From positions 1-64,000 of the IMG/VR virus record IMGVR_UViG_3300045988_171725: 64,000 nt of DNA. One strand, given 5' to 3'. Below the pieces are notes generated by a model. It had not been told where the DNA came from. It made no database searches and worked only from the letters and a program-made list of their open reading frames with translations. The DNA comes from a virus. The translations under genes and the position numbers were made by a program. This document shows, in pieces, positions 1 through 64,000 of the stretch. Within the stretch, counting starts at the first letter, position 1. The number at the start of each line of letters is the position of its first letter.

Positions 1-2
1 AG

Positions 3-1136
3 CCAGAAATTTATGGAACTAAAACGAAAGGAATTAAATATCTTCTTGAAAATGGATTCAATGTAGTTTCAACTCATGCCTTGTTTAAAAATTTTGACAC
101 AGAAATAATAAATCTTGTAAGAGCAATGAATTATATTCTCATAATGGATGAAGTTGCAGAGGTTGTAGAAACACTTGATATTAGTAAAAGCGATCTCCAA
201 ATAGTTCTTGGTAAAACCGAACTTCAAGATAATGGGTTATTAAAATGGACTGATAAGGAATATACAGGTGAATTGTGGAATTATCGTAGATTGTGCGAAT
301 TAAATGCTGTATTTTATCACAATAACACCGCGTTATTATATTTGTTTCCAGTAGACTGCTTTAAAGCGTTTAGGAAAGTCTATGTCCTCACTTATATGTT
401 TGATGCTCAAGTGCAAAGGTATTACTATGATTTTTATGGAGCAAAATTCAGATATATAGGAGTAGATGGCGATAGGATTGATAATTATCATTTCACTGAC
501 AGCGTGGTAAAACCAGATAATAATAAGTTTGTTGAACTAATCACGATTGAAGACAGCGTAACTTTGAATGCTATTGGAGAAGATAAATATTCTTTATCAG
601 TTTCTTGGTATGATAAAAATATAAAAACCTATGCTACGGGGATCAAGAATGGGTTGTATAATTTCTTTATGAATAAATCTAAAACTCCTTCGAGCAAAAA
701 CCTTTGGACGGTATTTAAGGATTACAAAAAGCAACTTCAGGGGAAAGGTTACGCTAAATCTTTCTTGTCTTGCAATGCAAGAGCAACCAACGCTTATTCT
801 GACAGAACAGCAGTGGCGTATATGTGTAACATCTTTTTCAATCCTATTCTTAAAAACTTCTTCGAAAGTAAGGGTGTAAGAATTGAAGAAGATAAGTGGG
901 CGCTATCAGAATTACTCCAATTCCTTTTCAGAAGCGGTATAAGAAAAGGCGAAGATATTAGACTATATATTCCATCATTAAGAATGCGTAATCTGTTAAA
1001 AAGATGGATGGTCGGGATGTACGACGATAAAATAGACCCAGAAAATCAAGAACAAATTCCAATCGAGAATAAACTCGAAAAAGCAAAAGCGCTGATAAAT
1101 AAATACAATTTAAACGATACCTCTTCAGACGCTTGA
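3..1136 (+). CDS. P-loop NTPase / helicase-like protein, C-terminal part (5' end outside window)
   Basis: Frame 3 is open from the window edge to TGA 1134-1136. ILIMDEVAEVV is Walker-B/DExx-like. SCNARATNAY and QFLFRSGIRKGEDIRLY resemble helicase motifs III/VI. Family not resolved by eye. Confidence 0.4.
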   Translation, partial: PEIYGTKTKGIKYLLENGFNVVSTHALFKNFDTEIINLVRAMNYILIMDEVAEVVETLDISKSDLQIVLGKTELQDNGLLKWTDKEYTGELWNYRRLCELNAVFYHNNTALLYLFPVDCFKAFRKVYVLTYMFDAQVQRYYYDFYGAKFRYIGVDGDRIDNYHFTDSVVKPDNNKFVELITIEDSVTLNAIGEDKYSLSVSWYDKNIKTYATGIKNGLYNFFMNKSKTPSSKNLWTVFKDYKKQLQGKGYAKSFLSCNARATNAYSDRTAVAYMCNIFFNPILKNFFESKGVRIEEDKWALSELLQFLFRSGIRKGEDIRLYIPSLRMRNLLKRWMVGMYDDKIDPENQEQIPIENKLEKAKALINKYNLNDTSSDA

Positions 1137-1161
1137 CAAACCCGTTTAAAAGTGATATAAT
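1133..1161 (+). promoter_or_regulatory. sigma-A-type promoter P1 (ACGC-TTGACA-17-TGaTATAAT)
   Basis: TTGACA 1133-1138, 17-nt spacer, extended -10 TGaTATAAT ending 1161. Sits about 50 nt upstream of the CYTH-like gene. Confidence 0.75.
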
Positions 1162-1210
1162 AGAACCATAGAAAGTAACCGTCTCGATTTCGACGCGGTA
1201 AGGAGACCAA

Positions 1211-1759
1211 ATGAAAACATACGATCGAGAACTCGAACTCGGCTTCGAAGTATCCGCCGCCAAGGCGATGAAAATCATAACTCATGAACACTGTTTAATC
1301 ACCCACCAAAACATCATATACCAGACATGGCTCGAAGAAGGCAAAGTCGGCGATTACAAGTTCCGTACACGAATACGCAAAACAGAGAATATGCGTTCCG
1401 ACTTACGTGGCAGTTGGGTTAGCTTGAGCGGCTCGTGGGCAGGCAAATATGAGTTCACGACCAAATACTCGAAGAGCGACGAAACAGCGGCGGAGCAAGA
1501 CAATATGGAACTCAATGCCGAAATCACGCTCGAGGAATACCTGAAGTTGAAGAAGATTTATGAGGCGGCAGGCAAAGAGGAAGTTATGAAAATTCGGACG
1601 TACTTCAGAACACCGCTTGACCCTTTTACGATTTACACGCTCGACACTTACCCAGACGAAGAAGGCGACAGAGCGCGTATCGAAATCGAGTTCAAAAGCA
1701 AAGAGGAAATGTACCGTTGGAAGGCGCCTGCTTGGCTCAATGAGCTTGTCAGTAAATAA
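1211..1759 (+). CDS. CYTH-like (triphosphate tunnel metalloenzyme fold) protein
   Basis: AAGGAG RBS. N-terminal RELELGFEV (ExExK-like with K replaced by G), FRTRIRK, KIRTYFRT, and YTLDTYPDEEGDRARIEIEF, which matches the C-terminal LD..G..EIE strand pattern of CYTH domains. Confidence 0.55.
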   Translation: MKTYDRELELGFEVSAAKAMKIITHEHCLITHQNIIYQTWLEEGKVGDYKFRTRIRKTENMRSDLRGSWVSLSGSWAGKYEFTTKYSKSDETAAEQDNMELNAEITLEEYLKLKKIYEAAGKEEVMKIRTYFRTPLDPFTIYTLDTYPDEEGDRARIEIEFKSKEEMYRWKAPAWLNELVSK

Positions 1760-1800
1760 AGCGCAAACGCGGCTTATCCGCCGCCTGAAAGGAAGAATAG

Positions 1801-2061
1801 ATGGCAAAGAAGAAACCAGAACAACTTTGTTGGAACTGTAAACGCGCCGTTAATTGCGAACCGCTTACATGCCCGTGGGCAGCTTTTGGTAAGCCGATTG
1901 ACGGGTGGAAAGCAGAGAAGTCAGAGTTCAGAGACAGAGTGGCAAACGACGTCAGAATCATACAAACATACAGCATAACGGAGTGCCCGTTATTCATCCA
2001 AGACCGAACCGAAGAGAAGGACGTTATGACTTTGTGGCAGAACGGTGAAACTTGGTATTGA
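1801..2061 (+). CDS. Cys-rich small protein, paralogue A (CWNCK..CPWA..GW..CPLFIxDR)
   Basis: RBS GGAAG. Shares the motif chain EQLCWNCKR-x-CPWAA-x-P(I)(D/E)GW-x-(E/D)CPLFI(Q/K)DR with the next ORF. Confidence 0.7.
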   Translation: MAKKKPEQLCWNCKRAVNCEPLTCPWAAFGKPIDGWKAEKSEFRDRVANDVRIIQTYSITECPLFIQDRTEEKDVMTLWQNGETWY

Positions 2062-2082
2062 GGCGGCGGACAAGGAGCAGAC

Positions 2083-2553
2083 ATGATCGAAGAGGAAATC
2101 ACCGAAAAGAAGACAAAAAAAGCGAAAAGAAGTAAACCGACCAATACGGTATATAACCCGCGTTCCGAACAGTTATGTTGGAATTGCAAACGTTGCACCA
2201 ACGCGTCAGGTTACGAATGCCCATGGGCGGCGGACGGTACCCCGATTGAGGGTTGGACGGTTACGGGTGAAAAGGAATATTTTTACACAAACGGGACCAC
2301 CAACAAAAAATACAGCCTCGGAATGAGCTACGATATAGTTGATTGCCCGTTGTTCATCAAAGATCGTGAATTTGCTTCTTACAAGGAAGAGATGGCTGAA
2401 ATCGCTCGGGTTCTTGACGTCGGGGATAATTATCTACGCACAGGAACCAGTAAGCAGAAGCTCTTCGACCGTTACGAGCAGATTACAGGCAGGAAGGTGC
2501 CGTATTATGTCAGATACCATACCGAAGAAAGGGGAGAGGAAATCGACCTGTAA
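2083..2553 (+). CDS. Cys-rich protein, paralogue B with C-terminal extension
   Basis: RBS AAGGAG. Same Cys motif chain as 1801-2061, plus an extra roughly 60-aa tail. Confidence 0.7.
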   Translation: MIEEEITEKKTKKAKRSKPTNTVYNPRSEQLCWNCKRCTNASGYECPWAADGTPIEGWTVTGEKEYFYTNGTTNKKYSLGMSYDIVDCPLFIKDREFASYKEEMAEIARVLDVGDNYLRTGTSKQKLFDRYEQITGRKVPYYVRYHTEERGEEIDL

Positions 2554-2582
2554 AAAATTTTTAAAAAACCATGTTCAAACGC

Positions 2583-2611
2583 TTGACAAAAGGCGGCGGA
2601 TATGTTATAAT
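2583..2611 (+). promoter_or_regulatory. sigma-A-type promoter P2
   Basis: AAACGC-TTGACA (2583-2588), 17 nt, TGtTATAAT (2606-2611), with an A/T-rich UP-like tract upstream. Confidence 0.75.
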
Positions 2612-2746
2612 ATACTCGACCATTGAAGATAGGTCATACGGCAGCGGGCTGAAATCTAAGAAGTCTATTGAATCCCCCATCCAATCCCTTAAATGCCCGC
2701 CGCCGCTCAATGGGATTGAACAAAGAAGATGGGGAAAGGAGATAAG

Positions 2747-3076
2747 ATGAAGTATTATTCCGAAAAATTGGATAAGTTATTCGATACCGAAGAAGCTCTT
2801 TTCAAAGCCGAGAAGGCGGCGGACGAGGTTGAAAAGCAAGAGCTCGCGAAGCAGACGAAGTTGCTCACCGAAAAGCAAGAAGCGATAAAGGAGCTTCAAA
2901 GGCTTGGGACAGAGATAGTCGCTATAAGGAAGAGCCTTCGCGCAAAAGAGCAAGAGCAGGAAGAACTTTATAAAAAGCTTTGCAGTTTAAACCCGAAGCA
3001 GCCTTTCAGCGTGTTATGTCGGTTCGAGGATTACGATTCGGTTTTCGATTACGTGAATGACATATTCAGACTATAA
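2747..3076 (+). CDS. coiled-coil protein (109 aa)
   Basis: ATG 2747 follows AAAGGAG. An alternative ATG at 2729 lacks an RBS. Heptad-rich E/K/L sequence. Preceded by a leader of about 125 nt after P2. Confidence 0.65.
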   Translation: MKYYSEKLDKLFDTEEALFKAEKAADEVEKQELAKQTKLLTEKQEAIKELQRLGTEIVAIRKSLRAKEQEQEELYKKLCSLNPKQPFSVLCRFEDYDSVFDYVNDIFRL

Positions 3077-3166
3077 CGGTCTACACCTCCGATGTATTAT
3101 AAGTTTTTCTTGACAAATTAAAGACCTCCATAAAGATTGACCGTTTACCATAGCCGATAGGGCAAG

Positions 3167-3199
3167 AAACCTCGAGTTAATTCTCGGGGTTTTCTTTTA
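3167..3199 (+). terminator. rho-independent terminator
   Basis: 10-bp stem (3167-3176 pairs with 3183-3192), loop TTAATT, T-rich tail. Confidence 0.6.
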
Positions 3200-3430
3200 C
3201 CCGAATTTCCAATAAGACTCAATTGATCTGGCAGGAATTGGTGGCGGGACGATAGTTTGCTCGACCGAAGGTTGAATTGCCGATTATTTCCTTATCAGCT
3301 TGCGGGATAAAAGGATTAGAATTGATTTTGAGTTATTGTCTCCGCTTCCCGTTGGCTTGGAGCAGAGAGCAGAGAGAACCGATAGCGAGCAGATGGTGGG
3401 TTGGAGAGAAAATGACCCCTTATTATTGTA

Positions 3431-3793
3431 CGAGTATATACTCCGTACTTTATTCTTACTTTATACGAGTATATACTCTTAGTAATCATAGTTCCGTACT
3501 TTTATTATACTCTTCTAGTATATATACTCTTATTACAAGGATTTATTTAATTATATAAATAGACTACTAAATAAATTTAGTAGTCTTAATTACTCACTAC
3601 GTTCGTAATTATATTTAATATTTAATATTTTATTTTTATTACTTAGCTTATTACAAGTAAAGAGTATATATTACTAGTAAACTTAATATGAGTATATATA
3701 AATAATATATAAATATAATAATATAAGAGAAATATATAAAGAGAGTATAAATAAATAGTAGTTAGTAATACTCTTTATATACTCCGTACTAGT
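3431..3793. repeat. AT-rich iteron region (palindromic GAGTATATACTC family); putative replication origin
   Basis: GAGTATATACTC at 3432-3443 and 3468-3479. Variants at 3517-3529, 3662-3674, 3690-3700 and about 3741. TATATACTCCGTACT at 3436-3450 and 3776-3790. Extremely AT-rich core 3540-3760 with hairpin AGACTACTAAA-N-TTTAGTAGTCT. No credible ORF. Confidence 0.5.
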
Positions 3794-3905
3794 GATTAGA
3801 GAAAAAGAGAACGCTGATAGCCAACGCGAAATTCAGCGCAAAAAATGTCCGCCGCCCAAACAAAAAAATCCCCCGAAATTTTTTTTAAAAACTGCCGTCA
3901 AACGC

Positions 3906-3934
3906 TTGACAATTTTTCCGCGTTGTGGTATAAT
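3906..3934 (+). promoter_or_regulatory. sigma-A-type promoter P3
   Basis: AAACGC-TTGACA (3906-3911), 17 nt, TGgTATAAT (3929-3934). Confidence 0.75.
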
Positions 3935-3984
3935 GTTCTCGTAAGTTGAGAGCGGCACAGCTCCGCCCCGCTTATCACGGTTTA

Positions 3985-4022
3985 TCCGCCGCCTTAAAAC
4001 ACAGCATCTCCTCGGCGGCGGA
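3985..4022 (+). promoter_or_regulatory. 5'-leader hairpin (TCCGCCGCC ... GGCGGCGGA)
   Basis: 9-bp perfect inverted repeat, 3985-3993 with 4014-4022, lying between P3 and the RBS of the 4045 gene. Confidence 0.45.
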
Positions 4023-4044
4023 CAGACCATTTACAGGAGGGTTT

Positions 4045-4380
4045 ATGAAACTTGAATCTTGTCGCAATCTTACAGGCGACGAAATCGAAACGACGATCAC
4101 AATGACGGGCAACGGCGCTGATGGCTTTCGCGTCTACACGACCAGCAACTCGATGCTCACGAAAATCGGTAAACTCCTCGACGCGCCAGACACGGCTTGG
4201 AAGCTCGAAAAGGTCGAGCGTTACTCCGACGGGATTCCCTCGGGTTACTTCTTCACTTGCTCGGTTAAGAACTGCTTGTCTCTTAAAGCCAAAAAGGCGG
4301 CGGGCAGAGAGTTCACGGAAGAGGAAAAAGAGGCGCTCGCTCAACGTTTCGCAGCAAGCAGAACGGAGAGAATGTCCTGA
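4045..4380 (+). CDS. hypothetical protein (111 aa)
   Basis: AGGAGG RBS 8 nt upstream of ATG 4045. The longer ORF from 3946 would start inside the promoter and leader. Confidence 0.65.
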   Translation: MKLESCRNLTGDEIETTITMTGNGADGFRVYTTSNSMLTKIGKLLDAPDTAWKLEKVERYSDGIPSGYFFTCSVKNCLSLKAKKAAGREFTEEEKEALAQRFAASRTERMS

Positions 4381-4540
4381 AATCAAATTTAAGGTAAAAA
4401 TCTCCCAATATTTCTGGGAAGTAAAAGATAATTCGAGGTCGGGTTGAACACTCGCCTGTCTCGAAGTCTTTTTCGGAAATTTATAGACTAATCAATTGGC
4501 TCACTCGCAAAGTTCTTTTGCATACATAATACTCTTAAGA

Positions 4541-4582
4541 GGGCGGCGGTCCGTATAGTTCGGGCTGCCGTTCTTTTTTTTA
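4541..4582 (+). terminator. possible rho-independent terminator
   Basis: 6-bp G/C stem (4542-4547 with 4564-4569, one G-U pair) followed by a long T run. Confidence 0.4.
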
Positions 4583-4599
4583 TAGACGCGGGGGCAGTC

Positions 4600-4735
4600 G
4601 TCTGGAAAAAATGGGGCGTCCTTGGTGGTCGAGAAAAATGGGCGCGTTCATGCGATTTGAGCGTGAGCGAAAAAATGGGGCGGCGCATTGGGAAGAAAAA
4701 AGGGGTGGCGGAGAAAAGAAAATGCGCCCTGGGGG
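4600..4735. repeat. array of A-tract + G-run units (GAAAAAATGGGGCG family)
   Basis: Units at about 4604, 4631, 4667, 4691 and 4711, spaced 20-36 nt apart, in the convergent gap between the + and - gene blocks. Confidence 0.55.
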
Positions 4736-4898
4736 GTTAAATAGCCCGCATAGTAAGGGCTGCTGGGTCTTTATTTATAGTGGCAGAGGGCAATCCACTT
4801 TCGATTATTCAACGGTTACTTCGAGAAACCCGTTGCAGCTGCTGGAACATCCGCGTTTTTAAGGCGGTGCGGATGAAAGACCGCCGTGTTGTTACGAG

Positions 4899-4988
4899 TT
4901 AGCGACGGTTATCCCCGCCGCCGTGCATGTAGTAGCAAAATGCCACGAAAATAATCGAGGCTATAAACAGCCAACCGAAACCAGCCAT
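4899..4988 (-). CDS. micro-ORF, hydrophobic peptide (29 aa, MAGFGWLFIASIIFVAFCYYMHGGGDNRR)
   Basis: AGGAGG 7 nt upstream of the ATG. One predicted TM helix. Starts 1 nt after the stop of the preceding micro-ORF. Confidence 0.5.
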   Translation of the reverse strand: MAGFGWLFIASIIFVAFCYYMHGGGDNRR

Positions 4989-4989
4989 G

Positions 4990-5070
4990 TCAAAACCTCC
5001 TGTTATTGTCTTGGATTGCTTTTATTGTTACATAGATTACAACAAACCATATAAAACACGCAAGTACCAT
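4990..5070 (-). CDS. micro-ORF, hydrophobic peptide (26 aa, MVLACFIWFVVIYVTIKAIQDNNRRF)
   Basis: The ATG directly abuts the TGA of the upstream gene (GGAGGTGATGTGAATG), so translation is probably coupled. One TM helix. Confidence 0.45.
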   Translation of the reverse strand: MVLACFIWFVVIYVTIKAIQDNNRRF

Positions 5071-5448
5071 TCACATCACCTCCTCATAGCTATCAATTGC
5101 CGATTGACAATCCTTTTTCGTTTTATACCTCCCGAAGCAAACTATCGAGCTGTATTCCTGATTTAAGCGGTCGTAAACCACCCACCAAACTTTTCCGTCC
5201 AGCGCAGTTCTTTGCCTCGGCTCGAACCGACTTTCTTTCTTATAGAACGCAATCTTTTTACCCGTTTCTGCGTTGCAATTGTAAAAGTAATATTCGTTGC
5301 AGAATTTCTCGAAATCTATTCCTTTCGGAATTTCATACGGAGAAATCCACTTCGAGTAAGGGTTAACTTTGCTTGCGGTCACATAAACCGCTTTGCCTTC
5401 TGCGTGCATTTTTCGAGCCTGTGTTTTTGTTATTTTTTCGTAGTTCAT
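5071..5448 (-). CDS. hypothetical protein (125 aa)
   Basis: GGAGG RBS. Packed in a co-oriented operon. Confidence 0.65.
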   Translation of the reverse strand: MNYEKITKTQARKMHAEGKAVYVTASKVNPYSKWISPYEIPKGIDFEKFCNEYYFYNCNAETGKKIAFYKKESRFEPRQRTALDGKVWWVVYDRLNQEYSSIVCFGRYKTKKDCQSAIDSYEEVM

Positions 5449-5449
5449 A

Positions 5450-5659
5450 TCAAAGAACCTCCTTTAATTTTTTCATCAAATTCGAGTAAAACTCGTTCAT
5501 CTCTTTTGCGTGTTCGAGCGCCTTGTCGTATTCTTCGTCGTAGCGCCCGAGTTTGTCATACGCGAGTTCGAGTTTGTAACGGTCACATTCAAACTTCTTT
5601 ACTTGATAGCACACGCAAGCAATCGCCTTTTCTTTTTCGAGTTTTGTTAATTTTGCCAT
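5450..5659 (-). CDS. hypothetical small protein (69 aa)
   Basis: The internal ATG with a GGAGGC RBS is preferred over the 121-aa ORF-track start. Confidence 0.6.
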   Translation of the reverse strand: MAKLTKLEKEKAIACVCYQVKKFECDRYKLELAYDKLGRYDEEYDKALEHAKEMNEFYSNLMKKLKEVL

Positions 5660-5660
5660 A

Positions 5661-5915
5661 TTATTTTGCCTCCAAGGTTGTTGATCTGTCGAAAATGCAG
5701 TTTCCGTTCTTTGTGAAATGATAAGCGAAAACCTTCCACTCGCCCTCCCAAGTCCACGAAACCTCCCAACCGAGAGCTGCGTTTGTTGCGGTTTTACCGA
5801 TGAGGATTTTACCATCTTCCGTTGCCGTTATGAGGCGACGGCAAGGGTTGCCGTAAATGCTGTTGTTGCGTTTTTCAACTTTTAAGATTTTGAGTTTTGC
5901 TTTAAGTTCTTTCAT
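5661..5915 (-). CDS. hypothetical small protein (84 aa)
   Basis: AAGGAG RBS, 1-nt spacing to the next gene. Confidence 0.6.
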   Translation of the reverse strand: MKELKAKLKILKVEKRNNSIYGNPCRRLITATEDGKILIGKTATNAALGWEVSWTWEGEWKVFAYHFTKNGNCIFDRSTTLEAK

Positions 5916-5928
5916 AATTTTTCTCCTT

Positions 5929-6201
5929 TTAAATATTCAAAGATTTTCTGACTTCGATTATGAGCAAGCCCGTTATATCGTTATACGAAATAAAACTATA
6001 CTCCGTGTACCAAGCACCAGGTTCGACAAAATAATGCGGATTCTCGAAGCCGAAACGTTCCATAATCATTGCAGGCGACATTGCTTGCTCTTCGATGTTA
6101 TCCATCTCATCTTCCGACAAGCGGTAAACTTCGAGATAAGCGAGAGATTCGCAATCGGGTTCATAGGGTGTGTAAGTTCCAGATTTAGTTAAAAATTCCA
6201 T
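5929..6201 (-). CDS. hypothetical small protein (90 aa)
   Basis: GGAGG RBS. Confidence 0.6.
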   Translation of the reverse strand: MEFLTKSGTYTPYEPDCESLAYLEVYRLSEDEMDNIEEQAMSPAMIMERFGFENPHYFVEPGAWYTEYSFISYNDITGLLIIEVRKSLNI

Positions 6202-6216
6202 ATGTTTTACCTCCTT

Positions 6217-6543
6217 TTACCATTTTACCAAAAGCATATCGCCGCAGTGATTATAAATGCCGTATCTTCCTTCGAGAGTTGTTAAAACCTCGGAACTGCT
6301 GCAATCGCAATCGCAAACGAGCCAATTAATCAAATCAGGAACGGTTTTGAAGCTTTCGAGCATTTCGACGTAGCCGTCGTACTGTTCTCCGAACGTCGGG
6401 TCGGTGTTGTCGTATCTTTCGAGTGGAAGATAGTCGAGATAATTGTAGTTTGAGTCATAGAGTTTTACTCTGTCTTTCTCTTCGCGGTTTTCGAGTTCCT
6501 CGATGTAGAAATCGCCTAAATAGTTGTTATTGATTTTACGCAT
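6217..6543 (-). CDS. hypothetical protein (108 aa)
   Basis: ATG 6543 is preceded by AAGGAGG. Confidence 0.6.
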   Translation of the reverse strand: MRKINNNYLGDFYIEELENREEKDRVKLYDSNYNYLDYLPLERYDNTDPTFGEQYDGYVEMLESFKTVPDLINWLVCDCDCSSSEVLTTLEGRYGIYNHCGDMLLVKW

Positions 6544-6563
6544 TTTTTTACCTCCTTTATGCG

Positions 6564-6785
6564 TTAGATTTCCATTAAATATTCGTCGCCCATGCAATTC
6601 GGGCAACCTTTGAAAACCGCATACCTCACGGTTTCGGTGTCTTCGGGTATAGCACCTTGCGCGATAAACCTATCGGTAGTGAGCCAATCACCCTCGACTA
6701 ATTCTTGTACTTCGACGATTGTACTTAAATCTTCTTCGGTTTCGAAGATTTCTTCGCAATTACAACATTTTATCATAAATTTCAC
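6564..6785 (-). CDS. small zinc-ribbon-like protein (73 aa)
   Basis: CCNC near the N-terminus and CPNC near the C-terminus. GGAGG RBS. Confidence 0.6.
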   Translation of the reverse strand: MKFMIKCCNCEEIFETEEDLSTIVEVQELVEGDWLTTDRFIAQGAIPEDTETVRYAVFKGCPNCMGDEYLMEI

Positions 6786-6790
6786 CTCCT

Positions 6791-6982
6791 TTATGCGTTT
6801 TTAATTGTTTTGTCTGTAATTTTGTAATATTTACCATCTATTTTTAGTAAATCTTCCCATTCGCCGTTTTCGTATGTTGCAGCGCACCATTGGTAATATT
6901 TACAATAAATGGAGTGCTGGTTAATACGCGGCAAGGCGTATAAGACATTGTATTGATGGTTGCTGTTTTTATATTCTTTCAT
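6791..6982 (-). CDS. hypothetical small protein (63 aa)
   Basis: GGAGA RBS. Confidence 0.55.
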   Translation of the reverse strand: MKEYKNSNHQYNVLYALPRINQHSIYCKYYQWCAATYENGEWEDLLKIDGKYYKITDKTIKNA

Positions 6983-6994
6983 AACTTTAATCTC

Positions 6995-7204
6995 CTAAAT
7001 TTCATTTCTTATCACGTCGTCCACCCAGCCGTCGAGTAAATCGACCGACTTCTTTTCGACGAAGCCTTGTGTCGTGCCAAAAGCCAGAATGTTTACGAGT
7101 TTGTCGTAAGCCTTGTCTGCTTGCTTTGTGAGCGTGCCATCGGCTTTGAAGACTTTCTTCGCGCCGAGCGCCTGTAATAATTCTTCAAGATTTGTGATTT
7201 GCAT
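6995..7204 (-). CDS. hypothetical small protein (69 aa)
   Basis: ATG 7204 is preceded by GGAGGT. Confidence 0.6.
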   Translation of the reverse strand: MQITNLEELLQALGAKKVFKADGTLTKQADKAYDKLVNILAFGTTQGFVEKKSVDLLDGWVDDVIRNEI

Positions 7205-7205
7205 T

Positions 7206-7607
7206 TTATACCTCCAATTCGGCAAGTTCGATTTGCCAATATTCGTTAATCGTGTCGATGATTGTTTCCGCCTTAAACCCGCCGAATAACCGATAAACGT
7301 TTACGGTGTTCCAATCGTCGGGTTCGGCCTCTTCGTCATAATCGTCCATATACGCCCATTCGAGAGCCTGATAAGCCCAAGCGCGTATTGAGCCGTAACG
7401 CTCAAATCCGAAAATATCACCTTGGCGATCTTCCGTGTTCACGTAGATTTTGTCGGTCGGTAATTTTTCAATCGCTTCGACCGATTTCGGGAAGATGTCT
7501 TTAAATCTCTCGACATCTTCTGCGTGGTGCAAATCCATGTTTTCGTATTCGTCGAGCGACGAGATTTGCTGTTGTTCTTTGAGTTGTGATAATGTGATTT
7601 TGTTCAT
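7206..7607 (-). CDS. hypothetical acidic protein (133 aa)
   Basis: ATG 7607 is preceded by AAGGAGA. Confidence 0.6.
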   Translation of the reverse strand: MNKITLSQLKEQQQISSLDEYENMDLHHAEDVERFKDIFPKSVEAIEKLPTDKIYVNTEDRQGDIFGFERYGSIRAWAYQALEWAYMDDYDEEAEPDDWNTVNVYRLFGGFKAETIIDTINEYWQIELAELEV

Positions 7608-7624
7608 ATTTTTATCTCCTTTAA

Positions 7625-7939
7625 TTAAAATTTTTCTTCTGGAACGTTCGGGCAATAATTGAGATGGAATCTAATGTCGAAGCAAGAGAATTCATCTTGG
7701 TGCATTTTACCATCATCTCCGCAATACATCAAATCCTGCATGTATGTGTGCCCGCTGTCTACGCATTCCAAACTCTTTAAGAGCTCGAGAATTGCTTCTT
7801 TGTTTTGAACGAGGAATTCGTATTCCGCGTCTTCGAACTCGTTGAAGAAGACGGTGTAATTCCCGTCTTCTGTTACGAGCCTGCCTTCGATTTCGATTTT
7901 GCTTACAAATTGCTGTAATTCATCTTTTTTGCTAATCAT
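7625..7939 (-). CDS. hypothetical protein (104 aa)
   Basis: GGAGG RBS. Confidence 0.6.
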   Translation of the reverse strand: MISKKDELQQFVSKIEIEGRLVTEDGNYTVFFNEFEDAEYEFLVQNKEAILELLKSLECVDSGHTYMQDLMYCGDDGKMHQDEFSCFDIRFHLNYCPNVPEEKF

Positions 7940-7949
7940 AATAGCCTCC

Positions 7950-8150
7950 TTAAATTTTTTCTTCTTGCCAGCCGAACCATTTATACGCTTCGACCATTTT
8001 GCTAATTGCCGACTTTTCGACCTTTATCGGTTCTCCGTAAAAGCTTACGAAGTCGCGATAAAACTTGCGGTTTGCAACATCGACGCGAAGTCGCGCCGTA
8101 TTGCCGTTTTTGTCTGTTTTGCCGATAAACTCCATAATTTCTGCTGTCAT
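7950..8150 (-). CDS. hypothetical small protein (66 aa)
   Basis: ATG 8150 is preceded by AAGGAGA. Confidence 0.6.
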   Translation of the reverse strand: MTAEIMEFIGKTDKNGNTARLRVDVANRKFYRDFVSFYGEPIKVEKSAISKMVEAYKWFGWQEEKI

Positions 8151-8154
8151 ATTT

Positions 8155-8367
8155 TTATCTCCTTTTTGGATTTTTTTCTTTGCAAAGTTTGTAATATTCT
8201 CTTCGTGCATCTGGCGTCGAGGGGAATTGTTCCATTTCAACATTTGTTGCTTGTTCTGGTGTGTCGCCGCCGACACACCTTGTTATAACGATAACCACGT
8301 TTTCTTCGCAAATAATCGTTTCGCGGATAATGCAATAAGAGCCATAATGTTCATAAGTTGTTTTCAT
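8155..8367 (-). CDS. hypothetical small protein (70 aa)
   Basis: ATG 8367 is preceded by GGAGGT. Confidence 0.6.
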   Translation of the reverse strand: MKTTYEHYGSYCIIRETIICEENVVIVITRCVGGDTPEQATNVEMEQFPSTPDARREYYKLCKEKNPKRR

Positions 8368-8402
8368 AATAAACCTCCGATTTTTATTTAGAAAAGAGAA
8401 GC

Positions 8403-8795
8403 TCAAATGAGCTCCTCTTCGAAATAACCTTCCTTTTCGAGTTCGTCGATTGCTTCCGCAATTGCGCTCCCGAGCAAATAACAACGAATCGTTACATCGC
8501 AGTATTCGGCGCCGTGTTTTACCGCTTCGCCTATATCTTGCCCGAATTCGTCACAAGCCTCTGCGAGTAAATCCATATTGTGGCAGAGATTTTCTTCTGC
8601 TTCCCACGTATTAAACGTGTACGATCCGCTCCCATTCCCTGTCACTTGATCGTCGATCCACAATTCGTCGTTGAGGTATTCTTCGAGCGCATCTCTTCCT
8701 TCTTCTTTGTAAAGGCGAAGAGAATTTTCTTTATACCCGTCTTTAATCTGCTCAATAACGTCGTTTCTTACTGCTTCTCTGTAATCGTATTCCAT
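8403..8795 (-). CDS. hypothetical acidic protein (130 aa)
   Basis: ATG 8795 is preceded by GGAGG. Contains a GNGSGSYTFNTWEAEE string. Family not recognised. Confidence 0.6.
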   Translation of the reverse strand: MEYDYREAVRNDVIEQIKDGYKENSLRLYKEEGRDALEEYLNDELWIDDQVTGNGSGSYTFNTWEAEENLCHNMDLLAEACDEFGQDIGEAVKHGAEYCDVTIRCYLLGSAIAEAIDELEKEGYFEEELI

Positions 8796-8961
8796 AAGGA
8801 ACCTCCAAAAATTTATTTGCGATTTGCGGATTGCTGTATGAGACCGCAGGCTCGCTTGCCCACCAGACGCTTTACCACTTCGGCAGGGACGTCTAAGCCC
8901 ATTCAACGCTTTCGCGAGGAATACCTAATTCAGATTTGTCTAATCGTGATTTGACGAGCGA

Positions 8962-9165
8962 TTAATCTTCGTCTTCCTCTTCTTCGTCTTCATCGTCTTC
9001 ATTTTCGTCGAAGTAACCATACGAGCGGGCAAATTCGCCCACTTCGTCGTCGCTCAACCACGAGAGAAGAGATTGTGCGAGCTGTTCCCAGTCGCAACCG
9101 TTTTCGAGAATTTCCTGTAATTTGGCTTCATTAGGGCGAGCCATCTCCCACTGTGATTTAGACAT
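8962..9165 (-). CDS. small protein with poly-acidic tail (67 aa, ...DENEDDEDEEEEDED)
   Basis: ATG 9165 is preceded by AAGGAGG. The C-terminal 16 residues are almost all D/E. Confidence 0.6.
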   Translation of the reverse strand: MSKSQWEMARPNEAKLQEILENGCDWEQLAQSLLSWLSDDEVGEFARSYGYFDENEDDEDEEEEDED

Positions 9166-9182
9166 TTTTAGTCCTCCTTTAA

Positions 9183-9357
9183 TTAACAATTTTCAAACAT
9201 TTCTATGCTAAAATAAAGAGCGTTATCTTCTACTTTGGTGAGGATAACTCTCCAGGCTTCGTTCCAACTTTTTTCGTAAGTTTCTTCTAAAGCGGCTTCT
9301 AAACGCGCCTTATCAACCTCTTTGTATCCAGAATCTTCTGCTAAATAGTATTTCATA
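9183..9357 (-). pseudogene. small gene interrupted by a +1 frame change (two-frame 57-aa reading)
   Basis: ATG 9357 has a GGAGGC RBS and reads MKYYLAEDSGYKEVDKARL. The protein-like continuation EAALEETYEKSWNEAWRVILTKVEDNALYFSIEMFENC lies in the +1 frame and stops at 9183-9185, just before the next RBS. Frame 0 instead gives a 44-aa Arg-rich tail. Confidence 0.4.
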
Positions 9358-9366
9358 CTTGCCTCC

Positions 9367-9702
9367 TTAATAATATCTTTTGAAGCAGATTTGCATTTCT
9401 GCTCTCTGCTGCGGATAAATCTGCTTTTCGTCGAACGGGAAAACCTTTTCTGCGCATTCTATTGGCGTAAATTCATCGGTTATCCAAGTCAGGCACTTCG
9501 TGCCTTCGACCTCGATAACGATTGCGGTTTCTTCCGCGAAGTCCGACCAGTTCCAGTCGATGATTTTGAGAATTTTGTCTGCGAGATTTTCGTTGAACCG
9601 CGAAGAGAGCATTTCTCTGTAATCTTCGCGGTGTTCGTCGAAGTCCGTCCAGCAGTCTGGAACTTGCATTGCTATTTCGTATTGGTTGTTATTTAACATC
9701 AT
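9367..9702 (-). CDS. hypothetical protein (111 aa)
   Basis: GGAGGT RBS. Confidence 0.6.
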   Translation of the reverse strand: MMLNNNQYEIAMQVPDCWTDFDEHREDYREMLSSRFNENLADKILKIIDWNWSDFAEETAIVIEVEGTKCLTWITDEFTPIECAEKVFPFDEKQIYPQQRAEMQICFKRYY

Positions 9703-9724
9703 GGCTATTTTACCTCCTTTGCCA

Positions 9725-9949
9725 TTATTTCACTTCGTAGTATTTCGGCATCCCACCGAGTTCGTAGTTGTTAATCGTTTCTTCGGTTTCGTCGTTGAAA
9801 TCCGTGTCAACCATATCGTTGTAATCGAGTTCGATTTCGCCATTGTAATAAGCGTCTTCGGCTTTTTGTAATGCCTCGCTTGAGTCCTCTGCGTGAACTT
9901 CGACGATGCGGTTAAGTGTTTCTGTTACGCTGATGTAAAAAGTTTTCAT
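9725..9949 (-). CDS. DpnD/PcfM-like small protein (74 aa)
   Basis: MKTFYISVTETLNRIVEVHAEDSSEALQKAEDAYYNGEIELDYNDMVDTDF follows the MKxxxVxxTETLxxxVxVxAExxEEA...Y..GEI.LD...F pattern of this plasmid/ICE/phage family. AAGGAG RBS. Confidence 0.6.
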   Translation of the reverse strand: MKTFYISVTETLNRIVEVHAEDSSEALQKAEDAYYNGEIELDYNDMVDTDFNDETEETINNYELGGMPKYYEVK

Positions 9950-9970
9950 ATTTACTCCTTCCCTTTCGGG

Positions 9971-10027
9971 ACGGTCGGGTTTGGTTTTTGAGCCGACTTT
10001 GCGACCCCGACCGTTTTGTTTTTTTTT
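9971..10027 (+). terminator. plus-sense intrinsic terminator inside the minus-sense operon
   Basis: 8-9 bp G/C stem (9971-9979 with 10006-10014) followed by TTTTGTTTTTTTTT on the + strand only. Confidence 0.45.
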
Positions 10028-10029
10028 GA

Positions 10030-10587
10030 TTAGAGGATTCCTTCGTCTTCGAGAGCGATATCTATCGAATCGAAGGTTTCTCCGATTTCGCAATTTTTGG
10101 GAATTTCTCTGTCGCGAGTTCTGTTGTCGGTGTATTTGATTACAAGGGCAGGAGCCTCATCTCCCCAAATTTCACTTTCGAAAAGCACGTAAGTTACGCC
10201 GTTGTGCGTTAAGTGGTCGATTTCATACCAAGTGCCAATTCGTCCCTCGATTCTGATATTTTCGAGTTTCATATGCGGCAGTCTTTCGCGGTCTAAAACC
10301 AACTCGTCTTTCAGCGGAGTATAATCGATAAGATACTCGTTCCAAACCGCTTCGGTTATGTCTTCGCAATCGTCGAAGATTGTTTCGAGAAGCCAACGAA
10401 GCTGTTCGTTGGTATCTTTAATTGCCGATTGCCCGTAATGCCGCCAAGTGATGAATTTTGACGGATAAGGCGAGTGGAAGATTGCCCCTCCAAACGCCTT
10501 GCCGTTCTTTTGCACGGGAACGTAGATTTTCCCGTCGTTGATGTTTCTGCGGATTTCCGCAATTTCCTGATTTGTAAATTTACGCAT
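10030..10587 (-). CDS. hypothetical protein (185 aa)
   Basis: AAGGAGG RBS. Confidence 0.65.
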   Translation of the reverse strand: MRKFTNQEIAEIRRNINDGKIYVPVQKNGKAFGGAIFHSPYPSKFITWRHYGQSAIKDTNEQLRWLLETIFDDCEDITEAVWNEYLIDYTPLKDELVLDRERLPHMKLENIRIEGRIGTWYEIDHLTHNGVTYVLFESEIWGDEAPALVIKYTDNRTRDREIPKNCEIGETFDSIDIALEDEGIL

Positions 10588-10608
10588 TTTTATTACCTCC
10601 TTATGCGT

Positions 10609-10890
10609 TTATTTTGAAGTTTGTACACGAGTGCACAATTCAAAACTGATTGTGTCGTTGCTGTTGCTTGAATAATAATATTCGTCCGTATTTTTGAGAA
10701 TTTCGGCTTCTCTACCTTCACAGGTTAGAAACGCGATGTCTCGACGTTTGAGATCTTCGAATTTCTTCATCATATCTTCTTCTGTGTCAAAGATATAAAC
10801 CGTTTCGTAAATTTCCAAGTCGTTGATGCAAGTTGCTAGTAAGACGTAAGTTTCTTTTTGTGATTTTGTGCAATTTTTAATAGTAAGCAT
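10609..10890 (-). CDS. hypothetical protein, tandem paralogue 1 (93 aa)
   Basis: Shares ET.(Y)IFD.E....KFE.L...DI.FL..E.R with the next gene. GGAGA RBS. Confidence 0.6.
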   Translation of the reverse strand: MLTIKNCTKSQKETYVLLATCINDLEIYETVYIFDTEEDMMKKFEDLKRRDIAFLTCEGREAEILKNTDEYYYSSNSNDTISFELCTRVQTSK

Positions 10891-10901
10891 ATTTTATCTC
10901 C

Positions 10902-11177
10902 TTATGCGTTTTTAGTTGTTAATAAATCGAGCGTGTGGTGACTTTCGGCATAATCGCCTTCGGGATAGGATTGATACCAATACCCATCTCTTTCGATTAC
11001 GTCGTCTCTTTCCTCTTCTTTAAGGAACTCTATGTCATCTGCGACAAGTTGCTCAAATTTTTCGTGTGCTGCTTTTTCATTGTCGAAAATGAATGTTTCG
11101 ATTTCTTCGTAACCTTCCGAACAGCTGTTTTCAATAATGATGTAAAGTTGAGTTTTGTTTGTTCTTAAATCTTTCAT
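10902..11177 (-). CDS. hypothetical protein, tandem paralogue 2 (91 aa)
   Basis: Same motif string as 10609-10890. GGAGGC RBS. Confidence 0.6.
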   Translation of the reverse strand: MKDLRTNKTQLYIIIENSCSEGYEEIETFIFDNEKAAHEKFEQLVADDIEFLKEEERDDVIERDGYWYQSYPEGDYAESHHTLDLLTTKNA

Positions 11178-11192
11178 GGTTGTTTTGCCTCC

Positions 11193-11507
11193 TTAATCCA
11201 AATAATTGCTTGCTTTGTCGATGAAATCCCATTTATCCATTTTGAGAATTTCTTCGACTATTTGATTGGTCGTTCTGAAACTGAGAGCTCGTTGTGTTTT
11301 GACCATATCGTTTATGCACTTCGCAACTGCGTCTGTTGTCATAACATCCGCCTTTAAGTACATCTCTTCTGCGAAATTGCACAATTTTTCAAATTCTTCA
11401 TCTGAATAATTGAAATCAAAAATACAATCGCAAGAATTTCCGATTTCGATGCTGGTCGGCGTAATGCCAAGTTCTTCAAGTTTGTTTAATTGTTCTCTGT
11501 ACGTCAT
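11193..11507 (-). CDS. hypothetical protein (104 aa)
   Basis: GGAGGT RBS. Confidence 0.6.
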   Translation of the reverse strand: MTYREQLNKLEELGITPTSIEIGNSCDCIFDFNYSDEEFEKLCNFAEEMYLKADVMTTDAVAKCINDMVKTQRALSFRTTNQIVEEILKMDKWDFIDKASNYLD

Positions 11508-11571
11508 TTTACGTACCTCCTAAAATATTTTTTTGCCCGTTTATGTTATGGTCGATAGCACAACCAAGTTT

Positions 11572-12246
11572 TTAGTCGCTGATTACGATTGTCTTGCATT
11601 TTTGCGGAACGCAATATTCCTCTTCTTCCACGCTCGCGTTATCGCAATAATAAATCAGATTCGCGAGCAACTCGTCGCACAATGCGTCGAATTCCCGAAC
11701 GATTTTCACGCGTTCACGGATTCTCGAAATATCCCAATCCTCGAAATCTTCGTCCATATCGACGCCTCTTCCTGGATAGCTATAAGACTGCATAATCGGA
11801 TGTTCGAGGTTCTTTCTCGTATTTTTCCCGCATTTGCCGCAAATACAGCCCGTTTCTTCAACGGTGCGGTAATTCAACTGCCCGCATTCCGTGCATCGCG
11901 ATTTGAATCCGCTGTCTTTTTGCCCTCCCGTGTATAAGACGAGATAACCTCCACTGCTTCCGTTGAAGCCGACCTGCCATTCGTAGTTGTGCCGTCTGTT
12001 CCACATTGTGATATCGGCCGAGAAAGCGAGGTCGTATAATTCGTCGGTTTCGAGCATTTCGTATGCTTTGTCGAGCTGTTCTTCTGTTAAACCGAGATTA
12101 TAGAGTTTTACGTTGTGAGCGTAACTCGTCGCGTTGTTCCACGAGTTCATCGTGTGATAACGGAAATGTGAAGTAAGGAATTTTACCATTTCTTCGCGGT
12201 TTCTAAGGTCTACCTTTTTGCTGAATTTGTTAATCATTTTAGCCAT
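11572..12246 (-). CDS. hypothetical protein with internal zinc ribbon (224 aa)
   Basis: CTECG...CICGKCG. AGGAGG RBS. Confidence 0.65.
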   Translation of the reverse strand: MAKMINKFSKKVDLRNREEMVKFLTSHFRYHTMNSWNNATSYAHNVKLYNLGLTEEQLDKAYEMLETDELYDLAFSADITMWNRRHNYEWQVGFNGSSGGYLVLYTGGQKDSGFKSRCTECGQLNYRTVEETGCICGKCGKNTRKNLEHPIMQSYSYPGRGVDMDEDFEDWDISRIRERVKIVREFDALCDELLANLIYYCDNASVEEEEYCVPQKCKTIVISD

Positions 12247-12268
12247 TTTTTTATCCTCCTGATGACTT

Positions 12269-12460
12269 TCATTTCTTTTCGACCAACATCGTTAAAACGT
12301 TGGTTAAAGTGTCTTGTTGCATTTGCAGATAATCTGCGTCTTCTTTTGTTCTTTGCTTTTTGTATTTTCTCAACTCTTTGTTTTCTTCTTGAAGTCTTTC
12401 GTTCTCTTCAAGCAAGTCGAGCAAATCGTAAGCAAATTCTCGTAAAAGTTCCTTGTTCAT
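12269..12460 (-). CDS. small coiled-coil protein (63 aa)
   Basis: ATG 12460 is preceded by AAGGAGA. Leucine/glutamate heptads. Confidence 0.55.
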   Translation of the reverse strand: MNKELLREFAYDLLDLLEENERLQEENKELRKYKKQRTKEDADYLQMQQDTLTNVLTMLVEKK

Positions 12461-12477
12461 TTTAATCTCCTTTAGAC

Positions 12478-12657
12478 TCAATCCTTAATTGCGCCGTAAA
12501 TATCATCGACGTAATAACCCGCGAAAATATTGTAAATCGCAGTGCATTTCTTACCGTTATATTCAACGATAATGTTGTTATCTCCATTGTATTGGAGAAT
12601 GGTTACTTCGGCAAATTTGCCGTCGAGTGAGTGAATGTGTGCTTGTACTTTGTTCAT
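12478..12657 (-). CDS. hypothetical small protein (59 aa, below the ORF-track cutoff)
   Basis: AGGAGG RBS. Translates as MNKVQAHIHSLDGKFAEVTILQYNGDNNIIVEYNGKKCTAIYNIFAGYYVDDIYGAIKD. Confidence 0.55.
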   Translation of the reverse strand: MNKVQAHIHSLDGKFAEVTILQYNGDNNIIVEYNGKKCTAIYNIFAGYYVDDIYGAIKD

Positions 12658-12717
12658 GATAGAACCTCCTAAAATTTTATTGCGATTATTCTGGCGAACA
12701 TCGCGAAACGCCGTTTG

Positions 12718-12810
12718 TTAAAGTCTGATGTAGACCATCAAAACCGCGACTGCTGCTGCGACTATCGATATCCACCAAGGATAACTGATTTTGTTCTTTT
12801 CACGCTTCAT
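12718..12810 (-). CDS. micro-ORF, membrane peptide (30 aa, MKREKNKISYPWWISIVAAAVAVLMVYIRL)
   Basis: GAAGGAGG 7 nt upstream. The start overlaps the end of the upstream 49-aa ORF. One TM helix. Confidence 0.45.
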   Translation of the reverse strand: MKREKNKISYPWWISIVAAAVAVLMVYIRL

Positions 12811-12949
12811 CTTCTTCGACCTCCTTCTGTAATTTGTGAGGATCGTGCTCGGACCCTTTGTTTGCCACGCCCGTCAAATCTTCGACGGGTTCTTTGTTTT
12901 TTTCGAGCCAAGCCTTTCGAGCAAGCTCTTTCATCTCTTTGAGTGTCAT
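12800..12949 (-). CDS. hypothetical small protein (49 aa)
   Basis: AAGGAGGAG RBS. ATGA overlap with the upstream gene. Confidence 0.5.
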   Translation of the reverse strand: MTLKEMKELARKAWLEKNKEPVEDLTGVANKGSEHDPHKLQKEVEEDEA

Positions 12950-13125
12950 AACTCCTCCTTTAAACGTTTGTTTTGTAATTTAGTTCTTTTGATATCGACG
13001 TCTTCTTGATATTTAAGATGGAAGAATTCCTTCTTCTCATCTTTCGTCAGATGTATATCGAAATCTTTGAGAATTTGGAGAGTATTTAAGCAATACTCTC
13101 TTGTGTTTCTGTGCTTACCTGTCAT
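12946..13125 (-). CDS. hypothetical small protein (59 aa)
   Basis: AAGGAGGTG RBS. Confidence 0.55.
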   Translation of the reverse strand: MTGKHRNTREYCLNTLQILKDFDIHLTKDEKKEFFHLKYQEDVDIKRTKLQNKRLKEEL

Positions 13126-13557
13126 TTAATCACCTCCTTTTATCGTTTTCTTCAACGCTTCTGCTTCATCGACTAAACCGTTCCTTTTAAGAATCCGATA
13201 AGCACTCTCGTAATCACCGAGTTCAACGAATACGCTTGCATCGTCTATCGCGAGTTCTTGTGAATATGCTACCACGCGTTTTGCCGCGTTCGTAAGCAAC
13301 CGCTGCGCAATGCCTTTACGGTTGTATTTGCGTGTCTTGCGAACCTCGACTACAACTTTTGTCGTTTTACGAAGTTCTTCCGCTTCGAGCAACGCCATCT
13401 TTGCCGCGTGCAACTGCGTGAGATAGCATTTTTCTTCGATGCAGAAGCCCGCCTTCGGGCATATTGAGCAAGAACGCTCAAACCGCGTCTTTGCTTCTTC
13501 AATTGTTTTGGCTTCGTCTTGTAACTCAATTGCTCTGTTCTTGTTAAAGTACCTCAT
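13126..13557 (-). CDS. hypothetical protein (143 aa)
   Basis: GGAGGTG RBS. Confidence 0.65.
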   Translation of the reverse strand: MRYFNKNRAIELQDEAKTIEEAKTRFERSCSICPKAGFCIEEKCYLTQLHAAKMALLEAEELRKTTKVVVEVRKTRKYNRKGIAQRLLTNAAKRVVAYSQELAIDDASVFVELGDYESAYRILKRNGLVDEAEALKKTIKGGD

Positions 13558-13558
13558 G

Positions 13559-13768
13559 TTATTTCACCTCCTTTACATCCGTCCAGTTATAAGTCGCTGC
13601 TTTACCTGTACGCTTCGTGACTTTGCTGCACAGGTTCATGCAGTATTGATGTGCTTCGTCCAAGCACTGTTGCTTAGTTTCGTGAAGAGAAGTTTCGAAC
13701 TCCTCCTTCGAAATCGTCTTGTCATCGATGATGACATCGAAATTGATCTTGTAAAATTTGTTAATCAT
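13559..13768 (-). CDS. hypothetical small protein (69 aa)
   Basis: ATG 13768 is preceded by AAAGGAGC. The longer ORF-track start runs into a structured spacer. Confidence 0.55.
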   Translation of the reverse strand: MINKFYKINFDVIIDDKTISKEEFETSLHETKQQCLDEAHQYCMNLCSKVTKRTGKAATYNWTDVKEVK

Positions 13769-13838
13769 AAGGTAGCTCCTTTGCCGACGACCGCTTCGAA
13801 CGACCTGATTGTGTCGGCTTGGCTTTGCTTTCTGCAAA

Positions 13839-13910
13839 AACCCATGAGCGCCGCGCATTGCTGCGCATCGGACTTGCACCGATTGCTCTTACGAGCAGGC
13901 CTTGCGGGTT
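13839..13910 (-). other. compact multi-hairpin RNA element in an intergenic spacer
   Basis: Read in minus sense, an AACCC/GGGTT closing helix encloses three hairpins: GCTC-GTAA-GAGC, ATCGG-N7-CCGAT and GCGCA-GCAA-TGCGC. Two have GNRA loops. A U run follows. Confidence 0.4.
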
Positions 13911-14112
13911 ACGCCGTGTATTGATAAATAGTTGGGAAACCGTTATCGCGCTCAATTTCACAAGCAACTGCTTCGCAACGCATGTGAGCTTCCTCCCAAA
14001 GTTTATCTTCGCTTTCGGCACTTACTTCAAAAGTAAGCGTTTTGACTTTTCTCCACTCATCGTTCATTAAGTCGTGAGCTTCAAAATTTGCTGTAATTTT
14101 CTTTGTTAACAT
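13909..14112 (-). CDS. hypothetical small protein (67 aa)
   Basis: Weak AAGGAA RBS. Confidence 0.5.
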   Translation of the reverse strand: MLTKKITANFEAHDLMNDEWRKVKTLTFEVSAESEDKLWEEAHMRCEAVACEIERDNGFPTIYQYTA

Positions 14113-14218
14113 GATAGTTTCCTTTGCCCTAAACCCCTGAACGTCCTATCTACGTTCGCGAAAGGTATTAATGGAGCATCCGCGTTGTTTCGCAGTGCGG
14201 ATGTAAGGCTGCGTCGAA

Positions 14219-14353
14219 CTATTTTTCAAGTTCGATTAAGCGGCGTTCGACCGCTTTCGCGACTTCCCAGTCGTGAGCTTTGCGAGCTCTTTCGAGCCAG
14301 GTCGTAAGTTTCGACTTGTCAGCCGTTTGACGAATGTAATCAAAAACGTCCAT
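14219..14353 (-). CDS. hypothetical small protein (44 aa)
   Basis: ATG 14353 is preceded by AAGGAGGTG. Confidence 0.5.
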   Translation of the reverse strand: MDVFDYIRQTADKSKLTTWLERARKAHDWEVAKAVERRLIELEK

Positions 14354-14357
14354 CTGA

Positions 14358-14516
14358 TCACCTCCTTTGCGATTCTTGCTCAAGCAACGTGTACTTGAGA
14401 GCATAAAGCTTTTCAAGTTTGGCAGTTATGCGAGTTTGTTCAGCTTCGTTGCCGTGCGCCTCACGTCTTGCGACGAGAAGATTTGCAATTGCTTGCTGTA
14501 AGGATTCGAGTGTCAT
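14358..14516 (-). CDS. hypothetical small protein (52 aa), first gene of the minus-strand block
   Basis: AGGAGGT RBS. Translates as MTLESLQQAIANLLVARREAHGNEAEQTRITAKLEKLYALKYTLLEQESQRR. Confidence 0.5.
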   Translation of the reverse strand: MTLESLQQAIANLLVARREAHGNEAEQTRITAKLEKLYALKYTLLEQESQRR

Positions 14517-14589
14517 TGTTTTATACCTCCTAATGACAGTAATTCACTTATAAAATAAGCTAATTTACATATTTTTAATTCAATAAGAT

Positions 14590-14603
14590 TACTATATATA
14601 GTA
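14590..14603. promoter_or_regulatory. perfect 14-bp palindrome TACTATATATAGTA in the divergent control region
   Basis: Lies between the first minus-strand gene (14516) and promoter P4 (14707). Candidate operator. Confidence 0.4.
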
Positions 14604-14706
14604 GTTATCGTTGCTCCTTATACATAACCCAAAAATACATTTACCTACAAAATTCCAAATTCATTTTATACCCTTCGAAAAATTTTAAAAAAAATACAAA
14701 TTTTGC

Positions 14707-14735
14707 TTGACATCCGAACTAAAATATGTTATAAT
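14707..14735 (+). promoter_or_regulatory. sigma-A-type promoter P4
   Basis: TTGACA 14707-14712, 17 nt, TGtTATAAT ending 14735. Confidence 0.7.
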
Positions 14736-14763
14736 ATAAAAAAAACAAAAATGGAGAATTATA

Positions 14764-15666
14764 ATGACTTTTACAAATTATGATGATTTAATAGGCCAAA
14801 AATTTGGTAGACTAACTATAATTTCTGAAACCGAACCAAGACCCCAATCTAACGGCAAAAAGATGAGACAATGTATTTGTAATTGTGATTGCGGAACAAA
14901 AGGTTTTATCATTCCTTTTATCTATTTAACTCGTGGAATAAATAAATCTTGTGGATGTCTTGTAACAGAACGAAATAAACGCGGGGCAGATAAAAGAGAA
15001 GCGGTTAATAATAGGAAAGTTGAACGGCACGAAAGACGTTTAAAAAGAGAAGCCGAAATGAAAAGAATCGCAGAAGAAAAGCGCGGTGCCCGTCGTATCA
15101 AAAAAGAACAGAAAGAAACGGAAAAATGGCGTAAACGAGAATTAGCCCACGGAAATAAATATGAGTTCCACGCAAATTATGTAATTGGTTACACCCATAA
15201 CAATAATACGCCTTTTTATATAGACGTAGAAGATTATGAAAAAGTTAAACCTTTTACTTGGTATGACAGAAATACAAACGGAGTAAAAACGATTGCTACA
15301 AATATAAAAATTGACGGGAAGACACATTCAGTCGTAATGCACGTATTTCTTGGATATAAATATCATGATCATATAAACAATAATGAGTTAGATAATAGAA
15401 AAGTAAACTTGCGCCCATGCACTCATCATCAAAATATGTTTAATAAAAAAATTCAAAAAGACAACAAATATGGAATTATCGGAATAGGATATATGCAAAA
15501 AACTAATAAATGGATTGCAAAAATAGGCTATCAGTATAAAAATATTCATTTAGGGATATTCGATACAAAAGAAGAAGCAATTGTCGCTCGTCTTAAAGCA
15601 GAAAAAGAGTATTTTGGAGAATTTGCACCACAAAAGCAATTATTCTCTCAGTACGGAATTGAATAA
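14764..15666 (+). CDS. HNH-AP2 type homing endonuclease
   Basis: N-terminal GQKFGRLTII plus CxC/CGC cluster. HVFLGYKYHDHINNNELDNRKVNLRPCTHHQN (HNH_3-like). GIIGIGYMQKTNKWIAKI...LGIFDTKEEAIVARLKAE (AP2-like). Paralogue of 21498-22466. Confidence 0.8.
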   Translation: MTFTNYDDLIGQKFGRLTIISETEPRPQSNGKKMRQCICNCDCGTKGFIIPFIYLTRGINKSCGCLVTERNKRGADKREAVNNRKVERHERRLKREAEMKRIAEEKRGARRIKKEQKETEKWRKRELAHGNKYEFHANYVIGYTHNNNTPFYIDVEDYEKVKPFTWYDRNTNGVKTIATNIKIDGKTHSVVMHVFLGYKYHDHINNNELDNRKVNLRPCTHHQNMFNKKIQKDNKYGIIGIGYMQKTNKWIAKIGYQYKNIHLGIFDTKEEAIVARLKAEKEYFGEFAPQKQLFSQYGIE

Positions 15667-15931
15667 TTCCTCTTCCCATCTCCCAAAAACCCTCTTTTTC
15701 TCTCTTTATCCCGCCTTTCGTAAAAAAAATTTTTCCAAACCCGCCTATAAAACCTCTAAATTCCACTTTTATCCCCCCCCCATCGAGTCACCCCCTCTAA
15801 CTTGCTGGTAACTTGCTGGCAACTTGCAGACCCCCTTCAAATCCCCAATTTACATTCGCCTCTCCCATTTCCCACTCCCCCTCACCCCTTTCCCCAAAAA
15901 ATAAAAAAATCAAAAATCCCCCTCAAATCGC
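15667..15931. repeat. C-rich, G-depleted intergenic tract (plus strand)
   Basis: About 265 nt with very few G. Contains runs CCCCCCCCC (15773-15781), CCCCC and CCCC. The complement carries a GGGG-N3-GGGG-N3-GGGGG-N3-GGG-N4-GGG run. Confidence 0.6.
15798..15830. repeat. tandem 11-mers TAACTTGCTGG x2 + CAACTTGCAGA
   Basis: Three head-to-tail copies with an 11-bp period. Confidence 0.7.
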
Positions 15932-15960
15932 TTGACAAAACCCTTCTCTTATGCTATACT
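15932..15960 (+). promoter_or_regulatory. sigma-A-type promoter P5
   Basis: ATCGC-TTGACA 15932-15937, 17 nt, TGcTATACT ending 15960. Confidence 0.7.
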
Positions 15961-15982
15961 ATACTCAAACAAGGAGGCACCT

Positions 15983-16366
15983 ATGGAACTCAAAATAACC
16001 GAACGCGGCTGGCCCGCTCATTATATCTGCGCCGAATCATGCACATTCCGTCGCAATACCCTCATCGAATACGCCGACTTAAAATGGGTCGTCTCAACAG
16101 TCGGTCGTCAGCGTCCCATCGACAATTCAGACTGGTGGGTGAAAATCGGTCCTAACCGCTATTACGAAACGATGGCGTTCAAAGCCAAGCAAGACGGAAT
16201 TTATTGGGATGCGGATACGTCTAACCCCATTGACTTCGACAGTGCGTGGGCGATACACGATTGCGCCGAAGACAGCGAATTTCGGGCAAATGAAATGCAC
16301 GACAGGGTGGTCTCGGAATTAAGCGAGAAAATCAAAAAGGCTTACGGAAAAGGAGACAAAATATGA
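15983..16366 (+). CDS. hypothetical protein (127 aa)
   Basis: AAGGAGG RBS before ATG 15983, which lies downstream of P5. Confidence 0.65.
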   Translation: MELKITERGWPAHYICAESCTFRRNTLIEYADLKWVVSTVGRQRPIDNSDWWVKIGPNRYYETMAFKAKQDGIYWDADTSNPIDFDSAWAIHDCAEDSEFRANEMHDRVVSELSEKIKKAYGKGDKI

Positions 16367-16851
16367 AATTCGAAGAATGCAAAGTTGGCGATATCGTCAC
16401 ACCGAAAACAAATGAAATAAAAACCCGCAACCTTTGTGCCAGCGCAATCTCTTATACAACATTTACAAAGGAATTTATAATAACTGGACTTAATTACGGT
16501 ACGAAGACTGTTTATATAACCCCGAGAAGTCCCACAATCGAAAGCGGATATGAGTTTGTCGATCCATCATGTCTTAACCCCGCCAACTTCCACAAATTCT
16601 CAATGTCCGACGCGCTTCACAGCAAGCCAATCACCCGCCCGCAAACGCCCGATTACAAACTCGACTTCGAGGTACGCCGCGAGAAAAATGAGCTTTCGGC
16701 TTATTACCACGGCGTTAAACTCGCGACCGTGCGCTGCCACCCAGACGACACTTACGACGAGGAGTTCGGACTTCACCTTTTGCTCCGCCGCGCGTGTCTG
16801 AAACTCAAAGACGAACACACGGTGGTCGAAACGGTGGAAGAACTCTTATGA
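16363..16851 (+). CDS. hypothetical protein (162 aa)
   Basis: AAGGAGA RBS. ATGA overlap with the upstream gene. Confidence 0.65.
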   Translation: MKFEECKVGDIVTPKTNEIKTRNLCASAISYTTFTKEFIITGLNYGTKTVYITPRSPTIESGYEFVDPSCLNPANFHKFSMSDALHSKPITRPQTPDYKLDFEVRREKNELSAYYHGVKLATVRCHPDDTYDEEFGLHLLLRRACLKLKDEHTVVETVEELL

Positions 16852-17069
16852 GATACGATCTCTGTTACGTAGGACAGACCGTCAAAACGCATTCCATAGA
16901 AACAAGCTTTGGAACTGGAGTATTATTTGATAAAGAAATACTTCTGCGAATAATTCATCTAAATCCAGAAACTCACACTGTGGACGTTTGTATGGTAGAA
17001 GATTACGGTTATTATAATTGCGTCCTACCACGCACTCTAAAAAATGCAAAATTACATTTGGGCGGCTAA
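16848..17069 (+). CDS. hypothetical small protein (73 aa)
   Basis: ATGA overlap with the upstream stop (translational coupling). Confidence 0.55.
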   Translation: MRYDLCYVGQTVKTHSIETSFGTGVLFDKEILLRIIHLNPETHTVDVCMVEDYGYYNCVLPRTLKNAKLHLGG

Positions 17070-17113
17070 AATCGATTTTAACTTTTTAGCGTTTTCGAAA
17101 ATTTAAAAAAATC

Positions 17114-17178
17114 AAAAAAACCGACTTTGCATTAAAACTGCGTATTTTTCAACAGTTTCTATGCAGAATCGGTTTTTT
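17114..17178. terminator. bidirectional terminator-like hairpin
   Basis: 12-bp stem with one mismatch (17121-17132 with 17161-17172), A run before it and T run after it. Confidence 0.5.
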
Positions 17179-17207
17179 AAACTGCTCGAAATCGACGGGT
17201 TTAAAGT

Positions 17208-17247
17208 GACCCAATAAAGACCCAATGTTTAATACTTTTGACCCAAT
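17208..17247. repeat. three phased direct repeats GACCCAAT
   Basis: Copies at 17208, 17219 and 17240, spaced 11 and 21 bp apart (helical phasing). Confidence 0.65.
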
Positions 17248-17358
17248 ACGGATTTACGTTTAAAATAACAAACATAAATTCAAACACGTCTTTTGTTCTA
17301 ATCCACGCGAAAAGTCGGTTTCGGCTCGGTTCAGGCAATCTTATTCGTGATTTCAAGC

Positions 17359-17415
17359 TAACATCGATTTTATCAATCTAACATTCGGATGTTAAATGCC
17401 TAAAACGAATGTTAC
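17359..17415. repeat. cluster of four TAACAT(Y)CG sites (two direct, two inverted)
   Basis: TAACATCG at 17359, TAACATTCG at 17379, inverted copies ending 17394 and 17414. Includes the hairpin TAACAT-TCGG-ATGTTA. Confidence 0.6.
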
Positions 17416-17477
17416 TATATCACTCTACTGATACAAAACCGTCTCGCCCGTTTTTATCCTGTGATTTTAAGTAAGCA

Positions 17478-17512
17478 AAAAGCCCCGCCGAAACGGAGCT
17501 TTGTTTTTTTTA
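17478..17512. terminator. bidirectional rho-independent terminator
   Basis: AGCCCCG-loop-CGGAGCT stem flanked by an A run and a T run. Sits directly after the stop of the minus-strand gene at 17522. Confidence 0.6.
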
Positions 17513-17521
17513 GATGCCGAT

Positions 17522-17959
17522 TTAGCTTAATTTAATCGGTTCGAGATTATCTACGAGATTATTGGGAAGATAAAAGTAATACCACTTAGTCGCGTCGTAT
17601 TTTAATCTCGCCAAAGTCTTATTCTCTTCCGTAATTTGATTCACAATTTCGATTCTTTCCAGTCCAGAAATATTCTCGCTTTTAAGCGCTTCTGAATAAG
17701 TCATTTTTGCGCTCTCGAATTGCTTTATGTCGTTTTCAAACATTCGAATATGAATTCGCGCTCCGAAAAACATACTTAAACCAAGAACCGCGACGGCTAC
17801 CACGATATTGATTTTACCATACGTCGTTAAATATGTTTTATCTGTTTTGGTATCCCAATCAGTAAACTCGTTATCAAAGTCCATCTCATCATTAATGGCC
17901 GCTATAATTATTAAAACCAATGCGGCTGCAACAATCCCTATAAAAAAACCTATTATCAT
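17522..17959 (-). CDS. membrane protein, two TM segments (145 aa)
   Basis: GGAGG RBS before ATG 17959. Hydrophobic stretches IIGFFIGIVAAALVLIIIAAI and NIVVAVAVLGLSMFFGA. Confidence 0.65.
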   Translation of the reverse strand: MIIGFFIGIVAAALVLIIIAAINDEMDFDNEFTDWDTKTDKTYLTTYGKINIVVAVAVLGLSMFFGARIHIRMFENDIKQFESAKMTYSEALKSENISGLERIEIVNQITEENKTLARLKYDATKWYYFYLPNNLVDNLEPIKLS

Positions 17960-17961
17960 TT

Positions 17962-18717
17962 TTAATCCTCCAAAATTATACACCCTACTTTATGGCTTAA
18001 TACTGTCGTTGTGTCTAGCCCGATCAACCTACGCTCTTTATCAACGTAAATATCACCATCTACTGCTTCCCACTTCCCAGCAAACTTCTCATTCAGCTCT
18101 TTCGCTCGCCAGTGTCCGAATACGATGATTTGGTTGGGTTTTACTTTAATCTCATCAAAGGCTCTTATATAATCTGGAGTGTTTGCCCACGAAGCGATTG
18201 CCCAGTCACCTCCGCCGAATTCTTCCAGTCCCAAACCGCGAGTAAAATAATCCATTGGAACGAACCCGTGTGTAAAAATGCAATGCTTTGTCTCGAAATA
18301 CCACGGAAGCGATTTTAGCCAGTCGTAAAATCCAACATTAATCATCACTTTTGCCGCGTCGAATTGCAGATAATAATCGCGTTTTACCTGATTTGGGTAA
18401 CGCCCCAAAAACGAAGCGAACGTGTTGTGCTCGCCGTTGTATATATCGGTTTCGGTTAGCTGCCTGCGCTCAATTGCGTCGATAAGAATACTCTCGTGAT
18501 TTCCTCGAATACAAATCGGCTTATTTGTGTGATGGGGCGAAGTAAGATACTTCCAAATATTTACGCAATCCGAATTACTCCGCGCCGCCCTGCCGAAATA
18601 ATCCCCGCACCCGATGAGTTGGTGTTGTGGGTTCGCCGCGTCATAACCCATTTCGGTAATCGCGGTTATAAGCGCTTCATAATTACCGTGCGGGTCTGCA
18701 AAAACAAAATACGTCAT
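17962..18717 (-). CDS. calcineurin-like metallophosphoesterase (Ser/Thr phosphatase-like)
   Basis: Motifs DPHG, GDYFGR, GNHE, FTHG and FGHW in canonical order. Confidence 0.8.
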   Translation of the reverse strand: MTYFVFADPHGNYEALITAITEMGYDAANPQHQLIGCGDYFGRAARSNSDCVNIWKYLTSPHHTNKPICIRGNHESILIDAIERRQLTETDIYNGEHNTFASFLGRYPNQVKRDYYLQFDAAKVMINVGFYDWLKSLPWYFETKHCIFTHGFVPMDYFTRGLGLEEFGGGDWAIASWANTPDYIRAFDEIKVKPNQIIVFGHWRAKELNEKFAGKWEAVDGDIYVDKERRLIGLDTTTVLSHKVGCIILED

Positions 18718-18729
18718 TTATTACCTCCA

Positions 18730-19248
18730 TTATACATAAATAAAATGGTATGAATTATTACAAACGGGAATATTTAAGTCAAGACTTCTCTTTATTGTGT
18801 CTCTTTTGATATTTGTTTGTCTTGCAGCTTCGCGTATTGAAAAATAAACACAGTCACTGATTATATCTTTGATTGTTTTTTGATTTGGTTGGTTTTGAAA
18901 AGTGTTATGTTTGAATGTTAACCCCGTTTGATAAGCATGCGTAACGTTTTCACTTACCGTGACCCATTCTAAATTACACACTCTATTATCGGTTTTTATC
19001 CCATTTATATGGTTGACAACAGGTTTGTTATCAGGGTTACAAATAAACGCTTGTGCTACCAAATTATGTATCATAACAGTATGTCTCTTATTATTAACAC
19101 AAAACTCGATCGCAAAATATCCGCGATTAGACAATTGTTTTTTCATATTTCTAATTTTATTAAAACGGATGCTCCTAACATTCCCGAGATTACTTACTTG
19201 ATACAGGTTTTCAAATCCCAATACGCTTTTCCATATTTCTTCAACCAT
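18730..19248 (-). CDS. HNH homing endonuclease (NUMOD4 + HNH_3 type)
   Basis: IWKSVLGFENLYQVSNLGNVRS (NUMOD4-like). VNHINGIKTDNRVCNLEWVTVSEN (HNH). C-terminal HTH-like IREAARQTNIKRDTIKRSL. Confidence 0.8.
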   Translation of the reverse strand: MVEEIWKSVLGFENLYQVSNLGNVRSIRFNKIRNMKKQLSNRGYFAIEFCVNNKRHTVMIHNLVAQAFICNPDNKPVVNHINGIKTDNRVCNLEWVTVSENVTHAYQTGLTFKHNTFQNQPNQKTIKDIISDCVYFSIREAARQTNIKRDTIKRSLDLNIPVCNNSYHFIYV

Positions 19249-19733
19249 TATTTGATCTCCTTAATTTCGGGGTCTATCGGGTTTCCGTTTGTGTCTAAAA
19301 CAACTGCGTATTTAACGAGATAGGCCGTGTAAACAATGTCACCGTTTTTATGCGTTTCGCGGAATATATTTCCATTGTCATCTTCGATCCAACACCATTC
19401 GCAAAGTTGGTTGCACGTAAGATCTAGCAATTTTTTCCTATCGGTAATTCCGCCAAACATTTCGAGATTTTTTGCATAAAGGCTATCAACAATTTTTTCT
19501 TTAATCGCGTTTATATCGGTTTCGTTTTTGCCGATTTCGACGTCAATTTTATAGGTTTTTAACTCATACCTTTTTTGAGTGATTTTTTCGAAATCAGAGG
19601 TGTTAAGCCAAATAACATATTTGCCCCAAACATTTATACTTGTATAGTAGGCGCAAAAAGGTTTTGATTCTTCGATTATATCGGCATATCCGTTATTTTT
19701 AAAATACTTCTCTGCTTTGTTGATGTCTATCAT
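19248..19733 (-). CDS. hypothetical protein (161 aa)
   Basis: GGAGGT RBS before ATG 19733. First gene downstream of promoter P6. Confidence 0.6.
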   Translation of the reverse strand: MIDINKAEKYFKNNGYADIIEESKPFCAYYTSINVWGKYVIWLNTSDFEKITQKRYELKTYKIDVEIGKNETDINAIKEKIVDSLYAKNLEMFGGITDRKKLLDLTCNQLCEWCWIEDDNGNIFRETHKNGDIVYTAYLVKYAVVLDTNGNPIDPEIKEIK

Positions 19734-19755
19734 ATTTACCTCCATCTTCGCTTCT

Positions 19756-19784
19756 ATTATACCATGCCGTAACACGTTTGTCAA
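19756..19784 (-). promoter_or_regulatory. sigma-A-type promoter P6 (minus strand)
   Basis: The reverse complement reads AAACGC-TTGACA-17-TGgTATAAT. Confidence 0.75.
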
Positions 19785-19899
19785 GCGTTTTATTAAACTT
19801 TTTTGTGTCACCGCGTTGTCACAATTGTGCAAGTGGTTGTTGCACAAATTACGCCGCTCACAAATACGGCGAATTCGCCATAATTAAGATTAAGCGGTG

Positions 19900-19925
19900 A
19901 TAACCCCTCACTTTCGAGGGGTTAT
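19900..19925 (-). terminator. terminator-like hairpin after the 19937 gene
   Basis: 10-bp perfect stem ATAACCCCTC / GAGGGGTTAT with a 6-nt loop. The U tract is poor. Confidence 0.45.
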
Positions 19926-19936
19926 TCGGGGTTACA

Positions 19937-20563
19937 TTAGTTGGGCTTTTCTTCCGTCTTTTTCCCGAACGCCTTATCAACCGCTTCATTATCAATCATG
20001 TCTTTGAGGTTGTTCAACGCGGGGTCATTCATACGAGCAATATCGGCAATGTTTTTAATCACTTCGGGATCAATCTCGTCTTTCATTCCACGGATTTTTT
20101 CCGTGACTTCTCTCAAACCGCCAACGTCAACTTCTCTTATGCTCTGAACCAGTTCCATAAGGTTTTGGTACGAAAGCGTGCGTTCCATCATACGGACGAG
20201 ACGGTCGTAATCTTTCCCGCAAAATTCGAGAATATAATCGGCAAGCCCAGACTGATAAATCAGGTCGTAATTCTCGTAATTCTTTATCTCGATATTCACC
20301 TCGGGTTCGATGTTTACATACGAGAGAAGCCCGTCGAAGCAACACGCGATTTCGAGTCCCGCCGTGAAAAATGTTTCGGGAACGTCGATATCTTTATCGC
20401 TGTCTATGATCATACGAACGAGCGCGACGACCTTATCCTGCATCGGCAAATAAGCACGGATTACAAGACCTTGAAGCATGTCGTTATAAGCTTTAACGGT
20501 CGCTTCGTCTTCGGGATTTTTGATGAACGCGTCACAAACGTCTAATATTTCTTGAAGTTTCAT
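19937..20563 (-). CDS. hypothetical protein (208 aa)
   Basis: AGGAGGG RBS before ATG 20563. Confidence 0.6.
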   Translation of the reverse strand: MKLQEILDVCDAFIKNPEDEATVKAYNDMLQGLVIRAYLPMQDKVVALVRMIIDSDKDIDVPETFFTAGLEIACCFDGLLSYVNIEPEVNIEIKNYENYDLIYQSGLADYILEFCGKDYDRLVRMMERTLSYQNLMELVQSIREVDVGGLREVTEKIRGMKDEIDPEVIKNIADIARMNDPALNNLKDMIDNEAVDKAFGKKTEEKPN

Positions 20564-20564
20564 T

Positions 20565-20930
20565 TTAACCCTCCTGCTCGTCAGGTTCCCCACCGAGCAT
20601 AACTATTTCTTCTTTGGGAATTGTGTAATACCAATTGCCGTGCAATTTTACCATCGCGCGAAGTGCATACGGGAAAATGCTCGTCATTTCCCACGTAAGG
20701 TTGTCGGTAAATACCGCGCAATCGTCTTCTGTCGGCATCAGGTCTTTGGTGATGAGTTCGAGCTTTGCTTTACAACCTTGTTTTGCAAGCTTTTCAGTTA
20801 CTTCTTCGTAATGTTTCTGCCCACCAAGGTAATAACATCTGTGCCCCTGTGAAAATTCCTCCTGAATCATTGCGATGAGGAATTGAGTTTTTCCGCCCCT
20901 CTTCGGGGCAACATATCCGAGTTTAATCAT
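20565..20930 (-). CDS. small P-loop protein (121 aa)
   Basis: Walker A-like APKRGGKT near the N-terminus. Confidence 0.55.
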   Translation of the reverse strand: MIKLGYVAPKRGGKTQFLIAMIQEEFSQGHRCYYLGGQKHYEEVTEKLAKQGCKAKLELITKDLMPTEDDCAVFTDNLTWEMTSIFPYALRAMVKLHGNWYYTIPKEEIVMLGGEPDEQEG

Positions 20931-21498
20931 TCTTGTCTATTTCCTTTTTTAATTTTTCGTTATTTATTTTGAGCAAATTTTCGGCTGCTCCACACGGATA
21001 AAATTCCGTGCATTTCCCGTTTCGATAAACGCATTCAGGAACGAGAAGCCCGATAAACTCTGGGCATAATTCTTCTACCTGTTTACATATTTCTTTCATA
21101 ACCGCTCTAGTTTCGACGGAAGCTTGCGAACACAATCTCTTATGAGACATAAAAATCAACTCTTGTGCGTTTATGCTCATTACGTGAGAAACTATCGTGT
21201 CTTGCGTTGCCTTTCTTCTATCATAATTATCTTGGCGATCATTACGCTGCGTTTGGACGTAATGATTTACCCCGATATGATGGCGAACAAAATGCACCGA
21301 GACGTAATATGGTATTTGCATCTTTATCCCAAACCATAATTCTCTGATTGGGCTATGTCCCGCTTCGAGAATTTTATGTTTCCATTCTGCCGTTGGAAGT
21401 TTCGCTGATGTTTTACCGACGGTATTTAATGTGCAAGTTTTACACCACATCCAATCTTCGTCGGTCGGGTGTTTTAATATTTCGACTTTAAAGTCCAT
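20923..21498 (-). CDS. divergent ThyX-like (flavin-dependent thymidylate synthase fold) protein
   Basis: GHSPIRELWFGIKMQIPYYVSVHFVRHHIGVNHYVQTQRNDR parallels the ThyX HxS..E...F.I......S.Q.VRHR....SQQSQRY block, but RHR is RHH and SQRY is TQRN. A later SHKRLCSQASVETR parallels R.C..AQ.EIR. Confidence 0.55.
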   Translation of the reverse strand: MDFKVEILKHPTDEDWMWCKTCTLNTVGKTSAKLPTAEWKHKILEAGHSPIRELWFGIKMQIPYYVSVHFVRHHIGVNHYVQTQRNDRQDNYDRRKATQDTIVSHVMSINAQELIFMSHKRLCSQASVETRAVMKEICKQVEELCPEFIGLLVPECVYRNGKCTEFYPCGAAENLLKINNEKLKKEIDKND

Positions 21499-22466
21499 CA
21501 GTACACCTCGTCTGCAAGAGATTTTATTTTTGGTTTCTCTATACCATATTGTTCGAATAAATCTATTTGCGGAGCATATTCTCCAAAGTATTTTGCTTCT
21601 GCCTCTAAACGAGCTTTTATAGCTTCATCCTTTTCTTTAAATCGTTTATGAAGTTTATAATCATCATCTATTTTTAACGTCGCCATCCACAATGAACGTT
21701 CTTTACACCAATGAACGCCGATAACTCCAGAAGTGTTTGTGCATTTTATTCCTTTATTGAAATTATTTTCTCTTTGCGAGCACTTGCGCAAATTGTTCCG
21801 ACGGTTATTTAATTCATTTCTATCTATGTGATCGTAATTTGAAAAACCAAGATATACATGTTGCCTTATCTTTTTCCCGTTTACAACCCCGCTTAACCTT
21901 TTCATATTGGTCCATTCTGTATTTTCAATCCAATAAATATCTTTTACTTTTTCATAATCTTCTAAATCAATATAAAACGGTGTTCCTTTTTGTGTATATC
22001 CAACAACATAATTTTCATGTATTTCATATTTATTTCTTTTTCTACGCTGTTCTCGTTCTTCTTTTGCTAAACAACCACAAGATAATCTACTTCCATATAA
22101 AATACTTCCGCCAGATAATTCAAATTGTTTTTTGTTTCCACATCGGCATTCACACATCCACATCCAATTATTTTGCTTATTTTGTTTTGTGCGATAAATT
22201 ACTTTGATACGGCTTCTAGGAATTCCGTGTTCCCACATTTTCCAACCCGTAATATCCTTAAAATAACGATTTTCTTTTTTATAACATCCGCAACTTATGT
22301 TATCCTCGTGTCTTAAATCATATGAGGATTTAATAACCTCTTTACCACATTCACATAAACACTTCCATTTTGTGACATGACCACCTTTTGGTGAAACATA
22401 AGTTGGTGCTCTTTCTATTACGGTAAGCCTCCCGAATTTTCGTCCAGTCAAATCTTTTAATGCCAT
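21498..22466 (-). CDS. HNH-AP2 type homing endonuclease (paralogue of 14764-15666)
   Basis: TGRKFGRLTVI, Cys clusters, YDHIDRNELNNRRNNLRKCSQREN, GVIGVHWCKERSLWMATL...FKEKDEAIKARLEAE. The second ATG (22466) has a GGAG RBS and avoids overlap with the upstream gene. Confidence 0.8.
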   Translation of the reverse strand: MALKDLTGRKFGRLTVIERAPTYVSPKGGHVTKWKCLCECGKEVIKSSYDLRHEDNISCGCYKKENRYFKDITGWKMWEHGIPRSRIKVIYRTKQNKQNNWMWMCECRCGNKKQFELSGGSILYGSRLSCGCLAKEEREQRRKRNKYEIHENYVVGYTQKGTPFYIDLEDYEKVKDIYWIENTEWTNMKRLSGVVNGKKIRQHVYLGFSNYDHIDRNELNNRRNNLRKCSQRENNFNKGIKCTNTSGVIGVHWCKERSLWMATLKIDDDYKLHKRFKEKDEAIKARLEAEAKYFGEYAPQIDLFEQYGIEKPKIKSLADEVY

Positions 22467-22467
22467 T

Positions 22468-23199
22468 TTAATTAACTCCATCTGCCCAAGAGCAAAATTT
22501 CGACCTGTAAACTTTCGTTAGTTTGACTTCTGTAACAAAATCACAATCAGTGACTGCGTTCATATATTTTGGTAACGCTGAATCGGAAGGATACTTCAAA
22601 TCACATTGAGAAGAACATCCCAAAACAACAACTTTACAATTTTTCCCAACTCTTGTCAGCACCTTCTTTGCTTTTCTCATGTCATAATTCTCGAATTCAT
22701 CTACGATTATAAAAGCATTATCTATGGTTTGTCCCCGCATAAACGTTTCGCCTGTAAAAATAACTTTCGCCGAACCAAATTTTTGCGCTTCCATATCGTC
22801 ATCACTAATAATTGTTTGGGCGGGATCATATCCCCATTGTAATATTGCCTGATCAAGAGCCGTCCTCATCGGCAAACATTTTGTGTTAAAATCTCCAGGT
22901 AACATCCCAATCGAAGATACCTCTACCGTTGGGTTAATTATATAGTACATTTTGTCAAACATTTTAAGTTCATTTGTCATAAGTAGTCCACATCCGACCG
23001 CTATACTAGTTTTTGATGTCCCAGCCTTCGCGTTTACAAAAATACCAATATTTTTCTCGTTGAAAATTGCTTTAATATAATCTTTTTGTTCATCGTCTAA
23101 TTCATAAGGGAATCTTTTCCAATAAGTATAATCCAATGGGTTTTTTAAAATTTCTATTTGTTTTCGTTCAGTATTTGCATTACCTTTTCTTGTCGCCAT
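22468..23199 (-). CDS. phoH: PhoH-like ATPase
   Basis: NAKAGTSKTS (Walker A), LPGDFNTKCLPMRTALDQA, FMRGQTIDNAFIIVDEFENY, LTRVGKNCKVVVLGCSSQCDL. Confidence 0.8.
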   Translation of the reverse strand: MATRKGNANTERKQIEILKNPLDYTYWKRFPYELDDEQKDYIKAIFNEKNIGIFVNAKAGTSKTSIAVGCGLLMTNELKMFDKMYYIINPTVEVSSIGMLPGDFNTKCLPMRTALDQAILQWGYDPAQTIISDDDMEAQKFGSAKVIFTGETFMRGQTIDNAFIIVDEFENYDMRKAKKVLTRVGKNCKVVVLGCSSQCDLKYPSDSALPKYMNAVTDCDFVTEVKLTKVYRSKFCSWADGVN

Positions 23200-23207
23200 A
23201 AATCACC

Positions 23208-23900
23208 TTATATCAATTCTGAAAAATCTGTTACCATTGCGTCTACTACGCCGAGTTGTAACTGTTCGTCGCCATTAATAAACCATTCGGTCTTTTTCTT
23301 CTTGTTGAGCAAATCTTTTGAAATCTTTGTGCGGCTGGCCACATGCTCAAACAATTTTGCAAGAGTTTTATTATACTGCGCCGTATGTGATTTAATCGTT
23401 TCTGCTTCGCCTTCGAATGCACCAGAACCTTGATGACACAACGCTTGCGAACTCAAAAGCGCAAATCTCTTATGCCCAGAAATCAATATAAAGAATCCAC
23501 CAGACATTGCAACTCCCATGTTATAAGTATAAATCGGCGTTTTGGAAAGTTTAATAATATCAATCATCTGGAAAGTCGCATCTATTTCTCCGCCATAAGA
23601 ATTTATCATAATTTTGATCGGCTTTCTATCGGATATAGGAATTTTATTATCTTCATCTTCTTTATTCCAGAAAATTATGTTTTTAACTAATGGAACAATA
23701 CTTTCACGATAAATTTCATCATTAAGCCAAATTACTCGATTATCAAGGTTTTTATAATATGAGTAAAGCGCGGGGTTGGGTAATACAGGATCGTTTTGTT
23801 TGCGTTCAATTAAATCACTCATGAGCGCATCAACGTTTTGCTGCAATTTTTGGAATTGAGATACAAAATCCAAATCTTCAATTATTTTTTTATCTGCCAT
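23208..23900 (-). CDS. clpP: ClpP-like serine protease
   Basis: INSYGGEI, NMGVAMSGGFFIL and LCHQGSG correspond to the ClpP INSPGG / G.AASM / IHQP blocks. AAGGAGA RBS before ATG 23900. Confidence 0.8.
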   Translation of the reverse strand: MADKKIIEDLDFVSQFQKLQQNVDALMSDLIERKQNDPVLPNPALYSYYKNLDNRVIWLNDEIYRESIVPLVKNIIFWNKEDEDNKIPISDRKPIKIMINSYGGEIDATFQMIDIIKLSKTPIYTYNMGVAMSGGFFILISGHKRFALLSSQALCHQGSGAFEGEAETIKSHTAQYNKTLAKLFEHVASRTKISKDLLNKKKKTEWFINGDEQLQLGVVDAMVTDFSELI

Positions 23901-23935
23901 ATTTTCTCCTTCGACAATTCTCATTGTCTGAAACC

Positions 23936-23964
23936 ATTATAACACATATTTGATACATCGTCAA
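23936..23964 (-). promoter_or_regulatory. sigma-A-type promoter P10 (minus strand, ClpP operon)
   Basis: The reverse complement reads TTGACG-17-TGtTATAAT. Back to back with P7. Confidence 0.7.
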
Positions 23965-24020
23965 GTATATCTGTAAAAAATATTAAAAAAATTTTTTTTA
24001 TTTTTTTTGTGTACAAACGC

Positions 24021-24049
24021 TTGACGGATTAAATTTTCTATGTTATAAT
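24021..24049 (+). promoter_or_regulatory. sigma-A-type promoter P7 (drives a non-coding unit)
   Basis: AAACGC-TTGACG 24021-24026, 17 nt, TGtTATAAT 24044-24049, with a long A/T tract upstream. Confidence 0.75.
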
Positions 24050-24055
24050 CCCACC

Positions 24056-24438
24056 GAAACTGAATAGTTATCAGCGGACGCACCACCGCTTTAACAATAG
24101 GATAGCCGCAAATGTTGCCGCCACACACCGACATATTTTGCGTCAGAGGATCGTGGACACCAAACAAAACCTCAATAAAAAAGACGGTGGGTATAGGAAG
24201 GCGAAGAAGAGAGCGCTTACCTCGATAAAGACGTTATGGATTCGCGTGTAACGAGAGGTATGACGATGTGAAATCATTGTTTATATGTGTGTTATAGCAG
24301 AACGGAAACTCAAGCAGGGGAAGTTTGTGAAAAGGGTATAATGCCGTCCCGTTATTGCATGGGAGCATTATACCCAAAACACAGAACCATTTTTCTCGCA
24401 AAGGAAGGTTTGTGTTTATCATTTCTTTTTGTTTTTTT
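24056..24438 (+). ncRNA. orphan structured RNA of about 380 nt, unknown class
   Basis: Bounded by P7 and an intrinsic terminator (11-bp stem 24377-24388 with 24407-24417, then a T run to 24438). No + strand ORF with an RBS. Internal hairpins include GGGTATAATGC...GCATTATACCC (24334-24375), AGCGG-N8-CCGCT (24073-24090) and TACCTCG...CGAGGTA. Confidence 0.55.
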
Positions 24439-24553
24439 ATGTAATTTTCACATTTAATAAAGTTTTTGGGTATAATTATAGGGTGGTTTGGGTGGGGTAA
24501 GAAGATATTCGATTGTATAATTAAAATTTAATAAAAATAAAAATGATAAATAC

Positions 24554-24582
24554 TTGACGACTTACGTAAAGCATGTTATAAT
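24554..24582 (+). promoter_or_regulatory. sigma-A-type promoter P8 (start of the long rightward operon)
   Basis: TTGACG 24554-24559, 17 nt, TGtTATAAT ending 24582. Confidence 0.7.
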
Positions 24583-24628
24583 GAGATTAGAATTAAAATA
24601 TGATTCCAATAAGGAGGATAAAAATGAC

Positions 24629-25231
24629 GTGAGAATATTTTTGGATTGCGATGATACGATTATAAACTCTTCTGAATGTATTATCGATTTATTAAATAAG
24701 AAGAATGGCACAAATAAGACGATTAAGGATTTGAAGGATTTCCATTATCGTTCAATTGATAAAACGTTAACCAACGAAGATGTTGTCAAACTTTTTGAAT
24801 CGGACGATTTTTGGAATTCCGTTAATTACAATAATGAATTTTTGAACATAAAGGATTTTATTGATTCCAATTTTGATGTAACGGTTGTTACTTGTGGCAC
24901 AGAATTAAATCTGAAAAAGAAAGCAAATAAATTAAATTCGCTTGGATATGGCAGTGGATATAATTTTGTTGGTATTTTGATTAAAGACGACTTAAATTTA
25001 TGTAAAAAATGTATAGATATGCACCTCGGTATTCAAATTGATGATAATATGAGTAGTATTGAGAATACTAACGCAGCAGTAAAAATACTTTTTCAAAATA
25101 ACAACAATTTTACATGGAATAGACCAAAGCCGAATATCGATAATTTATACATTGCCCAGACATGGGAAGAAATTCGCCAGATTTTAGAGTTTTTCAAGAA
25201 AAATCCAGAATTTATTTGCAAGGGGTACTAA
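24629..25231 (+). CDS. HAD-family 5'(3')-deoxyribonucleotidase-like protein
   Basis: GTG start 8 nt after AAGGAGG, giving MRIFLDCDDTIINS (DxDxT motif). The ORF-track TTG/ATG starts fall inside promoter P8. Confidence 0.55.
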   Translation: MRIFLDCDDTIINSSECIIDLLNKKNGTNKTIKDLKDFHYRSIDKTLTNEDVVKLFESDDFWNSVNYNNEFLNIKDFIDSNFDVTVVTCGTELNLKKKANKLNSLGYGSGYNFVGILIKDDLNLCKKCIDMHLGIQIDDNMSSIENTNAAVKILFQNNNNFTWNRPKPNIDNLYIAQTWEEIRQILEFFKKNPEFICKGY

Positions 25232-25232
25232 A

Positions 25233-25757
25233 ATGCGGGTAATTTTGATTTCGGGTTCTGCCCGTTTTGGAAAAGACAGTGTTGCTTTTATTATGAAGGA
25301 ATTGTTGGAAAAGCAAAAAAAGAAAGTTCTAATAATTCATTACGCCGACAATTTGAAGCTTTTTGCAAAAAATTATTTTGGATGGTCGGGGCAGAAGGAC
25401 CAGAAGGGTCGCGAGTTGTTGCAATGGCTCGGTACCGACGTGGTTAGAAAGAATTATGAAGATACTTGGGTCGATATGATTGTTGCATTGTTAAAAGGTA
25501 TAAAAACATTGTATGATTATGTAATTATTCCAGATGTTCGGTTCCCAAATGAAATAGACAAAATGTGCGATAATTTTGATTGTATTACGGCTCGCGTAAT
25601 TCGTCCGAATTTTGACAATGGTTTAACCGATGAACAGAAAAATCACCCAAGCGAAATCGCTCTTAAAGACTATCCAATGGAATATGAGTTAATTAACGAC
25701 GGCGATTTGGAAAAGTTGTTAGAGACGACACGGACATTTCTTAAAAATATTGGCTAA
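25233..25757 (+). CDS. deoxynucleoside monophosphate kinase (T4 gp1-like)
   Basis: ILISGSARFGKDS, LQWLGTDVVR, YVIIPDVRFPNE, NHPSE and INDGDLEKL follow the T4 Dnk pattern. Confidence 0.7.
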   Translation: MRVILISGSARFGKDSVAFIMKELLEKQKKKVLIIHYADNLKLFAKNYFGWSGQKDQKGRELLQWLGTDVVRKNYEDTWVDMIVALLKGIKTLYDYVIIPDVRFPNEIDKMCDNFDCITARVIRPNFDNGLTDEQKNHPSEIALKDYPMEYELINDGDLEKLLETTRTFLKNIG

Positions 25758-25769
25758 AAGGAGAGAATA

Positions 25770-27435
25770 ATGCCAGTTTTGCAAAACCTGTATCAGGTTT
25801 ATAAATTACCATCGAGTTTTATCGTGGAAAACAATTTAAAAATCGATAATTATACTCGAAAACGAGCGATTCAAGACGGAAATCTTGTAAGTGTCGGCGA
25901 CAATATGGTATTTTATAAAATTCGGGATTATTATGGGGACACAAGAAGTCACAAAGAGATTTTCGACGCGGTGCAAAACCTTCGAACGACTCTTCGCATT
26001 TGTAAAAGAGAAGGTAAAATACTCGAAGGGCACATCGTAAATCAACAAATTCAGGATATTCTTTTTGTGAAAGACATAATTGTTGTAGTTTGCGAGAAGA
26101 AATCTGAATATCTAAAAATTGGTACAAAAGGATTTGAAATAAACGGAGTCAGATATACGAGACTTTGCGCGGGAGCTGGAAATTTGCGCCGTAACAATGC
26201 GATTTATGTAAACGAGAAGCTTTACCCTTATCTTTACGAAGTGTTTATGTGCGGGCTCGCAGACAAACTTAAAGAAGCGGTTCTTCCAAAACTCAGCGCG
26301 TATTTTGCGCTTTCCTTTTCGTCGGTTTTGTGGGTTAGAACGCCGCGAGTTTGCGTGATAAAAGACTTCGAAACGACGCTCCCCAATCAGAACGTCGATT
26401 TCATTTGTCGAAAGGAAGAATTGGACGACGAAGGAAAACCTCGAACGAAACATTACATCGAAAAACGCGTGATGGATTTAACGCTCAATAGTGCGGACGG
26501 GCAAGGTTTGGTAGATCCCGAATTTAGTAAGTTGTGGGCGGAAGATATGCAGCTCGATTACGTGCCTTCATCGTTTGTTGTCAGAAGTTCGTTCGTGAAA
26601 GGGAACCTCGTTCCGTTTGATTTTAAGGCTTACGCAGCGGAACATGGAATAGACAAAATTAAGGATAGATGGGGTGTTGAATACCCGTTGAATGAAATTG
26701 ATGTTTTATTAAGCGAGTCGCAGTTCAAAGAATATAAGGAATATTCGAGCTGGCAGGAGTATTTGTATTATTTTAACAAATACAAGCTCCGTTGGGGTGT
26801 CGCCCGTTACAATAAGAAACACGATGATGAATATGTTCTCGCGAATTACCAATACATTCAAGCGCTTACCCTTTCGAAGGAAGATATTCACGGGTTAATT
26901 CAACCGACAATCGATTGGATTAAAAACATTTGTTCGGGCGATGATTTATACAGCCTTCTTTTTATGTTCGGAGGCAAAAGCGAAGACGTGACTTATGAGA
27001 GAATGTACTCTTCGGCGCAATCAACGTTTATGAAAGCGATCGTAAAAAACAACGAGATGCTGAAAGACGCGCACGTTCAGCGGAAGATTTACAAAAACAT
27101 CGTTGAGTGTATAAACCGTGCGAAGATTGGCAAGATTTGGGTGAGAGGAAATTACCAGTTTATGATTTCTGACCCGATCGCGCAGTGCCAGTCGGCGTTG
27201 GGATTACCAGTTAAAGGGGAAATTCCAGCCGAACACGTTTGGTCGAATTTTTGGAATGAACGACGAATTGAGGGTTATGTTGACTGCTGTCGTTCGCCAA
27301 TGATCGATACAAGTGAGCATAACCCGTCGAAGTTATATAAAAGCGAAACCACAGAAAAGTGGTATCAATATATAAAGAGTGGTTTGGTGTACAGCATATA
27401 CGATGTCGCGACATTTAAACACTCGGATAGTGACT
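25770..27435 (+). CDS. RdRP/YonO-like single-subunit RNA polymerase, exon 1
   Basis: AAGGAGA RBS. SFVVRSSFVKGNLV (R...KG.L), CCRSPMIDTSEH (R.P). Ends ...FKHSDSD + T, the first base of the Phe codon of DFDGD. Confidence 0.65.
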
Positions 27436-28424
27436 TAACGATATAGGTCCTGCGATTGGTGACAATCGTATGCAAACTCGGTGAACCCATAAATGTGGGG
27501 TGTGGAGATTAATCTCTGCTAACGACAAAAATCTTCTTTCGATTTTCGCAATATAAATACGAGAAGGTGATATTGTTGGATTTTGATAAGATAGATTTTT
27601 CTGTAAAGAAATATGATAAAACTCGTAAATATTATGTTTATGAGTGGTATAATGTTGAAACTGGCGCTGTCTTTTATGTTGGTAAAGGTAGCGGTGGTAG
27701 ATACAAAAGAGTGACAAATAGTTCTCGAAATATATATTTTTTAAGATATTACAACAAATATAAATGTGATAGCAGGATTTTATTTTGTGGCTTGACGGAA
27801 GAAGAAGCATATCTTAAAGAAAAAGAAATTATAATAAAATATAATAAACTCGGCTATCAATTAACGAATTGTGACGAAGGAGGGCACCCTGGTGGAGCTA
27901 ATTCTGGAGAAAAAAATGGTATGTATGGAAAGACCCATACTCCAGAAGTTCGTAAAATCCTAAGAGATGTTAATCTTGGAAAGATTGGCAAAACAAATTC
28001 AAACGCAAAGTATTGCGATGTTTATGACGATAAGTTTGAATTTATAAAACATTTCGATTGTATAACCGATGCAATGAATTATATTGGTGAAATAGAGAAC
28101 AGAACATATAAGAGTATGGTAACGTATTTTTGGAGATATCAAAACGGAACCATAGATATTATACTAAATAAGTATCATATAAAAATTTATAGAAAATCGA
28201 GAGAAGACAATGACGTGCCAAGCGTTTCTAAAAATGGAAATGAAGGTACAACGACTATCGAAAGCGTATAAATAGAGAAATACTATTTAAAGTAAGCAAG
28301 TAGAGTACCAATGAGTGAAATTCTCAACGGGAAGTGCCGAGGTTCTTATATTTGGTGAAAGAATATAAGAATATAAAATAGTCTATACCCCTAATAAATA
28401 TCGGGCGACCGAGGGTAGGAATAG
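27436..28424 (+). mobile_element. group I intron carrying a GIY-YIG homing endonuclease ORF
   Basis: P1 helix: exon GACU (27432-27435) pairs with GGUC (27446-27449) and ends in a U-G wobble. The last intron base is G (28424). Contains a GNRA hairpin 27453-27468 and a 10-bp hairpin 28343-28371. Removing it restores the reading frame. Confidence 0.65.
27567..28271 (+). CDS. GIY-YIG homing endonuclease (I-TevI-like, NUMOD3 repeats)
   Basis: YYVYEWYNVETGAVFYVGKGSGGRYKR (GIY...YVG). GEKNGMYGKTHTPEVRKILRD and GKIGKTNSNAKY (NUMOD3-like). The start may be GTG 27567 or TTG 27576. Confidence 0.8.
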   Translation: MILLDFDKIDFSVKKYDKTRKYYVYEWYNVETGAVFYVGKGSGGRYKRVTNSSRNIYFLRYYNKYKCDSRILFCGLTEEEAYLKEKEIIIKYNKLGYQLTNCDEGGHPGGANSGEKNGMYGKTHTPEVRKILRDVNLGKIGKTNSNAKYCDVYDDKFEFIKHFDCITDAMNYIGEIENRTYKSMVTYFWRYQNGTIDIILNKYHIKIYRKSREDNDVPSVSKNGNEGTTTIESV

Positions 28425-29566
28425 TCGATGGAGACATTGCCCTTTCAACAGATAACGAATATTTCTTGAAAGGTGCTCACAGAAATGAAAACATAATAAC
28501 TTATGAAAAAGGCATTGCCCGTAAGGAAGAAATTTCCCAGAAAAACTTCGTAAAAAAAGACCTTATGGGCTTTGGTACGGCGGTCGGCAGTCTTTCAAAT
28601 ACCGCGACGATTATTTACGCGATGATCGGGATTTTCAATAAACCAGAACAGGAGCCGCAACGCCAAGAGTTATACACGCGAATAAAGCTTCTTCGCGAAT
28701 ACGTCGGGCAGGAAATTGACAGAGCGAAACTCGGAATAAAGCAGCAAAAACTTCCAGTCGAGTGGAGAAAATATATTCATGTAAATAAAGATGATACCGA
28801 TGAAATAAAGGCGGAAAAATATAAACACAATTCCATGGTAATTAAAAAGAAACCTTATTTCTTTCGTTATCTTTATCCTGAATGTAATAAAGAGTTTAAA
28901 CAATTTGAAAATGGCTATAACATTATATCAAAAGATATGTTTGGGCTGAAATTAAAAAAGCTTTTTGCGAAACCAAACAAAACGGGAAAAGAAATGACGC
29001 TCGTTAGACAATATCAAAAGAATTGCCCTCTGATTGTTTCAAATTGTACAATGAATATCTTATGTAAAGAATTTGAGAATGTTGATTTTGACATAAAATT
29101 TGGTAAATCTAATGTGAATATGCTTAATCTTTATCAAAATGAAGGTTTTAAAGTCAATTCATCAATTCTTACGAAGTTTCGCAACGCTTATCGTAAATAT
29201 AACAATAAAAAGACAATAATTGCGCTCGATGATGTTTTTGAAAACAAAGACGAGGACGATATAAAGAATATTTACAATCTCGTTCTCGATACGGCAAAGC
29301 AGGAAATCCAGGAAGAAATTTTCGGGTTCGGGTTAAAGCCCAAGGAAATGCTTTTTTACGTCGGTCAGCTTGCGAAGGAATATACAAATTTCAATTGGAG
29401 TTTTGTTTGGGACATAATGGATTCAATCGTTCCCGAAGGCGTTGAACAAGGGAAAAGTTACGCACCAGTTCGTTCGGAAGACGGAGAAGAATATCTCGGC
29501 GAGAAGTTCATGCTCAAAGAAGTTATAAAGAGAGCCGAAGGGGAGGTTTATACGAATGTTGAATGA
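28425..29566 (+). CDS. RdRP/YonO-like RNA polymerase, exon 2
   Basis: Begins TC GAT GGA GAC, which completes DFDGD. The frame is open for 69 nt upstream of the first possible start codon, and no RBS is present there. Confidence 0.65.
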
Positions 29567-30161
29567 TACGACGATAAATCGATTATTAGAGACAAAAGAA
29601 ATAACCTCTCTCGATGAGCTGAAACAGTTAACGGTTTATTTTACGCAAAAAGGTGTCGACGTTTCTCAAATACTCGAAACGCTCGAAAAGTACGAAATCA
29701 AGTTCGAAATCAAAGGCGTAAAAATTGAAGAAATCGTTCGGCTTTTGGCGGCAATAAACCCGCCTTCGAAAAAAGAGAGGCAAGAAGAATTCGAGATTTA
29801 CGAGTCGGAAGTTTGTTATTTGCAAAGAGTCAAAAACAAAGACGACAGAAAAATTCTCTTTTTGCTTTTGGCGATATCAAAATACGATAATCACCCGACG
29901 GGGTGGATAAAATACAACCGCGACTTACTTTTCAATTTTTGGGGGCTGAAACTCACAAATCCCCAAAGATCAGAGGTTATAAAGCGGTGTTGCGAGATTG
30001 GCGCGATTGATTTACGTGTTATCGGAAGTAAGAATCCGATTGTGTGTTTTAAGGTGAATTTCAGGAGTTATGATTTTGCCAACGCGGTGGCAAAATTGAG
30101 TTTTAATGACGTATCATTGATTGAGTTTTACGATAGCTATTTATACGGAGAAAGCGAATGA
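29556..30161 (+). CDS. hypothetical protein (201 aa)
   Basis: GGGGAGG RBS. Confidence 0.6.
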   Translation: MLNDTTINRLLETKEITSLDELKQLTVYFTQKGVDVSQILETLEKYEIKFEIKGVKIEEIVRLLAAINPPSKKERQEEFEIYESEVCYLQRVKNKDDRKILFLLLAISKYDNHPTGWIKYNRDLLFNFWGLKLTNPQRSEVIKRCCEIGAIDLRVIGSKNPIVCFKVNFRSYDFANAVAKLSFNDVSLIEFYDSYLYGESE

Positions 30162-30955
30162 ACGACTATATATTTGATTGGGCGGAAAACAGCGAGAAAA
30201 TTTTGGCGGGCGGAGGTTATACAACCAAAGTCCACCAAACCTTCGAGCAGATAATGCTTTTCGCGTATTTAAGAGAAAAAGGATACAGCAAAGACGAAAT
30301 ATTCAGTTTGTGGACTAAAACCGACTCATTGCTTCTCCAAAAAATCGGGGACGACAAAAACCAGAGAGATAAATATTTCGGGAAGTTGTTCGCGGATTCG
30401 ACGAAGTATAAAATTGAGAAGGGGAATCGGATAGATATTTATCAGAGCGAGATTGATTTTATCAACAATATGGAAGTGAGTATGTGGATAAAACAGTACG
30501 TTCTTGCGATGTTGTGTATTTATAAGTGGTATGGGAAGGAATGGTGCGTTTATAACGATAAGATTAAGAGGTTTTGTTATAGTTGCACGAGTACAAAAAA
30601 AGAAAGAGACCGAAACACCGAATTGTTAAGTTTATGTGTTAATGAATATAGACCGTTTATAATTAACTCAAGAAATAATTTTCTGTCTTTTAAAATTTTA
30701 TTTTGTTATAAAAATGATACTATAATTAAAAACATAAGAAGTCCAAGAGAAGTTCATGAGTGTTTTTTATTTCTTAAAAATGAAAAAAAATGTTTAAAAT
30801 GTGGCAAAGTGTTTTTTTATAAGGAAAATTCTATAAATTTAGATAATTGTCCAATATGTAGAAAAAAAATAAAATATCATAGAGAGTATTTAAGCAGATT
30901 ACAAAGGGGTTCGGGAAAACTCTATAATAGTGAAAACAGACAAATAACTGATTAA
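30158..30955 (+). CDS. hypothetical protein with C-terminal zinc ribbon (265 aa)
   Basis: CLKCG...CPICR. ATGA overlap with the upstream gene. Confidence 0.6.
   Translation: MNDYIFDWAENSEKILAGGGYTTKVHQTFEQIMLFAYLREKGYSKDEIFSLWTKTDSLLLQKIGDDKNQRDKYFGKLFADSTKYKIEKGNRIDIYQSEIDFINNMEVSMWIKQYVLAMLCIYKWYGKEWCVYNDKIKRFCYSCTSTKKERDRNTELLSLCVNEYRPFIINSRNNFLSFKILFCYKNDTIIKNIRSPREVHECFLFLKNEKKCLKCGKVFFYKENSINLDNCPICRKKIKYHREYLSRLQRGSGKLYNSENRQITD
30898..30934 (+). promoter_or_regulatory. 37-nt conserved promoter-like element, copy A
   Basis: ATTACAAAGGGGTTCGGGAAAACTCTATAATAGTGAA, reading as TTACAA-18-TATAAT. Identical to copy B. Lies about 35 nt upstream of the 30969 gene. Confidence 0.5.
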
Positions 30956-30968
30956 AGGAGAGAACGAG

Positions 30969-32162
30969 ATGATAGATTTCGAAGATATAGATTACAAACG
31001 CCTTGACGAAGAAACTGAAGATGATTATACCCTCCGTATATGCGCGTTAAAAGAAATAAAACATCTTTATTGGGATGAAATTGCCCAAATAATAAATAGA
31101 ACGCTCGACCAAAATTATACCGAAAGCAGATATAGAAAAATGTATTCCGCTTACACAAAAGGAAAAGCAGATGCAGTTAAGGAAGAGGAAATCCCAGAAA
31201 TCTCCGAATATATGCAGCAGAAAATCGAACTCCAAAAAGAGCGTATAAAAATCTCCGACGAAAGAGTTCAAACGAATGCTTATATCCGTCAACTTGCGAG
31301 GGAAGAGACAATTAAAGAGATAGCCTCGAAATGCGCTCAGGAGATGAACTCTAAAAAGCTCCTGGAGGCTCGTAAAATTGATAGAGATTTTTTTGGCGAA
31401 GGAAATTCCGCGATTGTTTGCCTGAGCGATTGGCATTACGGTATTGATATAAAGAATTATTGGAACGTTTACAACCCAGACATAGCGAAAGAGCGTGTTG
31501 CAAAATTACGCGACGAAGTTAGAGTTTATTGTCTTGCAAACGGCGTAAAAGATTTACATGTTGTAAACCTCAGCGATTTAATTTGCGGACGTATCCACCT
31601 CGGGTTGAGACTTGAAAGCAGGTTCGACGTGATAACGCAGGTAATGCAGGTTTCTGAAATTCTTGCCGAGTTGTTAAACGATTGGGCGACAGATTTCGAA
31701 ATTCATTATTATGACTGCCTTGATAATCATAGCCGTCTTGAACCAAATAAGAAAGACGCCATGGATTTGGAAAGTCTTGCAAGAGTAATCCCGTGGTATC
31801 TTAAAGAACGTTTGAATAACAGAATTATAATTCACGAAAACGAATATGATGAGGGAATTATAACATTCAGATGTCACGGTTACGAAGTAGTCGGCGTTCA
31901 CGGAGATCATGATAAACCAAGCACAGTTGTTGACAATATGAGTTTGATGACACACAAACACTACGATTTGGTTGTGACGGCTCATCTCCATCATTTCTCG
32001 GCGGATGAGAAAAACGAAACGGTAGTTGTGAGCAATGGTTCGCTGATGGGAACAGACACATATGCAAAGAATTTGAGATTAAGCAGCAAGGCGTCGCAAA
32101 ATCTTATTATCGCGACCGACAATTCACCTTGCGAATGTATATATAGAATAATTTTGAATTAA
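30969..32162 (+). CDS. metallophosphoesterase (Mre11/SbcD-like) with N-terminal helical domain
   Basis: CLSDWHYG, DNHSR, GVHGDHD and TAHLHH in canonical order. Confidence 0.65.
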   Translation: MIDFEDIDYKRLDEETEDDYTLRICALKEIKHLYWDEIAQIINRTLDQNYTESRYRKMYSAYTKGKADAVKEEEIPEISEYMQQKIELQKERIKISDERVQTNAYIRQLAREETIKEIASKCAQEMNSKKLLEARKIDRDFFGEGNSAIVCLSDWHYGIDIKNYWNVYNPDIAKERVAKLRDEVRVYCLANGVKDLHVVNLSDLICGRIHLGLRLESRFDVITQVMQVSEILAELLNDWATDFEIHYYDCLDNHSRLEPNKKDAMDLESLARVIPWYLKERLNNRIIIHENEYDEGIITFRCHGYEVVGVHGDHDKPSTVVDNMSLMTHKHYDLVVTAHLHHFSADEKNETVVVSNGSLMGTDTYAKNLRLSSKASQNLIIATDNSPCECIYRIILN

Positions 32163-32316
32163 AAAAGTTGATAAAACGATTGGGACAGGGAGTCATGACC
32201 TTTTCCACAACTCCTTTTTGTGGAATTACCAATCTTTTATAATATTTTGTTTTTTTTTAGAAGGAGCTAAAAATGAGTAGTAAAAAAATAATATTACCAA
32301 AGAGAACTTATATGAT

Positions 32317-33444
32317 TTGTATATAATACAAGATAAAACTATTGAAGAATGTGCGGAATATTTTAATTGTAGCAAATCTGTTATAAGAAGAAGGATAGCA
32401 CAATATAATATTAAATTAAAGGGGCATTCTTATACGAGAAGACATATAATACCAAAAGATAAGCTTTATAAATTTTTTATAAGAGAAAACCATTCGTTAA
32501 AAGAAACCGCCAGCAAATTTGGGTGTTCTGGCGCGACAATATTACTAAGATGTAAAGAATATGGCATAAGAAAACTGGGAAATATAGTTGATAAAGATGA
32601 ATTATATCAGTATTATATTGTAGAGAATCATACCAAGAAACAATGTAATCAATTTTTTAATTGTTATGTCGACCCGTATCTTCAAAAATATGGAATATTA
32701 AAACCAAAAGATAAAATCAATGAGAATACGTGGCATGAAAAATACCATGTTGATGTTGATTGTTTATATGATTTATATATAGCTAAAAATCATACGGTTG
32801 ATGAATGTGCGGAATTTTTTAAATGTCCAAAATCTAAAATAGAAATAACATTGCGAAAGAACAATATACACAAGGTTAATACTATTCCAATACCAAAAGA
32901 TGAACTATATAATTATTACATAGAAGAAAATCATACAGCCTATGAAACGGCTGAATTTTTTAATACCACCGTTTCAAAGGTGTTTTATTGGGCAAATAAA
33001 GTTTATGGAATAAAGAAAGATGTCTATAAAGCAAATGAGTTAACGCAGAAGAAAATGCGTGAAAACAAAACTTTTAATAGTTCCAAACAAGAAGATTTAT
33101 TTTATGAATATTTAGTAGGCAAATATGGAAAAGATGATATAATCAGACAATACAAGGAAGAAAGATATCCGTTTAATTGTGATTTTTATATAAAATCGAA
33201 AGATATTTTTGTAGAGTTAAATCTTAATTGGACGCATGGCAGAGAACCATTTGATTTTACAAATCTAAATCATATACAAAAAGCTAAGATATTAGAGGAA
33301 AGATCGGTTTATTCTGATTTTTATAAGATTGCTTTAAATGTTTGGACTGAACGCGACCCGAACAAAATTAAAACAGCAAAATTGAATAATCTTAATTACG
33401 TTATGTATTATAACGTTAAAGATTTGTATGATGGCAGAGTGTAG
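32317..33444 (+). CDS. homing-endonuclease-like protein: five HTH repeats + PD-(D/E)XK-type nuclease
   Basis: Five repeats of K(D/E)ELYxxYIxENxTxxExAExF....I......GIxK. C-terminal SKQEDLFYEYL...FNCDFYIKSKDIFVELN. Paralogue of 43824-44945. The true start is uncertain (see findings). Confidence 0.6.
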   Translation: MYIIQDKTIEECAEYFNCSKSVIRRRIAQYNIKLKGHSYTRRHIIPKDKLYKFFIRENHSLKETASKFGCSGATILLRCKEYGIRKLGNIVDKDELYQYYIVENHTKKQCNQFFNCYVDPYLQKYGILKPKDKINENTWHEKYHVDVDCLYDLYIAKNHTVDECAEFFKCPKSKIEITLRKNNIHKVNTIPIPKDELYNYYIEENHTAYETAEFFNTTVSKVFYWANKVYGIKKDVYKANELTQKKMRENKTFNSSKQEDLFYEYLVGKYGKDDIIRQYKEERYPFNCDFYIKSKDIFVELNLNWTHGREPFDFTNLNHIQKAKILEERSVYSDFYKIALNVWTERDPNKIKTAKLNNLNYVMYYNVKDLYDGRV

Positions 33445-33474
33445 CTTTTGCCATTTTTTTATAAGGAGTAAAAG

Positions 33475-34341
33475 ATGATAAAACAAGTAAAAAAGGAAGT
33501 TGAAGAAGAAAATATAATAGACAGCGTGTTATCGTCTGAAACGAATGAAACCATAGATCCTACCGAAGGGTTGTCGGAAGAAGATTTAGCAAATAGGCGA
33601 GAAGTTTTGTCGATATTTCATTATGACCCATTTGAAAGAGAATGTTTATCAGATCGTAAAAAAATGTATAGAGATGTTACCATAATGGTCACACCAGATC
33701 TCTCAACTGATTTACCAAAACAAAGAGGATGTATTGATTTGGTTCGAAGTTATTTGAGAGCCGATAAAATTTCGGTAGCAATTCAAGAGCTCACGAAAGA
33801 TGCGGATACGATGATAAATAATGATAAAAAATTAAAAACCTTGCAGGATTTTCAAAAGACAACGAGCGACATAATCCAAAAAAACTTAAAAGATTTTGGA
33901 TTTAGTGAGCGTTATTCGTTAGCGAAAAGTAAGGGTGTCGGAACACTTTCTTATATAATGCGTGAAAGCGAGGAAGTCGACCGCGATGACGAGAAAATAA
34001 ACATTTACGACGTTGAAACAAGCAAAAGTATGCAGTTGGCAAGCGATATAAGCGCCGAATCGTTTTTTAAACAAATCGCGTTAAATGCGGGTGATTATAA
34101 GGATATCGTAACGAAACAGAAAAAGTTAATCAAAGAATTGACGGACGAAAACAAAAAACTTAAAGAAGAAAATCGGCTTATTTACGAACAGATAACCAAA
34201 GAAGAACTTTTGAAAGAACTTGCAAAGAAGCTCGAAGGGAAGGGTTTGGGGCGTAGAGAAATACAAGATATGGTTCTCGCAGAAATTCATTACGATGATA
34301 ATGAAATAAAAGAGATGAAGAAGCGAGGTAAAAATAAATGA
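33475..34341 (+). CDS. possible small terminase subunit (288 aa)
   Basis: Called on position only: it lies immediately upstream of, and overlaps, the large terminase gene. Coiled-coil C-terminus. Confidence 0.3.
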   Translation: MIKQVKKEVEEENIIDSVLSSETNETIDPTEGLSEEDLANRREVLSIFHYDPFERECLSDRKKMYRDVTIMVTPDLSTDLPKQRGCIDLVRSYLRADKISVAIQELTKDADTMINNDKKLKTLQDFQKTTSDIIQKNLKDFGFSERYSLAKSKGVGTLSYIMRESEEVDRDDEKINIYDVETSKSMQLASDISAESFFKQIALNAGDYKDIVTKQKKLIKELTDENKKLKEENRLIYEQITKEELLKELAKKLEGKGLGRREIQDMVLAEIHYDDNEIKEMKKRGKNK

Positions 34342-36242
34342 TAAGTTTATATAGCCGAAAAACAGAAACCGACCTTACGATACGTAAAAAAGAGTCGATG
34401 GATAAATATGTCGATTTGATTCAATGGGGAAGAGAAAACCCGACGAAATTTATCGAAGAAATTTTCGGGATACAACTTATCGACTTTCAAAAAAACCTTA
34501 TTCTCGGAACATGGACTTCAAATCGTGCGGTTTGGTGTGCCGCTCGTAACAGCGGTAAATCATTCTTGGTAGCGATATATGCAATGCTTCGAGCGCTCCT
34601 TTTGCCGAATTGCACGATTTATATCGTTTCAAACTCGGCTGACCAAGCGCAAGCGACCTTTAACAAAATTTGTAAATTATGCCGTGGTGAAGAACAGTCG
34701 GTTCAGACGGACCCTTGTATGTTTTATAACGAGTTAGTCAAAAGCAACGCCAACACCGATGGTTTTATAAAGAAACAAGGTAACTATTCACTCACGCTTT
34801 TTAACGGTAGCACAATTCAAACACTCGCAGCGAACCCTGATACTGCTCGTGGTCGCCGTGCGAATGTAGTTATATTCGATGAGGCGGCATACGTTTCTGA
34901 TGTTATGTATCAAGCGTGTTTGCCTTTCATCAACCAAGACCCGAACTTCAAAACAGGAAAAGGTTTCAATTCGAAGGTTCATCCGAAGACCTTCAACAAC
35001 CAGATTATAATGTGTTCTTCGGCAGGAAGTGTTAATACCGAGTGTTATAGAGCTTATAGACAATGTATAATAAATTCGATTATTGGTTATCCAGGATATT
35101 ACGCCGCAGATATAAACTGCGAGATGACGCTTCACCCTTACATAAACGGCAAACCCGTTCCAGCGATAGCGAATAAGGCTGAAATGGAAATGATAAGAGA
35201 TACCGATATCCGAAAATATAACACGGAATTTATGAATTTGTGGACAGATATGGAATCGCCCGATTCACTTCTTCAACGTTCCGTAATAATTCGTAACGAG
35301 AAAAAATATTTACCCGAAACCGCGAGTACCGACAAAACGAAAAAATACGTTGTTTGTTGGGATCCCGCCGTTCAACACGATAACAGCATTGTTTTAGTCG
35401 GGGAAATATTCAGAGATGAAAAGGTCGGCTTAAAGGGCAGGTTGGTAAATTGCTTCAATCTTATTGAGCCAGCGAAACAAAACGGCGGTGATCGCCAACC
35501 GTTACGTATGCCAGACCAAATCACTTGGGTTCGTAAGTTTTTGCGCGATTACAATAACGCAGAGAACCACGAATACACAAACGTAACGCTTCGAATGGAT
35601 TCAGGTTCAGGTGCAGGCGGTAAAAGTATACCAGATTACTTAATGCCGTCTTATACAGATGAAAACGGCGTTAGACATGTCGGTGTTTATGATAGTAAAT
35701 TCAATCCAGATAACGATGGTACGGGGACTTCTTATCAAGATATGCACAGAGACAAATTCCCCGAAGCAGTAGATTGTTTACAGGCGGTAGAGCCGCGTAA
35801 ATACAGAACCGAGATGTTCGGCGCGTTAACTTCGATGATTGCGCAAGATTACATCGAGTTCCCGCCATCACTTCCCTCGCGTGGAGAAATTGAAAACGAA
35901 GACGGCTCGGTATACAAGTTGTCGTTAGAGGAAACCCGCGCGTTACTCGAATTTGACCTTTTGAAAGACGAAGCGGTAAGGATGCAACAAACGAAATTGA
36001 CGACGGGCGAAGTAAAATACGCAATGCCAAGCGGCAAAGATCACGACGATAGAGTTTATTGCCTTGCTCTTTTCGCCTCTTATTTGGCAAATATGCGCCA
36101 AGCCGAAAACCGTGCGTCTGAAAATAACAACACGAGTGAATTTGCCGATTATATAATGAGCCGTATTAGAGAAGGCGACGGCAAAAAGACTCAAAACCCG
36201 TTCGCGGGTAAAACGAACCCGTTCGCGGGTAAAAAGTGGTAA
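34338..36242 (+). CDS. terL: terminase large subunit
   Basis: CAARNSGKSF (Walker A), VVIFDEAAYV (Walker B), CSSAGS, WDPA...HDNS nuclease block. Confidence 0.8.
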   Translation: MISLYSRKTETDLTIRKKESMDKYVDLIQWGRENPTKFIEEIFGIQLIDFQKNLILGTWTSNRAVWCAARNSGKSFLVAIYAMLRALLLPNCTIYIVSNSADQAQATFNKICKLCRGEEQSVQTDPCMFYNELVKSNANTDGFIKKQGNYSLTLFNGSTIQTLAANPDTARGRRANVVIFDEAAYVSDVMYQACLPFINQDPNFKTGKGFNSKVHPKTFNNQIIMCSSAGSVNTECYRAYRQCIINSIIGYPGYYAADINCEMTLHPYINGKPVPAIANKAEMEMIRDTDIRKYNTEFMNLWTDMESPDSLLQRSVIIRNEKKYLPETASTDKTKKYVVCWDPAVQHDNSIVLVGEIFRDEKVGLKGRLVNCFNLIEPAKQNGGDRQPLRMPDQITWVRKFLRDYNNAENHEYTNVTLRMDSGSGAGGKSIPDYLMPSYTDENGVRHVGVYDSKFNPDNDGTGTSYQDMHRDKFPEAVDCLQAVEPRKYRTEMFGALTSMIAQDYIEFPPSLPSRGEIENEDGSVYKLSLEETRALLEFDLLKDEAVRMQQTKLTTGEVKYAMPSGKDHDDRVYCLALFASYLANMRQAENRASENNNTSEFADYIMSRIREGDGKKTQNPFAGKTNPFAGKKW

Positions 36243-36255
36243 AAGGAAATAAAAG

Positions 36256-36672
36256 ATGATTGGAAAATTAGTAGTAGATTACGAAGAAGTAAGTTTGGGA
36301 GATTTGTTGGAGTTTTTAATTGATAAAGGTATAGAGTGTTGTGTTGATGGGGATAATATTTATACATATTTAGAAAATTACAAAGGGGTTCGGGAAAACT
36401 CTATAATAGTGAATAAGAAGAAAATACAAAATTATTTCTTCAAAGAATTAACCTCACCGCCGACTCGCACTCCGACAAATTATGTGCAAACTTGGCTTTT
36501 AGAGAAATTCAACGAACAAGAACGTCTTCGCTTCGAGGAACAACATCAAGCCGAATTAAAAAAGGCACAGGAGAATATCCAGAAGGCGATGGAAGAGTAT
36601 AAACAGTTATACACAAAATACGTAAATCAACAAAACAAGGAGGCGCAGTCCGATGGCGGATCAAACAACTAA
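36256..36672 (+). CDS. hypothetical protein (138 aa)
   Basis: AAAGGAA RBS. Contains copy B of the 37-nt element. Confidence 0.55.
   Translation: MIGKLVVDYEEVSLGDLLEFLIDKGIECCVDGDNIYTYLENYKGVRENSIIVNKKKIQNYFFKELTSPPTRTPTNYVQTWLLEKFNEQERLRFEEQHQAELKKAQENIQKAMEEYKQLYTKYVNQQNKEAQSDGGSNN
36377..36413 (+). promoter_or_regulatory. 37-nt conserved promoter-like element, copy B
   Basis: Identical to 30898-30934 but read in a different frame. Lies about 240 nt upstream of the portal gene. Confidence 0.45.
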
Positions 36673-38602
36673 AAAACGCGGAAGACCGCGCAAAATTGCA
36701 GTAGATGAAGATGAGAAGATTTTAACCGATAACGCGAGTGAAACGCTTATGATGGAACAGAAGAGCGCGGCGGGAACGAACGGGAAAGTAACCATTAATC
36801 AAGTGGCGGAGAGTTTATTCTCGTTGTACGGGAGTGTTCTTGGCACTTATAACGGGAAATGGGGGGAAAACAACATAAACCTTTACAACCCGTTTTTGCA
36901 GAACTCGCGATTGAAGATGATAAACGCGTCCCCAGTAACGGAGACGCCCGAAGAAATCGCGCAAGCGTTGAAAGACCCAGGGTCTCACGAAGAAGAGCTT
37001 AAATCGGTCTCGGCAGGGCTTTCTGCTCGGCAATACCTTTATTACAAGATATTGCGTGAAGCGTGCGATGTCCCGATGTACAAGAGTTACTTTTTACCCG
37101 AAACGCTCGAAGACGCGAGCGAATACACAAGTAAAAAATTCCGCGAGGAAGAAGCTTTTGTGGAAGAGTGGAAAGATAAACTCGACCCGCAGGCTTTGTT
37201 CAAAAGAATCGGGATGGAAGTCAAGAGAGAGGGAAAACCGTCTTATATATTCAGACAATGTATATATGAAGACGAGGGGAAAAAGCGCGTTAAATACGTA
37301 ACGTTCCAAAAACTCCCTGCCGCTTATACCAAACTCACAGGAATTGGCGAGCATGGTTACATTGCGAGTTTTAACCTTATGGTATTTATGAACCCCGCAT
37401 TTTCGCCGTTGCAATACCCCGAATTCATACGTAAGATTTGGGATAGCATTATTACTGGCAGAATCGTGTATCGCGACAATAAAGGTAATTATGCGGTAGA
37501 TGCCAACAAACTTGCGCAATTTACATACGACGACGAAGGACAGGAACGTAAAGGGACGATAGAAATCGCTAAACAGGCGGCTTCGACGGTTTATTTGTAT
37601 TGGGTGCAGTTGCCGCAAGACCTTTGCTTTACTTTTATGAGCGACGGTTCTAACGCATGGTCGGTTCCCGACACGATAAGCCTTTTCTCGGACCTTCAAG
37701 AATTAAGCGATTATTCAACACTTGCAGGCTTGATAGCGAGCAGCCCGTTGACGGCTGTTCTTACAGGTCAGGCAGAATTTATAGACGGAGCGCAGCCAGG
37801 TCAAGATCAGACTAAGATCAGACCGACGACGCTCAATGCGTTCCAGAACTTTTTTAATTCAATAGTTTCTGGAAACGTAAATGCTTTCTTTGGACCGTTC
37901 AAAGATATGAAATTACAGTCGTTGCCGAATATACCGAATAGCAGCGACATTAAAACGAAGGCGGTTCAAAACTTTATTTCCTCGGCAGGAGAGGGTGGTT
38001 TGATTGTTGCAACCGATAAACCGTCGGTAGCGATGATTAAAGGCGCACAAATGCTTGCCGAGTCTCAATACGATTATGTCACAAGACAAATCGAAACAGC
38101 CACAAACACTGTACTTGAAAAATGGTGCGGTTGTAAATATAAATGGAAGCTTAAACTTTGGGGCGGAATTTATACTTTTGACAGTCAAGTCAAGAACATG
38201 AAAGAGCTTGTGTCTTCGGGCGCAACGTTCGTCCTTCCAAAATTAGCTTCTGCTTATGACATGTCTCTCAGGCAGGTACGCGGAGTATCGAGCTATATTG
38301 ATGAGAACAAGTTGTATGATAAATTCAAGACATTAGGTTGGGCGCAGAGCATACAAAACGCACAGGCTCGTAGCAGCTCGACACAGGATTCTAATGGCGT
38401 TGGACGTACAGCATTGGACGATACCGATATAGAAAACGATTCCACGGCACAAAGCAGAGAGACGGGCGCTAACATCACCGAATTGAAGGAAGATTATGTC
38501 GCTCAACATATTTGCCCGTTGTGCGGGAGCGAAGATGTTGAAGACGGTCATTTCTTATGCTCGGAATGTGAAGAAAAGATGGAATTAGACGGGGAGGAAT
38601 AA
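36653..38602 (+). CDS. portal protein (putative), C-terminal zinc ribbon
   Basis: 649 aa, located directly after the terminase. AAGGAGG RBS. CPLCG...CSEC at the C-terminus. Confidence 0.55.
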   Translation: MADQTTKKRGRPRKIAVDEDEKILTDNASETLMMEQKSAAGTNGKVTINQVAESLFSLYGSVLGTYNGKWGENNINLYNPFLQNSRLKMINASPVTETPEEIAQALKDPGSHEEELKSVSAGLSARQYLYYKILREACDVPMYKSYFLPETLEDASEYTSKKFREEEAFVEEWKDKLDPQALFKRIGMEVKREGKPSYIFRQCIYEDEGKKRVKYVTFQKLPAAYTKLTGIGEHGYIASFNLMVFMNPAFSPLQYPEFIRKIWDSIITGRIVYRDNKGNYAVDANKLAQFTYDDEGQERKGTIEIAKQAASTVYLYWVQLPQDLCFTFMSDGSNAWSVPDTISLFSDLQELSDYSTLAGLIASSPLTAVLTGQAEFIDGAQPGQDQTKIRPTTLNAFQNFFNSIVSGNVNAFFGPFKDMKLQSLPNIPNSSDIKTKAVQNFISSAGEGGLIVATDKPSVAMIKGAQMLAESQYDYVTRQIETATNTVLEKWCGCKYKWKLKLWGGIYTFDSQVKNMKELVSSGATFVLPKLASAYDMSLRQVRGVSSYIDENKLYDKFKTLGWAQSIQNAQARSSSTQDSNGVGRTALDDTDIENDSTAQSRETGANITELKEDYVAQHICPLCGSEDVEDGHFLCSECEEKMELDGEE

Positions 38603-38606
38603 TTCA

Positions 38607-38798
38607 ATGGGAGAAAAATGTAATCATCGAATTAAATCGAAAAACACGACCTTGCACTTACTTGGTCGGTTATTTATGACGCACCCGAATGTCCGTCACG
38701 CCGTTTGTATGATTTGTGGAAAAGAGTTCAAGTTTGTCGAAGATGAAAATGGCGAACTTAAACCCTTTAAGAAGAACTGTGAGGAGGCAGAAAAATGA
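38607..38798 (+). CDS. small Cys-containing protein (63 aa)
   Basis: GGGGAGG RBS. Confidence 0.55.
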   Translation: MGEKCNHRIKSKNTTLHLLGRLFMTHPNVRHAVCMICGKEFKFVEDENGELKPFKKNCEEAEK

Positions 38799-39301
38799 AG
38801 ATTTCAGAAGCTTGTTACGAGCAATTGAACAATCTTATCAAAAAGAGTTTCGATTGCAATGCTCAAGCGGATAACTTCGCGTATAACATCGATTACACGC
38901 GCTATCCGAACATCGCAAATCTTTATCATCATGCGTTTGCCCACAAATTTCCTCAGCTTGCGGACGTCATAAGTGACCTTATGATACAGTTAAACGCAAG
39001 ACCAGTTAGAAAGGCAGTAAACGAGTATAAATCGGAATACCTCAGCCTTTATGACTTATTTGTCGATAATGACCGAATGATGGAGGAGTATAGACAAGAG
39101 GTGCGTAAAACTATCGATATCGCAGATCTTAACGACGATTATGAAGTTAGAATCGCGATGGAAGATTTTTTACTTAAACTTTTGCCTTATGTAAAACAGT
39201 CGGATATCTGGCGCACGAAGAGTGAGCAATATAAGGACGATCCGTCGCAATTTGATGTGCATTTTGCAGAATTAACTACGCTTATCCCACACACATTATA
39301 A
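38795..39301 (+). CDS. hypothetical helical protein (168 aa)
   Basis: GAGGAGG RBS. Confidence 0.6.
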   Translation: MKISEACYEQLNNLIKKSFDCNAQADNFAYNIDYTRYPNIANLYHHAFAHKFPQLADVISDLMIQLNARPVRKAVNEYKSEYLSLYDLFVDNDRMMEEYRQEVRKTIDIADLNDDYEVRIAMEDFLLKLLPYVKQSDIWRTKSEQYKDDPSQFDVHFAELTTLIPHTL

Positions 39302-39336
39302 AATTAATTAACTTATAAAAAGGGGACTTTTAACAT

Positions 39337-40074
39337 ATGAAAGAAATTGTCGATTCAATTATTAAATATGGAAGTACCCCTGTACTGATAGCTGCGCTTG
39401 TGTTTATTATTATTTGGTTTGCCAGATGTTTTAAAGATGTAAGCGAAAAACAGCAAATAATAAGCCAGAAGTCCGAGGAACGGATTACCGAACTTTTTAA
39501 AATGATGAAAGAGGTCGGGGATAATACTAAACACACTCATCCTGGACCAGAAGAGGAAGAAAACAGACGCTGCAATGATTTGGTAATGAGTTTATTAAAT
39601 TGTTTGCGCGAAGAATCTGGCGCAAATCGTGTAAGTTGTTTTATATACCATAATGGGGGGTATAGCGTAACTGGAAGAAGTTTTCAGAAAATGTCGATGC
39701 TTTATGAAGTAGTTGACGGGAAAACAGTTTCGGTGATGAATTCTTTTCAAAATGTTCCTCGAACAATGTTTTTCACACTTACTCAAAAACTATCAGAACG
39801 GGGTTGTTACGATATCAGCAATATCGAGGACATAAAAGATGCCGATGCGATAACGTATCAAACCTTTTATGCAAGAGGGGCAAAGGCGGCATATTGCGGC
39901 GTAATCAAGGATAGCAGGAAAAATATACTTGGTTTTATCGTTGTTGAATATACTGCCGACAAATGTAATGATGAGAAAAAGACAAAAGACCTTATCAAAT
40001 ATAAGGTCAGCAAAATAAGCGCAGCATTGGAGGTAAATCCAGAAGCTCCGCTTAATCAAGGAGGGAAGAAATAA
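39337..40074 (+). CDS. membrane-anchored protein (245 aa)
   Basis: N-terminal TM segment TPVLIAALVFIIIWFA. The soluble domain was not identified. Confidence 0.55.
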   Translation: MKEIVDSIIKYGSTPVLIAALVFIIIWFARCFKDVSEKQQIISQKSEERITELFKMMKEVGDNTKHTHPGPEEEENRRCNDLVMSLLNCLREESGANRVSCFIYHNGGYSVTGRSFQKMSMLYEVVDGKTVSVMNSFQNVPRTMFFTLTQKLSERGCYDISNIEDIKDADAITYQTFYARGAKAAYCGVIKDSRKNILGFIVVEYTADKCNDEKKTKDLIKYKVSKISAALEVNPEAPLNQGGKK

Positions 40075-41918
40075 TGCTTAAGTGTTTTGAACTTGATTCT
40101 AACCAAATCAGAATTAGAGACATCTTAAACGACAAAAACTTCCTCGAAATAGAAATCTTTGCGATTTCTGATGCAAATCCTAACCGTAACAAAAGTCATT
40201 TTACGCTCGAGTCGATGCAAAAAGGTCTCGAGTCTTTTAACGATAAGCCGATACTCGGTTTTTTCAATAAACAAGGTGATTTTGAGTCTCATAACGGAAG
40301 AGTTGCTTACGATCCAGAAGAACAAGTGGACTATTGGGACAACTCTAACGGAGAACAAATTTTAGGTTTTATTCGCCAGACGGATAGGAAAGAAATCGTA
40401 GAGAGAGACGGTTTACACTGGATTTGCTGTACCGCAATGATATATACTCAATATAACTATAAACAAGTCAAAAAATTGCTCAAAGACCGTAAGAAAAAAG
40501 TTTCGGTCGAAATAGCGGTTTTAGACAGCGAGATGGTTGACGGAATTGAATATATCAAAGAATTTGACTTAAAGGGAATAACAATTCTCGGAAGCCGTAA
40601 CGGCATACAAGTCAAAGAAGGTATTGAAGGCGCAGGATTATCAATTCTCGAAGTTTTTGACGCGGCGAGATTCAGTGGACAAAAACAAACAATTATTCAA
40701 GCGTACTCTCAGTTAGAGGACGACGAGAAAAATAAGGAGGACGGAAATTTGGCTATGAAAGATTTTGGAAAAGCTCTTAAAGTCAACAAATCCAAAGAAG
40801 CCATGTCCGATACCAGTTGGGGCGACGTTGATAAAGCGGAGCTCAGAAAACGCATTGTCGAAGCGAGCAACTTTAAGGAAATCGCAGATGACGTGTTCCT
40901 CGACTTGAGAGAAGGCTGGGAAGAAGGGGAAGTTACGAAGCTCAAATATCCAGTAATGGAGATCAAAGGCGACGAACTGGTATATAACAGAGGGGCATTA
41001 GGCTCAGCGAAGGCTTACGCCGAGAAGAACGGCGAAGAAGAAGTCTTAAAGAAGTTAAAGGCTATTTACGGGCATTTAGATCTCGACTTCGAAGCGAAGT
41101 TCGATTGCGAATGCGACGAATTCTGTGACCTTTACGAAGACGACGTTCCGTGCAATGGCGATTGCGGCGACGATTGTGATGATCATGATGATTGCGACGA
41201 TTATTCGCTCGAAAAACACGCGGAAGGAGTGGTTGTCGAGGAAGCAAAGGGAGAACCTGTAGAAAAACCTGCTGTGGTTGTTGAAAAGGTTTATACCGAA
41301 GAGGCATTCAATGCGGCTTGCGACGAATTGAAGATGAAATGTAATGAAGCGGAAAGCAAATTTGCTGAAGTGGAAGGCAAATACTCGGAACTCGAAGCTA
41401 AATGTTGTGAATACGAAAACAAATGTGGCGAATACGAAGGTAAGTGCGCGGATTACGAAAAGAGATGCGCGGAGTATGAGAAGAAATGTGCAGAACTTGA
41501 AGAGAAGTGCGCGAACTACGAAGCAACCGCAGGAAAACTTAAACTCGAAATGGATGAATGTGTCGCGAAGATGCAGGACTACGAAGAGATTAAGAAAGCT
41601 CGTGACGAAATGGTTGAAAAATTCGCCGTTATGAGAGTCAACGAGCAAAAAGATTATATTTCCAATGTGTGCGCTAAAATGAAATTTACTGAAGAAGAGA
41701 TTAAGCCGATTGGTGAAAAATGCGAAAGAAGAGAATATGAAGATATCGACGCTATAGATAGAGATATTGCGTACTTATCTTTCCAAAAAACCAAAGCGAC
41801 GCTTTTCAGTGAAAAAACGGAAATGTTTAGTGTAAATATTGTGGAAGAACCAAAACAAAAATCTGGTCGCAAAGAAATGACTTTACGTGAGCGACTTAAA
41901 GATAATATTAAAAAATAA
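40074..41918 (+). CDS. scaffold / prohead-protease-like protein with Cys-rich coiled coil (614 aa)
   Basis: Lies upstream of the capsid gene. Acidic CECDEFCDLYEDDVPCNGDCGDDCDDHDDCDD block followed by repeated KC.EYE heptads. Confidence 0.45.
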   Translation: MLKCFELDSNQIRIRDILNDKNFLEIEIFAISDANPNRNKSHFTLESMQKGLESFNDKPILGFFNKQGDFESHNGRVAYDPEEQVDYWDNSNGEQILGFIRQTDRKEIVERDGLHWICCTAMIYTQYNYKQVKKLLKDRKKKVSVEIAVLDSEMVDGIEYIKEFDLKGITILGSRNGIQVKEGIEGAGLSILEVFDAARFSGQKQTIIQAYSQLEDDEKNKEDGNLAMKDFGKALKVNKSKEAMSDTSWGDVDKAELRKRIVEASNFKEIADDVFLDLREGWEEGEVTKLKYPVMEIKGDELVYNRGALGSAKAYAEKNGEEEVLKKLKAIYGHLDLDFEAKFDCECDEFCDLYEDDVPCNGDCGDDCDDHDDCDDYSLEKHAEGVVVEEAKGEPVEKPAVVVEKVYTEEAFNAACDELKMKCNEAESKFAEVEGKYSELEAKCCEYENKCGEYEGKCADYEKRCAEYEKKCAELEEKCANYEATAGKLKLEMDECVAKMQDYEEIKKARDEMVEKFAVMRVNEQKDYISNVCAKMKFTEEEIKPIGEKCERREYEDIDAIDRDIAYLSFQKTKATLFSEKTEMFSVNIVEEPKQKSGRKEMTLRERLKDNIKK

Positions 41919-41941
41919 GAAATAATTAAGGAGAAATTAAT

Positions 41942-42478
41942 ATGGCTACTTTTGCTAAAATTAAAATGGTATCGGAAAACGTAACCGCTTACGATATCAC
42001 TGGTAAGTTTGTTTCCAACGATCAGCTTGCCGAAGTAGAAGACGGCGCTCTTGTAGTTGTTGGCGACCTTAGAAGAAGCACGGTTTATGACAACAAAGAC
42101 ATGAACGTATTTGAAATCAAAGCACCCGCTAATGACACGGATGAAGTTGCTATAGTTGACCTTTCCGATGTTGGTAAGGGCGACGTAAGAGGTGACAAAT
42201 GGAGAGTTGGCATGAGACTTGATGGTCTCGTTGCTGATGCTGGTCAGCCTGTTAGAGTTAGAATTCTTAAACCTTATGACAGGTTCTGGCTTTCGGACGC
42301 TGGATTTGTTTTCGCTCCCGAAGTTGGCAAATTTGCTATTCCGACTGCTAATGATACGAAATTTACTCCGTCTGCAACTCAGGTTGAAGGTAAACTTAAT
42401 GTTAAGATCGAAATGGCTAAAGATTTCGTTCTTGGTCAGACGGTTGCTGGCAAGATGTATTACTGCCGTGTACTTTAA
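41942..42478 (+). CDS. head-module protein (178 aa), possibly decoration/auxiliary
   Basis: Strong RBS AAGGAGAAATTAATATG. Lies directly upstream of the capsid gene. Confidence 0.4.
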   Translation: MATFAKIKMVSENVTAYDITGKFVSNDQLAEVEDGALVVVGDLRRSTVYDNKDMNVFEIKAPANDTDEVAIVDLSDVGKGDVRGDKWRVGMRLDGLVADAGQPVRVRILKPYDRFWLSDAGFVFAPEVGKFAIPTANDTKFTPSATQVEGKLNVKIEMAKDFVLGQTVAGKMYYCRVL

Positions 42479-42502
42479 TTTTTAAGGGAGGAATAGAATA
42501 TT

Positions 42503-43597
42503 ATGTTAAAAATGTTTAATTATAAAAAGTCTGAAAACGCCCTTTTTAATGATGTTGTAGACGGTATCGTTGATTCCGCTCGTCAGCACATTGAAGGTGT
42601 ACAGAACAGAAAAGAATATGAAGAAATGCAGAGCGATGTTTGCGAAAACCTCGTTAAATATTGTGTAAGCGGCACTCGTTACGAAGACAGATTCGTTAAT
42701 GAAGGCATCGAAATCGTCAAGAGCCCCGCTGTTAACAGTAACAGAGATTTCAGAGAAAACTTCGACGCGGTTATCGCGCAGGTTATCAACGCGACTCTTC
42801 CGATGACGATGAGCTCGAGATTTGCTGACACGTTTATGGATTATAGGCAGATCGGTTTCGGCGATACTGCTCGTTTCATTATCGATTCGAATGAGTTATA
42901 TCAGGTTAATGAACTTGCAGAGGGTATTCATCGCGGAGCTCTTCAGCCCATTTATAACAACGAAATGGTTGTTAATCCTGAACCGATTGAAATAGCGGTT
43001 TCGATGGATTGGTATGACCTTGCTTCGAGAAGATTTGATATCGGCGTATGGGCTGCTAAAATTGCTCGTTCGTTTGAAAACTATATTCTTGCTAAGTCTA
43101 TTGCTGCGCTTACCGCTGCAACTGATGGTCTTGGTATTGGTTATGTTACTAATGGCGTTGATACGAAGAGCTTTGCTCACCTTGCTGAAAGAGTTTCTGC
43201 TGCGAATAACGGCGCTGCGGTTTATGGAGTCGGCGTTTTGAGCGCTCTTGCGCAGTGCGTACCTAATGTCGTCGGTTTGCAATATGGCCTTGGTGTTGAA
43301 GTTGCTAAGAAAGGTTTCCTTGATAAATATCTCGGAGTAAATTTAATAGCAATCGACCAAGCGATAGATGCCACCACTTTGAATTCGACTGGTAAACTTA
43401 TGATCCCTGATGATAAGATATATCTCATAGCCGCAAATTCGTATAAGTGCGTAAAAGTGGTCCAAGAAGGTACTGATATTTCACTTACCGATCTTCCTGA
43501 ATACACTTCCGACAGAACTTATGTTTTCTCGGTTAAACTTCGTATCGGTGTAGCTGCGGTATTGGGCTCCAAGCATGGCGTTATCAACCTCGGTTAA
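42503..43597 (+). CDS. major capsid protein (putative)
   Basis: 364 aa, GGGAGG RBS, follows the scaffold gene and is followed by a terminator. Confidence 0.55.
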   Translation: MLKMFNYKKSENALFNDVVDGIVDSARQHIEGVQNRKEYEEMQSDVCENLVKYCVSGTRYEDRFVNEGIEIVKSPAVNSNRDFRENFDAVIAQVINATLPMTMSSRFADTFMDYRQIGFGDTARFIIDSNELYQVNELAEGIHRGALQPIYNNEMVVNPEPIEIAVSMDWYDLASRRFDIGVWAAKIARSFENYILAKSIAALTAATDGLGIGYVTNGVDTKSFAHLAERVSAANNGAAVYGVGVLSALAQCVPNVVGLQYGLGVEVAKKGFLDKYLGVNLIAIDQAIDATTLNSTGKLMIPDDKIYLIAANSYKCVKVVQEGTDISLTDLPEYTSDRTYVFSVKLRIGVAAVLGSKHGVINLG

Positions 43598-43612
43598 TTC
43601 GAGATTTAATAA

Positions 43613-43649
43613 GTTTTCTTATTCTTTTAACAAAATAAGAGAGTTTTTT
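43613..43649 (+). terminator. rho-independent terminator after the capsid gene
   Basis: 7-9 bp A/T-rich stem followed by GAGTTTTTT. Confidence 0.55.
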
Positions 43650-43691
43650 AATTACGTTTCTCACAAAAACGTAATTTCCATTACAAAACGC

Positions 43692-43720
43692 TTGACAAAC
43701 GTTAAGTGATTTGTTATAAT
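43692..43720 (+). promoter_or_regulatory. sigma-A-type promoter P9 (HEG cassette)
   Basis: AAACGC-TTGACA 43692-43697, 17 nt, TGtTATAAT ending 43720. Confidence 0.75.
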
Positions 43721-43823
43721 AAACGTGTAAATTGCGGGACAGCAGGTTCGAAACTGTTTCCTTTTGACTCCTTACCGAGAGGATTACCGCTTTTTATATA
43801 TTTTTGTAAGGAGGATATTAAAA

Positions 43824-44945
43824 ATGCCAGCGAAGAAAAATTATAATGTCTCTAAAGAAGAATTATATGACTTATATATAATTCAAAATAAAATGGTTAG
43901 AGAGTTATCAGATTATTACAATATCCCTTTTGGCTCAATGGTAAAGATTATACGTAAATATGGATTGAAAAAAGGGAAAGAGGCTAATCAGGCGAATATT
44001 CAACGTGCTTTCGACGAAAAGGGTATCGGGAAGATGAACGCAGCTCACAAAAGAAATAAGGAATTTTTAGAAGAACACGGTTATTATCCACCACAAAAGC
44101 CAGAAGTAATCGAACGTAGAAAACAGACAAATATTAAAAAATTTGGGTGTGAAAATCCATTTGGGAACGATGAGATAAAAGAAAAAATTAAACACACAAT
44201 GCGTGAAAATTTTGGAACTGATTATGCTGGTTCGAGTGTGGAGTTACAAAATCGTTCTCAAAAGGTTATAATGGAGAAATATGGTGTATCTAATTATGGT
44301 GAACTTGCATTGTCGGAATTTACGAGAGACATTTTGTCATCAGCAGAAAAGTTAAGAAACTTCATTGTTAAAGGTGGATATAAAACAACGGAAATTGCGT
44401 CAAAAGCCATTGGTTGTGGACATTGCACTTTATGTAGACGATTGAATAAATTTGAATTATGGGATTTAATTGATAAATTTAGTTCACATTATGAAGAAGA
44501 AATTTCGAAATTCTTAGATAAATTAAACGTAAAACACTATAAGACCAAAACAAAAATATCTCCATATGAAATAGACGCTTATTGTCCTGATTATAACATT
44601 GGAATTGAATTTAATGGCGATTATTGGCACTCGACATTGCAAAAAGAAAAGGATTATCATTTGTTGAAATATAATCGTGCCAAAGATAAAGGTGTATTTA
44701 TATTTTATGTATATGAGTATGAGTGGGTTTCTAATAAACGTGTAGTTAAAGAACGTATTAAAAAATTATTTAACGGAGATTTTTGGTTTAATGGTGGAGA
44801 TTATATAATTGAAAATGGAAAAATCCCAGAGAATATTCTTATAGAAAATGGATATAAAATTATAGATGAATTACCACCTAAAAGTTATATTAGTGGACCA
44901 TATGAAATATATAATGCTGGATATAAGCATTGGTCCAAAAAATAA
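43824..44945 (+). CDS. homing-endonuclease-like protein (HTH + PD-(D/E)XK-type nuclease), paralogue of 32317-33444
   Basis: GGAGGA RBS before ATG 43824. SKEELYDLYIIQNKMVRELSDYY. C-terminal SHYEEEISKFL...YEIDAYCPDYNIGIEFNGDYWHS. Confidence 0.65.
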   Translation: MPAKKNYNVSKEELYDLYIIQNKMVRELSDYYNIPFGSMVKIIRKYGLKKGKEANQANIQRAFDEKGIGKMNAAHKRNKEFLEEHGYYPPQKPEVIERRKQTNIKKFGCENPFGNDEIKEKIKHTMRENFGTDYAGSSVELQNRSQKVIMEKYGVSNYGELALSEFTRDILSSAEKLRNFIVKGGYKTTEIASKAIGCGHCTLCRRLNKFELWDLIDKFSSHYEEEISKFLDKLNVKHYKTKTKISPYEIDAYCPDYNIGIEFNGDYWHSTLQKEKDYHLLKYNRAKDKGVFIFYVYEYEWVSNKRVVKERIKKLFNGDFWFNGGDYIIENGKIPENILIENGYKIIDELPPKSYISGPYEIYNAGYKHWSKK

Positions 44946-44955
44946 AGAAATAATC

Positions 44956-44979
44956 ACGTCGCCTTGGCGGCGTTTTTGT
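44956..44979 (+). terminator. rho-independent terminator closing the HEG cassette
   Basis: ACGTCGCC-TTGG-CGGCGT stem followed by TTTTTGTT. Confidence 0.6.
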
Positions 44980-45012
44980 TATGAATAAAAGTAGTAAAAG
45001 GAGAGTTTAATT

Positions 45013-45702
45013 ATGGCTAACACAACAGTTAAAAAAGAAGAAATATCTGACGAAATCAAGATTGCAGAAAAAAAACAACCTGCAAAATCGAGCGATTTAG
45101 ATGCTAAAATGGCAAATCTTACAGATTTAATGGCGCAATTCATGCAGACGATGATGGTCACTCAGAGTAATCAGAATGGTAAATCTGATGGCGAAGTTCG
45201 GATTGTACATCTCGCGCAAATGGATCCTCAGCTCGGAACTACAATACATCTATCAAATCTTGTAATTGGGATGACTGAATTTGGTGAAGAAAGATCCCTT
45301 ACAATTCAGCAATTTGAGGAACTGTTAGCGAAACATAGAAGTTGGTTTACTAAAGGGCTTCTTTGTGTAGCTGCGGGGTACGAAGACGTTGCTAAAAAAT
45401 ATGGCGTTGCGACAATTAACGATTGCCCTATAGATAAAACGTTTATTAAAACACTTGGCGATGTCCCGATGGATAAGATAGAAGAGGTTTATACTAAACT
45501 TCCAGAATACGGTAAAGATAATTTGGTGAGTTATTGGCTTAGATGTGCTTATGACGGAGATATGCGCTTTAGAGATATTCGAAGAGTAAAAACGTTTAAC
45601 GATGCAACGGGTGGGAAACTTGAAAACTTACTTGTTGAACTTAATAGAAAACCGTCTTCGCAGCCAATCGGAAATGTAAGACCAAACATTGTAAGATACT
45701 AA
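45013..45702 (+). CDS. structural-module protein (229 aa)
   Basis: AAAGGAGA RBS. Confidence 0.55.
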   Translation: MANTTVKKEEISDEIKIAEKKQPAKSSDLDAKMANLTDLMAQFMQTMMVTQSNQNGKSDGEVRIVHLAQMDPQLGTTIHLSNLVIGMTEFGEERSLTIQQFEELLAKHRSWFTKGLLCVAAGYEDVAKKYGVATINDCPIDKTFIKTLGDVPMDKIEEVYTKLPEYGKDNLVSYWLRCAYDGDMRFRDIRRVKTFNDATGGKLENLLVELNRKPSSQPIGNVRPNIVRY

Positions 45703-45716
45703 TTCAACTAAACAAA

Positions 45717-45756
45717 TAAAAGCCCCATTTCATTACACGATTTGGGGCTTTTAAAA
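45717..45756 (+). terminator. rho-independent terminator
   Basis: AAAAGCCCCA / TGGGGCTTTT stem followed by a T/A run. Confidence 0.65.
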
Positions 45757-45783
45757 TAAAAAAAATAACGGAGGGGAACACCA

Positions 45784-46494
45784 ATGATTCAGTTCTCAGA
45801 TATTTACGAGCGGACGGTTAATCTTATTGATGACCCCGATATCAACAGAGCATATTTAACAAACACAATTGAATTTCAGAAAATAATGTACAATTTCCTC
45901 ATCAACGGTTTAAGTTACTTTTCCAACCCGATAAAAGTATCCGACGCGCTTGCACAGTACGACAAACCGACTGGCGAGACAGAAATCGGAAAGTGCGAAG
46001 CTGGAAAGCAGATTTACAATGTCACGATGGACATACCCAAAGACGCGGAGATTGTATTTTACATAGACACGCCGAATAAAAAAGGCGTGTTAATTAAACA
46101 CCAAACGGAAGCGACTTATGACGCGACCGCTAAAACCGTCGAGTTCGCGAACCCCGTGAACGATGGCGAACAATATGAAATCGAGTGGTATAAAGCAGGT
46201 GCATTTACGGCGGATTTTGTCGCCGCAGGGAAAGCAATTGGCGATTCGATGACAAAGCGTGTAACGGAAATACTCGCAAGAACAACGGTAATCGCGTGGG
46301 CAGAGAAAGAGCAAAATTTCTTGCTTGATATTCGTAATTTGCTCAATGACACCGACTTCAAACTTCATTCGCCCGCAAACTCATTGAAGACGAAAACCGA
46401 TTGGGTAAAGGATTTGCAGTTCGAGATTTATTCGTTGCAGAACAAACTCGATTGGGATTTGCGGAACAGGAGCGTGAGTTGGTATGGATACTAA
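45784..46494 (+). CDS. structural-module protein (236 aa)
   Basis: GGAGGGG RBS. Confidence 0.55.
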   Translation: MIQFSDIYERTVNLIDDPDINRAYLTNTIEFQKIMYNFLINGLSYFSNPIKVSDALAQYDKPTGETEIGKCEAGKQIYNVTMDIPKDAEIVFYIDTPNKKGVLIKHQTEATYDATAKTVEFANPVNDGEQYEIEWYKAGAFTADFVAAGKAIGDSMTKRVTEILARTTVIAWAEKEQNFLLDIRNLLNDTDFKLHSPANSLKTKTDWVKDLQFEIYSLQNKLDWDLRNRSVSWYGY

Positions 46495-46834
46495 TACGTT
46501 TGAAAACCGCATAATAATTTCCGACGCCGCGAAAAAGAAATTCCTTGAAAAACTTATCGGCAAGATGATAAAGATTTTGCATCTTGTTGAGGAGAGAGAA
46601 GAAACGGGAATAGACCCTCGTGATTTCATATACGGACAACTCGTCGAGTTAAACTCGGCTAACCAATTATTCGACAACGAATTGGTTGAAATAATCGTAA
46701 AACTCAATGTGGTTTATCGCGATTTCAACAAGGTCGAATTTAAAGCAATAAAAAAACAGATTTTCGAGATAAAGCGTAACATCAATTATCTTATCGATTC
46801 GATTGACGCTCGCGAGAAGGGGGCGGCGAAATGA
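46484..46834 (+). CDS. structural-module protein (116 aa)
   Basis: Overlaps the upstream gene by 11 nt. Confidence 0.5.
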   Translation: MDTNTFENRIIISDAAKKKFLEKLIGKMIKILHLVEEREETGIDPRDFIYGQLVELNSANQLFDNELVEIIVKLNVVYRDFNKVEFKAIKKQIFEIKRNINYLIDSIDAREKGAAK

Positions 46835-48135
46835 GCAAAGTAATAAACAGCGCGTTCACCCCGACTTCTTACGTTTACGATCTCGAAAACAATGTCGGCG
46901 CTAATAACGGAGAGCCTTACAAAACAATCTCACAAACGCCGAAGAATTATTCAAAATATAACTACTATTTGCACACGTTGCAGGACAAAATCGACGCCGA
47001 TTGGAAATATCGTCCTAACAGGGTTGACGTTGAAGAACAGGAAATCGAAGATTGGGGTACGGATAAATACACCCCGATTGAGGTTGTTATTCAGACGCTT
47101 AAAAACGACAAAGGCGAAAAACTCGCGGACGATTATAAAAAGCTCGTGTTCCGCGATATTCAACACAACAAACTTCTCGGAATGAAATATCGCTTTTCGT
47201 TTAACTTCGACCTCGAAGAAGACGACGTGGATAAGTTCTGCTGGCTTGCGACGAATATGAACGTGACAGACCCGATGAGCGCGGTCGCAATAACTCGTTG
47301 TAACGGTACGATCGCCTCGGTTTTCAAGAACGCGGACGGCTATAACGATGTTCATATCGAAGAGGTTATCGCAGGCACCGATTTGTCGGGAACTGGTTTC
47401 CATTTCAACGAGACGATTTTGACGCAAAAAGACAGCATTGTGATGATTGTTCAGGCGAACGATTACACGCGCGGTTATTACGTAAACCAACGTTTTATCG
47501 TCGGTTACGACACGGTATACAAAGTAACGAACATAGAGAACTACAACAGCCGAAGCACTTACAAAGCGAAAGACAACGGGTTAATCGTGTTATACGCGAC
47601 CGTTGATCAAAAGAGCGAGCAAGACATCTTCGACAAAGAGGTTTACGGGAAAGAGCACATTTATCTCGCGTATAACAAAGCGGAAGACCAAATCACGGTT
47701 ACGCCGCCTGACGTCAGCGAAGGTTACACGTTCAGATTCTATGAACCTGTTCCGATGCCGACCGAATTATACAGCGAGCCGATTACGTTCAAAGTCGGCT
47801 TATTCCAAGGCGACGCATTGGTTGAAGCACCCGTGAATATAAGCATAACGCTCGGTACGCTCGTTCCGTTCGCGGTTTACGACCCGAACACTTACGCGGG
47901 CTACGCGTTCCTTATTACGAAAGACGGCGAAGATTTCTACGTTGTCGATATGGCTGATTACGAGAAATACGTCGAAGTCGTTGACGACGACGATAAAGGC
48001 ACGTTTACGCTTCGCAGGTTGAAAGTTTACGCTCGCAAAGAACTCGTCGTTATGGCTTATATATCGGCAGAAAACAGCCCGACAGGCAAAGAGATGAAAC
48101 AATCGTTCGTTCTGAGCCTCCGTGGGCTTGAGTAA
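46831..48135 (+). CDS. structural-module protein (434 aa)
   Basis: AAGGGGG RBS. ATGA overlap with the upstream gene. Confidence 0.55.
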   Translation: MSKVINSAFTPTSYVYDLENNVGANNGEPYKTISQTPKNYSKYNYYLHTLQDKIDADWKYRPNRVDVEEQEIEDWGTDKYTPIEVVIQTLKNDKGEKLADDYKKLVFRDIQHNKLLGMKYRFSFNFDLEEDDVDKFCWLATNMNVTDPMSAVAITRCNGTIASVFKNADGYNDVHIEEVIAGTDLSGTGFHFNETILTQKDSIVMIVQANDYTRGYYVNQRFIVGYDTVYKVTNIENYNSRSTYKAKDNGLIVLYATVDQKSEQDIFDKEVYGKEHIYLAYNKAEDQITVTPPDVSEGYTFRFYEPVPMPTELYSEPITFKVGLFQGDALVEAPVNISITLGTLVPFAVYDPNTYAGYAFLITKDGEDFYVVDMADYEKYVEVVDDDDKGTFTLRRLKVYARKELVVMAYISAENSPTGKEMKQSFVLSLRGLE

Positions 48136-48159
48136 AAGTGAGAAAAGGAGGAAACGCAC

Positions 48160-48834
48160 ATGGGGCTTCCTATGTATTTTGACGACAACGGGTATAATCG
48201 TTATAACGACCTTGACGGGTTGGAGTGGCGAATTATACACGCGTTAGTAAACAGCGACTCGAAATACGGCAAGTATTTGTGGAAGTTGCTGAAATATAAC
48301 ACACCTGATTGTCTTATGAACGATGAACTCAACAACAAAGAGAAGTATAAAATGGTTTATCGTGACAATGGTGACGCAGGCAATTATAACGTATTTTTAC
48401 TTCCGTTTATCGACGACGGTTGGACAAAGCAGGCTTCGAGGCTTGACGTTTACGTGAGCCGAATTGAACCGTTTGATCAAATTCGCTCGAAAGTCGATGT
48501 AACGCTCGAAATTATAGTTCACAACAAAATCAACAATGTTTACGGCGACGCGGATGACGAAGAAAACCCGCTGACGAACCTGACCGAAACCGACGAAGAT
48601 GGGAATATCTTAATTCCGACGAAGAGTCGCGCGACCACTATTTTGAAGTGCGTTTTGGCTATTTTGAACGGATTATACGTTGATGGTGTCGGCACGTTGC
48701 AGTGCAACCAATTGACAAGCCCGTATTGCGGGGTAAAAAGTTATGTTTGGAATAACCGTTCGTATTTTGGTTATTCGGTCACATTCTCGACAGTTATGGC
48801 GCAAGAAACGGTTAACCCTGATTGCGGCTGGTGA
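48160..48834 (+). CDS. structural-module protein (224 aa)
   Basis: AAGGAGG RBS. Confidence 0.55.
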   Translation: MGLPMYFDDNGYNRYNDLDGLEWRIIHALVNSDSKYGKYLWKLLKYNTPDCLMNDELNNKEKYKMVYRDNGDAGNYNVFLLPFIDDGWTKQASRLDVYVSRIEPFDQIRSKVDVTLEIIVHNKINNVYGDADDEENPLTNLTETDEDGNILIPTKSRATTILKCVLAILNGLYVDGVGTLQCNQLTSPYCGVKSYVWNNRSYFGYSVTFSTVMAQETVNPDCGW

Positions 48835-48847
48835 GGCGGTGATTTGA

Positions 48848-49849
48848 GTGAAAATTTATAATCCGAATTTACCGCAAAGCCTCGTTGATGAGCTTAATCG
48901 GCTTAATGCGACGTATTTTCAATTCGATGAACCTGTTCCATTCAAAGACGGTTTAATGTTATACCCGATAAACGTTCGGTATCACGATGAATTTTTAGCT
49001 GCGTCGGAGTGTTTGACTCTTAATAAAGACGATGTGGAAGGGAATGAGGAGAAAACTAACCTTGAATATCTTTTACTGAAGATGAGCGGGAAGGCAGACT
49101 CACAAGATGAAGATGGACCGCCGAAAGGCGCGTTAGAAAAAGCCGCCGAAGAGAAAAAGGCGAAGGAAGAACAGGCTCGAATTTCGCAGTATTTTATACG
49201 CATTTGCGAATTGGTTTTTCACGTGAAATATGGTATTCGTTGTGCGAAATGCGGAAAAGTTTACGATTATCAAGAGTTTTTAATAAAAGCACTCGATAAA
49301 GAACACCCATTCCATTGCGAATGTTATAAAGGCGAAAAAGATGAGGAAGAAGACTTCGATATAAACATAAAATATCGAATGAACCCCGAAACTAAAAAAT
49401 ACGAAATTTTGATTAACGGAATTACGATAACGTCGGAAGACTTCGATCGTTTGAGACAAATCGTGATGTACCAAAATTTGCCTGACTTTAAAGATGACAC
49501 TTGGGTTGACCCTGATATGAGAGCTGACCAAGCGGAGAAACAAAGGCTTTTGGCAAAGAAAAACAACGCTGGAACCGCGACACTCGAAAGAAAGATTGTT
49601 TGCGTTTCAGCGAAATCGTGTTATAAAATCGAAGACATTTACAAATTAACGATGAGAAAATTCTTAATTTTGTTATCTGCGATTGACGATGCGATGAATT
49701 ATGAATGCACGCGTATCGGTTTAATGACTGGTATGGTGAGTATGAAAGAACCAGTTGAACACTGGATTTATAAGAAAGAATCTGATGACTTGTACGGCGG
49801 AGAGGCAACGAGCCTGGATGATGTTCAAAAAAAAGTCGGTTCTGAATAA
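48848..49849 (+). CDS. structural-module protein (333 aa), GTG start
   Basis: GTG preceded by GGTGAGG. Internal CAKCG...CECYKG Cys pairs. Confidence 0.5.
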   Translation: MKIYNPNLPQSLVDELNRLNATYFQFDEPVPFKDGLMLYPINVRYHDEFLAASECLTLNKDDVEGNEEKTNLEYLLLKMSGKADSQDEDGPPKGALEKAAEEKKAKEEQARISQYFIRICELVFHVKYGIRCAKCGKVYDYQEFLIKALDKEHPFHCECYKGEKDEEEDFDINIKYRMNPETKKYEILINGITITSEDFDRLRQIVMYQNLPDFKDDTWVDPDMRADQAEKQRLLAKKNNAGTATLERKIVCVSAKSCYKIEDIYKLTMRKFLILLSAIDDAMNYECTRIGLMTGMVSMKEPVEHWIYKKESDDLYGGEATSLDDVQKKVGSE

Positions 49850-49953
49850 TTTACAAAAATTATGGCTTTAAAAACGTGGTTAATCCGCTGCGTTTTTTTA
49901 TTGCTTGATTTTAATATATATAAATTTATATAAATTAAAAAGGAGAAATTAAT

Positions 49954-50787
49954 ATGGCTAATTATATTCTTGGCGATGTCATGAAGGCCGAAGCTTTTGT
50001 CAGAGACGCTGAAGGAAAATTGAAGCATTATTTTAGTGCCAATACGATGACTGACAGCACTTTAAATATATCTGTTACTGCTGAAGAAGTTAGGGGCGGA
50101 TGGGGAAATCAGCTGCTTGGTAAAATATTCCACGACACTAATTTTGGTGTAAATCTTACTGAAGCTATGTGGTCTCTTGATTATCTTGCTGCTCAAATAG
50201 GCGAAGAAATCGGCAAAGGCGAAGGTAAAGATCTTAAAGCTGTTAGGGGCACGGTTGCAACTGGCACGCTTACTGTTACTATACCCGACGGGGATGAAAT
50301 AGTTCCCATGTTTGATAAGGCGGCAGGTTTTTGTGCCGCTGCCGACAATACTCTTATTGTTTGGGTTAAAGATTGTGACGACAAAATGTTTACGTATACT
50401 GCTGTTAAGGGTGGAGATACTAACACGTACACCTATACTCTTGTTGGAGATGTTAAACCTAAAGACGGGGCTGTTTGTGTAACGTACCCGACCAAAGTTA
50501 CTGATTGTGAACAACTCATTGTTTCGGCGGCTTATGCTCCGAAGGAGTTTAGTTTATTCCTTTATGGTAAGCTTTTTGCGGGTAATGGTTGTCAGAAATC
50601 TAGCAGCAAATACGCTGGTAAAATCACTATCGAAATTCCGAGATTCCAGCTCGACGGCACGGTCGATCTTACGATGAACCCGAGTTCTGCGGCTACTGTT
50701 TCGCTTAATGGTCAAGCTCTTGCTTCTGGCTGCAACTGCGATGGTGAACCTCAGTATGCTACTATTACAACTATCATAAATAAATAA
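49954..50787 (+). CDS. putative major tail (tube-like) protein (277 aa)
   Basis: Same strong translation-initiation region as the 41942 gene. The call rests on position only. Confidence 0.35.
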   Translation: MANYILGDVMKAEAFVRDAEGKLKHYFSANTMTDSTLNISVTAEEVRGGWGNQLLGKIFHDTNFGVNLTEAMWSLDYLAAQIGEEIGKGEGKDLKAVRGTVATGTLTVTIPDGDEIVPMFDKAAGFCAAADNTLIVWVKDCDDKMFTYTAVKGGDTNTYTYTLVGDVKPKDGAVCVTYPTKVTDCEQLIVSAAYAPKEFSLFLYGKLFAGNGCQKSSSKYAGKITIEIPRFQLDGTVDLTMNPSSAATVSLNGQALASGCNCDGEPQYATITTIINK

Positions 50788-50969
50788 TGAATTGTAAATT
50801 TGCCACTGTGAAGGATATGAATCCTGTTAGATGCGAAATAAATAACGTTGGGAGATGCCCTTTTCAGTATTGGTGTACTGCCGATAGATGTTATAAATGT
50901 ATCGGTGACGCAATAAAATGTAAACATTATCAAGAAGCAGATAATTCTAAACAACTGAATAAAAAATAA
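50787..50969 (+). CDS. Cys-rich small protein (60 aa)
   Basis: TAATG overlap with the upstream stop. Seven Cys residues. Confidence 0.45.
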   Translation: MNCKFATVKDMNPVRCEINNVGRCPFQYWCTADRCYKCIGDAIKCKHYQEADNSKQLNKK

Positions 50970-50976
50970 ATAAATT

Positions 50977-51022
50977 AGAACCCGTTGAATGTGTTATGCG
51001 ATACGTTCGCGGGTTCTTTTTT
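50977..51022 (+). terminator. rho-independent terminator
   Basis: AGAACCCG / CGGGTTCT outer stem with inner pairing, followed by TTTTTT. Confidence 0.6.
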
Positions 51023-51142
51023 ATCTATCGTGTAATAAAAGGAAAATTTTATTCAACGAAAATAGTAAAAAAATGAGATGAAAGATATAAAAAGAGGAAT
51101 AATAACACAAAAAAATTCTAAATATCACAAGGAGGGTTTATT

Positions 51143-52342
51143 ATGTTGTATTTAGACTATGCAAAGCCCGTTGATGGCGGTTATATACTTAATTTCTTCG
51201 CCGATAAAGTTGAGGATATGGGATCCATAACTGGCGGGAAAGAATTCATCACAAAGAACGGTACGAATTACGGCGTTCCCCTTAAAGGTTCGACGGTGGT
51301 AATAACTGCTCCTGACAAAGAGAAGAAGACGTTCGTTCTCGATGAAAACGGGGAATGGAACGAGGGCGGATTAGACCCGAACCAATTTTACACGAAGGAA
51401 GCTGCCGATGAAAAATTCATGGAAAAGGCAGGCGGCTCGATAACTGGCGATCTTACCGTTGGCGGTAATCTTGTTGTAAACGGAAAGACGACCACGGTTG
51501 AATCTGAGAACCTCGCCGTTAAAGATAAACTTATCGAGGTTGCGGCTGGAAACGCGGCGAAGCTTGCAACACCCGCTGGTCTCGTTGTCCCGAAATATGA
51601 TGGGACGAATTCTGGTGCGCTGGTATTTGACGGCGACGGAATTGCTTATGTCGGTGACGTTGTTTTGAACGCGAAAGGTGATATAGACGTTTCGCAGAGT
51701 GACCTTGCGGCGTTGGCGGTAAAGAAAGATATACCCACTGATTATCTTGTCGGTGGCGAGCAGACAGCCACTTCTGAAGACGATGGCGGAGCTAACGTAT
51801 TCACATTCACGAAAGCTGACGGAAAGACCGCGACATTTACAGTAAAGAACGGAACGAAAGGTTCGACTGGTGCCGCAGGCGCGAAGGGTGATAAGGGTGA
51901 CATTGGTCCTCAAGGACCCAAAGGCGCGACTGGTGCCGCCGCTGGTTTTGGGACACCCACCGCGACAGTTGATAACGCAACTGGTGTACCGAGTGTGACT
52001 ATAACTGCGAGTGGAGAAGACACTGCCAAGGTGTTTGCTTTTGCATTCAAAAATCTCAAAGGTGAAAAGGGAGAACAGGGTCCTGCAGGTCCTGCTGGAG
52101 CAGCGGGTGCAGCTGGACCGAAAGGAAACGCTGGTCCGCAGGGACCTATTGGTCCGACAGGCCCGAAAGGAGACCAGGGTGAGACTGGTCCCGCAGGTGC
52201 AGCTGGCGCGAAAGGCGCAACGGGCGCGCACGTTACAGCTATAACACTTACGAAGGATTCGACGGGCGCGATAACTGGCGGTACGGCTTCTTTGAGCGAT
52301 GGCACGAGCGTTTCCATAACGGTAACGGTTGCAGAGGCGTAA
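51143..52342 (+). CDS. collagen-like tail fibre protein
   Basis: Two Gly-X-Y blocks ([24 protein letters not shown] and [56 protein letters not shown]). Confidence 0.7.
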
Positions 52343-52354
52343 TGAATAATATAA

Positions 52355-52395
52355 GCGCGGCGATTTCTTTCATAAATTGAAGGCAATTGCCGCGC
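52355..52395 (+). other. stable hairpin without U tract
   Basis: 11-bp stem GCGCGGCGATT / AATTGCCGCGC (one G-U pair) with a 19-nt loop, between the fibre gene and the holin-like gene. Confidence 0.45.
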
Positions 52396-52417
52396 AAAAT
52401 AATAAAAGGAGATAACA

Positions 52418-52750
52418 ATGGATACCGAAAAAATCGTTTTATATATTTCTTTAGGAATTATTTGTCTTTGCTTGATCATAGCTTTAATTGTGAAAATTGT
52501 GAAGCTTTTCAAAATGCCCAAAGAAGAAAGAGAAAAGGTTATAAAGACTTATCTAAAAGGCGTAATCATGCTGGCGGAAGAGGAAATTGTTGGTACGAAA
52601 AGAGGTGAGGAACGCCTTGCGATGGTTGAAGAATATTTTAATAAAAATGCCCCACTGACGTATCGGATTATTTTGTTTCTTCTCGGGAAAGACAATTTAA
52701 AAAATTTAATTGAAGACGCCCTCGCCGAGATTAAGGAAGTGCTGCAATAA
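52418..52750 (+). CDS. holin-like membrane protein (LL-H-type architecture)
   Basis: Single N-terminal TM segment [18 protein letters not shown] followed by a charged helical domain. About 110 aa. Confidence 0.35.
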
Positions 52751-52807
52751 TACAGAAATTTTGTTGTAGAGGTATTTCCTTGAGGTGATGGTATATGGAG
52801 GAAAATA

Positions 52808-53890
52808 ATGGCGCAAAAATATAAAAGTATATGGACGGGTCCGCAAGTCGACGAGGCAGTCGGGAACGTCTCAAAAAAAATAGATAAAGACAGTTTGACT
52901 GGCAGTAACGGGATAACTATCAACAAAACCGATTCAACGATAGAGATAAGCGGAAAGGGATTGGTACAGAAGGTAGCAGAGACTGAAGCGGTGAAATTTT
53001 ATACAACTAGAATGGGAGAATCGGTTTGGCAAGCCTCTCAATTTCCAGTTCCATATGCCGCTGTACTTTTTGATGCTGAAGGAAGTCTTAGAGGGAATAT
53101 GGGAGCTAATCCTACAGCGAATACTCTTACAAACAGGAAATATGTAGATGACGCGATAGCGACAAGTAGCGCAACAGTCGACGGAACATCAATCGTCAAA
53201 GATACCGACGGAAAAATTCAGCTTAATCAGGAGTATATTGACTATCTCGACAACCAGCTTTATCAGCCACCCGCTATTTCGGTTTTCACCATGCTTGATG
53301 CGGCGGGTGCTGCGCTTCCCACGAGTAACGAGTTGGGCACGACTTTAAGCGCGGCGGCGTTTAATCACCAAGAAACGAACATCAAAAACATCCAGGGTGA
53401 TAACGTCGAGTTGCACATTAACAATGCGGCGGCTGCGACAATTTCAGCCGCGAAGAAAGACGTTGCAACAAAGGTGACTCTCACAACGGCGCAGAGCATA
53501 ACAAACAGTACCAAATTCACACTCAAAGGCACGAACACGAAGGGCGCGGCTTTGAGCAGGGATTATCAAGTCAACTTTTACAGATACGCATACACAGCGA
53601 CGACAGACGCGACAACCGCTCCGACAAGCGGCGCAACGCAACAAGCGGCGGTCAGCACTTTCGCGTCGAACGGCAGTACGTTCAACTATACCAAGGGCGG
53701 GTATATATACTTCTATACCGACAACACAGGCAAGAAGGTTCAGACGAACGTTTTAGGTCAGTGGGCGGATGTTGACACGACAGACATGGGCAAAGTTACG
53801 CTTACGCAGAATAACGGCGCAACGCACGAATATACGTGTTACAGAATCGGACCTTTCATTGAGACGGGTTCAGCTAAATATAGAGTCTAA
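52808..53890 (+). CDS. tail fibre protein (360 aa)
   Basis: N-terminal MAQKYKSIWTGPQVDEAVGNVSKKIDK adaptor motif, shared with other fibre genes here. Confidence 0.55.
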   Translation: MAQKYKSIWTGPQVDEAVGNVSKKIDKDSLTGSNGITINKTDSTIEISGKGLVQKVAETEAVKFYTTRMGESVWQASQFPVPYAAVLFDAEGSLRGNMGANPTANTLTNRKYVDDAIATSSATVDGTSIVKDTDGKIQLNQEYIDYLDNQLYQPPAISVFTMLDAAGAALPTSNELGTTLSAAAFNHQETNIKNIQGDNVELHINNAAAATISAAKKDVATKVTLTTAQSITNSTKFTLKGTNTKGAALSRDYQVNFYRYAYTATTDATTAPTSGATQQAAVSTFASNGSTFNYTKGGYIYFYTDNTGKKVQTNVLGQWADVDTTDMGKVTLTQNNGATHEYTCYRIGPFIETGSAKYRV

Positions 53891-53902
53891 GGAGGGTGAA
53901 TT

Positions 53903-55465
53903 ATGGCTTTAACGATAAATACAAACATTAAGAACGAGGCTAATGGCTACTCTTTAGATGCTTCACAAGTCAAGGGCGGATATGTGGTAGTCGCGGACGA
54001 AGCAGAAAGAAACGCAATCCCCGCCGCAACAAAAGTAAATGGAACGACGATTTACCAGGCGGATGTTGGAAAGGAATATAGATGGAATGGAAGCGAATGG
54101 CTCGAAAATACAGCTGCAGAAGATTACGCAAATAAAGTCGCTTTAACTGTTCCTATCTCTGAAACTGAAACAGTATTAGTTCCTGAAACAACACTTACTT
54201 TTGCTCTTGACGCAGAACATGATACAGGAATGTATGTAAGCGCGAAAAATGCTATTTCTTTTACTTTTAAAGAATTACAAAAATATAGAGTAACTTGGGA
54301 TGGTGTTGATTATATTGCTTATGGCAGATATTTTACTTGGGTTAGATTAGATGATAATGGCTCAATAAAAGCTTGGTATGATTGGCAACTTATAGGTAAT
54401 GGTAATAATGAATTAAATGCTTTTTTTAAGCAAGATAAAAATTTACCTTTTGCTATTACACGAGATAAATGGGAAAATGCTGGTGAATGGCTAGTTTATG
54501 CTGTTGATGGCAGTACTGCTAGTTCACACACATTAAAAATTGTTTCTTTATCAGGTGAATATAAAATAGCATATCCTGAAAATATTTATAATTATAATGA
54601 TAATCTAAGACAAAGTGGCGGATATAATAGTGCATACATTGGATTAAATATAATAAATTCTACTGTTAATTCTGCTTTTGCTGCTGGCGATGGAAACTGG
54701 ATAAGAAGAGGCCATTCTAATAATATATTAGGCAGCGGAAATATTTGTGATACTAATAATAGATATAATTTTTTGGCTGGCGCATTTAATAATGTTACTG
54801 GTTCTGCTAATTCAAAAGATTTAGCAAATATAATTTTAGGATATTCTAACAACAATATTTGTAAAAGTAATAATAAAACTAATGGAGCAAATGTTATTGC
54901 TGGACTTTTCAATAATCTTTTAGTGGATGGAGATTTTGTCTCCCAAGCAAATTTTATAAGCGGTCAAGGAAATACATTAAAAGCAACTAATAATAATATT
55001 ATTGGAAATGCTATATTAGGAAATTATAATACAGTAGATTCTCATGCTAGTACTTTTATTTCTGGATATAGAAATATTAGTGATAGAAATTATCAAGCTA
55101 TATTTGGAAAATATTCTGCTGCCGATTCAACTGCTTTATTAAAATTTGGTGCTGGAACAAGCAATACCGATAGAAAGAACATATTCGTTATTCATGACGA
55201 AGGACGTGTAACCGCATTAGGTGCACCAATAGATAATGATGATGTAACACGTAAAGGCGATTTTAAGACCATCAACGGTAATTCACTTCTCGGAAGCGGC
55301 GATCTTACAATCGCAGGTGGTGGGACCGAGGTTACTCCAAACCCGACTTTAAGTGGAAGTGAAGCGGCTCTTTCCGCTCTTCAAATAGGCGATACGAAGT
55401 ATCGGATAGAAGGCACTTTAACAACTCTTACGGTTGGCATTGATTCCTCGCTTTTAGGAGGTTGA
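53903..55465 (+). CDS. tail fibre / adhesin-like protein with YadA-head-like N-rich repeats
   Basis: Repeated NxxxGxxN units (NNILGSGNICDTNNRYNFLAGAFNNVTGSANS...). Confidence 0.5.
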   Translation: MALTINTNIKNEANGYSLDASQVKGGYVVVADEAERNAIPAATKVNGTTIYQADVGKEYRWNGSEWLENTAAEDYANKVALTVPISETETVLVPETTLTFALDAEHDTGMYVSAKNAISFTFKELQKYRVTWDGVDYIAYGRYFTWVRLDDNGSIKAWYDWQLIGNGNNELNAFFKQDKNLPFAITRDKWENAGEWLVYAVDGSTASSHTLKIVSLSGEYKIAYPENIYNYNDNLRQSGGYNSAYIGLNIINSTVNSAFAAGDGNWIRRGHSNNILGSGNICDTNNRYNFLAGAFNNVTGSANSKDLANIILGYSNNNICKSNNKTNGANVIAGLFNNLLVDGDFVSQANFISGQGNTLKATNNNIIGNAILGNYNTVDSHASTFISGYRNISDRNYQAIFGKYSAADSTALLKFGAGTSNTDRKNIFVIHDEGRVTALGAPIDNDDVTRKGDFKTINGNSLLGSGDLTIAGGGTEVTPNPTLSGSEAALSALQIGDTKYRIEGTLTTLTVGIDSSLLGG

Positions 55466-55467
55466 TT

Positions 55468-56979
55468 ATGGCAATTAAAAGAGCGATAAAAGCGGGCAAT
55501 AAAAGTATAATTTCATTCAAGAAGGTAATTAAGGTTGGTGAGATTACACAGTTAGTTGCTAAAGATAATTTTTTATTTTCATCAGTAGTGACAAGTGGTG
55601 TGACTTTTACTAATAATGGCAATGGCTCAATTACTGCTGTTGGGACCACTACAGCCCTCATTGCAAGATTGATATTATCACATACTAAATTAGAACGATT
55701 AAAAAACGGGCATAAATATTTAATTTCAAGTGGTCAAGATGATAATACAAACAATTATGTGGCTATAAATTTTTATGATGATAATCAAAAAAATTTAGGA
55801 AGTTATTCAAGTTTTTCATCTCCAATTTTTACATTTGATGGGATATATTATGCTTCTAATATTGGCGGCATATATATATATGAAAGAATAACTGGCGCAG
55901 AAATAAATCGAACCTACATCCCCCAACTCTTCGACCTGACCGAGATGTTCGGCGCGGGACACGAGCCCGCCACCGTTGACGAGTTTAAGGCGAGGTTCCC
56001 TGAGGCGTATTACCCTTATCAAAGGGCGGTTTTGAACGTGTATAATAAGGTGGTCAGACCGTGCGTGAGAAAGGGAGAGGTTGTACAGTTAGTCAACCCA
56101 GTAGATTTTGGTTTTACAACACAGACTGTTAATGGTATTACTTTTACAAATAATAATGATGGAAGTGTAACTATAAACGGAACAGCAACTAGTGATGCAG
56201 CATATAGATTAATATTAAACAGAGACAAAATTATAAATGGATATGTATATTTATATGGTTCTGAACAAAATACTAATGATTATGGTGTTGCATGGGGAAC
56301 TAATTTGCCACAGAATTTAACTTTTAATACTGCTTCAATTAATAGTAATTATACTGTTATAGTTAAAAATGGGGCTACGGTAAATAACATAACTATTTTT
56401 CCGCAGATATATAATCTCACTGCCATGTACGGAGCAGGTAACGAGCCAAAAACTCTCGCTGATTTCAGGAAAGATTATCCAGAGAGTTATTATCCGTATA
56501 GCCCAATTCAGACGAAGAATTTGTTCGATATAAGGAAAGTTAGTGGGTTGATTAGTAGTCTATTTGGCAATCTTAATTATTATCTTACTAAAAATTTAAC
56601 TCAAAATTCTTTAAAAATTCGTTATGGTGGATACGGAATGGCAACGTTTTTAAAAGAACCATATATCTTGTCAGCAGGGACTTATACATTTAGTTGTAAT
56701 TGTGATTATGATGTTATTAACAACAGAGGCGGTGTTTCTTTGTTCGTTGGAAAGAAGGCAGCAGACGGGTCGAGAATAAACGAGATAGCTAGTGGTCCTT
56801 ACCGCCAGGTACATCGTTTAGTTTTAACTTTTACCCTGGCGGAAGAAACCGAAGTTTATTTATCTCTGCAAGGTGACGGCGGATCTGCTAATTATACCAA
56901 TCTAAACAACGTGTTTTTCAATATTCAACTCGAAAAAGGCTCAGTCGCCACAGATTACGTGCCGCATGACTACATTTAA
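55468..56979 (+). CDS. tail fibre-associated protein with internal tandem domain duplication
   Basis: ATG 55468 lies 6 nt after AGGAGG. There are two copies of (V/I)TFTNN..GS(I/V)T..GT.....RLIL...K...(F/Y)(D/N)LT.M(F/Y)GAG(H/N)EP.T...F...(F/Y)PE.YYPY. Confidence 0.55.
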   Translation: MAIKRAIKAGNKSIISFKKVIKVGEITQLVAKDNFLFSSVVTSGVTFTNNGNGSITAVGTTTALIARLILSHTKLERLKNGHKYLISSGQDDNTNNYVAINFYDDNQKNLGSYSSFSSPIFTFDGIYYASNIGGIYIYERITGAEINRTYIPQLFDLTEMFGAGHEPATVDEFKARFPEAYYPYQRAVLNVYNKVVRPCVRKGEVVQLVNPVDFGFTTQTVNGITFTNNNDGSVTINGTATSDAAYRLILNRDKIINGYVYLYGSEQNTNDYGVAWGTNLPQNLTFNTASINSNYTVIVKNGATVNNITIFPQIYNLTAMYGAGNEPKTLADFRKDYPESYYPYSPIQTKNLFDIRKVSGLISSLFGNLNYYLTKNLTQNSLKIRYGGYGMATFLKEPYILSAGTYTFSCNCDYDVINNRGGVSLFVGKKAADGSRINEIASGPYRQVHRLVLTFTLAEETEVYLSLQGDGGSANYTNLNNVFFNIQLEKGSVATDYVPHDYI

Positions 56980-56996
56980 AAGGAGGAAAAGGAGAA

Positions 56997-58289
56997 ATGG
57001 CAGTAAATTATACAGATGTCCAAAAGACAGAAAAATATATATCAAGAACTAACTTTGACGCCTTGGAAATGGCGGCAGTTCCCGAAGGGATGGAATTCAA
57101 TATCGTCGATCAGATTCACGAGAGTGATTTAGACAGTGACGTTTTACAGAAGCTTAACAACAACGCGAAGATAAATACAGCGAATACCTTTACAGCGGCA
57201 CAAACGTTTAAGAAGGATATCACGATCGAAGGGAATATCTTTCAGAACGGCAGCGCTTATGAGACACACGCGGAAAAGCTTTATACGAAGAATGACATGA
57301 TTTACACGCGCGATGGGGCGACCGCCGCGTTGGCAGATAACGCTTATACGGGAATTCAGGCAGTCAAGTATGACGGTACGAATGACGGGCAGTTGGTGTT
57401 CGGAAAAGATGGCGTCGCACGTGTTGGAGATGTCGGGAATACACAGCCTTTGGCGACGAGGGCGGAGGCAGGCGCGATTGTGGACAAGCACTTGCTTCAG
57501 TGGGACGCGGCTGGACAGACACTGGTTGACAGTGGAAAGAGCGTGAGTGATTTAGAGGGTGGCGGAGGAGATGTAACCGCCGCTGGCACTAATACTTTCA
57601 CGGGGAACAATACTTTTACTAACGGTATAACTGTGGCGGCAGATAGTATGGCTACTTCTGCTCATATCGTATATGGAAGCGATGGTATTAAAGTAAAGAA
57701 AGAAGGAACCCCTGTGGCTAGCCCAGAATTTTCTATTAAAATTCCTACTAATACACCAGGAACTTTTGCGGTAATAAATGCTGCAAGTAATACCCTCAAT
57801 ACTACTGGTTTAAATGTTTCAAGTTCTGCAATAATAGAAAATATGCTTCTTGGCGGTTTAACTTTTAAACCAACTGTCACATATTTTAGTGTAGGAAGTT
57901 TTAAAATCACGCTCCCTACAAAGACAAGTACTCTCGCCACAACAGACGATATAAGCTCTTTTGTTAAAAATAATGCTTCTACAAATTTTTCGGTTTATGA
58001 TGAAGTCAGCGGTGACAAATCTACACTTGGTTATAGCGGGCTAACATTAGAAGATCCTGTTGTTCATAATACTTGCACACTAAGTGCCGCTGGATTAGTA
58101 CACAGACAAATGAGTAATGATGGAGCAATAACAAACCATAATACTACCTTGGCATTTGAGAGTGCTGGTTTAACTACAACATTAACAGTTCCTAATAAAA
58201 CTGGTACTCTTGCTCTTACAGGTGATATTCCGATTAGTTCGGCAACTTTAAGCGACAACGACACAACCTTAACGCTTATTCTTAGATAA
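56997..58289 (+). CDS. tail fibre protein (430 aa)
   Basis: AAGGAGG RBS. Shares the string KYDGTN.G.LVFG.DG.A.VGDV with the 51143 gene. Confidence 0.5.
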   Translation: MAVNYTDVQKTEKYISRTNFDALEMAAVPEGMEFNIVDQIHESDLDSDVLQKLNNNAKINTANTFTAAQTFKKDITIEGNIFQNGSAYETHAEKLYTKNDMIYTRDGATAALADNAYTGIQAVKYDGTNDGQLVFGKDGVARVGDVGNTQPLATRAEAGAIVDKHLLQWDAAGQTLVDSGKSVSDLEGGGGDVTAAGTNTFTGNNTFTNGITVAADSMATSAHIVYGSDGIKVKKEGTPVASPEFSIKIPTNTPGTFAVINAASNTLNTTGLNVSSSAIIENMLLGGLTFKPTVTYFSVGSFKITLPTKTSTLATTDDISSFVKNNASTNFSVYDEVSGDKSTLGYSGLTLEDPVVHNTCTLSAAGLVHRQMSNDGAITNHNTTLAFESAGLTTTLTVPNKTGTLALTGDIPISSATLSDNDTTLTLILR

Positions 58290-58300
58290 GGAGGAACGGT

Positions 58301-59017
58301 ATGCCTTGGGTAATAGATAGTAAACTTAAAGTGGAAACGACGTTGCTTCAAAAAGTCGTGGTAAATGGGAAAGAGCTTTATAAAGTTGATTGCGTGGATA
58401 AAAACGGCGTAAAGCGCACGGTTTTTTACAAATATTGGGAACCCTCTGGTGGTGGCAGTGATAGCGAAACCAAACAAGCTGTGACAGCAGGAACTCTTGC
58501 CTTTGGGATAATTAACGAAGCGATAACCGATGAATTGTTAGAACATTTTAGTGTTCTTGAATTTAACACGGCAACACATGGCGATTTATCAAGTACATAC
58601 AATTTCAATCGAACAACTGCGGATGGCGGCGAAGAGGAAGTTGATGTTGCGCAAATGATACTTAATTACTTCTGTTGTATAATGCAGAAAGGTTATAGCA
58701 AGCTTGACGGAATTCAATCGGTATTAACTGAAGCTTGTGAAGACGGTTCTTTTAATCAAATCGTAGAACAATACGAATTGGGAACTAAAATAACCCAATG
58801 GATAAACACATGGATTCAGGAGCAAACTGACGCGGGGACTTATACCGAAGCCGCATATCAAGAATTCATTTCGGCAACAACGGAAGGTGGAGTCACTACG
58901 TTTAAAGATAGAATGAATAACGACGAGAGTTTCAAACAAGCAAGACAGGATTTCATGACGAATATTGCTGGTAAATTAGGGATTACCGTCGAGCAGTTAC
59001 AGAATGGAAATTGGTAA
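58301..59017 (+). CDS. fibre-tip/assembly domain protein (238 aa)
   Basis: Homologous by eye to the C-terminal roughly 200 aa of the 61862 gene (VDV.Q...NY.C.I..KGY......IQSVL......DG.F..I...YE..TK.T.WIN..IQ.Q...G.Y.E). Confidence 0.5.
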   Translation: MPWVIDSKLKVETTLLQKVVVNGKELYKVDCVDKNGVKRTVFYKYWEPSGGGSDSETKQAVTAGTLAFGIINEAITDELLEHFSVLEFNTATHGDLSSTYNFNRTTADGGEEEVDVAQMILNYFCCIMQKGYSKLDGIQSVLTEACEDGSFNQIVEQYELGTKITQWINTWIQEQTDAGTYTEAAYQEFISATTEGGVTTFKDRMNNDESFKQARQDFMTNIAGKLGITVEQLQNGNW

Positions 59018-59053
59018 GGAAAACATAAAATAATATACTTTCGGAGGATTTAA

Positions 59054-59839
<786 letters not shown>

Positions 59840-59855
59840 ACTATTACAATTTAAT

Positions 59856-59896
59856 GCGGCGGGAATTTCTCAATAAAAAAAAGAGATTTCTGCCGC
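59856..59896 (+). promoter_or_regulatory. plus-sense RNA hairpin upstream of the recombinase gene
   Basis: 14-bp stem with three G-U pairs, which is therefore stable only in the + transcript. A8 loop, no U tract. Confidence 0.45.
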
Positions 59897-59924
59897 AAAA
59901 AACAATCAAGGAGGGATTTGCCAT

Positions 59925-60932
59925 ATGGCAAGAACAACGGTATATAACGAAGATTTGTCAAAGGAGTGGCAGATCGCAAACCCGAAGAATCAGAAATTAC
60001 TCAGAGAATTTATTCGTTATTGCGTGGCGAACGATAAAAGCCCGCAAACTTGTAACCAATATGAGTCGCAACTCAAAATCTTCTTTTGCTGGAATTACAG
60101 GGAGAATGACGATAAATTTTTTGTTGACATAAAGAAGCGCGAGCTTGTGAACTTTTTCGGTTGGGGGCGGAGTATCGGTTGGAGCCCGTGCAGGCTCGCT
60201 TCTCTTCGCGCGGCGTTAAGTTCGTTCAGCAATTACATAGAACGAATACTTGATGAGGATTACCCGACATTCAGAAACCTTGTGAAGGTTCTTGAACCGA
60301 TTCACCTCGAAGCCGTCCGAGAAAAGACAATAATCGAGAAAGGCGATATAATGGCAGGGATTGAGCGGTTAGTTGCGCTTGGCGAATACCAATACGCGTG
60401 TTTCCTCTCACTTCTCTTTTCGTCTGGAATGAGGAAAGCGGAAGCCGCGCAGATGAAAGTCTCATACTTCACAACCGATAAGGTAATCGCGTTTAGGGGG
60501 CTCGCTTATATGACTCCGAAAATCAGGACGAAAGGACACGGGGCACGTGGTAAGCAGGTGCCGAGATACGTGTTCAAAGAAACGTTTGACAAATACTTCG
60601 AGCTATGGCTTAAAGAGCGCGAAAAGCTCGGAATCGAGATAGACGATTTATTCGTTATAAAAGGCACCGACGGGAAATACCACCCCGCGAAAGGACAGAA
60701 CTTTTCACATTGGGCGGTGAAAATCGGCGAGTTAATAGGCATAAATTCACTATATTGTCACAGTTTGAGACACGCGTTTACGACGTATTTGAAACGGCAG
60801 AACTTCCCGACCGACGTCGTTCAGAAAATCCAATCGTGGGGAAGCGCAGATATGGTGGCGAGATATGATGACAGAAGCGATAGCGAAGAGTTGGATAGCT
60901 TTTTTGAAAAAATGACCGAAAAGGAGAATTAA
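59925..60932 (+). CDS. tyrosine recombinase (Xer/Cre-like, SAM-like N-domain)
   Basis: N-domain LREFIRYCVANDKSPQTCNQYESQLKIFF. Catalytic SGMRKAE (Arg), HSLRHAF (H-x-x-R), W...MVARYDD (Tyr). AAGGAGGG RBS. The stop lies 1 nt before the next fibre-like gene. Confidence 0.8.
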   Translation: MARTTVYNEDLSKEWQIANPKNQKLLREFIRYCVANDKSPQTCNQYESQLKIFFCWNYRENDDKFFVDIKKRELVNFFGWGRSIGWSPCRLASLRAALSSFSNYIERILDEDYPTFRNLVKVLEPIHLEAVREKTIIEKGDIMAGIERLVALGEYQYACFLSLLFSSGMRKAEAAQMKVSYFTTDKVIAFRGLAYMTPKIRTKGHGARGKQVPRYVFKETFDKYFELWLKEREKLGIEIDDLFVIKGTDGKYHPAKGQNFSHWAVKIGELIGINSLYCHSLRHAFTTYLKRQNFPTDVVQKIQSWGSADMVARYDDRSDSEELDSFFEKMTEKEN

Positions 60933-60933
60933 A

Positions 60934-61689
60934 ATGAGTACAATACAAGACGGCACGAGAAGCGACGAAGCGAGAGCACGTGTAGAAGATAGAAACAATC
61001 TTGATGCTATAAATAAGATATATGTTGGAACTGGAGAGAGCATCACTGTAAATGGGCATACGGTTTGGCAGACGGAGGGAAAAAATATAATAAAGGCGAT
61101 AAACGATGCAGGAACAGTTGCAAATGCGACAAATGCGGCTTCCGCAACCAATGCTGACTATGCCGATAACGCAGGAAATGCGACAACGGCAGATCAAGCG
61201 ACAAATTTAACTTCGACGGGTAAAATTGGGGAATACGACACCAATCAAATAATTAATTTTAAAAATGGTTTTGTGCGTAATGCTGACTATGCCACTAACG
61301 CAGGTAATGCGACAACGGCAGATAACGCAGGGAAAACAGACTTAACGAATGGAAAATTTAAGGGTAATCTTCTCAATAAAGATATTTATATAGATTTTGA
61401 TGAAGGTAAGGACAATTATTATTATTTTTTCATGTGGGTACCTTATGAAGGGTTTAGACATGTTGTAGATTTAGGCATTGTATATTTTGATGGGGGGACT
61501 TATGACTCTTGGAGTGCAATTGCGACTTGTTATGGAGGAAATACCGCTTCTGATTTGACCCTTGACGAATATGTAATACGTATTGTTACATCTGGTATAG
61601 TTTCGGTCTGGAAAAAGGATAATACTACAGGGAAATGGGTTCAACAAAACACAGATAAAATTCAGTTATTTTACAAAAAAATCAGGTGA
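60934..61689 (+). CDS. fibre-like protein with NADYA.NAGNATTAD repeats (251 aa)
   Basis: 45-nt near-identical direct repeat at 61150-61194 and 61279-61323 (3 mismatches). Confidence 0.5.
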   Translation: MSTIQDGTRSDEARARVEDRNNLDAINKIYVGTGESITVNGHTVWQTEGKNIIKAINDAGTVANATNAASATNADYADNAGNATTADQATNLTSTGKIGEYDTNQIINFKNGFVRNADYATNAGNATTADNAGKTDLTNGKFKGNLLNKDIYIDFDEGKDNYYYFFMWVPYEGFRHVVDLGIVYFDGGTYDSWSAIATCYGGNTASDLTLDEYVIRIVTSGIVSVWKKDNTTGKWVQQNTDKIQLFYKKIR

Positions 61690-61698
61690 GGCGAAGTT

Positions 61699-61845
61699 AT
61701 GGCTCAGAAATATAAAAGCATATGGGTATCATTGCAAGTCGATACTGCGGTTAGAGAAGCTTCTAATAAGATAGATAAGTCAGACATCGAGATTGCGAAT
61801 AGAGCGGCTTGGCAATCACCGCCGATAAAGGGCGCCTCATTATAA
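61699..61845 (+). CDS. 48-aa ORF equal to the N-terminal adaptor motif of the 52808 fibre gene (fragment or mini-gene)
   Basis: MAQKYKSIWVSLQVDTAVREASNKIDK compared with MAQKYKSIWTGPQVDEAVGNVSKKIDK. AGGTGAGG RBS. Confidence 0.45.
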   Translation: MAQKYKSIWVSLQVDTAVREASNKIDKSDIEIANRAAWQSPPIKGASL

Positions 61846-61861
61846 ATAAGGAGATTAAGGT

Positions 61862-63244
61862 ATGATGAAAGATTATATATCGCAACATACAGGTTCGAGA
61901 ATAGATGATGCAATAGATAAAATTCCCTCCGCCAACCCTAATTCCGATAGTATTATTGTTGTAAATCAAACAGGTTTCAATAGCACTTATAAACCTTTAT
62001 CTGGGTTATTGCAAAAAACGGTCATAGATAGTGCTTTATCGAGTAAATCCACTAATCCTATAGAAAACAAGGTTGTTACTTTGGCTATAAACAACAAAAT
62101 TTCCAAACCTTTAAATACGGAGTTAGATGGTCAATTTCTCTATAACGCAGGCACTTATACTGTGTGGAAAACGATACCGCGTGGTTCTCAAGGGAAAAGT
62201 GCATATGAAATTTGGGAAGATAACGGTCATAGTGGAAGTCAACAAGATTTCCTGACCTCCCTTATTGGGCCTCCTGGACCTCAAGGAGATCGAGGGCAAC
62301 CTGGAAATGCTGGGGAAAAGGGTCCCACTGGGCTTCAAGGACCTCCTGGAAAAAACGGGGCAAACGGAGCGCCTGGAGCCAAAGGAGATACGGGTCCCAC
62401 TGGTATACAGGGACCTCCTGGGGAGGATGGTGTCAGTATAAAAGGACCGACGGGTCCTCAAGGTCCCCAAGGAGAACCTGGGGGTCCTGGACCTTCTGGC
62501 GAGATTGGGGATTCGGGGTTGCCAATAATGGAGATGGGATTTGAAGAAGGTAATCAAGATACGGAAACAGCTGACAAAATTATTGTAACGCTTTCCGATG
62601 GCACAAAAATTGGCATGACATTCAAAGTACCTGGAAATAGTCCAACGCAAGGGGGCGGTGGTGGTTCGGGCGGAAGTACAACCGATCCTATTACACCGCA
62701 AGAAGATACTGTAACGAAGCAGGAAGTTTTAGCGAGTGCTGGCGGGCTTGGCGTAATCAATAGTTCTATAAGCGACGAAGTAACTGAAAAATTTGACACT
62801 TTTGATCTTGGTTTGGCAAATTCGTTAGAAGGGTTTAATTTTGAGAGAGAGCTTCCAGAAGATGGAGCAGATGCAGAAAGGTTAGTAGACGTAGATCAAA
62901 TAGTTCAAAATTATCTCTGTTTTATTATAAAAAAAGGGTATGAAACAAGGCGCGAAAAAATACAATCTGTATTGGACGATATAATTTATGACGGAACGTT
63001 TGATAGTATTATTCAAAAATATGAAGTATGTACTAAGGTAACCGAATGGATAAATGCCTATATACAAGATCAGAAGTCAAAGGGGAGTTATTCCGAAGGA
63101 AAATTTCAATCTTTCCTTATAACGACATTAAGAGATTATATGAATGCTGATCAGGGTCTCTTGAAATCTCGTCAGGAAATTATGGAAGAGGTTTCTAACA
63201 GATTAGGGATAACATTGAAACGATTAAAATCGGGAGAATGGTGA
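61862..63244 (+). CDS. collagen-like tail fibre protein fused to a 58301-type C-terminal domain (460 aa)
   Basis: [15 protein letters not shown] motif, Gly-X-Y block, G/S linker, then a domain homologous to 58301-59017. Confidence 0.7.
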
Positions 63245-63265
63245 TTAAGTAAGGTGAGGTGAATT

Positions 63266-64000
63266 ATGAATGATAATTTTGAATCGCAATTTACTGGTAA
63301 AAGAGTAGATTCTGCAATTAATAAAATTCCCGAAAATACTCCTAACCAAGATTGTGTAATTACAAATGATAAAGACGGCGCAAATTATAAGCCATTAAGT
63401 GATTTTGACGTCAGATTAGACGTTGATTCGACTTTATCCAGCACTTCCAAAAACCCCGTTCAAAATAAAGTGGTTACTGAGGCTTTAAACAGAAAATTGC
63501 AGCTCCCATTAAGTTCAACAACTGGATATTTAAGAAATAAAGGTTTTAATAATAACGAGTGGGTGCAAGTAACCTCTGGACCGACTGGAATTTCGGCTTA
63601 TCAAGATTGGATAGCTTCTGGAAATACAGGTACACAATCTGATTATTTATTATCCTTAATTGGCCCGCCTGGGGCAAAGGGGATAGTTGGGTTGAAAGGA
63701 GAGACAGGTAATATAGGGCTTATAGGGCCAACGGGAGATCCTGGGAAAAACGGTACAGATGGAAAACCTGGTGAAAAAGGAATGGTTGGACCGCAGGGAG
63801 ACCCTGGGCCCCAAGGGCAACCTGGAAAAAATAAAATCGGAACCATGGGCGCAACGGGTGTTGCAGGTAGTAAAGGAAAAGATGGACCACCAGGAGTAAA
63901 GGGGGCAAATGGTAAGACTATAAGGTCTTTTACTACGCATGTTGCATTAAATAGAACCACTAATAGATATGAATGGCTTCCAACAGAAACGTATGAACCG
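63266..64000 (+). CDS. collagen-like tail fibre protein, N-terminal part (runs off the window)
   Basis: AAGGTGAGGTG RBS. MNDNFESQFTGKRVDSAINKIPE motif. Gly-X-Y block from about 63660. No stop codon before the window end. Confidence 0.65.
   Translation, partial: MNDNFESQFTGKRVDSAINKIPENTPNQDCVITNDKDGANYKPLSDFDVRLDVDSTLSSTSKNPVQNKVVTEALNRKLQLPLSSTTGYLRNKGFNNNEWVQVTSGPTGISAYQDWIASGNTGTQSDYLLSLIGPPGAKGIVGLKGETGNIGLIGPTGDPGKNGTDGKPGEKGMVGPQGDPGPQGQPGKNKIGTMGATGVAGSKGKDGPPGVKGANGKTIRSFTTHVALNRTTNRYEWLPTETYEP

Follow-up and report, generated by a model that had tools for sequence, protein, structure and literature searches.

Does the space between two diverging phage operons encode an RNA, and if so, of what kind? 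It is rare for a non-coding RNA to be large and to adopt a complex tertiary fold, and almost all such RNAs that are understood are ribozymes, riboswitches or the cores of RNA-protein machines. The locus considered here lies in IMG/VR record IMGVR_UViG_3300045988_171725, of which positions 1 to 64,000 were analyzed (the window, to which all coordinates refer). The phage replicon is 146 kb, and from its promoters and Shine-Dalgarno sequences its host was judged to be of the Firmicutes type. A sequence-only reading had described a promoter-to-terminator unit for a structured RNA between the divergent promoter of the ClpP operon and the promoter of a long rightward operon. That placement is correct, and the full-consensus promoter of the unit was found where it had been described:

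23936 to 23964, minus strand: divergent promoter of the leftward ClpP-like/PhoH/ThyX operon.
24021 to 24049, plus strand: RNA promoter of the sigma-A/sigma-70 type, with TTGACG, a 17-nt spacer and the extended -10 TGtTATAAT (11 of 12 matches plus the TG).
About 24056 to 24438, plus strand: predicted transcript, structured RNA, about 370 to 383 nt, with no gene-like open reading frame (ORF).
24468 to 24497, plus strand: conserved element, GGGTATAAT (a copy of the 5′ strand of helix P9, below) followed by the G-rich run GGGTGGTTTGGGTGGGG; its membership of the RNA unit is uncertain.
24554 to 24582, plus strand: own consensus promoter of the rightward operon, in the same place in all lineages inspected.

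The predicted +1 of the RNA is at about 24056 to 24057, and conservation begins just 3′ of the -10 hexamer. The string TTGACG-N17-TATAAT occurs three times in the 64 kb (0.00 expected), with all three copies inside 650 bp at this locus; full-consensus extended -10 promoters number nine in the window, the RNA promoter among them. Other lineages carry an equivalent promoter immediately 5′ of the conserved block. The consensus promoters of this phage, including that of the RNA, are presumably early promoters, and the host primary-sigma RNA polymerase would transcribe the RNA from its copy.

Downstream, the rightward operon encodes an NT5C-like 5′-nucleotidase (GTG start at 24629), a deoxynucleoside monophosphate (dNMP) kinase and a YonO-like RNA polymerase (RNAP). 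Its promoter begins 115 nt past the U tail of the RNA, and about 190 to 250 nt separate the terminator from the first gene. In every lineage the RNA lies 5′ of the NT5C-dNMP kinase-YonO operon in the same orientation. An IS605/TnpB element is inserted between RNA and operon in two homologous contigs (L100 and L110), and this insertion has a promoter 3′ of itself.

The RNA is the conservation peak of the locus, with identities of 0.88 to 1.00 compared with 0.5 to 0.85 in the flanking genes, and the conserved region has sharp edges at the +1 and at the 3′ hairpin. RNA nucleotide identity is 92 to 95% where the identity of the ClpP protein is only 68%. The G+C content of the RNA body is 0.42 to 0.45, versus about 0.23 to 0.33 in the flanks. 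Homologues were found in about 20 distinct phage contigs that form five lineages, always between a ClpP-like gene and the NT5C/dNMP-kinase/YonO-RNAP operon; more distant syntenic relatives do not carry the RNA.

A metagenome scan added six further members, all of the same clade. The single match in a scan of GTDB genomes is a phage-like contig binned with a Bacteroidaceae metagenome-assembled genome (MAG), so the RNA is neither a fragment of a host gene nor an attP copy of a host RNA gene. BLASTN in "distant" mode against 50,697 INPHARED phage genomes returned no match. IMG/VR scans with 16- to 22-mers from four conserved blocks returned the same five or six contigs only, the rest being chance matches by nhmmer. 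The carrier phages are large and apparently common in human gut metagenomes.

No known RNA class was matched; the sequence-only reading, by eye, had likewise found no match to 6S RNA, tmRNA, group I or II introns, a ToxI-like repeat RNA or a known riboswitch. Rfam 15 covers 6S RNA, tmRNA, RNase P, SRP, group I and II introns, T-box leaders and all riboswitch classes, and also GOLLD, ROOL, OLE, raiA, HEARO and the PyrR site. At gathering thresholds, a scan of the whole window returned only a twister-sister ribozyme at 13835 to 13912. Permissive scans (E ≤ 10) of 23850 to 24650, of 24050 to 24500 and of the divergent homologues L120, L117 and L108 gave no plus-strand match on the RNA; the best scores were 11 to 21 bits, against thresholds of 35 to 90, on the wrong strand or outside the RNA. 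ARAGORN found no tRNA or tmRNA gene in the window. Searches of the literature and of two large catalogues of candidate structured RNAs turned up no record of the RNA (one taken without its supplements, the other as the first 200 of its 408 files).

Several specific classes were considered and rejected. A TnpB/IscB guide RNA (omega RNA or reRNA) does not fit: TnpB occurs only in L100 and L110, inserted 3′ of both the RNA and the G-rich element, and neither the sister contig L109 nor any other RNA-bearing locus has it. TnpB is thus a lineage-specific insertion, and the guide-RNA link was rejected. A retron or diversity-generating retroelement (DGR) RNA was set aside on the neighbours, which are a ClpP-like protease, PhoH, an NT5C-like nucleotidase, dNMP kinase and a YonO-like RNAP, with no reverse transcriptase at any syntenic locus. 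T-box leaders have a stem I with a specifier loop and hold the T-box sequence, AGGGUGGNACCGCG, in a bulged antiterminator; this class was rejected on the Rfam result and on an antiterminator that has no conserved bulge. The downstream GGGUGGU, which is located 3′ of the terminator, has only a superficial likeness to the T-box core. With 10 occurrences in 386 nt, the GGA motif shows no enrichment that would support a CsrB-like sponge. A search for segments elsewhere in the window that are complementary to the RNA gave matches at chance level only, which offers no grounds for an antisense target.

The proposed fold has 12 helices, including a long-range pseudoknot. Helices of the 5′ and central part are as follows:

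24060 to 24074, plus strand: P1, 5′ hairpin CUGA/UCAG, the weakest helix (alignment read by eye).
24083 to 24190, plus strand: P2 domain, CCACCG (24083-24088) with CGGUGG (24185-24190), which holds P3, P4 and the most conserved block, AGAGGAUCGUGGACACCAAACAAAACCUCAAUAAAAAAGACGGUGGG.
24107 to 24142, plus strand: P3 hairpin, outer stem CGCAA/UUGCG, inner stem UGCCG/CGACA and 8-nt loop CCACACAC.
24123 to 24128, plus strand: PK1a, ACACAC of the P3 loop, which pairs with 24287-24292.
24146 to 24173, plus strand: P4, GAGG/CCUC with an inner UGG-NCA-CCA stem; invariant.
24199 to 24218, plus strand: P5 hairpin AGGCG/CGCUU with the purine loop AAGAAGAGAG; predicted, weakly supported.
24219 to 24259, plus strand: P6, with P6a ACCUC/GAGGU, P6b CGUUA/UAACG and the conserved loop UGGAUUCGCGUG.
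24263 to 24280, plus strand: P7 hairpin ACGAUG/CAUUGU with the loop UGAAAU; compensatory changes in L120 and L108.
24287 to 24292, plus strand: PK1b, GUGUGU, partner of the P3 loop.

Across the family, 26 of the 66 pairs of this fold show compensatory changes, compared with 6.5 ± 1.8 in shuffles (0 of 500 reached the observed value). Controls in which the pairing was slid gave 3 to 9 pairs changed on both sides, and 97.3% of cells are paired in the proposed fold. These figures come from an alignment (A4) that was anchored by hand on the proposed strands and therefore favours the model; because the family consists of five lineages of one phage clade, the changes represent few independent events. 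An alignment made without hand anchoring was submitted to RNAalifold, which recovered P2, P3, P4, P5, P6a, P6b, P7, P9 and the inner terminator hairpin, with 18 compensatory pairs. Spacers between helix strands are of nearly constant length across the five lineages. The plus strand folds better than its shuffles (z = -2.35), while the minus strand does no better than its own (z = -0.68); this asymmetry, together with frequent G·U pairs, assigns the structure to the plus strand.

Individual helices differ in what variation reveals. In the inner stem of P3, all five pairs are changed on both sides across lineages. P6a reads AUCUC/GAGAU in eight sequences and AUCAA/UUGAU in L108, and P6b has the variants CGUCA/UGACG and CACUA/UAGUG. 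An extra hairpin of 42 to 43 nt is present in L005 and L087 at the P6 internal loop (24224 to 24231). In divergent lineages, the sequence of P1 is replaced by an AU-rich hairpin (AAAUU/AAUUU in L100, AAAAUAU/AUAUUUU in L117). P2 is invariant apart from G-C/G-U changes and P4 is without variation, so covariation speaks neither for nor against either helix; P2 was also predicted independently by RNAalifold, and a small hairpin GCGG/CCGC may form as an alternative to it. P5 has C·A mismatches in two lineages and no compensatory change.

The pseudoknot PK1 pairs ACACAC with GUGUGU in 16 sequences, GCAUAC with GUAUGC in L100, L109 and L110, and AUACAC with GUGUAU in L108. All six pairs form in all sequences, and three of them are compensatory. 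RNAalifold, which cannot draw pseudoknots, pairs 24287 to 24292 with the invariant GCGGAC at 24074 to 24079 instead, and that predicted pairing may represent an alternative state. A further long-range helix from the covariation scan, CAUAUUUU/GAGGUAUG, was rejected: it is rich in AU and GU pairs, inconsistent in L100, and excludes the better-supported P3 and P6a. With covariation-supported helices and a pseudoknot, the locus very probably holds a real gene for a structured RNA whose family is missing from Rfam, and the earlier proposal of a structured RNA in this unit stands and is strengthened.

The 3′ domain contains the following elements:

24293 to 24323, plus strand: linker "a" with the conserved CGGAAACUC (24303-24311), then purine strand "b", GGGGAAG (24317-24323).
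24324 to 24385, plus strand: P8, UUUGUG (24324-24329) with CACAGA (24380-24385), enclosing P9.
24334 to 24375, plus strand: P9 hairpin, enclosed by P8.
24379 to 24438, plus strand: composite terminator-like hairpin (24379-24415), then an interrupted U-rich tail (24416-24438).

The stem GGGTATAATGC/GCATTATACCC with its TCCC/GGGA extension, singled out in the sequence-only reading, is P9. Its GGG/CCC pairs become GGA/UCC, and its upper stem UCCCG/UGGGA becomes UCCUG/CAGGA. P8 varies as CGCACA/UGUGCG (L120), GUUAAA/UUUAAC (L108) and UAUGU/ACGUA (L100), with all six pairs changed on both sides. Strand b is the 5′ strand of an antiterminator-like pairing with strand e (24391 to 24397). The terminator-like hairpin has an outer stem ACACAGA..CC/GG..UUUGUGU and an inner stem UUUCU/AGGAA, and its 5′ half overlaps both the 3′ strand of P8 and strand e.

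The unit had been said to end in a clean intrinsic terminator. A hairpin with a U-rich tail is indeed there, but it is composite, its tail is interrupted, its 5′ strand is common to P8, and a simple terminator scan called nothing at the 3′ end of the RNA. The window, L100 and L117 have both the composite hairpin and a U-rich tail; in L108 and L120 the tail is poor or set apart from the hairpin. Because the 5′ strand of the hairpin is common to the covariation-supported P8 and to the pairing with the upstream purine strand, termination looks conditional.

Two mutually exclusive folds are thus predicted for the last 120 nt. In the antiterminator-like (AT) state, strand b and UUUGUG (24324 to 24329) would pair with UUUUCUC (24391 to 24397) and CACAGA (24380 to 24385) around P9. 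In the terminator (T) state, the same 3′ partners would pair with a downstream near-copy of the upstream strand, AGGAAGG-UUUGUGU (24402 to 24415), and form the terminator hairpin before the U-rich tail. Both states can be folded in all five lineages. Their energies (AT versus T, in kcal/mol) are -33.8 versus -33.6 in the window, -28.6 versus -31.4 in L117, -41.5 versus -27.3 in L120, -33.5 versus -23.5 in L100 and -37.2 versus -29.2 in L108. In the last three lineages the AT state is more stable by 8 to 14 kcal/mol, so that only a strong bias, whether kinetic or driven by an effector, would allow termination there.

In each lineage the upstream strand is repeated downstream with a lineage-specific sequence. 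The window version is GGAAG(G)UUUGUG; 10-mer repeats, AAGGGAAAUG in L120 and L100 and GGAAAGGCGC in L108, were reached by at most 4 of 2,000 shuffles. The segment labelled d differs in every lineage. Such recurrent strand duplication is what would be expected of a terminator/antiterminator switch, as far as computation can suggest one.

Our main reading, to which we give about an even chance, is that the RNA represents a new sensor-type class in phages and that its termination is conditional. In the 5′ and central 270 nt, helices P2 to P7 make up a compact domain, which is locked by the pseudoknot pairing of the P3 loop with the segment just 3′ of P7. Once folded, this domain would sense a putative effector (metabolite, protein or RNA) and bias the choice between AT and T. 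With one outcome, polymerase would stop at about 24416 to 24438 and release a free RNA; with the other, it would continue through the G-rich element toward the nucleotide-metabolism/YonO-RNAP operon. The IS605/TnpB insertion tolerated in that interval in L100 and L110 means that coupling to the operon cannot be essential.

Transcription-attenuating riboswitches and T-box leaders of Firmicutes offer the closest logic. They share with this RNA a sensor-like 5′ domain followed by a terminator-type hairpin whose 5′ strand can alternatively pair upstream, a Firmicutes-type host and, as in many aptamers, a tertiary pseudoknot. As expected of an attenuator, a conserved structured domain lies upstream (P2 to P7 and PK1, with covariation), and a mutually exclusive antiterminator is predicted computationally in all five lineages. 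A gene that depends on read-through was not found downstream, where the operon has its own promoter and the TnpB insertion is tolerated. This RNA also differs in matching no riboswitch or T-box model, in a sensor candidate of about 270 nt, in an antiterminator that encloses the 42-nt hairpin P9 and has no T-box bulge, and in a next operon with its own promoter 115 nt past the U tail. A sensor of about 270 nt would, to our knowledge, exceed known riboswitch aptamers in size.

EutX of Enterococcus and Rli55 of Listeria are non-coding RNAs under riboswitch control, with a recognisable AdoCbl aptamer and a defined protein-binding site. Like them, this locus is an orphan promoter-sensor-conditional terminator unit that is not fused directly to a coding gene, and what would set its long isoform apart from the short one is an element farther 3′, here GGGUAUAAU plus the G-rich motif. 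Unlike theirs, the downstream element is missing in L108, which bears the RNA.

The unit had also been called a stand-alone gene rather than a leader. The separate downstream promoter in every lineage and the tolerated TnpB insertion favour a stand-alone gene, whereas the conserved antiterminator alternative favours regulated read-through. A stand-alone, trans-acting stable RNA is a serious rival and quite possible: the RNA could scaffold a ribonucleoprotein (RNP) or, as a decoy or sponge, titrate a protein of the host or the phage, the ribosome or a polymerase. The terminator would then merely end the gene, and the b:e pairing, P8 and P9 might be one long 3′ arm that refolds after release. 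Its own consensus promoter and hairpin plus U tail fit such a gene, as do the independent promoter of the next operon and the insertion between the two. Near-total invariance in loops and junctions (AGAGGAUCGUGGACACCAAACAAAACCUCAAUAAAAAAGA is identical in all lineages) suits recognition by a conserved macromolecular partner, and stable structured RNAs commonly show an expansion hairpin in a peripheral loop, as here. When the complete 3′ domain of the window is folded to minimum free energy, the AT pairing is retained and a small hairpin forms in the tail.

What a trans-acting RNA leaves unexplained is that e′ and f track b and c in every lineage, for the mature AT fold alone would not need that tracking. 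An AT fold formed first during transcription would moreover block the terminator, so a dedicated terminator would be self-defeating. Searches identified no partner, and the window holds no significant complementarity elsewhere.

Close in character are the ornate RNAs GOLLD, ROOL, OLE and raiA, which are associated with phages or bacteria. They too are large, multi-helix, pseudoknotted and non-coding, form their own unit and are phage-encoded (Firmicutes or gut/rumen). The present RNA matches none of their Rfam models, has a much narrower range (one phage clade), does not lie beside tRNA genes (the window has none) and has the terminator/antiterminator alternative; its length of about 370 nt compares with 580 to 800 nt for ROOL and GOLLD. 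Ornate RNAs of the GOLLD/ROOL/OLE type assemble into homo-oligomers, as seen by cryo-EM (PMC12286853).

Should the 3′ end prove to be a switch, the RNA would found a new class of sensors and offer a handle on early-gene timing or tuning in uncultured phages; acting in trans, it would instead be a candidate for a role in host takeover or anti-defence. It is under stronger selection than the adjoining protein genes, and it heads an operon for a phage RNA polymerase and nucleotide-salvage enzymes. Either way, it is an experimental target with boundaries, helices and diagnostic mutations specified.

An RNA that modifies polymerase in cis, by the processive antitermination logic of HK022 put or the B. 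subtilis EAR element, is an unlikely explanation. Polymerases that start at 24021 would gain resistance to terminators and so run through the long rightward operon, unlike those that start at 24554. This would account for tandem strong promoters with the RNA after only one of them, and, as with put and EAR, a structured (here pseudoknotted) RNA directly follows a presumed early promoter and heads a co-oriented phage gene array, here of more than 35 kb. Known elements of this type, however, are 70 to 120 nt long and need no antiterminator pairing, whereas the present RNA exceeds them three- to fivefold in size and has an antiterminator that forms by base pairing. No sequence similarity to such elements was detected and the Rfam scans were negative; a TnpB insertion with its own promoter downstream also misfits tight coupling.

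We return to conditional termination for the element that read-through would reach. The G-rich run at 24481 to 24497 is unique and is followed just 3′ by a tract of more than 85% A+T. The string GGGTATAAT has three copies at the locus, two on the plus strand and one on the minus strand, and all change together to GGATATAAT in one sub-clade. The GGA variant of the downstream element co-occurs with the GGA/UCC form of P9; TGTAAT variants of the element would inactivate a -10. A second promoter-like site at 24447 to 24476 is doubtful as a promoter: conservation does not extend to its -35, and in four lineages the second base of the -10, an essential one, is G. Element and RNA are separable, since L108 has the RNA without the element and L104 the element without the RNA. 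A duplex search between the two gave only gapped, inconsistent pairings.

An extension of conditional termination, to which we assign only a slim chance, makes the RNA the control module of a transcription-primed replication origin. A host or phage signal sensed by the 5′ domain would decide between terminator and antiterminator, and read-through would carry polymerase into the G-rich run and the AT-rich tract. By analogy with ColE1 RNA II, a stable R-loop or G-quadruplex there might then prime or activate replication. A less exotic version of this improbable idea would make the RNA a riboswitch-type sensor larger than any seen so far, responsive to the nucleotide pool or to the state of infection. 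RNA II resembles the present RNA in being long, structured and capable of alternative folds, and in preceding a G-rich segment and an AT-rich tract where strand bias switches. The differences are that element and RNA are separable in relatives here, that the replicon is a 146-kb phage and not a small plasmid, and that an origin function at this locus is hypothetical.

It is very unlikely that the conserved stretch acts as DNA, that is, as a replication origin or protein-binding region whose inverted repeats are protein sites or cruciforms and whose transcript is incidental or serves to prime or activate the origin. The two transcription arms diverge at the locus, where cumulative GC skew has a local minimum, and the G-rich run, the A+T tract and the jointly changing GGGTATAAT copies would fit such a role. 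Many of the helices, on the other hand, rely on G·U pairs, which are A·C mismatches on the other strand, whose fold is no better than shuffles. The conserved stretch runs from the predicted +1 to the 3′ hairpin, a long-range pseudoknot and nested compensatory helices have no obvious meaning in double-stranded DNA, and the G-rich element occurs independently of the RNA.

A protein-coding or toxin-antitoxin locus, with either a 44-aa hydrophobic minus-strand peptide opposed by the antisense plus-strand RNA or a small plus-strand ORF, is largely refuted and highly improbable: coding on either strand was rejected on the missing third-position bias, frame-breaking indels and the lack of Shine-Dalgarno sequences. 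Type I toxin-antitoxin modules are known in SPbeta-like prophages, and the 44-codon minus-strand ORF (24277-24143, MISHRH...FLLRFCLVSTIL) has a hydrophobic tail and is intact in most lineages. It contains three separate 1-nt deletions and a 43-nt insertion, however, and its substitutions (19/18/11 by codon position; 15/14/8 in the other case) show no third-position enrichment. Its ATG has no upstream Shine-Dalgarno sequence, no minus-strand promoter lies within reach, and in L100, where it is not in the ORF list, it has no in-frame start (TAA precedes; sequence read by eye).

The earlier statement that no plus-strand ORF has a ribosome-binding site agrees with our results, as none of the ORFs in the RNA has a Shine-Dalgarno sequence or conserved start. 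MDSRV, given there as one of the longest readings, is in fact part of the 11-codon ORF MDSRVTRGMTM (ATG at 24236), and mechanical ORFs in the region reach 28 to 56 codons on the plus strand and 44 to 68 codons on the minus strand. Indels of 1, 2 and 43 nt fall inside these ORFs. A 37-codon plus-strand ORF recurs among lineages; such ORFs persist because the nucleotides themselves are nearly invariant.

The RNA element at about 24056-24438 (+ strand) is very probably a real structured RNA gene that is under selection and belongs to no Rfam family. It sits in a 700-bp gap separating the leftward and rightward arms. The window is one section of a phage genome some 146 kb long and is nearly identical to IMG/VR UViG_3300045988_172778. 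The surrounding features are as follows.

23208-23924, leftward operon: ClpP-like protease, with PhoH, HNH endonuclease and ThyX-like protein
24468-97, + strand: conserved element beyond the U tail, GG(G/A)U(A/G)UAAU then GGGUGGUUUGGGUGGGG
24554-82, + strand: second consensus promoter, after an AT-rich tract and before the operon
24629, GTG start: NT5C-like 5'-nucleotidase, first gene of the rightward array
After the NT5C-like gene, rightward array: dNMP kinase, then YonO-type single-subunit RNA polymerase
Farther right, rightward array: exonuclease, terminase, portal and tail genes

The full-consensus promoter claimed by the sequence-only reading is present at 24021-24049 (11/12 plus TG). Across the 64 kb, TTGACG-N17-TATAAT has three exact copies where 0 are expected, and all three fall inside the 700-bp gap. 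The 380 nt after this promoter are higher in G+C than their surroundings, and only their + strand folds better than shuffled sequence (z = -2.35, versus -0.68 on the - strand). The host is probably a gut Firmicute, because the window has nine TTGACx-17-TGnTATAAT promoters and strong Shine-Dalgarno sites, YonO relatives occur in Clostridium, Enterocloster and Bacillus phages, and sample names point to the gut. A 62-kb contig from a "Bacteroidaceae bacterium" MAG (L017, CAVKBM010000005.1) has this phage locus, including sigma-A-type promoters; probably it is phage DNA placed in the wrong bin and not a sign of a Bacteroides host.

In relatives found via flanking proteins, the RNA element shares 92-95% nucleotide identity, against just 68% identity between the ClpP proteins. 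Profiled position by position over six relatives, identity is 0.88-1.00 over 24050-24400 versus 0.5-0.85 in flanking coding DNA, and it changes sharply at the predicted +1 and where the 3' hairpin ends. Pattern scans recovered five to six contigs in IMG/VR, one phage-like contig in GTDB genomes and six more contigs in a metagenome collection, all of one phage clade; no similar DNA was found in the INPHARED phage collection. More divergent copies were reached through progressively more distant homologues of the downstream NT5C-like protein and keep the same synteny in every case. They comprise copies of the main type (L102, L105, L112, L114), those of L117 and L120, those of L100, L109 and L110, and that of L108, whose 5' end is cut by the contig end. 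Three syntenic contigs in which NT5C identity drops to 40-44% (L104, L116, L118) gave no nhmmer match to the RNA, and their intergenic DNA is short or unrelated. The resulting set holds 20 distinct sequences in five lineages, and on these comparisons the family is real, under strong selection and confined to one phage clade. Rfam 15, a check named in the sequence-only reading, gave no + strand match at any threshold for the window and three divergent homologues, and ARAGORN found no tRNA or tmRNA in the window.

A fold model was derived with the help of the divergent lineages, and all helix strands were located by program.

Helices (P1-P9) and pseudoknot (PK1) of the RNA model, all + strand
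24060-74: P1
24083-88 / 24185-90: P2
24107-42: P3, loop CCACACAC
24146-73: P4
24199-218: P5
24219-23 / 24255-59: P6a
24232-36 / 24249-53: P6b
24263-80: P7
24324-29 / 24380-85: P8
24334-75: P9
24123-28 / 24287-92: PK1, P3 loop ACACAC with GUGUGU

Spacers between helix strands are almost identical in length in all lineages. PK1 forms 6/6 pairs in all sequences, three of them compensatory, and reads GCAUAC/GUAUGC in the L100 lineage and AUACAC/GUGUAU in L108. Compensatory series are also seen in P6a (ACCUC/GAGGU, AUCUC/GAGAU, AUCAA/UUGAU), P6b (CGUUA/UAACG, CGUCA/UGACG, CACUA/UAGUG) and P8 (UUUGUG/CACAGA, with variants CGCACA/UGUGCG, GUUAAA/UUUAAC and UAUGU/ACGUA), and 5/5 pairs of the P3 inner stem show compensatory changes. 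In A4, an alignment anchored on the proposed strands and hence leaning towards the model, standard pairs fill 97.3% of cells and 26/66 pairs change on both sides, versus 6.5±1.8 in column shuffles (0/500); sliding partners by 1-3 columns lowers the count to 3-9. As an independent check, 15 sequences in a plain MAFFT alignment were folded with RNAalifold, which finds P2, P3, P4, P5, P6a, P6b, P7, P9 and a small 3' hairpin, with 18 compensatory pairs in total. The weaker points are P2 and P4, which are invariant, so that covariation neither supports nor contradicts either; P5, which has C·A mismatches; and P1, only a variable AU-rich hairpin. The functional strand is the + strand, since G·U pairs are frequent. 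With no Rfam match, conservation in relatives and covarying helices plus a pseudoknot, the earlier proposal of a structured RNA outside the known classes is borne out.

Two contigs, L005 (~3560-3605) and L087, carry an extra 42-43-nt hairpin in the P6 internal loop, at window 24223/24224: a perfect CGAUGUUUUACC...GGGGUAAAACAUCG, flanked by UUUUGU/ACAAAA and accompanied by a U-A to C-G change in P6b. The insert behaves as a peripheral expansion segment of a structured RNA does. One of these contigs is otherwise almost identical to the window, which thus differs from its closest IMG/VR record by an indel. The invariant GCGGAC at 24074-24079 can form 5/6 pairs with the PK1 partner GUGUGU (24287-24292), and in L100 (GCGGAC/GUAUGC) a G·U improves to G-C; it may be a further alternative pairing in competition with PK1.

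The 3' end appears to have two states. In the terminator of the sequence-only reading, ACACAGAACC pairs with GGUUUGUGU; the six bases that open this pairing, CACAGA, double as the 3' strand of P8, the helix with the strongest covariation. Upstream of P8 and P9, GGGGAAG-UUUGUG (24317-29) nearly copies the terminator 3' half, AGGAAGG-UUUGUGU (24402-15), so that either is a possible partner for the 5' half, CACAGA...UUUUCUC. Every lineage has this duplication in its own sequence (two copies of AAGGGAAAUG in both L120 and L100, two of GGAAAGGCGC in L108 and two of GGGAAAG in L117), and the duplicated 10-mers are matched by at most 4/2000 shuffles. Constrained folding yielded both states in all lineages: an antiterminator-like state (AT), in which GGGGAAG (24317-23) pairs with UUUUCUC (24391-97) alongside P8 and P9, and a terminator state (T) of P9 plus the terminator hairpin.

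Energies of the two 3' states from constrained folding (kcal/mol)
Window: AT -33.8, T -33.6
L117: AT -28.6, T -31.4
L100: AT -33.5, T -23.5
L108: AT -37.2, T -29.2
L120: AT -41.5, T -27.3

AT is favoured by 8-14 kcal/mol in L100, L108 and L120. A downstream strand that stays complementary to a partner with a covarying upstream mate is the classic terminator/antiterminator signature, and because the 3' end shows it, termination is read as conditional. The proposed stem pairing is thus present, but not as a clean stop: its 5' half is shared with P8, and a simple terminator scan of the window gave no match at the 3' hairpin. U tails are imperfect in two lineages. A sensor domain with a conditional terminator, either riboswitch-like or a protein- or RNA-responsive attenuator and possibly with short and long isoforms, has about an even chance of being the correct model.

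A plain stand-alone trans-acting RNA is possible, if on the doubtful side. The promoter at 24554-82 is kept in every lineage and an IS605/TnpB insertion is tolerated between the 24468-97 element and the operon, so the RNA is not a simple obligatory leader, which keeps the trans-acting reading alive. The same two facts favour the stand-alone gene of the sequence-only reading, whereas the antiterminator alternative argues for regulated read-through. The inserted TnpB gene (L100 2747-3850, L110 1247-2350; 367 aa; OrfB_IS605 and Cas12f1-like TNB domains) has its own promoter and sits downstream of the G-rich element, ahead of the NT5C promoter; it is absent from sister contig L109.

Beyond the U tail, in DNA that the RNA might control, the 24468-97 element is single-copy in the window, and its first part copies the P9 5' strand; one sub-clade has GGA here and matching changes in the two strands of P9. 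Its TGTAAT form, found in four lineages, would cripple a -10 box, yet its G·U pairing to the 3' strand of P9 would survive. RNA-bearing L108 lacks the element, and L104, without the RNA, has its conserved G-rich run directly behind a consensus promoter; element and RNA are therefore separable modules. The + strand of 24468-24553 comprises GGGTATAAT, a G-rich run present once in the window (GGGTGGTTTGGGTGGGG) and then some 55 nt that are very rich in A+T. It lies where the two transcription arms diverge and cumulative GC skew has a local minimum. This region may be a G-quadruplex, R-loop or origin-like element.

Processive antitermination is improbable, as are a DNA-level or origin function and a coding or toxin-antitoxin function. 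Both strands have mechanical ORFs, one of them a hydrophobic 44-codon ORF on the minus strand, and these persist only because the nucleotides hardly vary. The coding reading was rejected: substitutions by codon position (19/18/11 and 15/14/8) are not enriched at the third, 1-, 2- and 43-nt indels fall within the ORFs, the minus-strand start codon is missing in L100, and no Shine-Dalgarno sequence precedes the ORFs. The sequence-only reading rightly saw no plus-strand ORF with an RBS; its "MDSRV" in fact belongs to a frame of 11 codons.

In logic the RNA is like attenuating riboswitches and T-boxes, and as a large phage-borne RNA of unknown function it is like GOLLD and ROOL, yet membership tests placed it in none of these classes. 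It is new within the broad kind of structured regulatory RNAs, with a narrow distribution and an unusually rich architecture.

Elsewhere in the window, a self-cleaving twister-sister ribozyme (RF02681) lies at 13835-13912 on the - strand, in the leftward arm of small ORFs (62 bits versus a threshold of 34, E = 1.2e-11, model matched full length). An insert about 1 kb long, with a GIY-YIG/NUMOD3 homing endonuclease (27567-28271), divides the YonO-like gene (25770-29566, +) into parts of 558 aa and 366 aa; Rfam detected no group I or II intron there. Among the contigs compared (L009, L098, L100, L108, L109, L112, L114, L118), the gene is intact (935-936 aa) or has a LAGLIDADG or NUMOD3 ORF at the same site, which therefore resembles a hot spot for introns or homing endonucleases. 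Compared with near-identical relatives such as L005 and L006, the window has an indel of about 1.5 kb (21515-23051) with an HNH endonuclease ORF (21498-22481), and two other homing-endonuclease ORFs, at 14764-15666 and 43764-44945, have consensus promoters directly upstream (14707 and 43692). Judging by these loci, this phage has very active free-standing homing endonucleases.

What the first reader, a model, noticed from the sequence alone, without database searches (positions are those of the whole stretch)
25770..29566. Phage-encoded single-subunit RNA polymerase of the RdRP/YonO two-barrel type
ORF 25770-27446 and the ORF ending at 29566 read as one 935-aa gene (2808 nt including the stop) once the intervening 989 nt are removed.

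The product carries three diagnostic strings:
- SFVVRSSFVKGNLVPFDF, the R...KG.L strand of eukaryote-type RdRPs and the SPbeta YonO family.
- CCRSPMIDTSEH, the R.P motif.
- HSDSDFDGDIALSTD across the junction, which is the universal DbDGD Mg-binding loop of two-barrel RNA polymerases.

I saw no T7-like or multisubunit RNAP signature.

The same fragment holds ten near-consensus host-type promoters, mainly in front of early or accessory units. A switch from host RNAP to phage RNAP is therefore plausible. YonO-type enzymes and their promoters are very poorly characterised.
Basis: partly seen in the sequence, partly recalled or inferred. Interest (0 to 1): 0.75.

Follow-up and report, generated by a model that had tools for sequence, protein, structure and literature searches.

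The report
Intron-split YonO-type phage RNA polymerase gene

Summary
Joining 25770-27435 to 28425-29566 (removing 989 nt) gives a 2808-nt frame encoding 935 aa, with DFDGD across the join. Uninterrupted 935-aa genes in related contigs (90-94% identical) read exactly like the spliced sequence.

The protein belongs to the YonO family:
- BLASTP against SPbeta YonO gives E 1e-43, with all three motifs aligned.
- Both proteins match the same PHROG (8308).
- The gene order from the polymerase to the YonJ-like exonuclease, terminase and portal matches SPbeta.
- An AlphaFold model of the 94%-identical homolog (pLDDT 92) matches only cellular RdRPs in the PDB (maize RDR2 E 4e-19, QDE-1 E 4e-15).

The intervening 989 nt is a group I intron carrying a GIY-YIG-like homing endonuclease ORF. 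It has a U·G pair at the 5' splice site, a terminal G, and covarying P3, P7, P7.1, P7.2 and P8. Its 3' module is shared with over 100 phage introns, two of which pass Rfam's threshold.

Related genes carry introns at three points within the DxDGD codons. Eleven near-consensus host-type promoters (2.4 expected) lie almost entirely upstream of the late block.

Late-gene transcription by this enzyme is inferred, not shown. Verdict: a new member of known kinds, of moderate interest.

The parts
25770..27435 (+). Exon 1 of the YonO-like RNA polymerase gene (aa 1-555 plus the first base of codon 556); ends in T.
   Evidence: tblastn of the spliced protein.
27436..28424 (+). Group I intron, 989 nt; ends in G (the terminal guanosine).
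   Evidence: Precise deletion restores the sequence of intron-less alleles. The core is homologous to Rfam-validated introns. Covariation.
28425..29566 (+). Exon 2 (the last two bases of codon 556 through aa 935, plus the stop).
26571..26624 (+). SFVVRSSFVKGNLVPFDF: basic-residue strand of the beta-like barrel (R272, K277, G278).
   Evidence: K277 and G278 are invariant and R272 at least 90% conserved in 77 homologs. Aligns to YonO SFMVRLPWVKGLLVPFDF and to RDR2 PSAFQIRYGGYKGVI.
26490..26513 (+). SADGQGLV: the invariant D243-G244-x-G246 of the beta-like barrel.
   Evidence: Invariant columns. Aligns to RDR2 sDGIGKIS.
27285..27320 (+). CCRSPMIDTSEH: the R508-x-P510 motif of the beta'-like barrel.
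   Evidence: Invariant columns. Aligns to YonO ILRSPHL.
27432..28435 (+). DFDGD catalytic loop codons, split by the intron: GAC T | TC GAT GGA GAC.
   Evidence: D555, D557 and D559 are invariant. Aligns to YonO DNDGD.
27432..27449 (+). P1: exon GACU plus intron UA (27432-27437) paired with the internal guide UAGGUC (27444-27449). The last exon base U27435 forms a U·G pair.
   Evidence: RNAfold. The same arrangement with changed guides occurs in L051, L053 and L009.
27452..27469 (+). P2 hairpin GCGAUUG-GUGA-CAAUCGU.
27477..27483 (+). P3 5' strand CUCGGUG; pairs with 28335-28341.
   Evidence: Compensatory changes: CUUGGUG/CGCCAAG (L126), CUUGGUG/UGCCAAG (L068) and AAUGGUG/GUGCCAUU (L009).
27486..27519 (+). 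Two extra hairpins (27486-27499 and 27502-27519) between P3 and J3/4-P4.
   Evidence: RNAfold. Both covary among L009, L053, L068 and L126.
27523..27578 (+). P4 (CGACAA 27523-27528 / UUGUUG 27573-27578) enclosing P5.
   Evidence: RNAfold. L053 has the same P4.
27567..28271 (+). Intron-encoded homing endonuclease ORF (234 aa from GTG 27567). A more likely start is TTG 27573 or 27576, after the AAGGTGA ribosome-binding site. It has a YVY...YVG (GIY-YIG-like) N-domain and a NUMOD3 motif. Its 3' end overlaps the P7 5' strand.
   Evidence: phrog_314 'homing endonuclease', E 1.9e-13. NUMOD3 scores 20.3 bits against a cut-off of 20.4. Weak tblastn hits include 'intron associated endonuclease'.
28253..28258 (+). 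P7 5' strand GACUAU; pairs with AUAGUC at 28378-28383.
   Evidence: RNAalifold, (in all five sequences for five of the six pairs, four of five for the sixth).
28335..28341 (+). P3 3' strand UGCCGAG.
28343..28371 (+). P8 hairpin UUCUUAUAUU-UGGUGAAAG-AAUAUAAGAA.
   Evidence: Compensatory changes in RNAalifold.
28378..28417 (+). Conserved 40-nt 3' module: P7 3' strand and P9 with a GNRA-capped inner hairpin.
   Evidence: Exact pattern found in more than 119 viral-contig stretches. Members L089 and L093 pass Rfam RF00028.
24021..24582 (+). Three near-consensus sigma-A-type promoters (24021-24049, 24447-24476, 24554-24582) upstream of the dNMP-kinase and RNA polymerase unit.
30969..32162 (+). YonJ-like exonuclease gene, the synteny marker shared with SPbeta.
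   Evidence: phrog_284, E 5.6e-62. PF27386 YonJ_N on the L001 ortholog. SPbeta gene order.
33430..33455 (+). Terminator-like hairpin plus a T-run directly in front of the packaging genes.
   Evidence: A hairpin of different sequence sits at the same position in L001, L010 and L006.

Best explanation
The region is one gene for a YonO-family, single-subunit, two-barrel RNA polymerase of 935 aa. It is interrupted inside the codons of the Mg-binding DFDGD loop by a 989-nt self-splicing group I intron, which carries its own homing-endonuclease gene.

Proposed sequence of events:
1. Host sigma-A RNA polymerase starts at the strong promoters at 24.0-24.6 kb and transcribes the dNMP-kinase and polymerase unit. 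This step is inferred.
2. The intron folds (P1 with a U·G pair at 27435, P3-P8, P4-P6, P7, P9) and removes itself using guanosine. This joins GAC T to TC GAT GGA GAC. The anatomy is shown; catalysis is inferred.
3. The spliced mRNA yields an enzyme with all family-invariant residues. [quoted passage not shown] It probably reads through intrinsic terminators such as 33430-33455. This step is inferred.
4. The endonuclease cuts intron-less alleles in co-infecting relatives and spreads the intron. This is inferred from presence/absence polymorphism among near-identical phages.
For: Join:
- The spliced frame is 2808 nt.
- Intron-less 935-aa homologs are 90-94% identical.
- L001 DNA is identical at the junction.

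Family membership:
- BLASTP against SPbeta YonO gives E 1e-43 and 28% identity over 516 aa, with all three motifs aligned.
- The window protein matches phrog_8308 at 4e-101, and YonO matches the same PHROG at 1220 bits.
- tblastn hits in 39 phage records are mostly SPbeta-group yonO genes.
- A profile of 78 homologs hits only RDR2 and QDE-1 significantly among PDB sequences, E 7e-6 to 5e-3.
- The AlphaFold model of P0001 has pLDDT 92.3 and pTM 0.89.
- Its top 21 Foldseek PDB hits are all RDR2 or QDE-1, E 4e-19 to 6e-14, TM 0.38-0.47 over up to about 960 aligned columns. Only weak beta' chains follow.
- Eighteen invariant family columns plus the nearly invariant R272, including D243, K277, R508, P510 and D555/557/559, are kept in the window protein.

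Context:
- The order dNMP kinase, polymerase, YonJ-like exonuclease, TerL, portal matches yonO...yonJ in SPbeta.

Intron:
- The ORF-less relative in L009 matches Rfam Intron_gpI over the full model at 31 bits, E 3e-6.
- The window's 40-nt 3' module is shared with more than 119 viral stretches. L089 and L093 score 55 and 54 bits against a gathering score of 50.
- RNAalifold on five related 3' halves predicts 46 pairs, 22 with compensatory changes.
- P3 covaries.
- P1, P2, P4 and P5 fold as expected.
- The endonuclease ORF is supported.

Promoters:
- Eleven strong sites against 2.35 expected; ten lie at 1-24.6 kb and only one in the 25-64 kb block.

YonO properties come from PMC5467207.
Against: - No experimental data exist for this phage. 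Splicing, template preference and target genes are all inferred.
- Rfam does not detect the window's intron directly. There is nothing at the gathering score, nothing for the whole intron at E <= 10, and only 9 bits for the 3' half.
- Pfam RdRP does not hit the protein.
- Identity to YonO is only 28%, and the C-terminal third does not align.
- No phage-polymerase promoter could be identified.
- One strong host-type promoter lies inside the putative late block, at 43692.
- The structure was predicted for the 94%-identical homolog P0001.
Confidence: 0.8

Rival explanations
1. The enzyme is a true RNA-dependent RNA polymerase, as public annotations of its homologs say. It would copy RNA, for example to make dsRNA or amplify a transcript, rather than transcribe phage DNA.
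For: - The closest solved structures are eukaryotic RdRPs.
- Homologs are named 'RNA-dependent RNA polymerase' in GenBank and UniProt.
- Relatives pass Pfam RdRP.
- QDE-1 has both activities (PMC9508822, listed).
Against: [quoted passage not shown]
- The window protein shares YonO's PHROG and its gene neighbourhood at the head of the late block.
- The database names are transferred from the Pfam family name.
Confidence: 0.07
2. The two ORFs are not joined. The gene is disrupted by a dead insertion, making it a pseudogene, or it is expressed as two separate polypeptides.
For: - Gene callers and databases list the halves separately: 558-aa and 562-aa fragments, phrog_25339 and phrog_35857, and the BFVD top hit of 563 aa.
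- Rfam does not call the intron in the window.
Against: - The break falls inside a codon of the catalytic triad, so the separate halves would lack DFDGD.
- The first listed start codon of the second ORF (28466) lies after the DGD codons.
- Both halves keep every invariant residue.
- The insert has canonical group I boundaries, with covarying helices in related introns.
- The same intron is kept at about 99% identity in L010 and also in L133.
Confidence: 0.04
3. [quoted passage not shown] It might serve middle genes, replication priming, or transcription that escapes a host defence.
For: - No phage-specific promoter was found.
- A strong host-type promoter lies in the structural block at 43692.
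- The late role rests only on analogy with SPbeta at 28% identity.
Against: - Synteny with the SPbeta late cluster.
- Ten of eleven strong host-type promoters lie outside the 25-64 kb block.
- A conserved terminator-like hairpin sits directly before the packaging genes, with no room for a promoter after it.
Confidence: 0.09

Closest known systems
YonO of Bacillus subtilis prophage SPbeta (Forrest et al. 2017, PMC5467207)
   Same: - Same PHROG (8308).
- BLASTP E 1e-43, with aligned R..KG, RxP and DxDGD motifs.
- Single chain of about 100 kDa.
- Same position ahead of the yonJ-like, terminase and portal genes in a large siphovirus-type genome.
   Different: - Only 28% identical over aa 120-620; the C-terminal third is not alignable.
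- 935 aa against 839 aa.
- Uncultured gut phage with an unknown host.
- The gene is interrupted in the catalytic loop by an intron, whereas SPBc2 yonO is uninterrupted.
- There is no long non-coding stretch like the 1.7 kb between yonN and yonK, where the YonO start site lies.
Eukaryotic cellular RdRPs (QDE-1, RDR2; Pfam PF05183)
   Same: Overall fold match across most of the chain (Foldseek E 4e-19 to 6e-14, TM up to about 0.47). Shared DG.G, R..KG and D.DGD motifs.
   Different: - Sequence identity is 10-14%.
- Pfam's model does not reach this protein.
- The likely template is DNA, and the role is viral transcription rather than RNA silencing.
Mobile group I introns of phage genes (T4 td, nrdB and sunY; SPbeta bnrdE/F; SPO1 and Bastille DNA polymerase; the phiKZ-like RNAP beta-like gene intron mentioned in PMC2919709)
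   Same: - Self-splicing intron inserted in the most conserved catalytic codons of an essential enzyme.
- It carries a free-standing homing-endonuclease ORF in a peripheral loop that overlaps core helices.
- Presence/absence polymorphism among close relatives.
- P7.1 and P7.2 lie between P7 and the P3 3' strand. Assigning this layout to subgroup IA rests on my memory of the classification.
   Different: - The host gene is a YonO-type polymerase. I found no paper reporting that, although Goe11 and Goe14 records already annotate split yonO_1/yonO_2.
- Two extra covarying hairpins lie between P3 and P4.
crAss-like phage virion RNA polymerase (gp66 of phi14:2)
   Same: Also a phage-encoded two-barrel enzyme with a QDE-1-like fold. 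This comparison rests on my own knowledge.
   Different: gp66 is a domain of a much larger virion protein of about 2,200 aa that is injected for early transcription. Only a weak crAss-like match appeared here (BFVD rank 16, E 0.07), and no such entry was among the top 50 PDB matches.

Membership tests
Two-barrel (double-psi beta-barrel) RNA polymerases, YonO/RdRP branch | D-x-D-G-D Mg-binding loop in the beta'-like barrel. | tested here: met
   DFDGD at aa 555-559 after splicing. D555, D557 and D559 are invariant in 77-78 homologs. Aligns to YonO DNDGD and RDR2 DLDGD.
Two-barrel (double-psi beta-barrel) RNA polymerases, YonO/RdRP branch | R-x-P motif upstream of the aspartate loop. | tested here: met
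   R508 and P510 are invariant. Aligns to YonO RSP.
Two-barrel (double-psi beta-barrel) RNA polymerases, YonO/RdRP branch | Basic residues and an acidic residue supplied by the second (beta-like) barrel. | tested here: met
   D243 (in DGxG), R272 and K277-G278 are invariant or nearly so. They align to RDR2 DGIG and IRYGGYKG. The second lysine of the eight-residue signature in PMC2919709 was not mapped with certainty; K174 and K320 are candidates.
Two-barrel (double-psi beta-barrel) RNA polymerases, YonO/RdRP branch | Overall fold like QDE-1/RDR2. | tested here: met
   The AlphaFold model of the 94%-identical P0001 has pLDDT 92.3. Its top 21 PDB matches are all RDR2 or QDE-1 with probability 1.00. 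The two barrels were not inspected individually.
Two-barrel (double-psi beta-barrel) RNA polymerases, YonO/RdRP branch | Significant match to Pfam RdRP (PF05183). | tested here: not met
   No hit at E <= 1 for the window protein, P0001 or YonO itself. Six of ten relatives score 38-52 bits against a cut-off of 23.8. This reflects the model's sensitivity limit and is not a defining feature of YonO-like proteins.
YonO-like phage RNA polymerases | Direct sequence homology to SPbeta YonO. | tested here: met
   BLASTP E 1e-43. Shared phrog_8308.
YonO-like phage RNA polymerases | DNA-templated, processive RNA synthesis, and a requirement for late-gene expression. | not testable with these tools
   Only synteny and promoter layout bear on it.
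Group I intron | The 5' exon ends in U, paired with G in P1 formed with an internal guide sequence. The intron ends in G. | tested here: met
   GACU|UA pairs with UAGGUC. G28424 precedes exon 2. The guides differ in step with the exon sequences in L051, L053 and L009.
Group I intron | Conserved core: P3-P8, P4-P6, P7 with J8/7, and P9. | tested here: met
   RNAalifold gives 46 pairs, 22 with compensatory changes. P3 covaries. P4 and P5 fold as expected. P6 could not be defined, because the ORF lies there.
Group I intron | Rfam RF00028 gathering score (50 bits). | tested here: not met
   For the window: no hit and 9 bits for the 3' half, because about 700 nt of ORF interrupt the model. Relatives: L009 scores 31 bits at E 3e-6; L089 and L093, which share the 3' module, score 55 and 54 bits.
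Group I intron | Guanosine-dependent self-splicing. | not testable with these tools
   Requires an in-vitro transcript or RNA from infected cells.
GIY-YIG homing endonucleases | GIY...YIG catalytic domain of about 90 aa, plus a DNA-binding module. | tested here: inconclusive
   - YVY and YVG motifs at about aa 22-38.
- NUMOD3 at 20.3 bits against a cut-off of 20.4; LEM-3 GIY-YIG at E 0.15.
- phrog_314 'homing endonuclease', E 1.9e-13.
- No hit in NCBIfam or PDB sequences.

The most novel reading that the evidence does not exclude
The catalytic-site codons of YonO-type polymerase genes may be a shared homing hot spot for one very large family of gut-phage group I introns.

What is already seen:
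- Related genes carry introns at three staggered points within six bases of the DxDGD codons: D|F, DF(1)|, and DFD|GD.
- These introns carry a GIY-YIG-like endonuclease, a LAGLIDADG endonuclease, or none.
- A second cluster of introns lies near the invariant IDxxK motif.

The subfamily's core has two extra covarying helices between P3 and P4. This may be an undescribed structural variant.

Because the late polymerase cannot be made without splicing, intron folding could act as a checkpoint on the early-to-late switch. It could also act as a weapon between co-infecting phages.
Probability: 0.3. Interest if true: 0.55.

Novelty: new member of a known kind. Interest (0 to 1): 0.45.

Why it matters
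YonO is the only biochemically studied single-chain relative of the cellular RNA polymerases. Its promoter and any helper factors were still undetermined in the 2017 paper, and I found no later paper or solved structure.

This window shows the family is common in uncultured gut phages. The exhaustive search found 1356 clusters at 50% identity with E <= 1e-3. That gives ample comparative material for finding promoters and for structural work. The predicted structure is already confident.

The gene is routinely mis-annotated, either as two fragments or as an 'RNA-dependent' polymerase. Recognising the intron corrects gene calls in many phage catalogues.

The staggered introns in the active-site codons are a clean natural example of homing-element competition for one target. 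None of this overturns current understanding.

Tried and rejected
- Rfam on the window found no intron at the gathering score, in the whole intron at E <= 10, or in the 3' half alone. I reached the intron through relatives instead.
- Pfam, NCBIfam and single-sequence PDB searches of the protein found nothing. Profile, PHROG and structure searches were needed.
- Megablast of the region against the phage collection found no match.
I used the 94%-identical P0001.
- Exon co-conversion: window-versus-L001 identity dips at CDS nt 1483-1794, but also at 2029-2496, so there is no clear tract around the insertion site. I dropped this.
- Phage-polymerase promoter: a repeat search gave one 37-nt exact repeat (30898 and 36377). 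It is absent from the closest relatives, L001 and L010. Alignment of intergenic regions gave only a conserved terminator-like hairpin. No promoter is claimed.
- Alternative P3: pairing CUCUGC with GUAGAG was rejected. The 5' strand is locked in a covarying local hairpin, and AGUAGAG is a conserved junction even in introns whose P3 lies elsewhere.
- Host: only two metagenome bins carry close relatives, a Bacteroidaceae bin and a Christensenella bin. This is unreliable. The TTGACA-17-TGnTATAAT promoters point to a Firmicutes-type host, which is an inference.
- An intein was not considered further. The insert is not in frame and carries RNA, not protein, splicing features.


Full report
OBSERVATION

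Cutting out 27436-28424 (989 nt) leaves 1666 + 1142 = 2808 nt. This is an open frame of 935 codons plus a stop.

The three quoted strings are present: aa 268-285, aa 506-517 and aa 551-565, with DFDGD at 555-559 spanning the join.

The join is real biology, not a lucky frame. The protein database holds uninterrupted 935-aa proteins that are 94% (P0001) and 90% (P0002-P0005) identical to the spliced product. The DNA of one such gene (L001) reads ...GACTTCGATGGAGAC... at the junction, exactly the spliced window sequence. One base of ambiguity (T|T) is resolved by the group I rule that the intron ends in G.

WHAT THE PROTEIN IS

Single-sequence searches were negative. Pfam, NCBIfam and a phmmer search of PDB sequences found nothing. 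More sensitive tests all agree.

1. BLASTP against YonO of SPbeta (SPBc2) gives E 1e-43 and 28% identity over 516 residues. SFVVRSSFVKGNLVPFDF aligns to SFMVRLPWVKGLLVPFDF, CCRSP to ILRSP, and DFDGD to DNDGD.
2. The window protein matches phrog_8308 at 4e-101. YonO matches the same PHROG end to end at 1220 bits.
3. tblastn of the phage collection finds 39 records. Most are SPbeta-group phages at the yonO locus. The rest include Clostridium phage c-st and Enterocloster, Thomasclavelia and Psychrobacillus phages, where the gene is sometimes labelled 'RNA-dependent RNA polymerase'.
4. A profile of 78 homologs finds only plant RDR2 and fungal QDE-1 significantly among PDB sequences, E 7e-6 to 5e-3, through the DG.G and R..KG segments.
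5. An AlphaFold model of P0001 built on 77 diverse homologs is confident (pLDDT 92.3, pTM 0.89). Its 21 significant PDB matches are all RDR2 or QDE-1 (E 3.7e-19 to 6e-14, TM 0.38-0.47, up to about 960 aligned columns). Only marginal bacterial beta' chains follow.
6. Across the family the invariant columns are K174, Y178, D243, G244, G246, K277, G278, K320, R508, P510, D555, D557, D559, G610, N614, I653, D654 and K657. R272 is at least 90% conserved. The window protein keeps every one.

These correspond to the signature residues of two-barrel polymerases described by Ruprich-Robert and Thuriaux (PMC2919709) and Iyer et al. (PMC7824862).

Pfam's RdRP model misses this protein and YonO but passes six of ten relatives.

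The family is large. An exhaustive search of 50%-identity representatives gives 1356 hits at E <= 1e-3 and 388 at E <= 1e-30.

CONTEXT

The gene follows a dNMP kinase gene. Downstream, all on the same strand, come two unknown ORFs, a YonJ-like exonuclease (phrog_284, 5.6e-62), an inserted HNH endonuclease gene, terminase large subunit, portal and further structural genes. SPbeta has the same backbone, yonO...yonJ.

Related contigs are 124-158 kb long, the SPbeta size class. No close cultured relative exists. The host is not established.

THE INTERVENING SEQUENCE

The insert is a group I intron.

- Boundaries. Exon 1 ends in U. That U pairs with G in a P1 helix formed by GACU|UA and the downstream guide UAGGUC. 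The insert ends in G (28424).
- Homology. The ORF-less relative in L009 (297 nt) matches Rfam Intron_gpI over the whole model at 31 bits, E 3e-6, below the curated 50 bits. The window's 40-nt 3' module (P7 3' strand plus P9) recurs exactly, allowing six free positions, in more than 119 viral-contig stretches. Two of these, L089 and L093, pass Rfam's gathering score at 55 and 54 bits.
- Covariation. RNAalifold on the 3' halves of five related introns predicts 46 pairs, 22 with compensatory changes. They form P7 (GACUAU/AUAGUC), P7.1, P7.2, P8 and P9. P3 (CUCGGUG 27477-27483 with UGCCGAG 28335-28341) also covaries: CUUGGUG/CGCCAAG in L126, CUUGGUG/UGCCAAG in L068, and AAUGGUG/GUGCCAUU in L009. 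P2, P4 and P5 fold as expected.
- Direct detection. Rfam cannot see the window's copy, because a 705-nt ORF (27567-28271) occupies the P6 region and runs into the P7 5' strand.
- The ORF. It has YVY...YVG motifs, a borderline NUMOD3 motif and a match to the PHROG 'homing endonuclease'. I call it GIY-YIG-like, tentatively.

INTRON POPULATION BIOLOGY

Among phages at least 90% identical in this gene there are several alleles:

- Intron-less alleles: L001, L002 and L005.
- The window's intron at the same site: L010 (about 99% identical) and L133.
- A related intron 5 nt downstream, GAT TTC GAT|GGT GAC. It is ORF-less in L009 and, in L006 and L007 (and probably the truncated L008), carries a LAGLIDADG-type ORF of 265 aa.

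More distant YonO-like genes carry family members at three sites: between the first D and the next codon (L053, L103), at the window's site (L051, L064), and at the downstream site (L126).

About 20 of the more than 119 loci sharing the intron 3' module lie in YonO-like genes. A second cluster of breaks falls at query residues roughly 600-655, near the invariant I653-D654-x-x-K657. By rough alignment, this is also where Bacillus phage Goe11's annotated yonO_1/yonO_2 split lies.

Among the 150 best 50%-identity representatives, 14 N-terminal fragments end at query residues 553-562 (13 of them at 553-557), and 2 C-terminal fragments start at 556-558. Breaks in the catalytic loop are therefore widespread and routinely mis-called as two genes.

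HOW IT MOST LIKELY WORKS

Shown:
- The gene structure.
- The family membership.
- The intact catalytic residues.
- The intron anatomy.
- The presence/absence polymorphism.

Inferred:
- Host RNA polymerase expresses the gene from the promoters at 24021, 24447 and 24554.
- The intron self-splices, and the endonuclease promotes homing.
- The enzyme then transcribes the downstream late block.

The inference about late transcription rests on YonO. YonO is a processive DNA-dependent RNA polymerase. It is required for 37 late SPbeta genes, which it transcribes as one operon from a start site upstream of yonK. It bypasses pause signals and lacks the flap domain used in hairpin-dependent termination (PMC5467207).

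The window's layout is consistent with this. Eleven near-consensus sigma-A-type promoters are found where 2.35 +/- 1.4 are expected. Ten lie at 1-24.6 kb and one (43692) in the 25-64 kb block. A terminator-like hairpin sits immediately before the packaging genes, at a position conserved in relatives but with different sequence. I could not identify a phage-polymerase promoter.

RIVALS

- True RNA-dependent activity: about 0.07.
- Unspliced or pseudogene: about 0.04.
- A DNA-dependent enzyme with a role other than the late switch: about 0.09.

All three are weaker, for the reasons given in their entries.

COMPARISON AND NOVELTY

The protein is a new, divergent member of the known YonO-like branch. 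YonO-like enzymes in Firmicutes phages have been noted since 2003-2010 and were characterised in 2017. Gut-phage homologs already sit in databases under the name 'RNA-dependent RNA polymerase'.

Mobile group I introns in the catalytic codons of essential phage enzymes, including polymerase genes, are also a known theme (PMC2919709). I found no paper describing introns in yonO-type genes, although GenBank records of Goe11 and Goe14 show split yonO.

The staggered insertion sites, and the two extra helices between P3 and P4 in this intron subfamily, are the only features that may be new.

VERDICT

The finding is correct and well supported. Novelty: new member of a known kind. Interest: 0.45.

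Noticed in passing
window 13835-13912 (-): Twister-sister self-cleaving ribozyme. Rfam RF02681 scores 62 bits against a gathering score of 34, E 1.2e-11, full-length match. It lies in the minus-strand early region.
   Followed up: no
window 30898-30934 and 36377-36413 (+): A 37-nt exact direct repeat, ATTACAAAGGGGTTCGGGAAAACTCTATAATAGTGAA, read in different frames at the two sites. One copy is 35 nt upstream of the YonJ-like gene; the other is 240 nt upstream of the portal gene. None is expected by chance. It contains TTACAA-18-TATAAT. A related copy occurs twice in the L005 contig, but it is absent from L001 and L010. It could be a promoter or a mobile-element scar; unresolved.
   Followed up: partly
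window 32163-33577 (ORF 32317-33444): An insertion of about 1.4 kb relative to the close relative L010. It encodes a 375-aa protein with an HNH endonuclease domain (phrog_8446, 8e-21) and internal 85-nt and 63-nt direct repeats. It looks like a free-standing homing endonuclease gene between the YonJ-like gene and the packaging genes.
   Followed up: partly
window 27486-27519: Two covarying hairpins lie between the P3 5' strand and J3/4-P4 of the intron. This is an unusual place for peripheral helices. They are shared by L009, L053, L068 and L126, and Rfam's alignment of L009 treats them as an insertion.
   Followed up: partly
loci L014-L132 (viral contigs): The same 40-nt intron 3' module precedes exon sequences that appear to encode Asp-x-Asp motifs (my reading of the DNA). 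Examples are ...ATTGATACAGAT, GTCGATATAGAT and TTTGACAGTGAT, some in genes with no detected similarity to YonO. One intron family seems to target metal-binding aspartate motifs across many gut-phage enzymes.
   Followed up: partly
window 51.8-52.2, 59.4-59.7, 62.3-62.5 and 63.7-63.8 kb (+): Collagen-like Gly-X-Y repeat arrays in several late ORFs, presumably tail fibres.
   Followed up: no
L003 (Bacillus phage vB_BsuS-Goe11) 2608-6405: yonO is annotated as yonO_1 (625 aa) and yonO_2 (204 aa), with a 300-aa hypothetical ORF between them. This is probably another intron with an endonuclease, near the IDxxK motif of a cultured SPbeta-like phage.
   Followed up: no
L051 13007-13068 (+): A RAGATH-18 RNA (Rfam RF03064, 55.8 bits) lies in a contig that also carries a YonO-like gene with an intron.
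   Followed up: no

What the first reader, a model, noticed from the sequence alone, without database searches (positions are those of the whole stretch)
27436..28424. Group I intron inserted inside the Phe codon of the catalytic DFDGD loop
Seen directly in the sequence:
- Exon 1 ends GAC T at 27435. GACU pairs with GGUC at 27446-27449, ending in the U-G wobble typical of a group I P1 helix.
- The proposed intron ends in G (28424).
- Joining T + TC GAT GGA GAC gives D-F-D-G-D in frame.
- The alternative join that would give DLDGD lacks the terminal G.
- The downstream ORF is open for 69 nt before any start codon and has no RBS.
- The insert has a GNRA-capped hairpin (27453-27468), a 10-bp hairpin (28343-28371) and a GIY-YIG/NUMOD3 endonuclease ORF.

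Targeting the most conserved catalytic codon is classic homing behaviour. To my knowledge it has not been described for this polymerase family.
Basis: partly seen in the sequence, partly recalled or inferred. Interest (0 to 1): 0.7.

Follow-up and report, generated by a model that had tools for sequence, protein, structure and literature searches.

The report
Self-splicing intron splitting a phage RNA polymerase
A mobile group I intron carrying its own homing endonuclease gene sits inside the Phe codon of the catalytic Asp loop of a phage YonO-like RNA polymerase gene; this is an ordinary kind of element in a host gene and site not reported in the papers I could search.

Summary
Window 27436-28424 (989 nt) interrupts a 935-aa YonO/RdRP-like two-barrel RNA polymerase gene after the first base of Phe in D-S-D-F-D-G-D.

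- **Junction.** Uninterrupted homologues (94% identical) read GAC T|TC GAT GGA GAC across exactly this point.
- **ORF-less allele.** A 317-nt version of the same insert sits at the same site in other phage contigs.
- **RNA structure.** The insert has a group I layout: P1 with a U·G at the 5' splice site, terminal G, P3/P7 pseudoknot, P4-P6, P7.1/P7.2 (IA2-like), P8 and P9. On 13 family members, 93% of cells pair and the covariation score is 0.53 against 0.18 when shuffled.
- **Rfam.** Intron_gpI finds nothing in the window, where a 646-nt loop holds the ORF. ORF-less relatives give full-length matches of 22-42 bits, below the gathering score of 50.
- **Endonuclease.** The ORF is a NUMOD3 / probable GIY-YIG endonuclease in the P5 loop.
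- **Wider pattern.** Related introns use three points within 6 nt of this loop and carry GIY-YIG, LAGLIDADG, HNH or no ORF. One of them explains the "split YonO" annotation of Clostridium phage c-st.

Splicing itself is inferred, not shown. Verdict: a new member of a known kind, of moderate interest.

The parts
25770..27435 (+). Exon 1 of the RNA polymerase gene: codons 1-555 plus the first base (T) of Phe556. As called, the ORF runs on to a stop at 27444-27446 (tail D-L-T-I*).
   Evidence: ORF list. Spliced translation. 94-98% identical homologues.
27436..28424 (+). Group I intron, IA2-like, 989 nt.
   Evidence: The insert is absent from L001 and L134. An ORF-less 317-nt allele is in L003. 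Core structure and covariation.
27432..27449 (+). P1: GACUUA (27432-27437) pairs with UAGGUC (27444-27449). The 5' splice site is after U27435, which pairs with G27446.
   Evidence: The guide sequence changes with the exon sequence in most related introns.
27439..27441 (+). Candidate P10 strand: CGA pairs with exon 2 UCG (28425-28427).
   Evidence: Read. The L003 allele has CAA here and UUG in exon 2, a compensatory change that goes with the TTC to TTT Phe codon.
27452..27469 (+). P2 hairpin: GCGAUUG / CAAUCGU with a GUGA loop.
   Evidence: L195 has CCGGUCG-GCGA-CGACCGG in the same place.
27477..27483 (+). P3 5' strand, CUCGGUG. It pairs with 28335-28341.
   Evidence: More than 15 different complementary P3 sequences occur in the family.
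27486..27519 (+). Two hairpins between P3 and J3/4, P3.1/P3.2-like: CCCAU/GUGGG (27486-27490 / 27495-27499) and GUGGAGA/UCUCUGC (27502-27508 / 27513-27519).
   Evidence: Both are kept with compensatory changes across the family (alignment). P3.1 is listed as an optional group I pairing in PMC3873408.
27522..27526 (+). P4 5' strand, ACGAC. It pairs with GACGU 28212-28216, with one A·A mismatch. UAA at 27520-27522 is J3/4.
   Evidence: the P4 helix is 98.7% paired in the family.
27532..27546 (+). P5 5' strand. It forms 15 contiguous bp with 28193-28207. Loop L5 (27547-28192) holds most of the ORF.
   Evidence: and direct reading. The ORF-less allele has a short P5 (UCUC/GAGA) at the same place.
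27567..28271 (+). Homing endonuclease ORF, 234 aa from GTG 27567. The real start is probably TTG 27573 or 27576, after GAAGGUGA. It has NUMOD3 and a probable GIY-YIG domain. Its last ~80 nt read through P5', P4', P6, J6/7, P7 and the start of P7.1.
   Evidence: (phrog_314, E = 1.9e-13).
28193..28216 (+). P5 3' strand (28193-28207), J5/4 CAAU, and P4 3' strand (28212-28216).
28217..28247 (+). P6 (GCC 28217-28219 / GGU 28245-28247) with P6a (GUUUC 28224-28228 / GAAAU 28237-28241).
28251..28257 (+). P7 5' strand, A(C)GACUA, with C28252 bulged. It pairs with UAGUCU 28379-28384.
   Evidence: Five complementary P7 variants occur in the family.
28264..28330 (+). P7.1 (28264-28297), the conserved GUAGAGUA junction (28300-28307), and P7.2 (28308-28330, loop UGAAAUU). 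These are the insertions between P7 and P3' that mark subgroup IA.
   Evidence: About 80% identity to the phage 812 recA intron core.
28335..28341 (+). P3 3' strand, UGCCGAG.
28342..28372 (+). P8 hairpin, followed by J8/7 AUAAAA (28373-28378).
28379..28384 (+). P7 3' strand, UAGUCU.
28388..28424 (+). P9 module: CCCU / AGGG around CGG-GCGA-CCG. It includes the 22-mer AAAUAUCGGGNNACCGAGGGUA (28396-28417), then the tail to the terminal G at 28424.
   Evidence: The 22-mer has at least 119 hits in IMG/VR and at least 120 in bacterial genomes and MAGs.
28425..29566 (+). Exon 2 of the RNA polymerase gene. It begins TC GAT GGA GAC, which completes F-D-G-D.

Best explanation
Window 27436-28424 is a mobile group I intron of the IA2-like kind. 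It is inserted after the first base of the Phe codon in the D-S-D-F-D-G-D metal-binding loop of a phage single-chain two-barrel (YonO/RdRP-like) RNA polymerase gene.

**Inferred mechanism**
1. The gene is transcribed as one pre-mRNA.
2. The intron folds: P1 pairs exon GACU with the guide GGUC, and the core is P3-P8 plus P4-P6 with P7 as the guanosine site.
3. An external guanosine attacks after U27435.
4. The freed exon 1 then attacks after the terminal G28424, helped by a short P10.
5. This yields an mRNA for the intact 935-aa polymerase.

The ORF in the P5 loop encodes a NUMOD3 / probable GIY-YIG homing endonuclease. It presumably cuts intron-less alleles in co-infecting phages, so that repair copies the intron in (homing).

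**Shown here:** the exact junction, the conserved and covarying RNA structure, the related alleles (empty site, ORF-less, degenerate ORF, intact ORF), and the identity of the polymerase.

**Inferred:** catalysis of splicing, endonuclease activity, and the endonuclease's target.
For: **Junction**
- The spliced product is DSDFDGDIALS.
- Uninterrupted 935-aa homologues, e.g. P0001, P0002 and P0004, read the same.
- L001 DNA reads gac t|tc gat gga gac without a break.
- D553, D555, D557, G558 and D559 are invariant in 62 homologues.

**Alleles**
- The same intron without an ORF is at the same site (L003-L006, 317 nt).
- A near-identical contig carries the same 989-nt insert (L182).
- A version with an N-terminally truncated ORF occurs in L197 and L199.

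**Structure**
- An independent RNAalifold consensus on 13 ORF-less family members recovers P3, P4, P6/P6a, P7.2, P8 and P9. 30 of 46 pairs carry compensatory changes.
- With P7 added: 93.2% of cells paired, covariation score 0.531 against 0.175 shuffled (0 of 500 shuffles reach it), and at most 0.103 when partners are slid.
- P3, P4 and P7 located by sequence context alone in 33 distinct members: 91.6% paired, 0.415 against 0.144.

**Splice-site rules**
- In 16 of 16 loop introns, exon 1 ends in U and the intron ends in G.
- In most, the guide changes with the exon: GACU/GGUC, CGGAU/GUCCG, UUCGAU/GUCGAA, CUAUGAU/GUCAUAG, AAGGAU/GUCCUU. Pairing is weak in L093 and L023.

**Rfam Intron_gpI, full-length matches on ORF-less relatives**
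- L003: 22.7 bits, E = 0.0017.
- L061: 42.5 bits, E = 1.6e-7. L136 (same loop): 31.1 bits, E = 4.4e-4. L107: 22.5 bits.

**Known relatives**
- The core is about 80% identical over 71 nt to the intron of Staphylococcus phage 812 recA. That record has a joined CDS and an 'intron-encoded putative endonuclease I-812II'.

**No independent expression signal for the second half**
- Exon 2 has no start codon for 41 nt and no ribosome-binding site.
Against: - No RNA data: splicing is not shown.
- Rfam Intron_gpI gives no match in the window even at E <= 10. No family member reaches the gathering score of 50; the best is 42.5.
- P1 in the window has only 4 exonic base pairs, which is not above chance on its own.
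- P4 carries an A·A mismatch.
- Two extra hairpins lie between P3 and J3/4, which is not the textbook IA2 layout.
- The GIY-YIG assignment of the ORF is weak.
Confidence: 0.9

Rival explanations
1. The gene is truly split. A free-standing homing endonuclease gene landed in the polymerase gene, and the two halves are translated separately and assemble. This is how Clostridium phage c-st was annotated ('YonO N-ter only' / 'C-ter only').
For: - Gene callers produce a 558-aa N-half and a C-half everywhere.
- PHROGs holds separate families for the halves: phrog_25339 (558 positions) and phrog_35857.
- The c-st annotation treats the gene this way.
- Phage genes split by free-standing endonucleases are known (my own knowledge).
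Against: - The break falls inside the Asp triad loop and inside a codon.
- The C-half has no start codon for 41 nt and no ribosome-binding site.
- Inserts of 297-317 nt with no ORF sit at the same sites and keep a covarying RNA fold.
- Every insert obeys the rule 'U before, G at the end', and in most the guide pairs with the exon.
Confidence: 0.04
2. It is a dead intron: a group I relic that no longer splices, so the polymerase gene in this phage is a pseudogene.
For: - Degenerating copies exist in relatives, e.g. the truncated ORF in L197.
- P1 is short and P4 has a mismatch.
- The window gives no Rfam match.
Against: - All core helices are intact and match the ORF-less allele and the family consensus.
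- The exons are under clear protein constraint: 94-99% identity to relatives, with no stops or frameshifts.
- The endonuclease ORF is full length.
- The same A·A in P4 is present in the independent ORF-less allele L003.
- YonO's Asp triad is essential for activity (PMC5467207), so loss of the gene would be costly if, as seems likely, this is the phage's own transcription enzyme.
Confidence: 0.04
3. It is another kind of intervening element: an intein, a group II intron, or a translational bypass or frameshift.
For: Inteins and group II introns also occur in phage polymerase genes (PMC7886860, PMC12350094).
Against: - A stop follows three codons after the junction, and there is no Hint domain, so it is not an intein.
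- There is no reverse transcriptase ORF, and ORF-less copies are only about 300 nt, so it is not group II.
- A 989-nt gap is far beyond any known bypass.
- The fold is group I.
Confidence: 0.01

Closest known systems
Group I introns of Herelleviridae (Twort-like/K-like Staphylococcus, Listeria, Enterococcus and SPO1-like Bacillus phages), e.g. the Staphylococcus phage 812 recA intron encoding I-812II
   Same: - They share the J6/7-P7-P7.1-GAGUAGAGUA-P7.2-GAAGUGC core, about 80% identical over 71 nt.
- The 3' end has the same design: P7' followed by a P9 hairpin with a GNRA loop, ending in G.
- Both carry an endonuclease ORF in a peripheral loop and interrupt an essential phage gene.
   Different: - The host gene is an RNA polymerase, not recA, DNA polymerase or nrdE.
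- The ORF sits in L5, not L8.
- The 5' half differs: two hairpins lie between P3 and J3/4.
- The P9 sequence module differs.
T4 td intron with I-TevI (GIY-YIG endonuclease in an IA2 intron)
   Same: From my own knowledge of td: an IA2-type core with P7.1/P7.2, a GNRA-capped P2, and a GIY-YIG endonuclease with a modular DNA-binding tail encoded in a loop, in a phage gene for nucleotide or nucleic-acid metabolism.
   Different: - The td ORF is in P6a.
- The target here is a polymerase catalytic loop.
- Sequence similarity to I-TevI was not detected.
- GIY-YIG membership is only weakly supported here.
PhiPA3 gp210 intron in a jumbo-phage RNA polymerase beta-subunit gene (Birkholz et al., Science 2024, PMC11620839)
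   Same: A putative group I intron with a homing endonuclease interrupts a phage RNA polymerase gene right next to conserved, functionally important Asp residues. There the endonuclease cuts the homologous site of a competing phage.
   Different: - That polymerase is multisubunit (a beta-like subunit) and the endonuclease is HNH.
- Here it is the single-chain YonO-like enzyme and the site is the beta'-type DxDGD metal loop.
- No competition data exist for this one.
SPO1 / SP82 / Bastille DNA polymerase introns (I-HmuI, I-HmuII, I-BasI)
   Same: Related introns with different endonuclease ORFs occupy the same or neighbouring sites of one conserved polymerase motif in related phages (cited in PMC11620839, plus my own knowledge).
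   Different: Here three insertion points lie within 6 nt. Three endonuclease families (GIY-YIG, LAGLIDADG, HNH) and ORF-less forms all occur in one RNA polymerase loop.
Disrupted RNAP DxDxD motif in Zeta-group crAss-like phages (Yutin et al. 2021, PMC7886860)
   Same: A two-barrel phage RNA polymerase gene broken inside the DxDxD motif in gut metagenomes. Those genomes also have a high intron density.
   Different: - That report gives no RNA structure for those breaks and suggests unknown expression mechanisms.
- It concerns a different polymerase lineage.
- I did not examine those genomes.

Membership tests
Group I intron | P1 helix between the exon 1 end and an internal guide sequence, with a U·G pair at the 5' splice site | tested here: met
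   In the window, GACU (27432-27435) pairs with GGUC (27446-27449), with U27435·G27446 last. In 16 of 16 related loop introns a U precedes the intron. In most the guide changes with the exon sequence; pairing is weak in L093 and L023. The window's P1 alone is not above chance.
Group I intron | Terminal guanosine as the last intron base | tested here: met
   G28424. 16 of 16 related introns end in G. In 11 of them the boundary is fixed unambiguously by comparison with uninterrupted genes.
Group I intron | Conserved core: P3/P7 pseudoknot, P4-P5-P6 domain and P8, supported by covariation | tested here: met
   RNAalifold consensus and pair counts: 93.2% paired, score 0.531 against 0.175, 0 of 500 shuffles. 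Context-anchored P3/P4/P7 in 33 members. Coordinates in the window.
Group I intron | Guanosine-binding P7 with a bulged nucleotide and conserved J6/7 and J8/7 segments | tested here: inconclusive
   The sequence fits: A(C)GACUA/UAGUCU with a bulged C and an invariant G-C second pair. 'GGUUCAACGACUA' and 'AUAAAAUAGUCU' in the L003 allele align to the Rfam consensus. Binding itself cannot be tested here.
Group I intron | Match to Rfam RF00028 at or above the gathering score (50 bits) | tested here: not met
   Window: no match at gathering or at E <= 10. ORF-less relatives give full-length matches of 22.7, 22.5, 31.1 and 42.5 bits, with E from 0.16 down to 1.6e-7. The window's 646-nt L5 loop and the extra hairpins are likely reasons.
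Group I intron | Self-splicing started by exogenous guanosine | not testable with these tools
   Needs an in-vitro transcription and splicing assay, or RNA-seq.
Subgroup IA2 | P7.1 and P7.2 inserted between P7 and the 3' strand of P3 | tested here: met
   28264-28297 and 28308-28330. P7.2 covaries at 7 of 8 pairs. Similar to Herelleviridae introns. Subgroup-specific covariance models were not available, and the hairpins between P3 and J3/4 are not standard for IA2.
GIY-YIG homing endonuclease (with NUMOD3) | N-terminal GIY-(10-11 aa)-YIG motif, then Arg, Glu and Asn; a recognised domain hit | tested here: inconclusive
   - YVY-x10-FYVG, R45, E80/E85 and N101 are invariant in 17 homologues.
- Pfam: NUMOD3 20.3 against 20.4; LEM-3_GIY-YIG at E = 0.15; no PF01541.
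- A few distant homologues carry PF01541 or PF22945.
- Profile against PDB 9u75, a GIY-YIG protein: E = 0.0024.
YonO-like / cellular-RdRP-like two-barrel RNA polymerase | Two double-psi beta-barrel fold with a DxDGD metal-binding loop | tested here: met
   - PF05183 is above cut-off in 56-61% identical homologues. In P0052 the match runs to residue 575, past the loop.
- AlphaFold model of P0001: pLDDT 89.4. Foldseek hits: RDR2 1e-17, QDE-1 3e-14, phage P32 gp64, crAss phi14:2 RNAP.
- tblastn hit to the c-st ORFs annotated as YonO homologue.
- The Asp triad is essential in YonO (PMC5467207).

The most novel reading that the evidence does not exclude
The 15 nt that encode DxDGD in YonO-like phage RNA polymerases are a contested homing hot spot.
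- Three mutually exclusive insertion points are in use: D1|X2, inside X2, and D3|G4.
- The introns using them are related and carry GIY-YIG, LAGLIDADG, HNH or no endonuclease.
- Phages whose polymerases are 97-99% identical carry different introns.

The reading that goes beyond plain selfish homing is this: the endonucleases act as weapons between co-infecting gut phages, disabling a rival's transcription enzyme at its catalytic centre, as shown for PhiPA3 gp210. In addition, the introns belong to a widespread subfamily with two extra hairpins between P3 and J3/4 that standard Rfam screening misses, so many 'split' polymerase genes in viromes would be intact.
Probability: 0.3. Interest if true: 0.6.

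Novelty: new member of a known kind. Interest (0 to 1): 0.4.

Why it matters
**Annotation**
- YonO-like polymerases are being called as two unrelated ORFs. The PHROG families 25339 and 35857 look like such halves. Clostridium phage c-st genes CST179 and CST178 are annotated as 'N-ter only' and hypothetical.
- The cause is an intron family that the Rfam gathering threshold misses.

**Biology**
- This adds the beta'-type Asp-triad loop of a single-chain RNA polymerase to the catalytic sites targeted by homing introns.
- It gives a compact natural series in one 6-nt stretch: empty site, ORF-less, degenerate ORF, and three endonuclease families. That series suits the study of the homing cycle and of intron-against-intron exclusion.

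**Testability**
- c-st is a cultured phage, so splicing at this loop can be tested directly.

It does not change what is known about how group I introns work.

Tried and rejected
- **Rfam on the window.** Gathering and E <= 10 searches found no Intron_gpI match. Rfam on the c-st region also found nothing.
- **Megablast of 25770-29566 against GenBank phages.** No match.
- **PDB sequence searches.** The polymerase N-half and the endonuclease as single sequences gave nothing useful.
- **A false lead.** The Intron_gpI hit above threshold in L098 (56.6 bits) looked like support at first. It is a second, different intron about 300 nt downstream, so I do not count it.
- **Rfam's placement of the P3 5' strand.** Rfam put it on the 3' strand of the second extra hairpin. 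I rejected this: class B introns lack that complementarity, and CUCGGUG/UGCCGAG covaries in more than 15 variants.
- **First context-anchoring script.** It mis-placed P3 because of a greedy-regex problem. It was redone with a stricter context, and the mis-anchored rows were kept in the count.
- **Exons starting (V/I)D(I/T)D.** I suspected these were crAss-type RNAP DxDxD loops. They are DNA polymerase III alpha genes, so I dropped that idea.
- **Intein, group II intron and translational bypass.** Considered and rejected (see the rival explanations).
- **Not done.** I did not build my own covariance model; a model of about 300 positions would have exceeded the calibration limit.
Full report
**What is in the window.**
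- On the + strand, an ORF of 558 aa (25770-27446) is followed by a 234-aa ORF (27567-28271).
- A long open frame then resumes at 28382, but has no start codon until TTG 28466. It ends at 29566.
- The first and third pieces are the two halves of one protein. Joining 27435 to 28425 gives a 935-aa product reading ...KHSDSDFDGDIALSTDNEYF....

**The junction.**
- A search of 5.8 billion proteins with the joined product found uninterrupted 935-aa proteins at 94% and 90% identity over 100% of the length. The same DSDFDGDIALS string occurs in P0001, P0002 and P0004; P0003 and P0005 read DSDWDGDICLS.
- The DNA of one of them (L001) reads 'tct gac t|tc gat gga gac att gct' without a break.
- So the insert is 27436-28424, or one base to the right: a T flanks both ends, and alignment alone cannot decide.
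- In 62 full-length homologues, D553, D555, D557, G558 and D559 are invariant.

**The same insert without an ORF.**
- Proteins ending ...DSDLTT or ...DSDLTI (558 aa) come from contigs in which the gap between the halves is only 317 nt (L003 6667-6983, and L004-L006).
- This short allele is collinear with the window's insert, except for two regions. The P5 hairpin is short, and P6a is different.
- In the window, P5 is a 15-bp stem (27532-27546 / 28193-28207). Its 646-nt loop holds most of the ORF.
- A 146.5-kb IMG/VR contig (L182) carries the same 989-nt insert, with 98-99% identical exons.

**RNA structure in window coordinates.**

| Element | Coordinates and sequence |
|---|---|
| P1 | 27432-27437 / 27444-27449, splice site after U27435, which pairs with G27446 |
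| P2 | 27452-27469, GUGA loop |
| P3 | 27477-27483 / 28335-28341 |
| Extra hairpin 1 | 27486-27499 |
| Extra hairpin 2 | 27502-27519 |
| J3/4 | UAA (27520-27522) |
| P4 | 27522-27526 / 28212-28216, one A·A mismatch |
| P5 | 27532-27546 / 28193-28207 |
| P6/P6a | 28217-28247 |
| P7 | A(C)GACUA 28251-28257 / UAGUCU 28379-28384 |
| P7.1 | 28264-28297 |
| P7.2 | 28308-28330 |
| P8 | 28342-28372 |
| P9 | 28388-28415 |
| Terminal G | 28424 |

- P7.1 and P7.2 between P7 and the 3' strand of P3 mark subgroup IA (my own knowledge).
- An optional P3.1 pairing is listed for group I introns in PMC3873408.
- A short P10 is plausible. Exon 2 UCG pairs with CGA at 27439-27441. In L003 the exon is UUG and the intron has CAA at the same positions, a compensatory pair that tracks the synonymous TTC/TTT Phe codon.

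**Is the structure real?**
- The 22-mer at the 3' end (AAATATCGGGNNACCGAGGGTA) has at least 119 exact hits in IMG/VR. This gave a large family to compare.
- On 13 ORF-less members aligned by MAFFT, RNAalifold on its own recovers P3, the second extra hairpin, P4, P6/P6a, P7.2, P8 and P9. 30 of 46 pairs carry double compensatory changes.
- Adding the P7 pseudoknot gives 93.2% of cells paired and a covariation score of 0.531, against 0.175 for shuffles (0 of 500 reach it). Sliding the partners gives at most 0.103.
- P3 and P7 are 100% paired there. P3 has four to five pair types at four positions. P7 has three and two types at its two variable positions in this set.
- A second test took P3, P4 and P7 by sequence context only from 33 distinct members, with mis-anchored rows kept. 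It gave 91.6% paired and 0.415 against 0.144. That alignment is built from my anchors and so leans towards the structure.

**Splice-site rules across relatives.**
- I looked at 16 introns inserted in this same loop in diverged polymerase genes. In all 16, exon 1 ends in U and the intron ends in G.
- In most, the guide sequence changes with the exon: GACU/GGUC, GCGAUU/GGUCGC, CGGAU/GUCCG, UUCGAU/GUCGAA, CUAUGAU/GUCAUAG and AAGGAU/GUCCUU. The mean is 5.9 exonic bp, against 3.55 for control U positions.
- In L093 and L023 the script found only 2 and 3 exonic bp.
- The window's own 4 bp would not be significant alone.

**Covariance-model evidence.**
- Rfam Intron_gpI finds nothing in the window.
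- On ORF-less relatives it gives matches over the whole model: L003 22.7 bits (E = 0.0017), L107 22.5, L136 31.1 (E = 4.4e-4; this one is in the same loop of a 93% identical polymerase), and L061 42.5 (E = 1.6e-7).
- All are below the curated 50 bits, so membership by that criterion is not met.
- The aligned segments are the conserved group I core: J4/5, J5/4, 'GCCAAG' of P6, 'GGUUCAACGACUA', and 'A(U)AUAGUCU'.

**Relation to known introns.**
- blastn of the ORF-less allele against GenBank phages hits 244 records, mostly Staphylococcus, Enterococcus, Listeria and Bacillus phages, at the P6-P7-P7.1 core.
- In Staphylococcus phage 812 the hit lies inside the annotated recA intron. That record has a joined CDS and an 'intron-encoded putative endonuclease I-812II'.
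- That intron shares the P7 - P7.1 - GAGUAGAGUA - P7.2 - GAAGUGC order and a similar 3' end.

**The ORF.**
- It matches phrog_314 'homing endonuclease' at E = 1.9e-13, and NUMOD3 at 20.3 bits against a cut-off of 20.4.
- Its N-terminus has YVY-x10-FYVG, then R, E and N. All are invariant in 17 homologues.
- A profile of these hits a solved GIY-YIG protein (9u75) at E = 0.0024. No Pfam GIY-YIG model passes. I call it a probable GIY-YIG enzyme.
- Homologues share the C-terminal DN(D/T)VPS...TT(I/T)ES. In the window this is encoded by J5/4-P4'-P6 and J6/7-P7. The ORF therefore reads through the ribozyme core, and its relatives sit in related introns.

**The host gene.**
- Homologues at 56-61% identity pass Pfam RdRP (PF05183). 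In P0052 the match runs to residue 575, past the loop.
- An AlphaFold model of P0001 (pLDDT 89.4) matches plant RDR2 (1e-17), Neurospora QDE-1 (3e-14), phage P32 gp64 RNAP and the crAss-like phi14:2 RNAP.
- tblastn finds the Clostridium phage c-st ORFs annotated as YonO homologue.
- In YonO, changing the Asp triad to Asn abolishes RNA synthesis (PMC5467207).
- The neighbouring genes (dNMP kinase, ClpP, PhoH, ThyX, YonJ_N) are the same in all related contigs, which run to 158 kb.

**The wider picture.**
- Three insertion points are used within 6 nt.
  - Between D1 and the aromatic residue: L077, L032, L039/L065, L098.
  - After the first base of the aromatic codon: the window, L003-6, L048, L074, L093, L195, L197.
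  - Between D3 and G: L007/L008/L129 with a LAGLIDADG ORF, L130 with an HNH ORF, L128/L136 without an ORF, plus L053, L095/L107, L023, L110 and phage c-st.
- No locus has two of these sites occupied. Occupying one site breaks the exon sequence that the other intron's P1 needs.
- Phages with 97-99% identical polymerases carry either the window's intron (L182) or the LAGLIDADG one (L135, L201). Relatives at 93-94% have an empty site or an ORF-less intron.
- Of 80 polymerase loci pulled from IMG/VR by protein similarity, 60 are uninterrupted and 15 have an insert, always in this loop. Two more begin at residue 558. One of the two search patterns was the intact motif, so the fraction is a lower bound.
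- In phage c-st the 317 nt between CST179 and CST178 (L131 2211-2527) follow ...ATG GAT| and precede |GGA GAT. They have GGAU/GUCC with a U·G, a terminal G, the ACGACUA/UAGUCU pair, and a 3' end nearly identical to that of the phage 812 intron.
- The same intron family also sits in the D-x-D motif of DNA polymerase III alpha genes (confirmed in L080), and apparently next to an RNR-like NxCxE active-site motif, which I only read by eye. The 22-mer also occurs in many Bacillota genomes and MAGs.

**Mechanism, rivals and novelty.**
- The best reading is an active, mobile group I intron that restores the polymerase mRNA by self-splicing and spreads by endonuclease-driven homing. The junction and the fold are shown. 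Catalysis and homing are inferred.
- A truly split gene, a dead intron, and other element types are each unlikely, for the reasons given under the rival explanations.
- I found no paper linking YonO-like polymerases with group I introns.
- The nearest reports are the PhiPA3 intron next to conserved Asp residues of a multisubunit RNAP beta subunit (PMC11620839), and unexplained breaks in the DxDxD motif of Zeta crAss-like RNAPs (PMC7886860).
- Homing introns in catalytic motifs of phage genes are a well-known theme. This is therefore a new member of a known kind, with a useful side result for annotation.

Noticed in passing
window 13835-13912 (-): A twister-sister ribozyme (Rfam RF02681) scores 62 bits against a gathering score of 34, over the full model.
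   Followed up: no
L131 (Clostridium phage c-st AP008983) 2211-2527 and 3643-3649: The YonO homologue of this cultured phage is annotated as three ORFs (CST179, CST178, CST177). The first break is a 317-nt group-I-like intron at DMD|GD. The second is a 7-nt overlap of ORFs, possibly a frameshift or sequencing error, which I did not examine.
   Followed up: partly
L098 778-1082 (-): A polymerase homologue carries a second, canonical group I intron (Rfam 56.6 bits, above gathering) about 300 nt downstream of its catalytic-loop intron.
   Followed up: partly
L020, L032, L050, L059, L077, L102, L117, L126 (query residues ~620-666); L052, L063, L085, L096, L121 (~residue 620): More distant polymerase homologues carry introns with the same 3' module at further sites about 65-100 residues downstream of the catalytic loop. 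Some genes have two introns.
   Followed up: no
L080 1652-1673 and downstream; also L046, L087, L055, L072, L034: The same intron 3' module sits directly before exons starting (V/I)D(I/T)D(I/F). In L080 the downstream exon is confirmed as DNA polymerase III alpha (PF07733, PF17657). The intron is therefore in that enzyme's catalytic D-x-D motif.
   Followed up: partly
L074 and L093 (site inside the Phe codon): Two introns at exactly the window's insertion point have a different, compact core with no P7.1/P7.2 and no extra hairpins. They carry the same 22-nt P9 module, which suggests modular exchange between introns.
   Followed up: no
L197 6899-7480, L199: An intron at the window's site carries an N-terminally truncated homologue of the window's endonuclease (193 aa, no GIY-YIG motif). 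This looks like a degenerating stage of the homing cycle.
   Followed up: partly
window 27427-27435 versus L001 4657-4665 and L007 6657-6665: Alleles carrying the window-type intron use AGT or AGC for the Ser before the first Asp of the triad (gat AGT gac t|). The intron-less allele L001 and the class B allele L007 use TCT. This could be co-conversion or a difference in the endonuclease target.
   Followed up: no
window 28193-28271: The endonuclease ORF ends by reading through P5', P4', P6, J6/7, P7 and the start of P7.1. The C-terminal peptide DN(D/T)VPS...TT(I/T)ES is conserved in homologues because the RNA core is conserved.
   Followed up: yes
L053 3692-3906 (-); L048 3229-3375 (+); L074 13007-13068 (+): HEARO RNAs (RF02033) score 111 bits, and 79 bits for a copy cut at the locus end. 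A RAGATH-18 RNA lies near the polymerase genes of related phage contigs.
   Followed up: no
PHROGs phrog_25339 (558 positions) and phrog_35857: These 'unknown function' families match only the N-half and the C-half of the polymerase. They look like artefacts of intron-split gene calls.
   Followed up: partly
L214-L333 (genome contigs): The 22-nt P9 module occurs in at least 120 bacterial genome or MAG contigs, mostly Bacillota. They include cultured Bacillus, Lysinibacillus, Oceanobacillus, Sarcina and Eubacterium strains, presumably in prophages.
   Followed up: no
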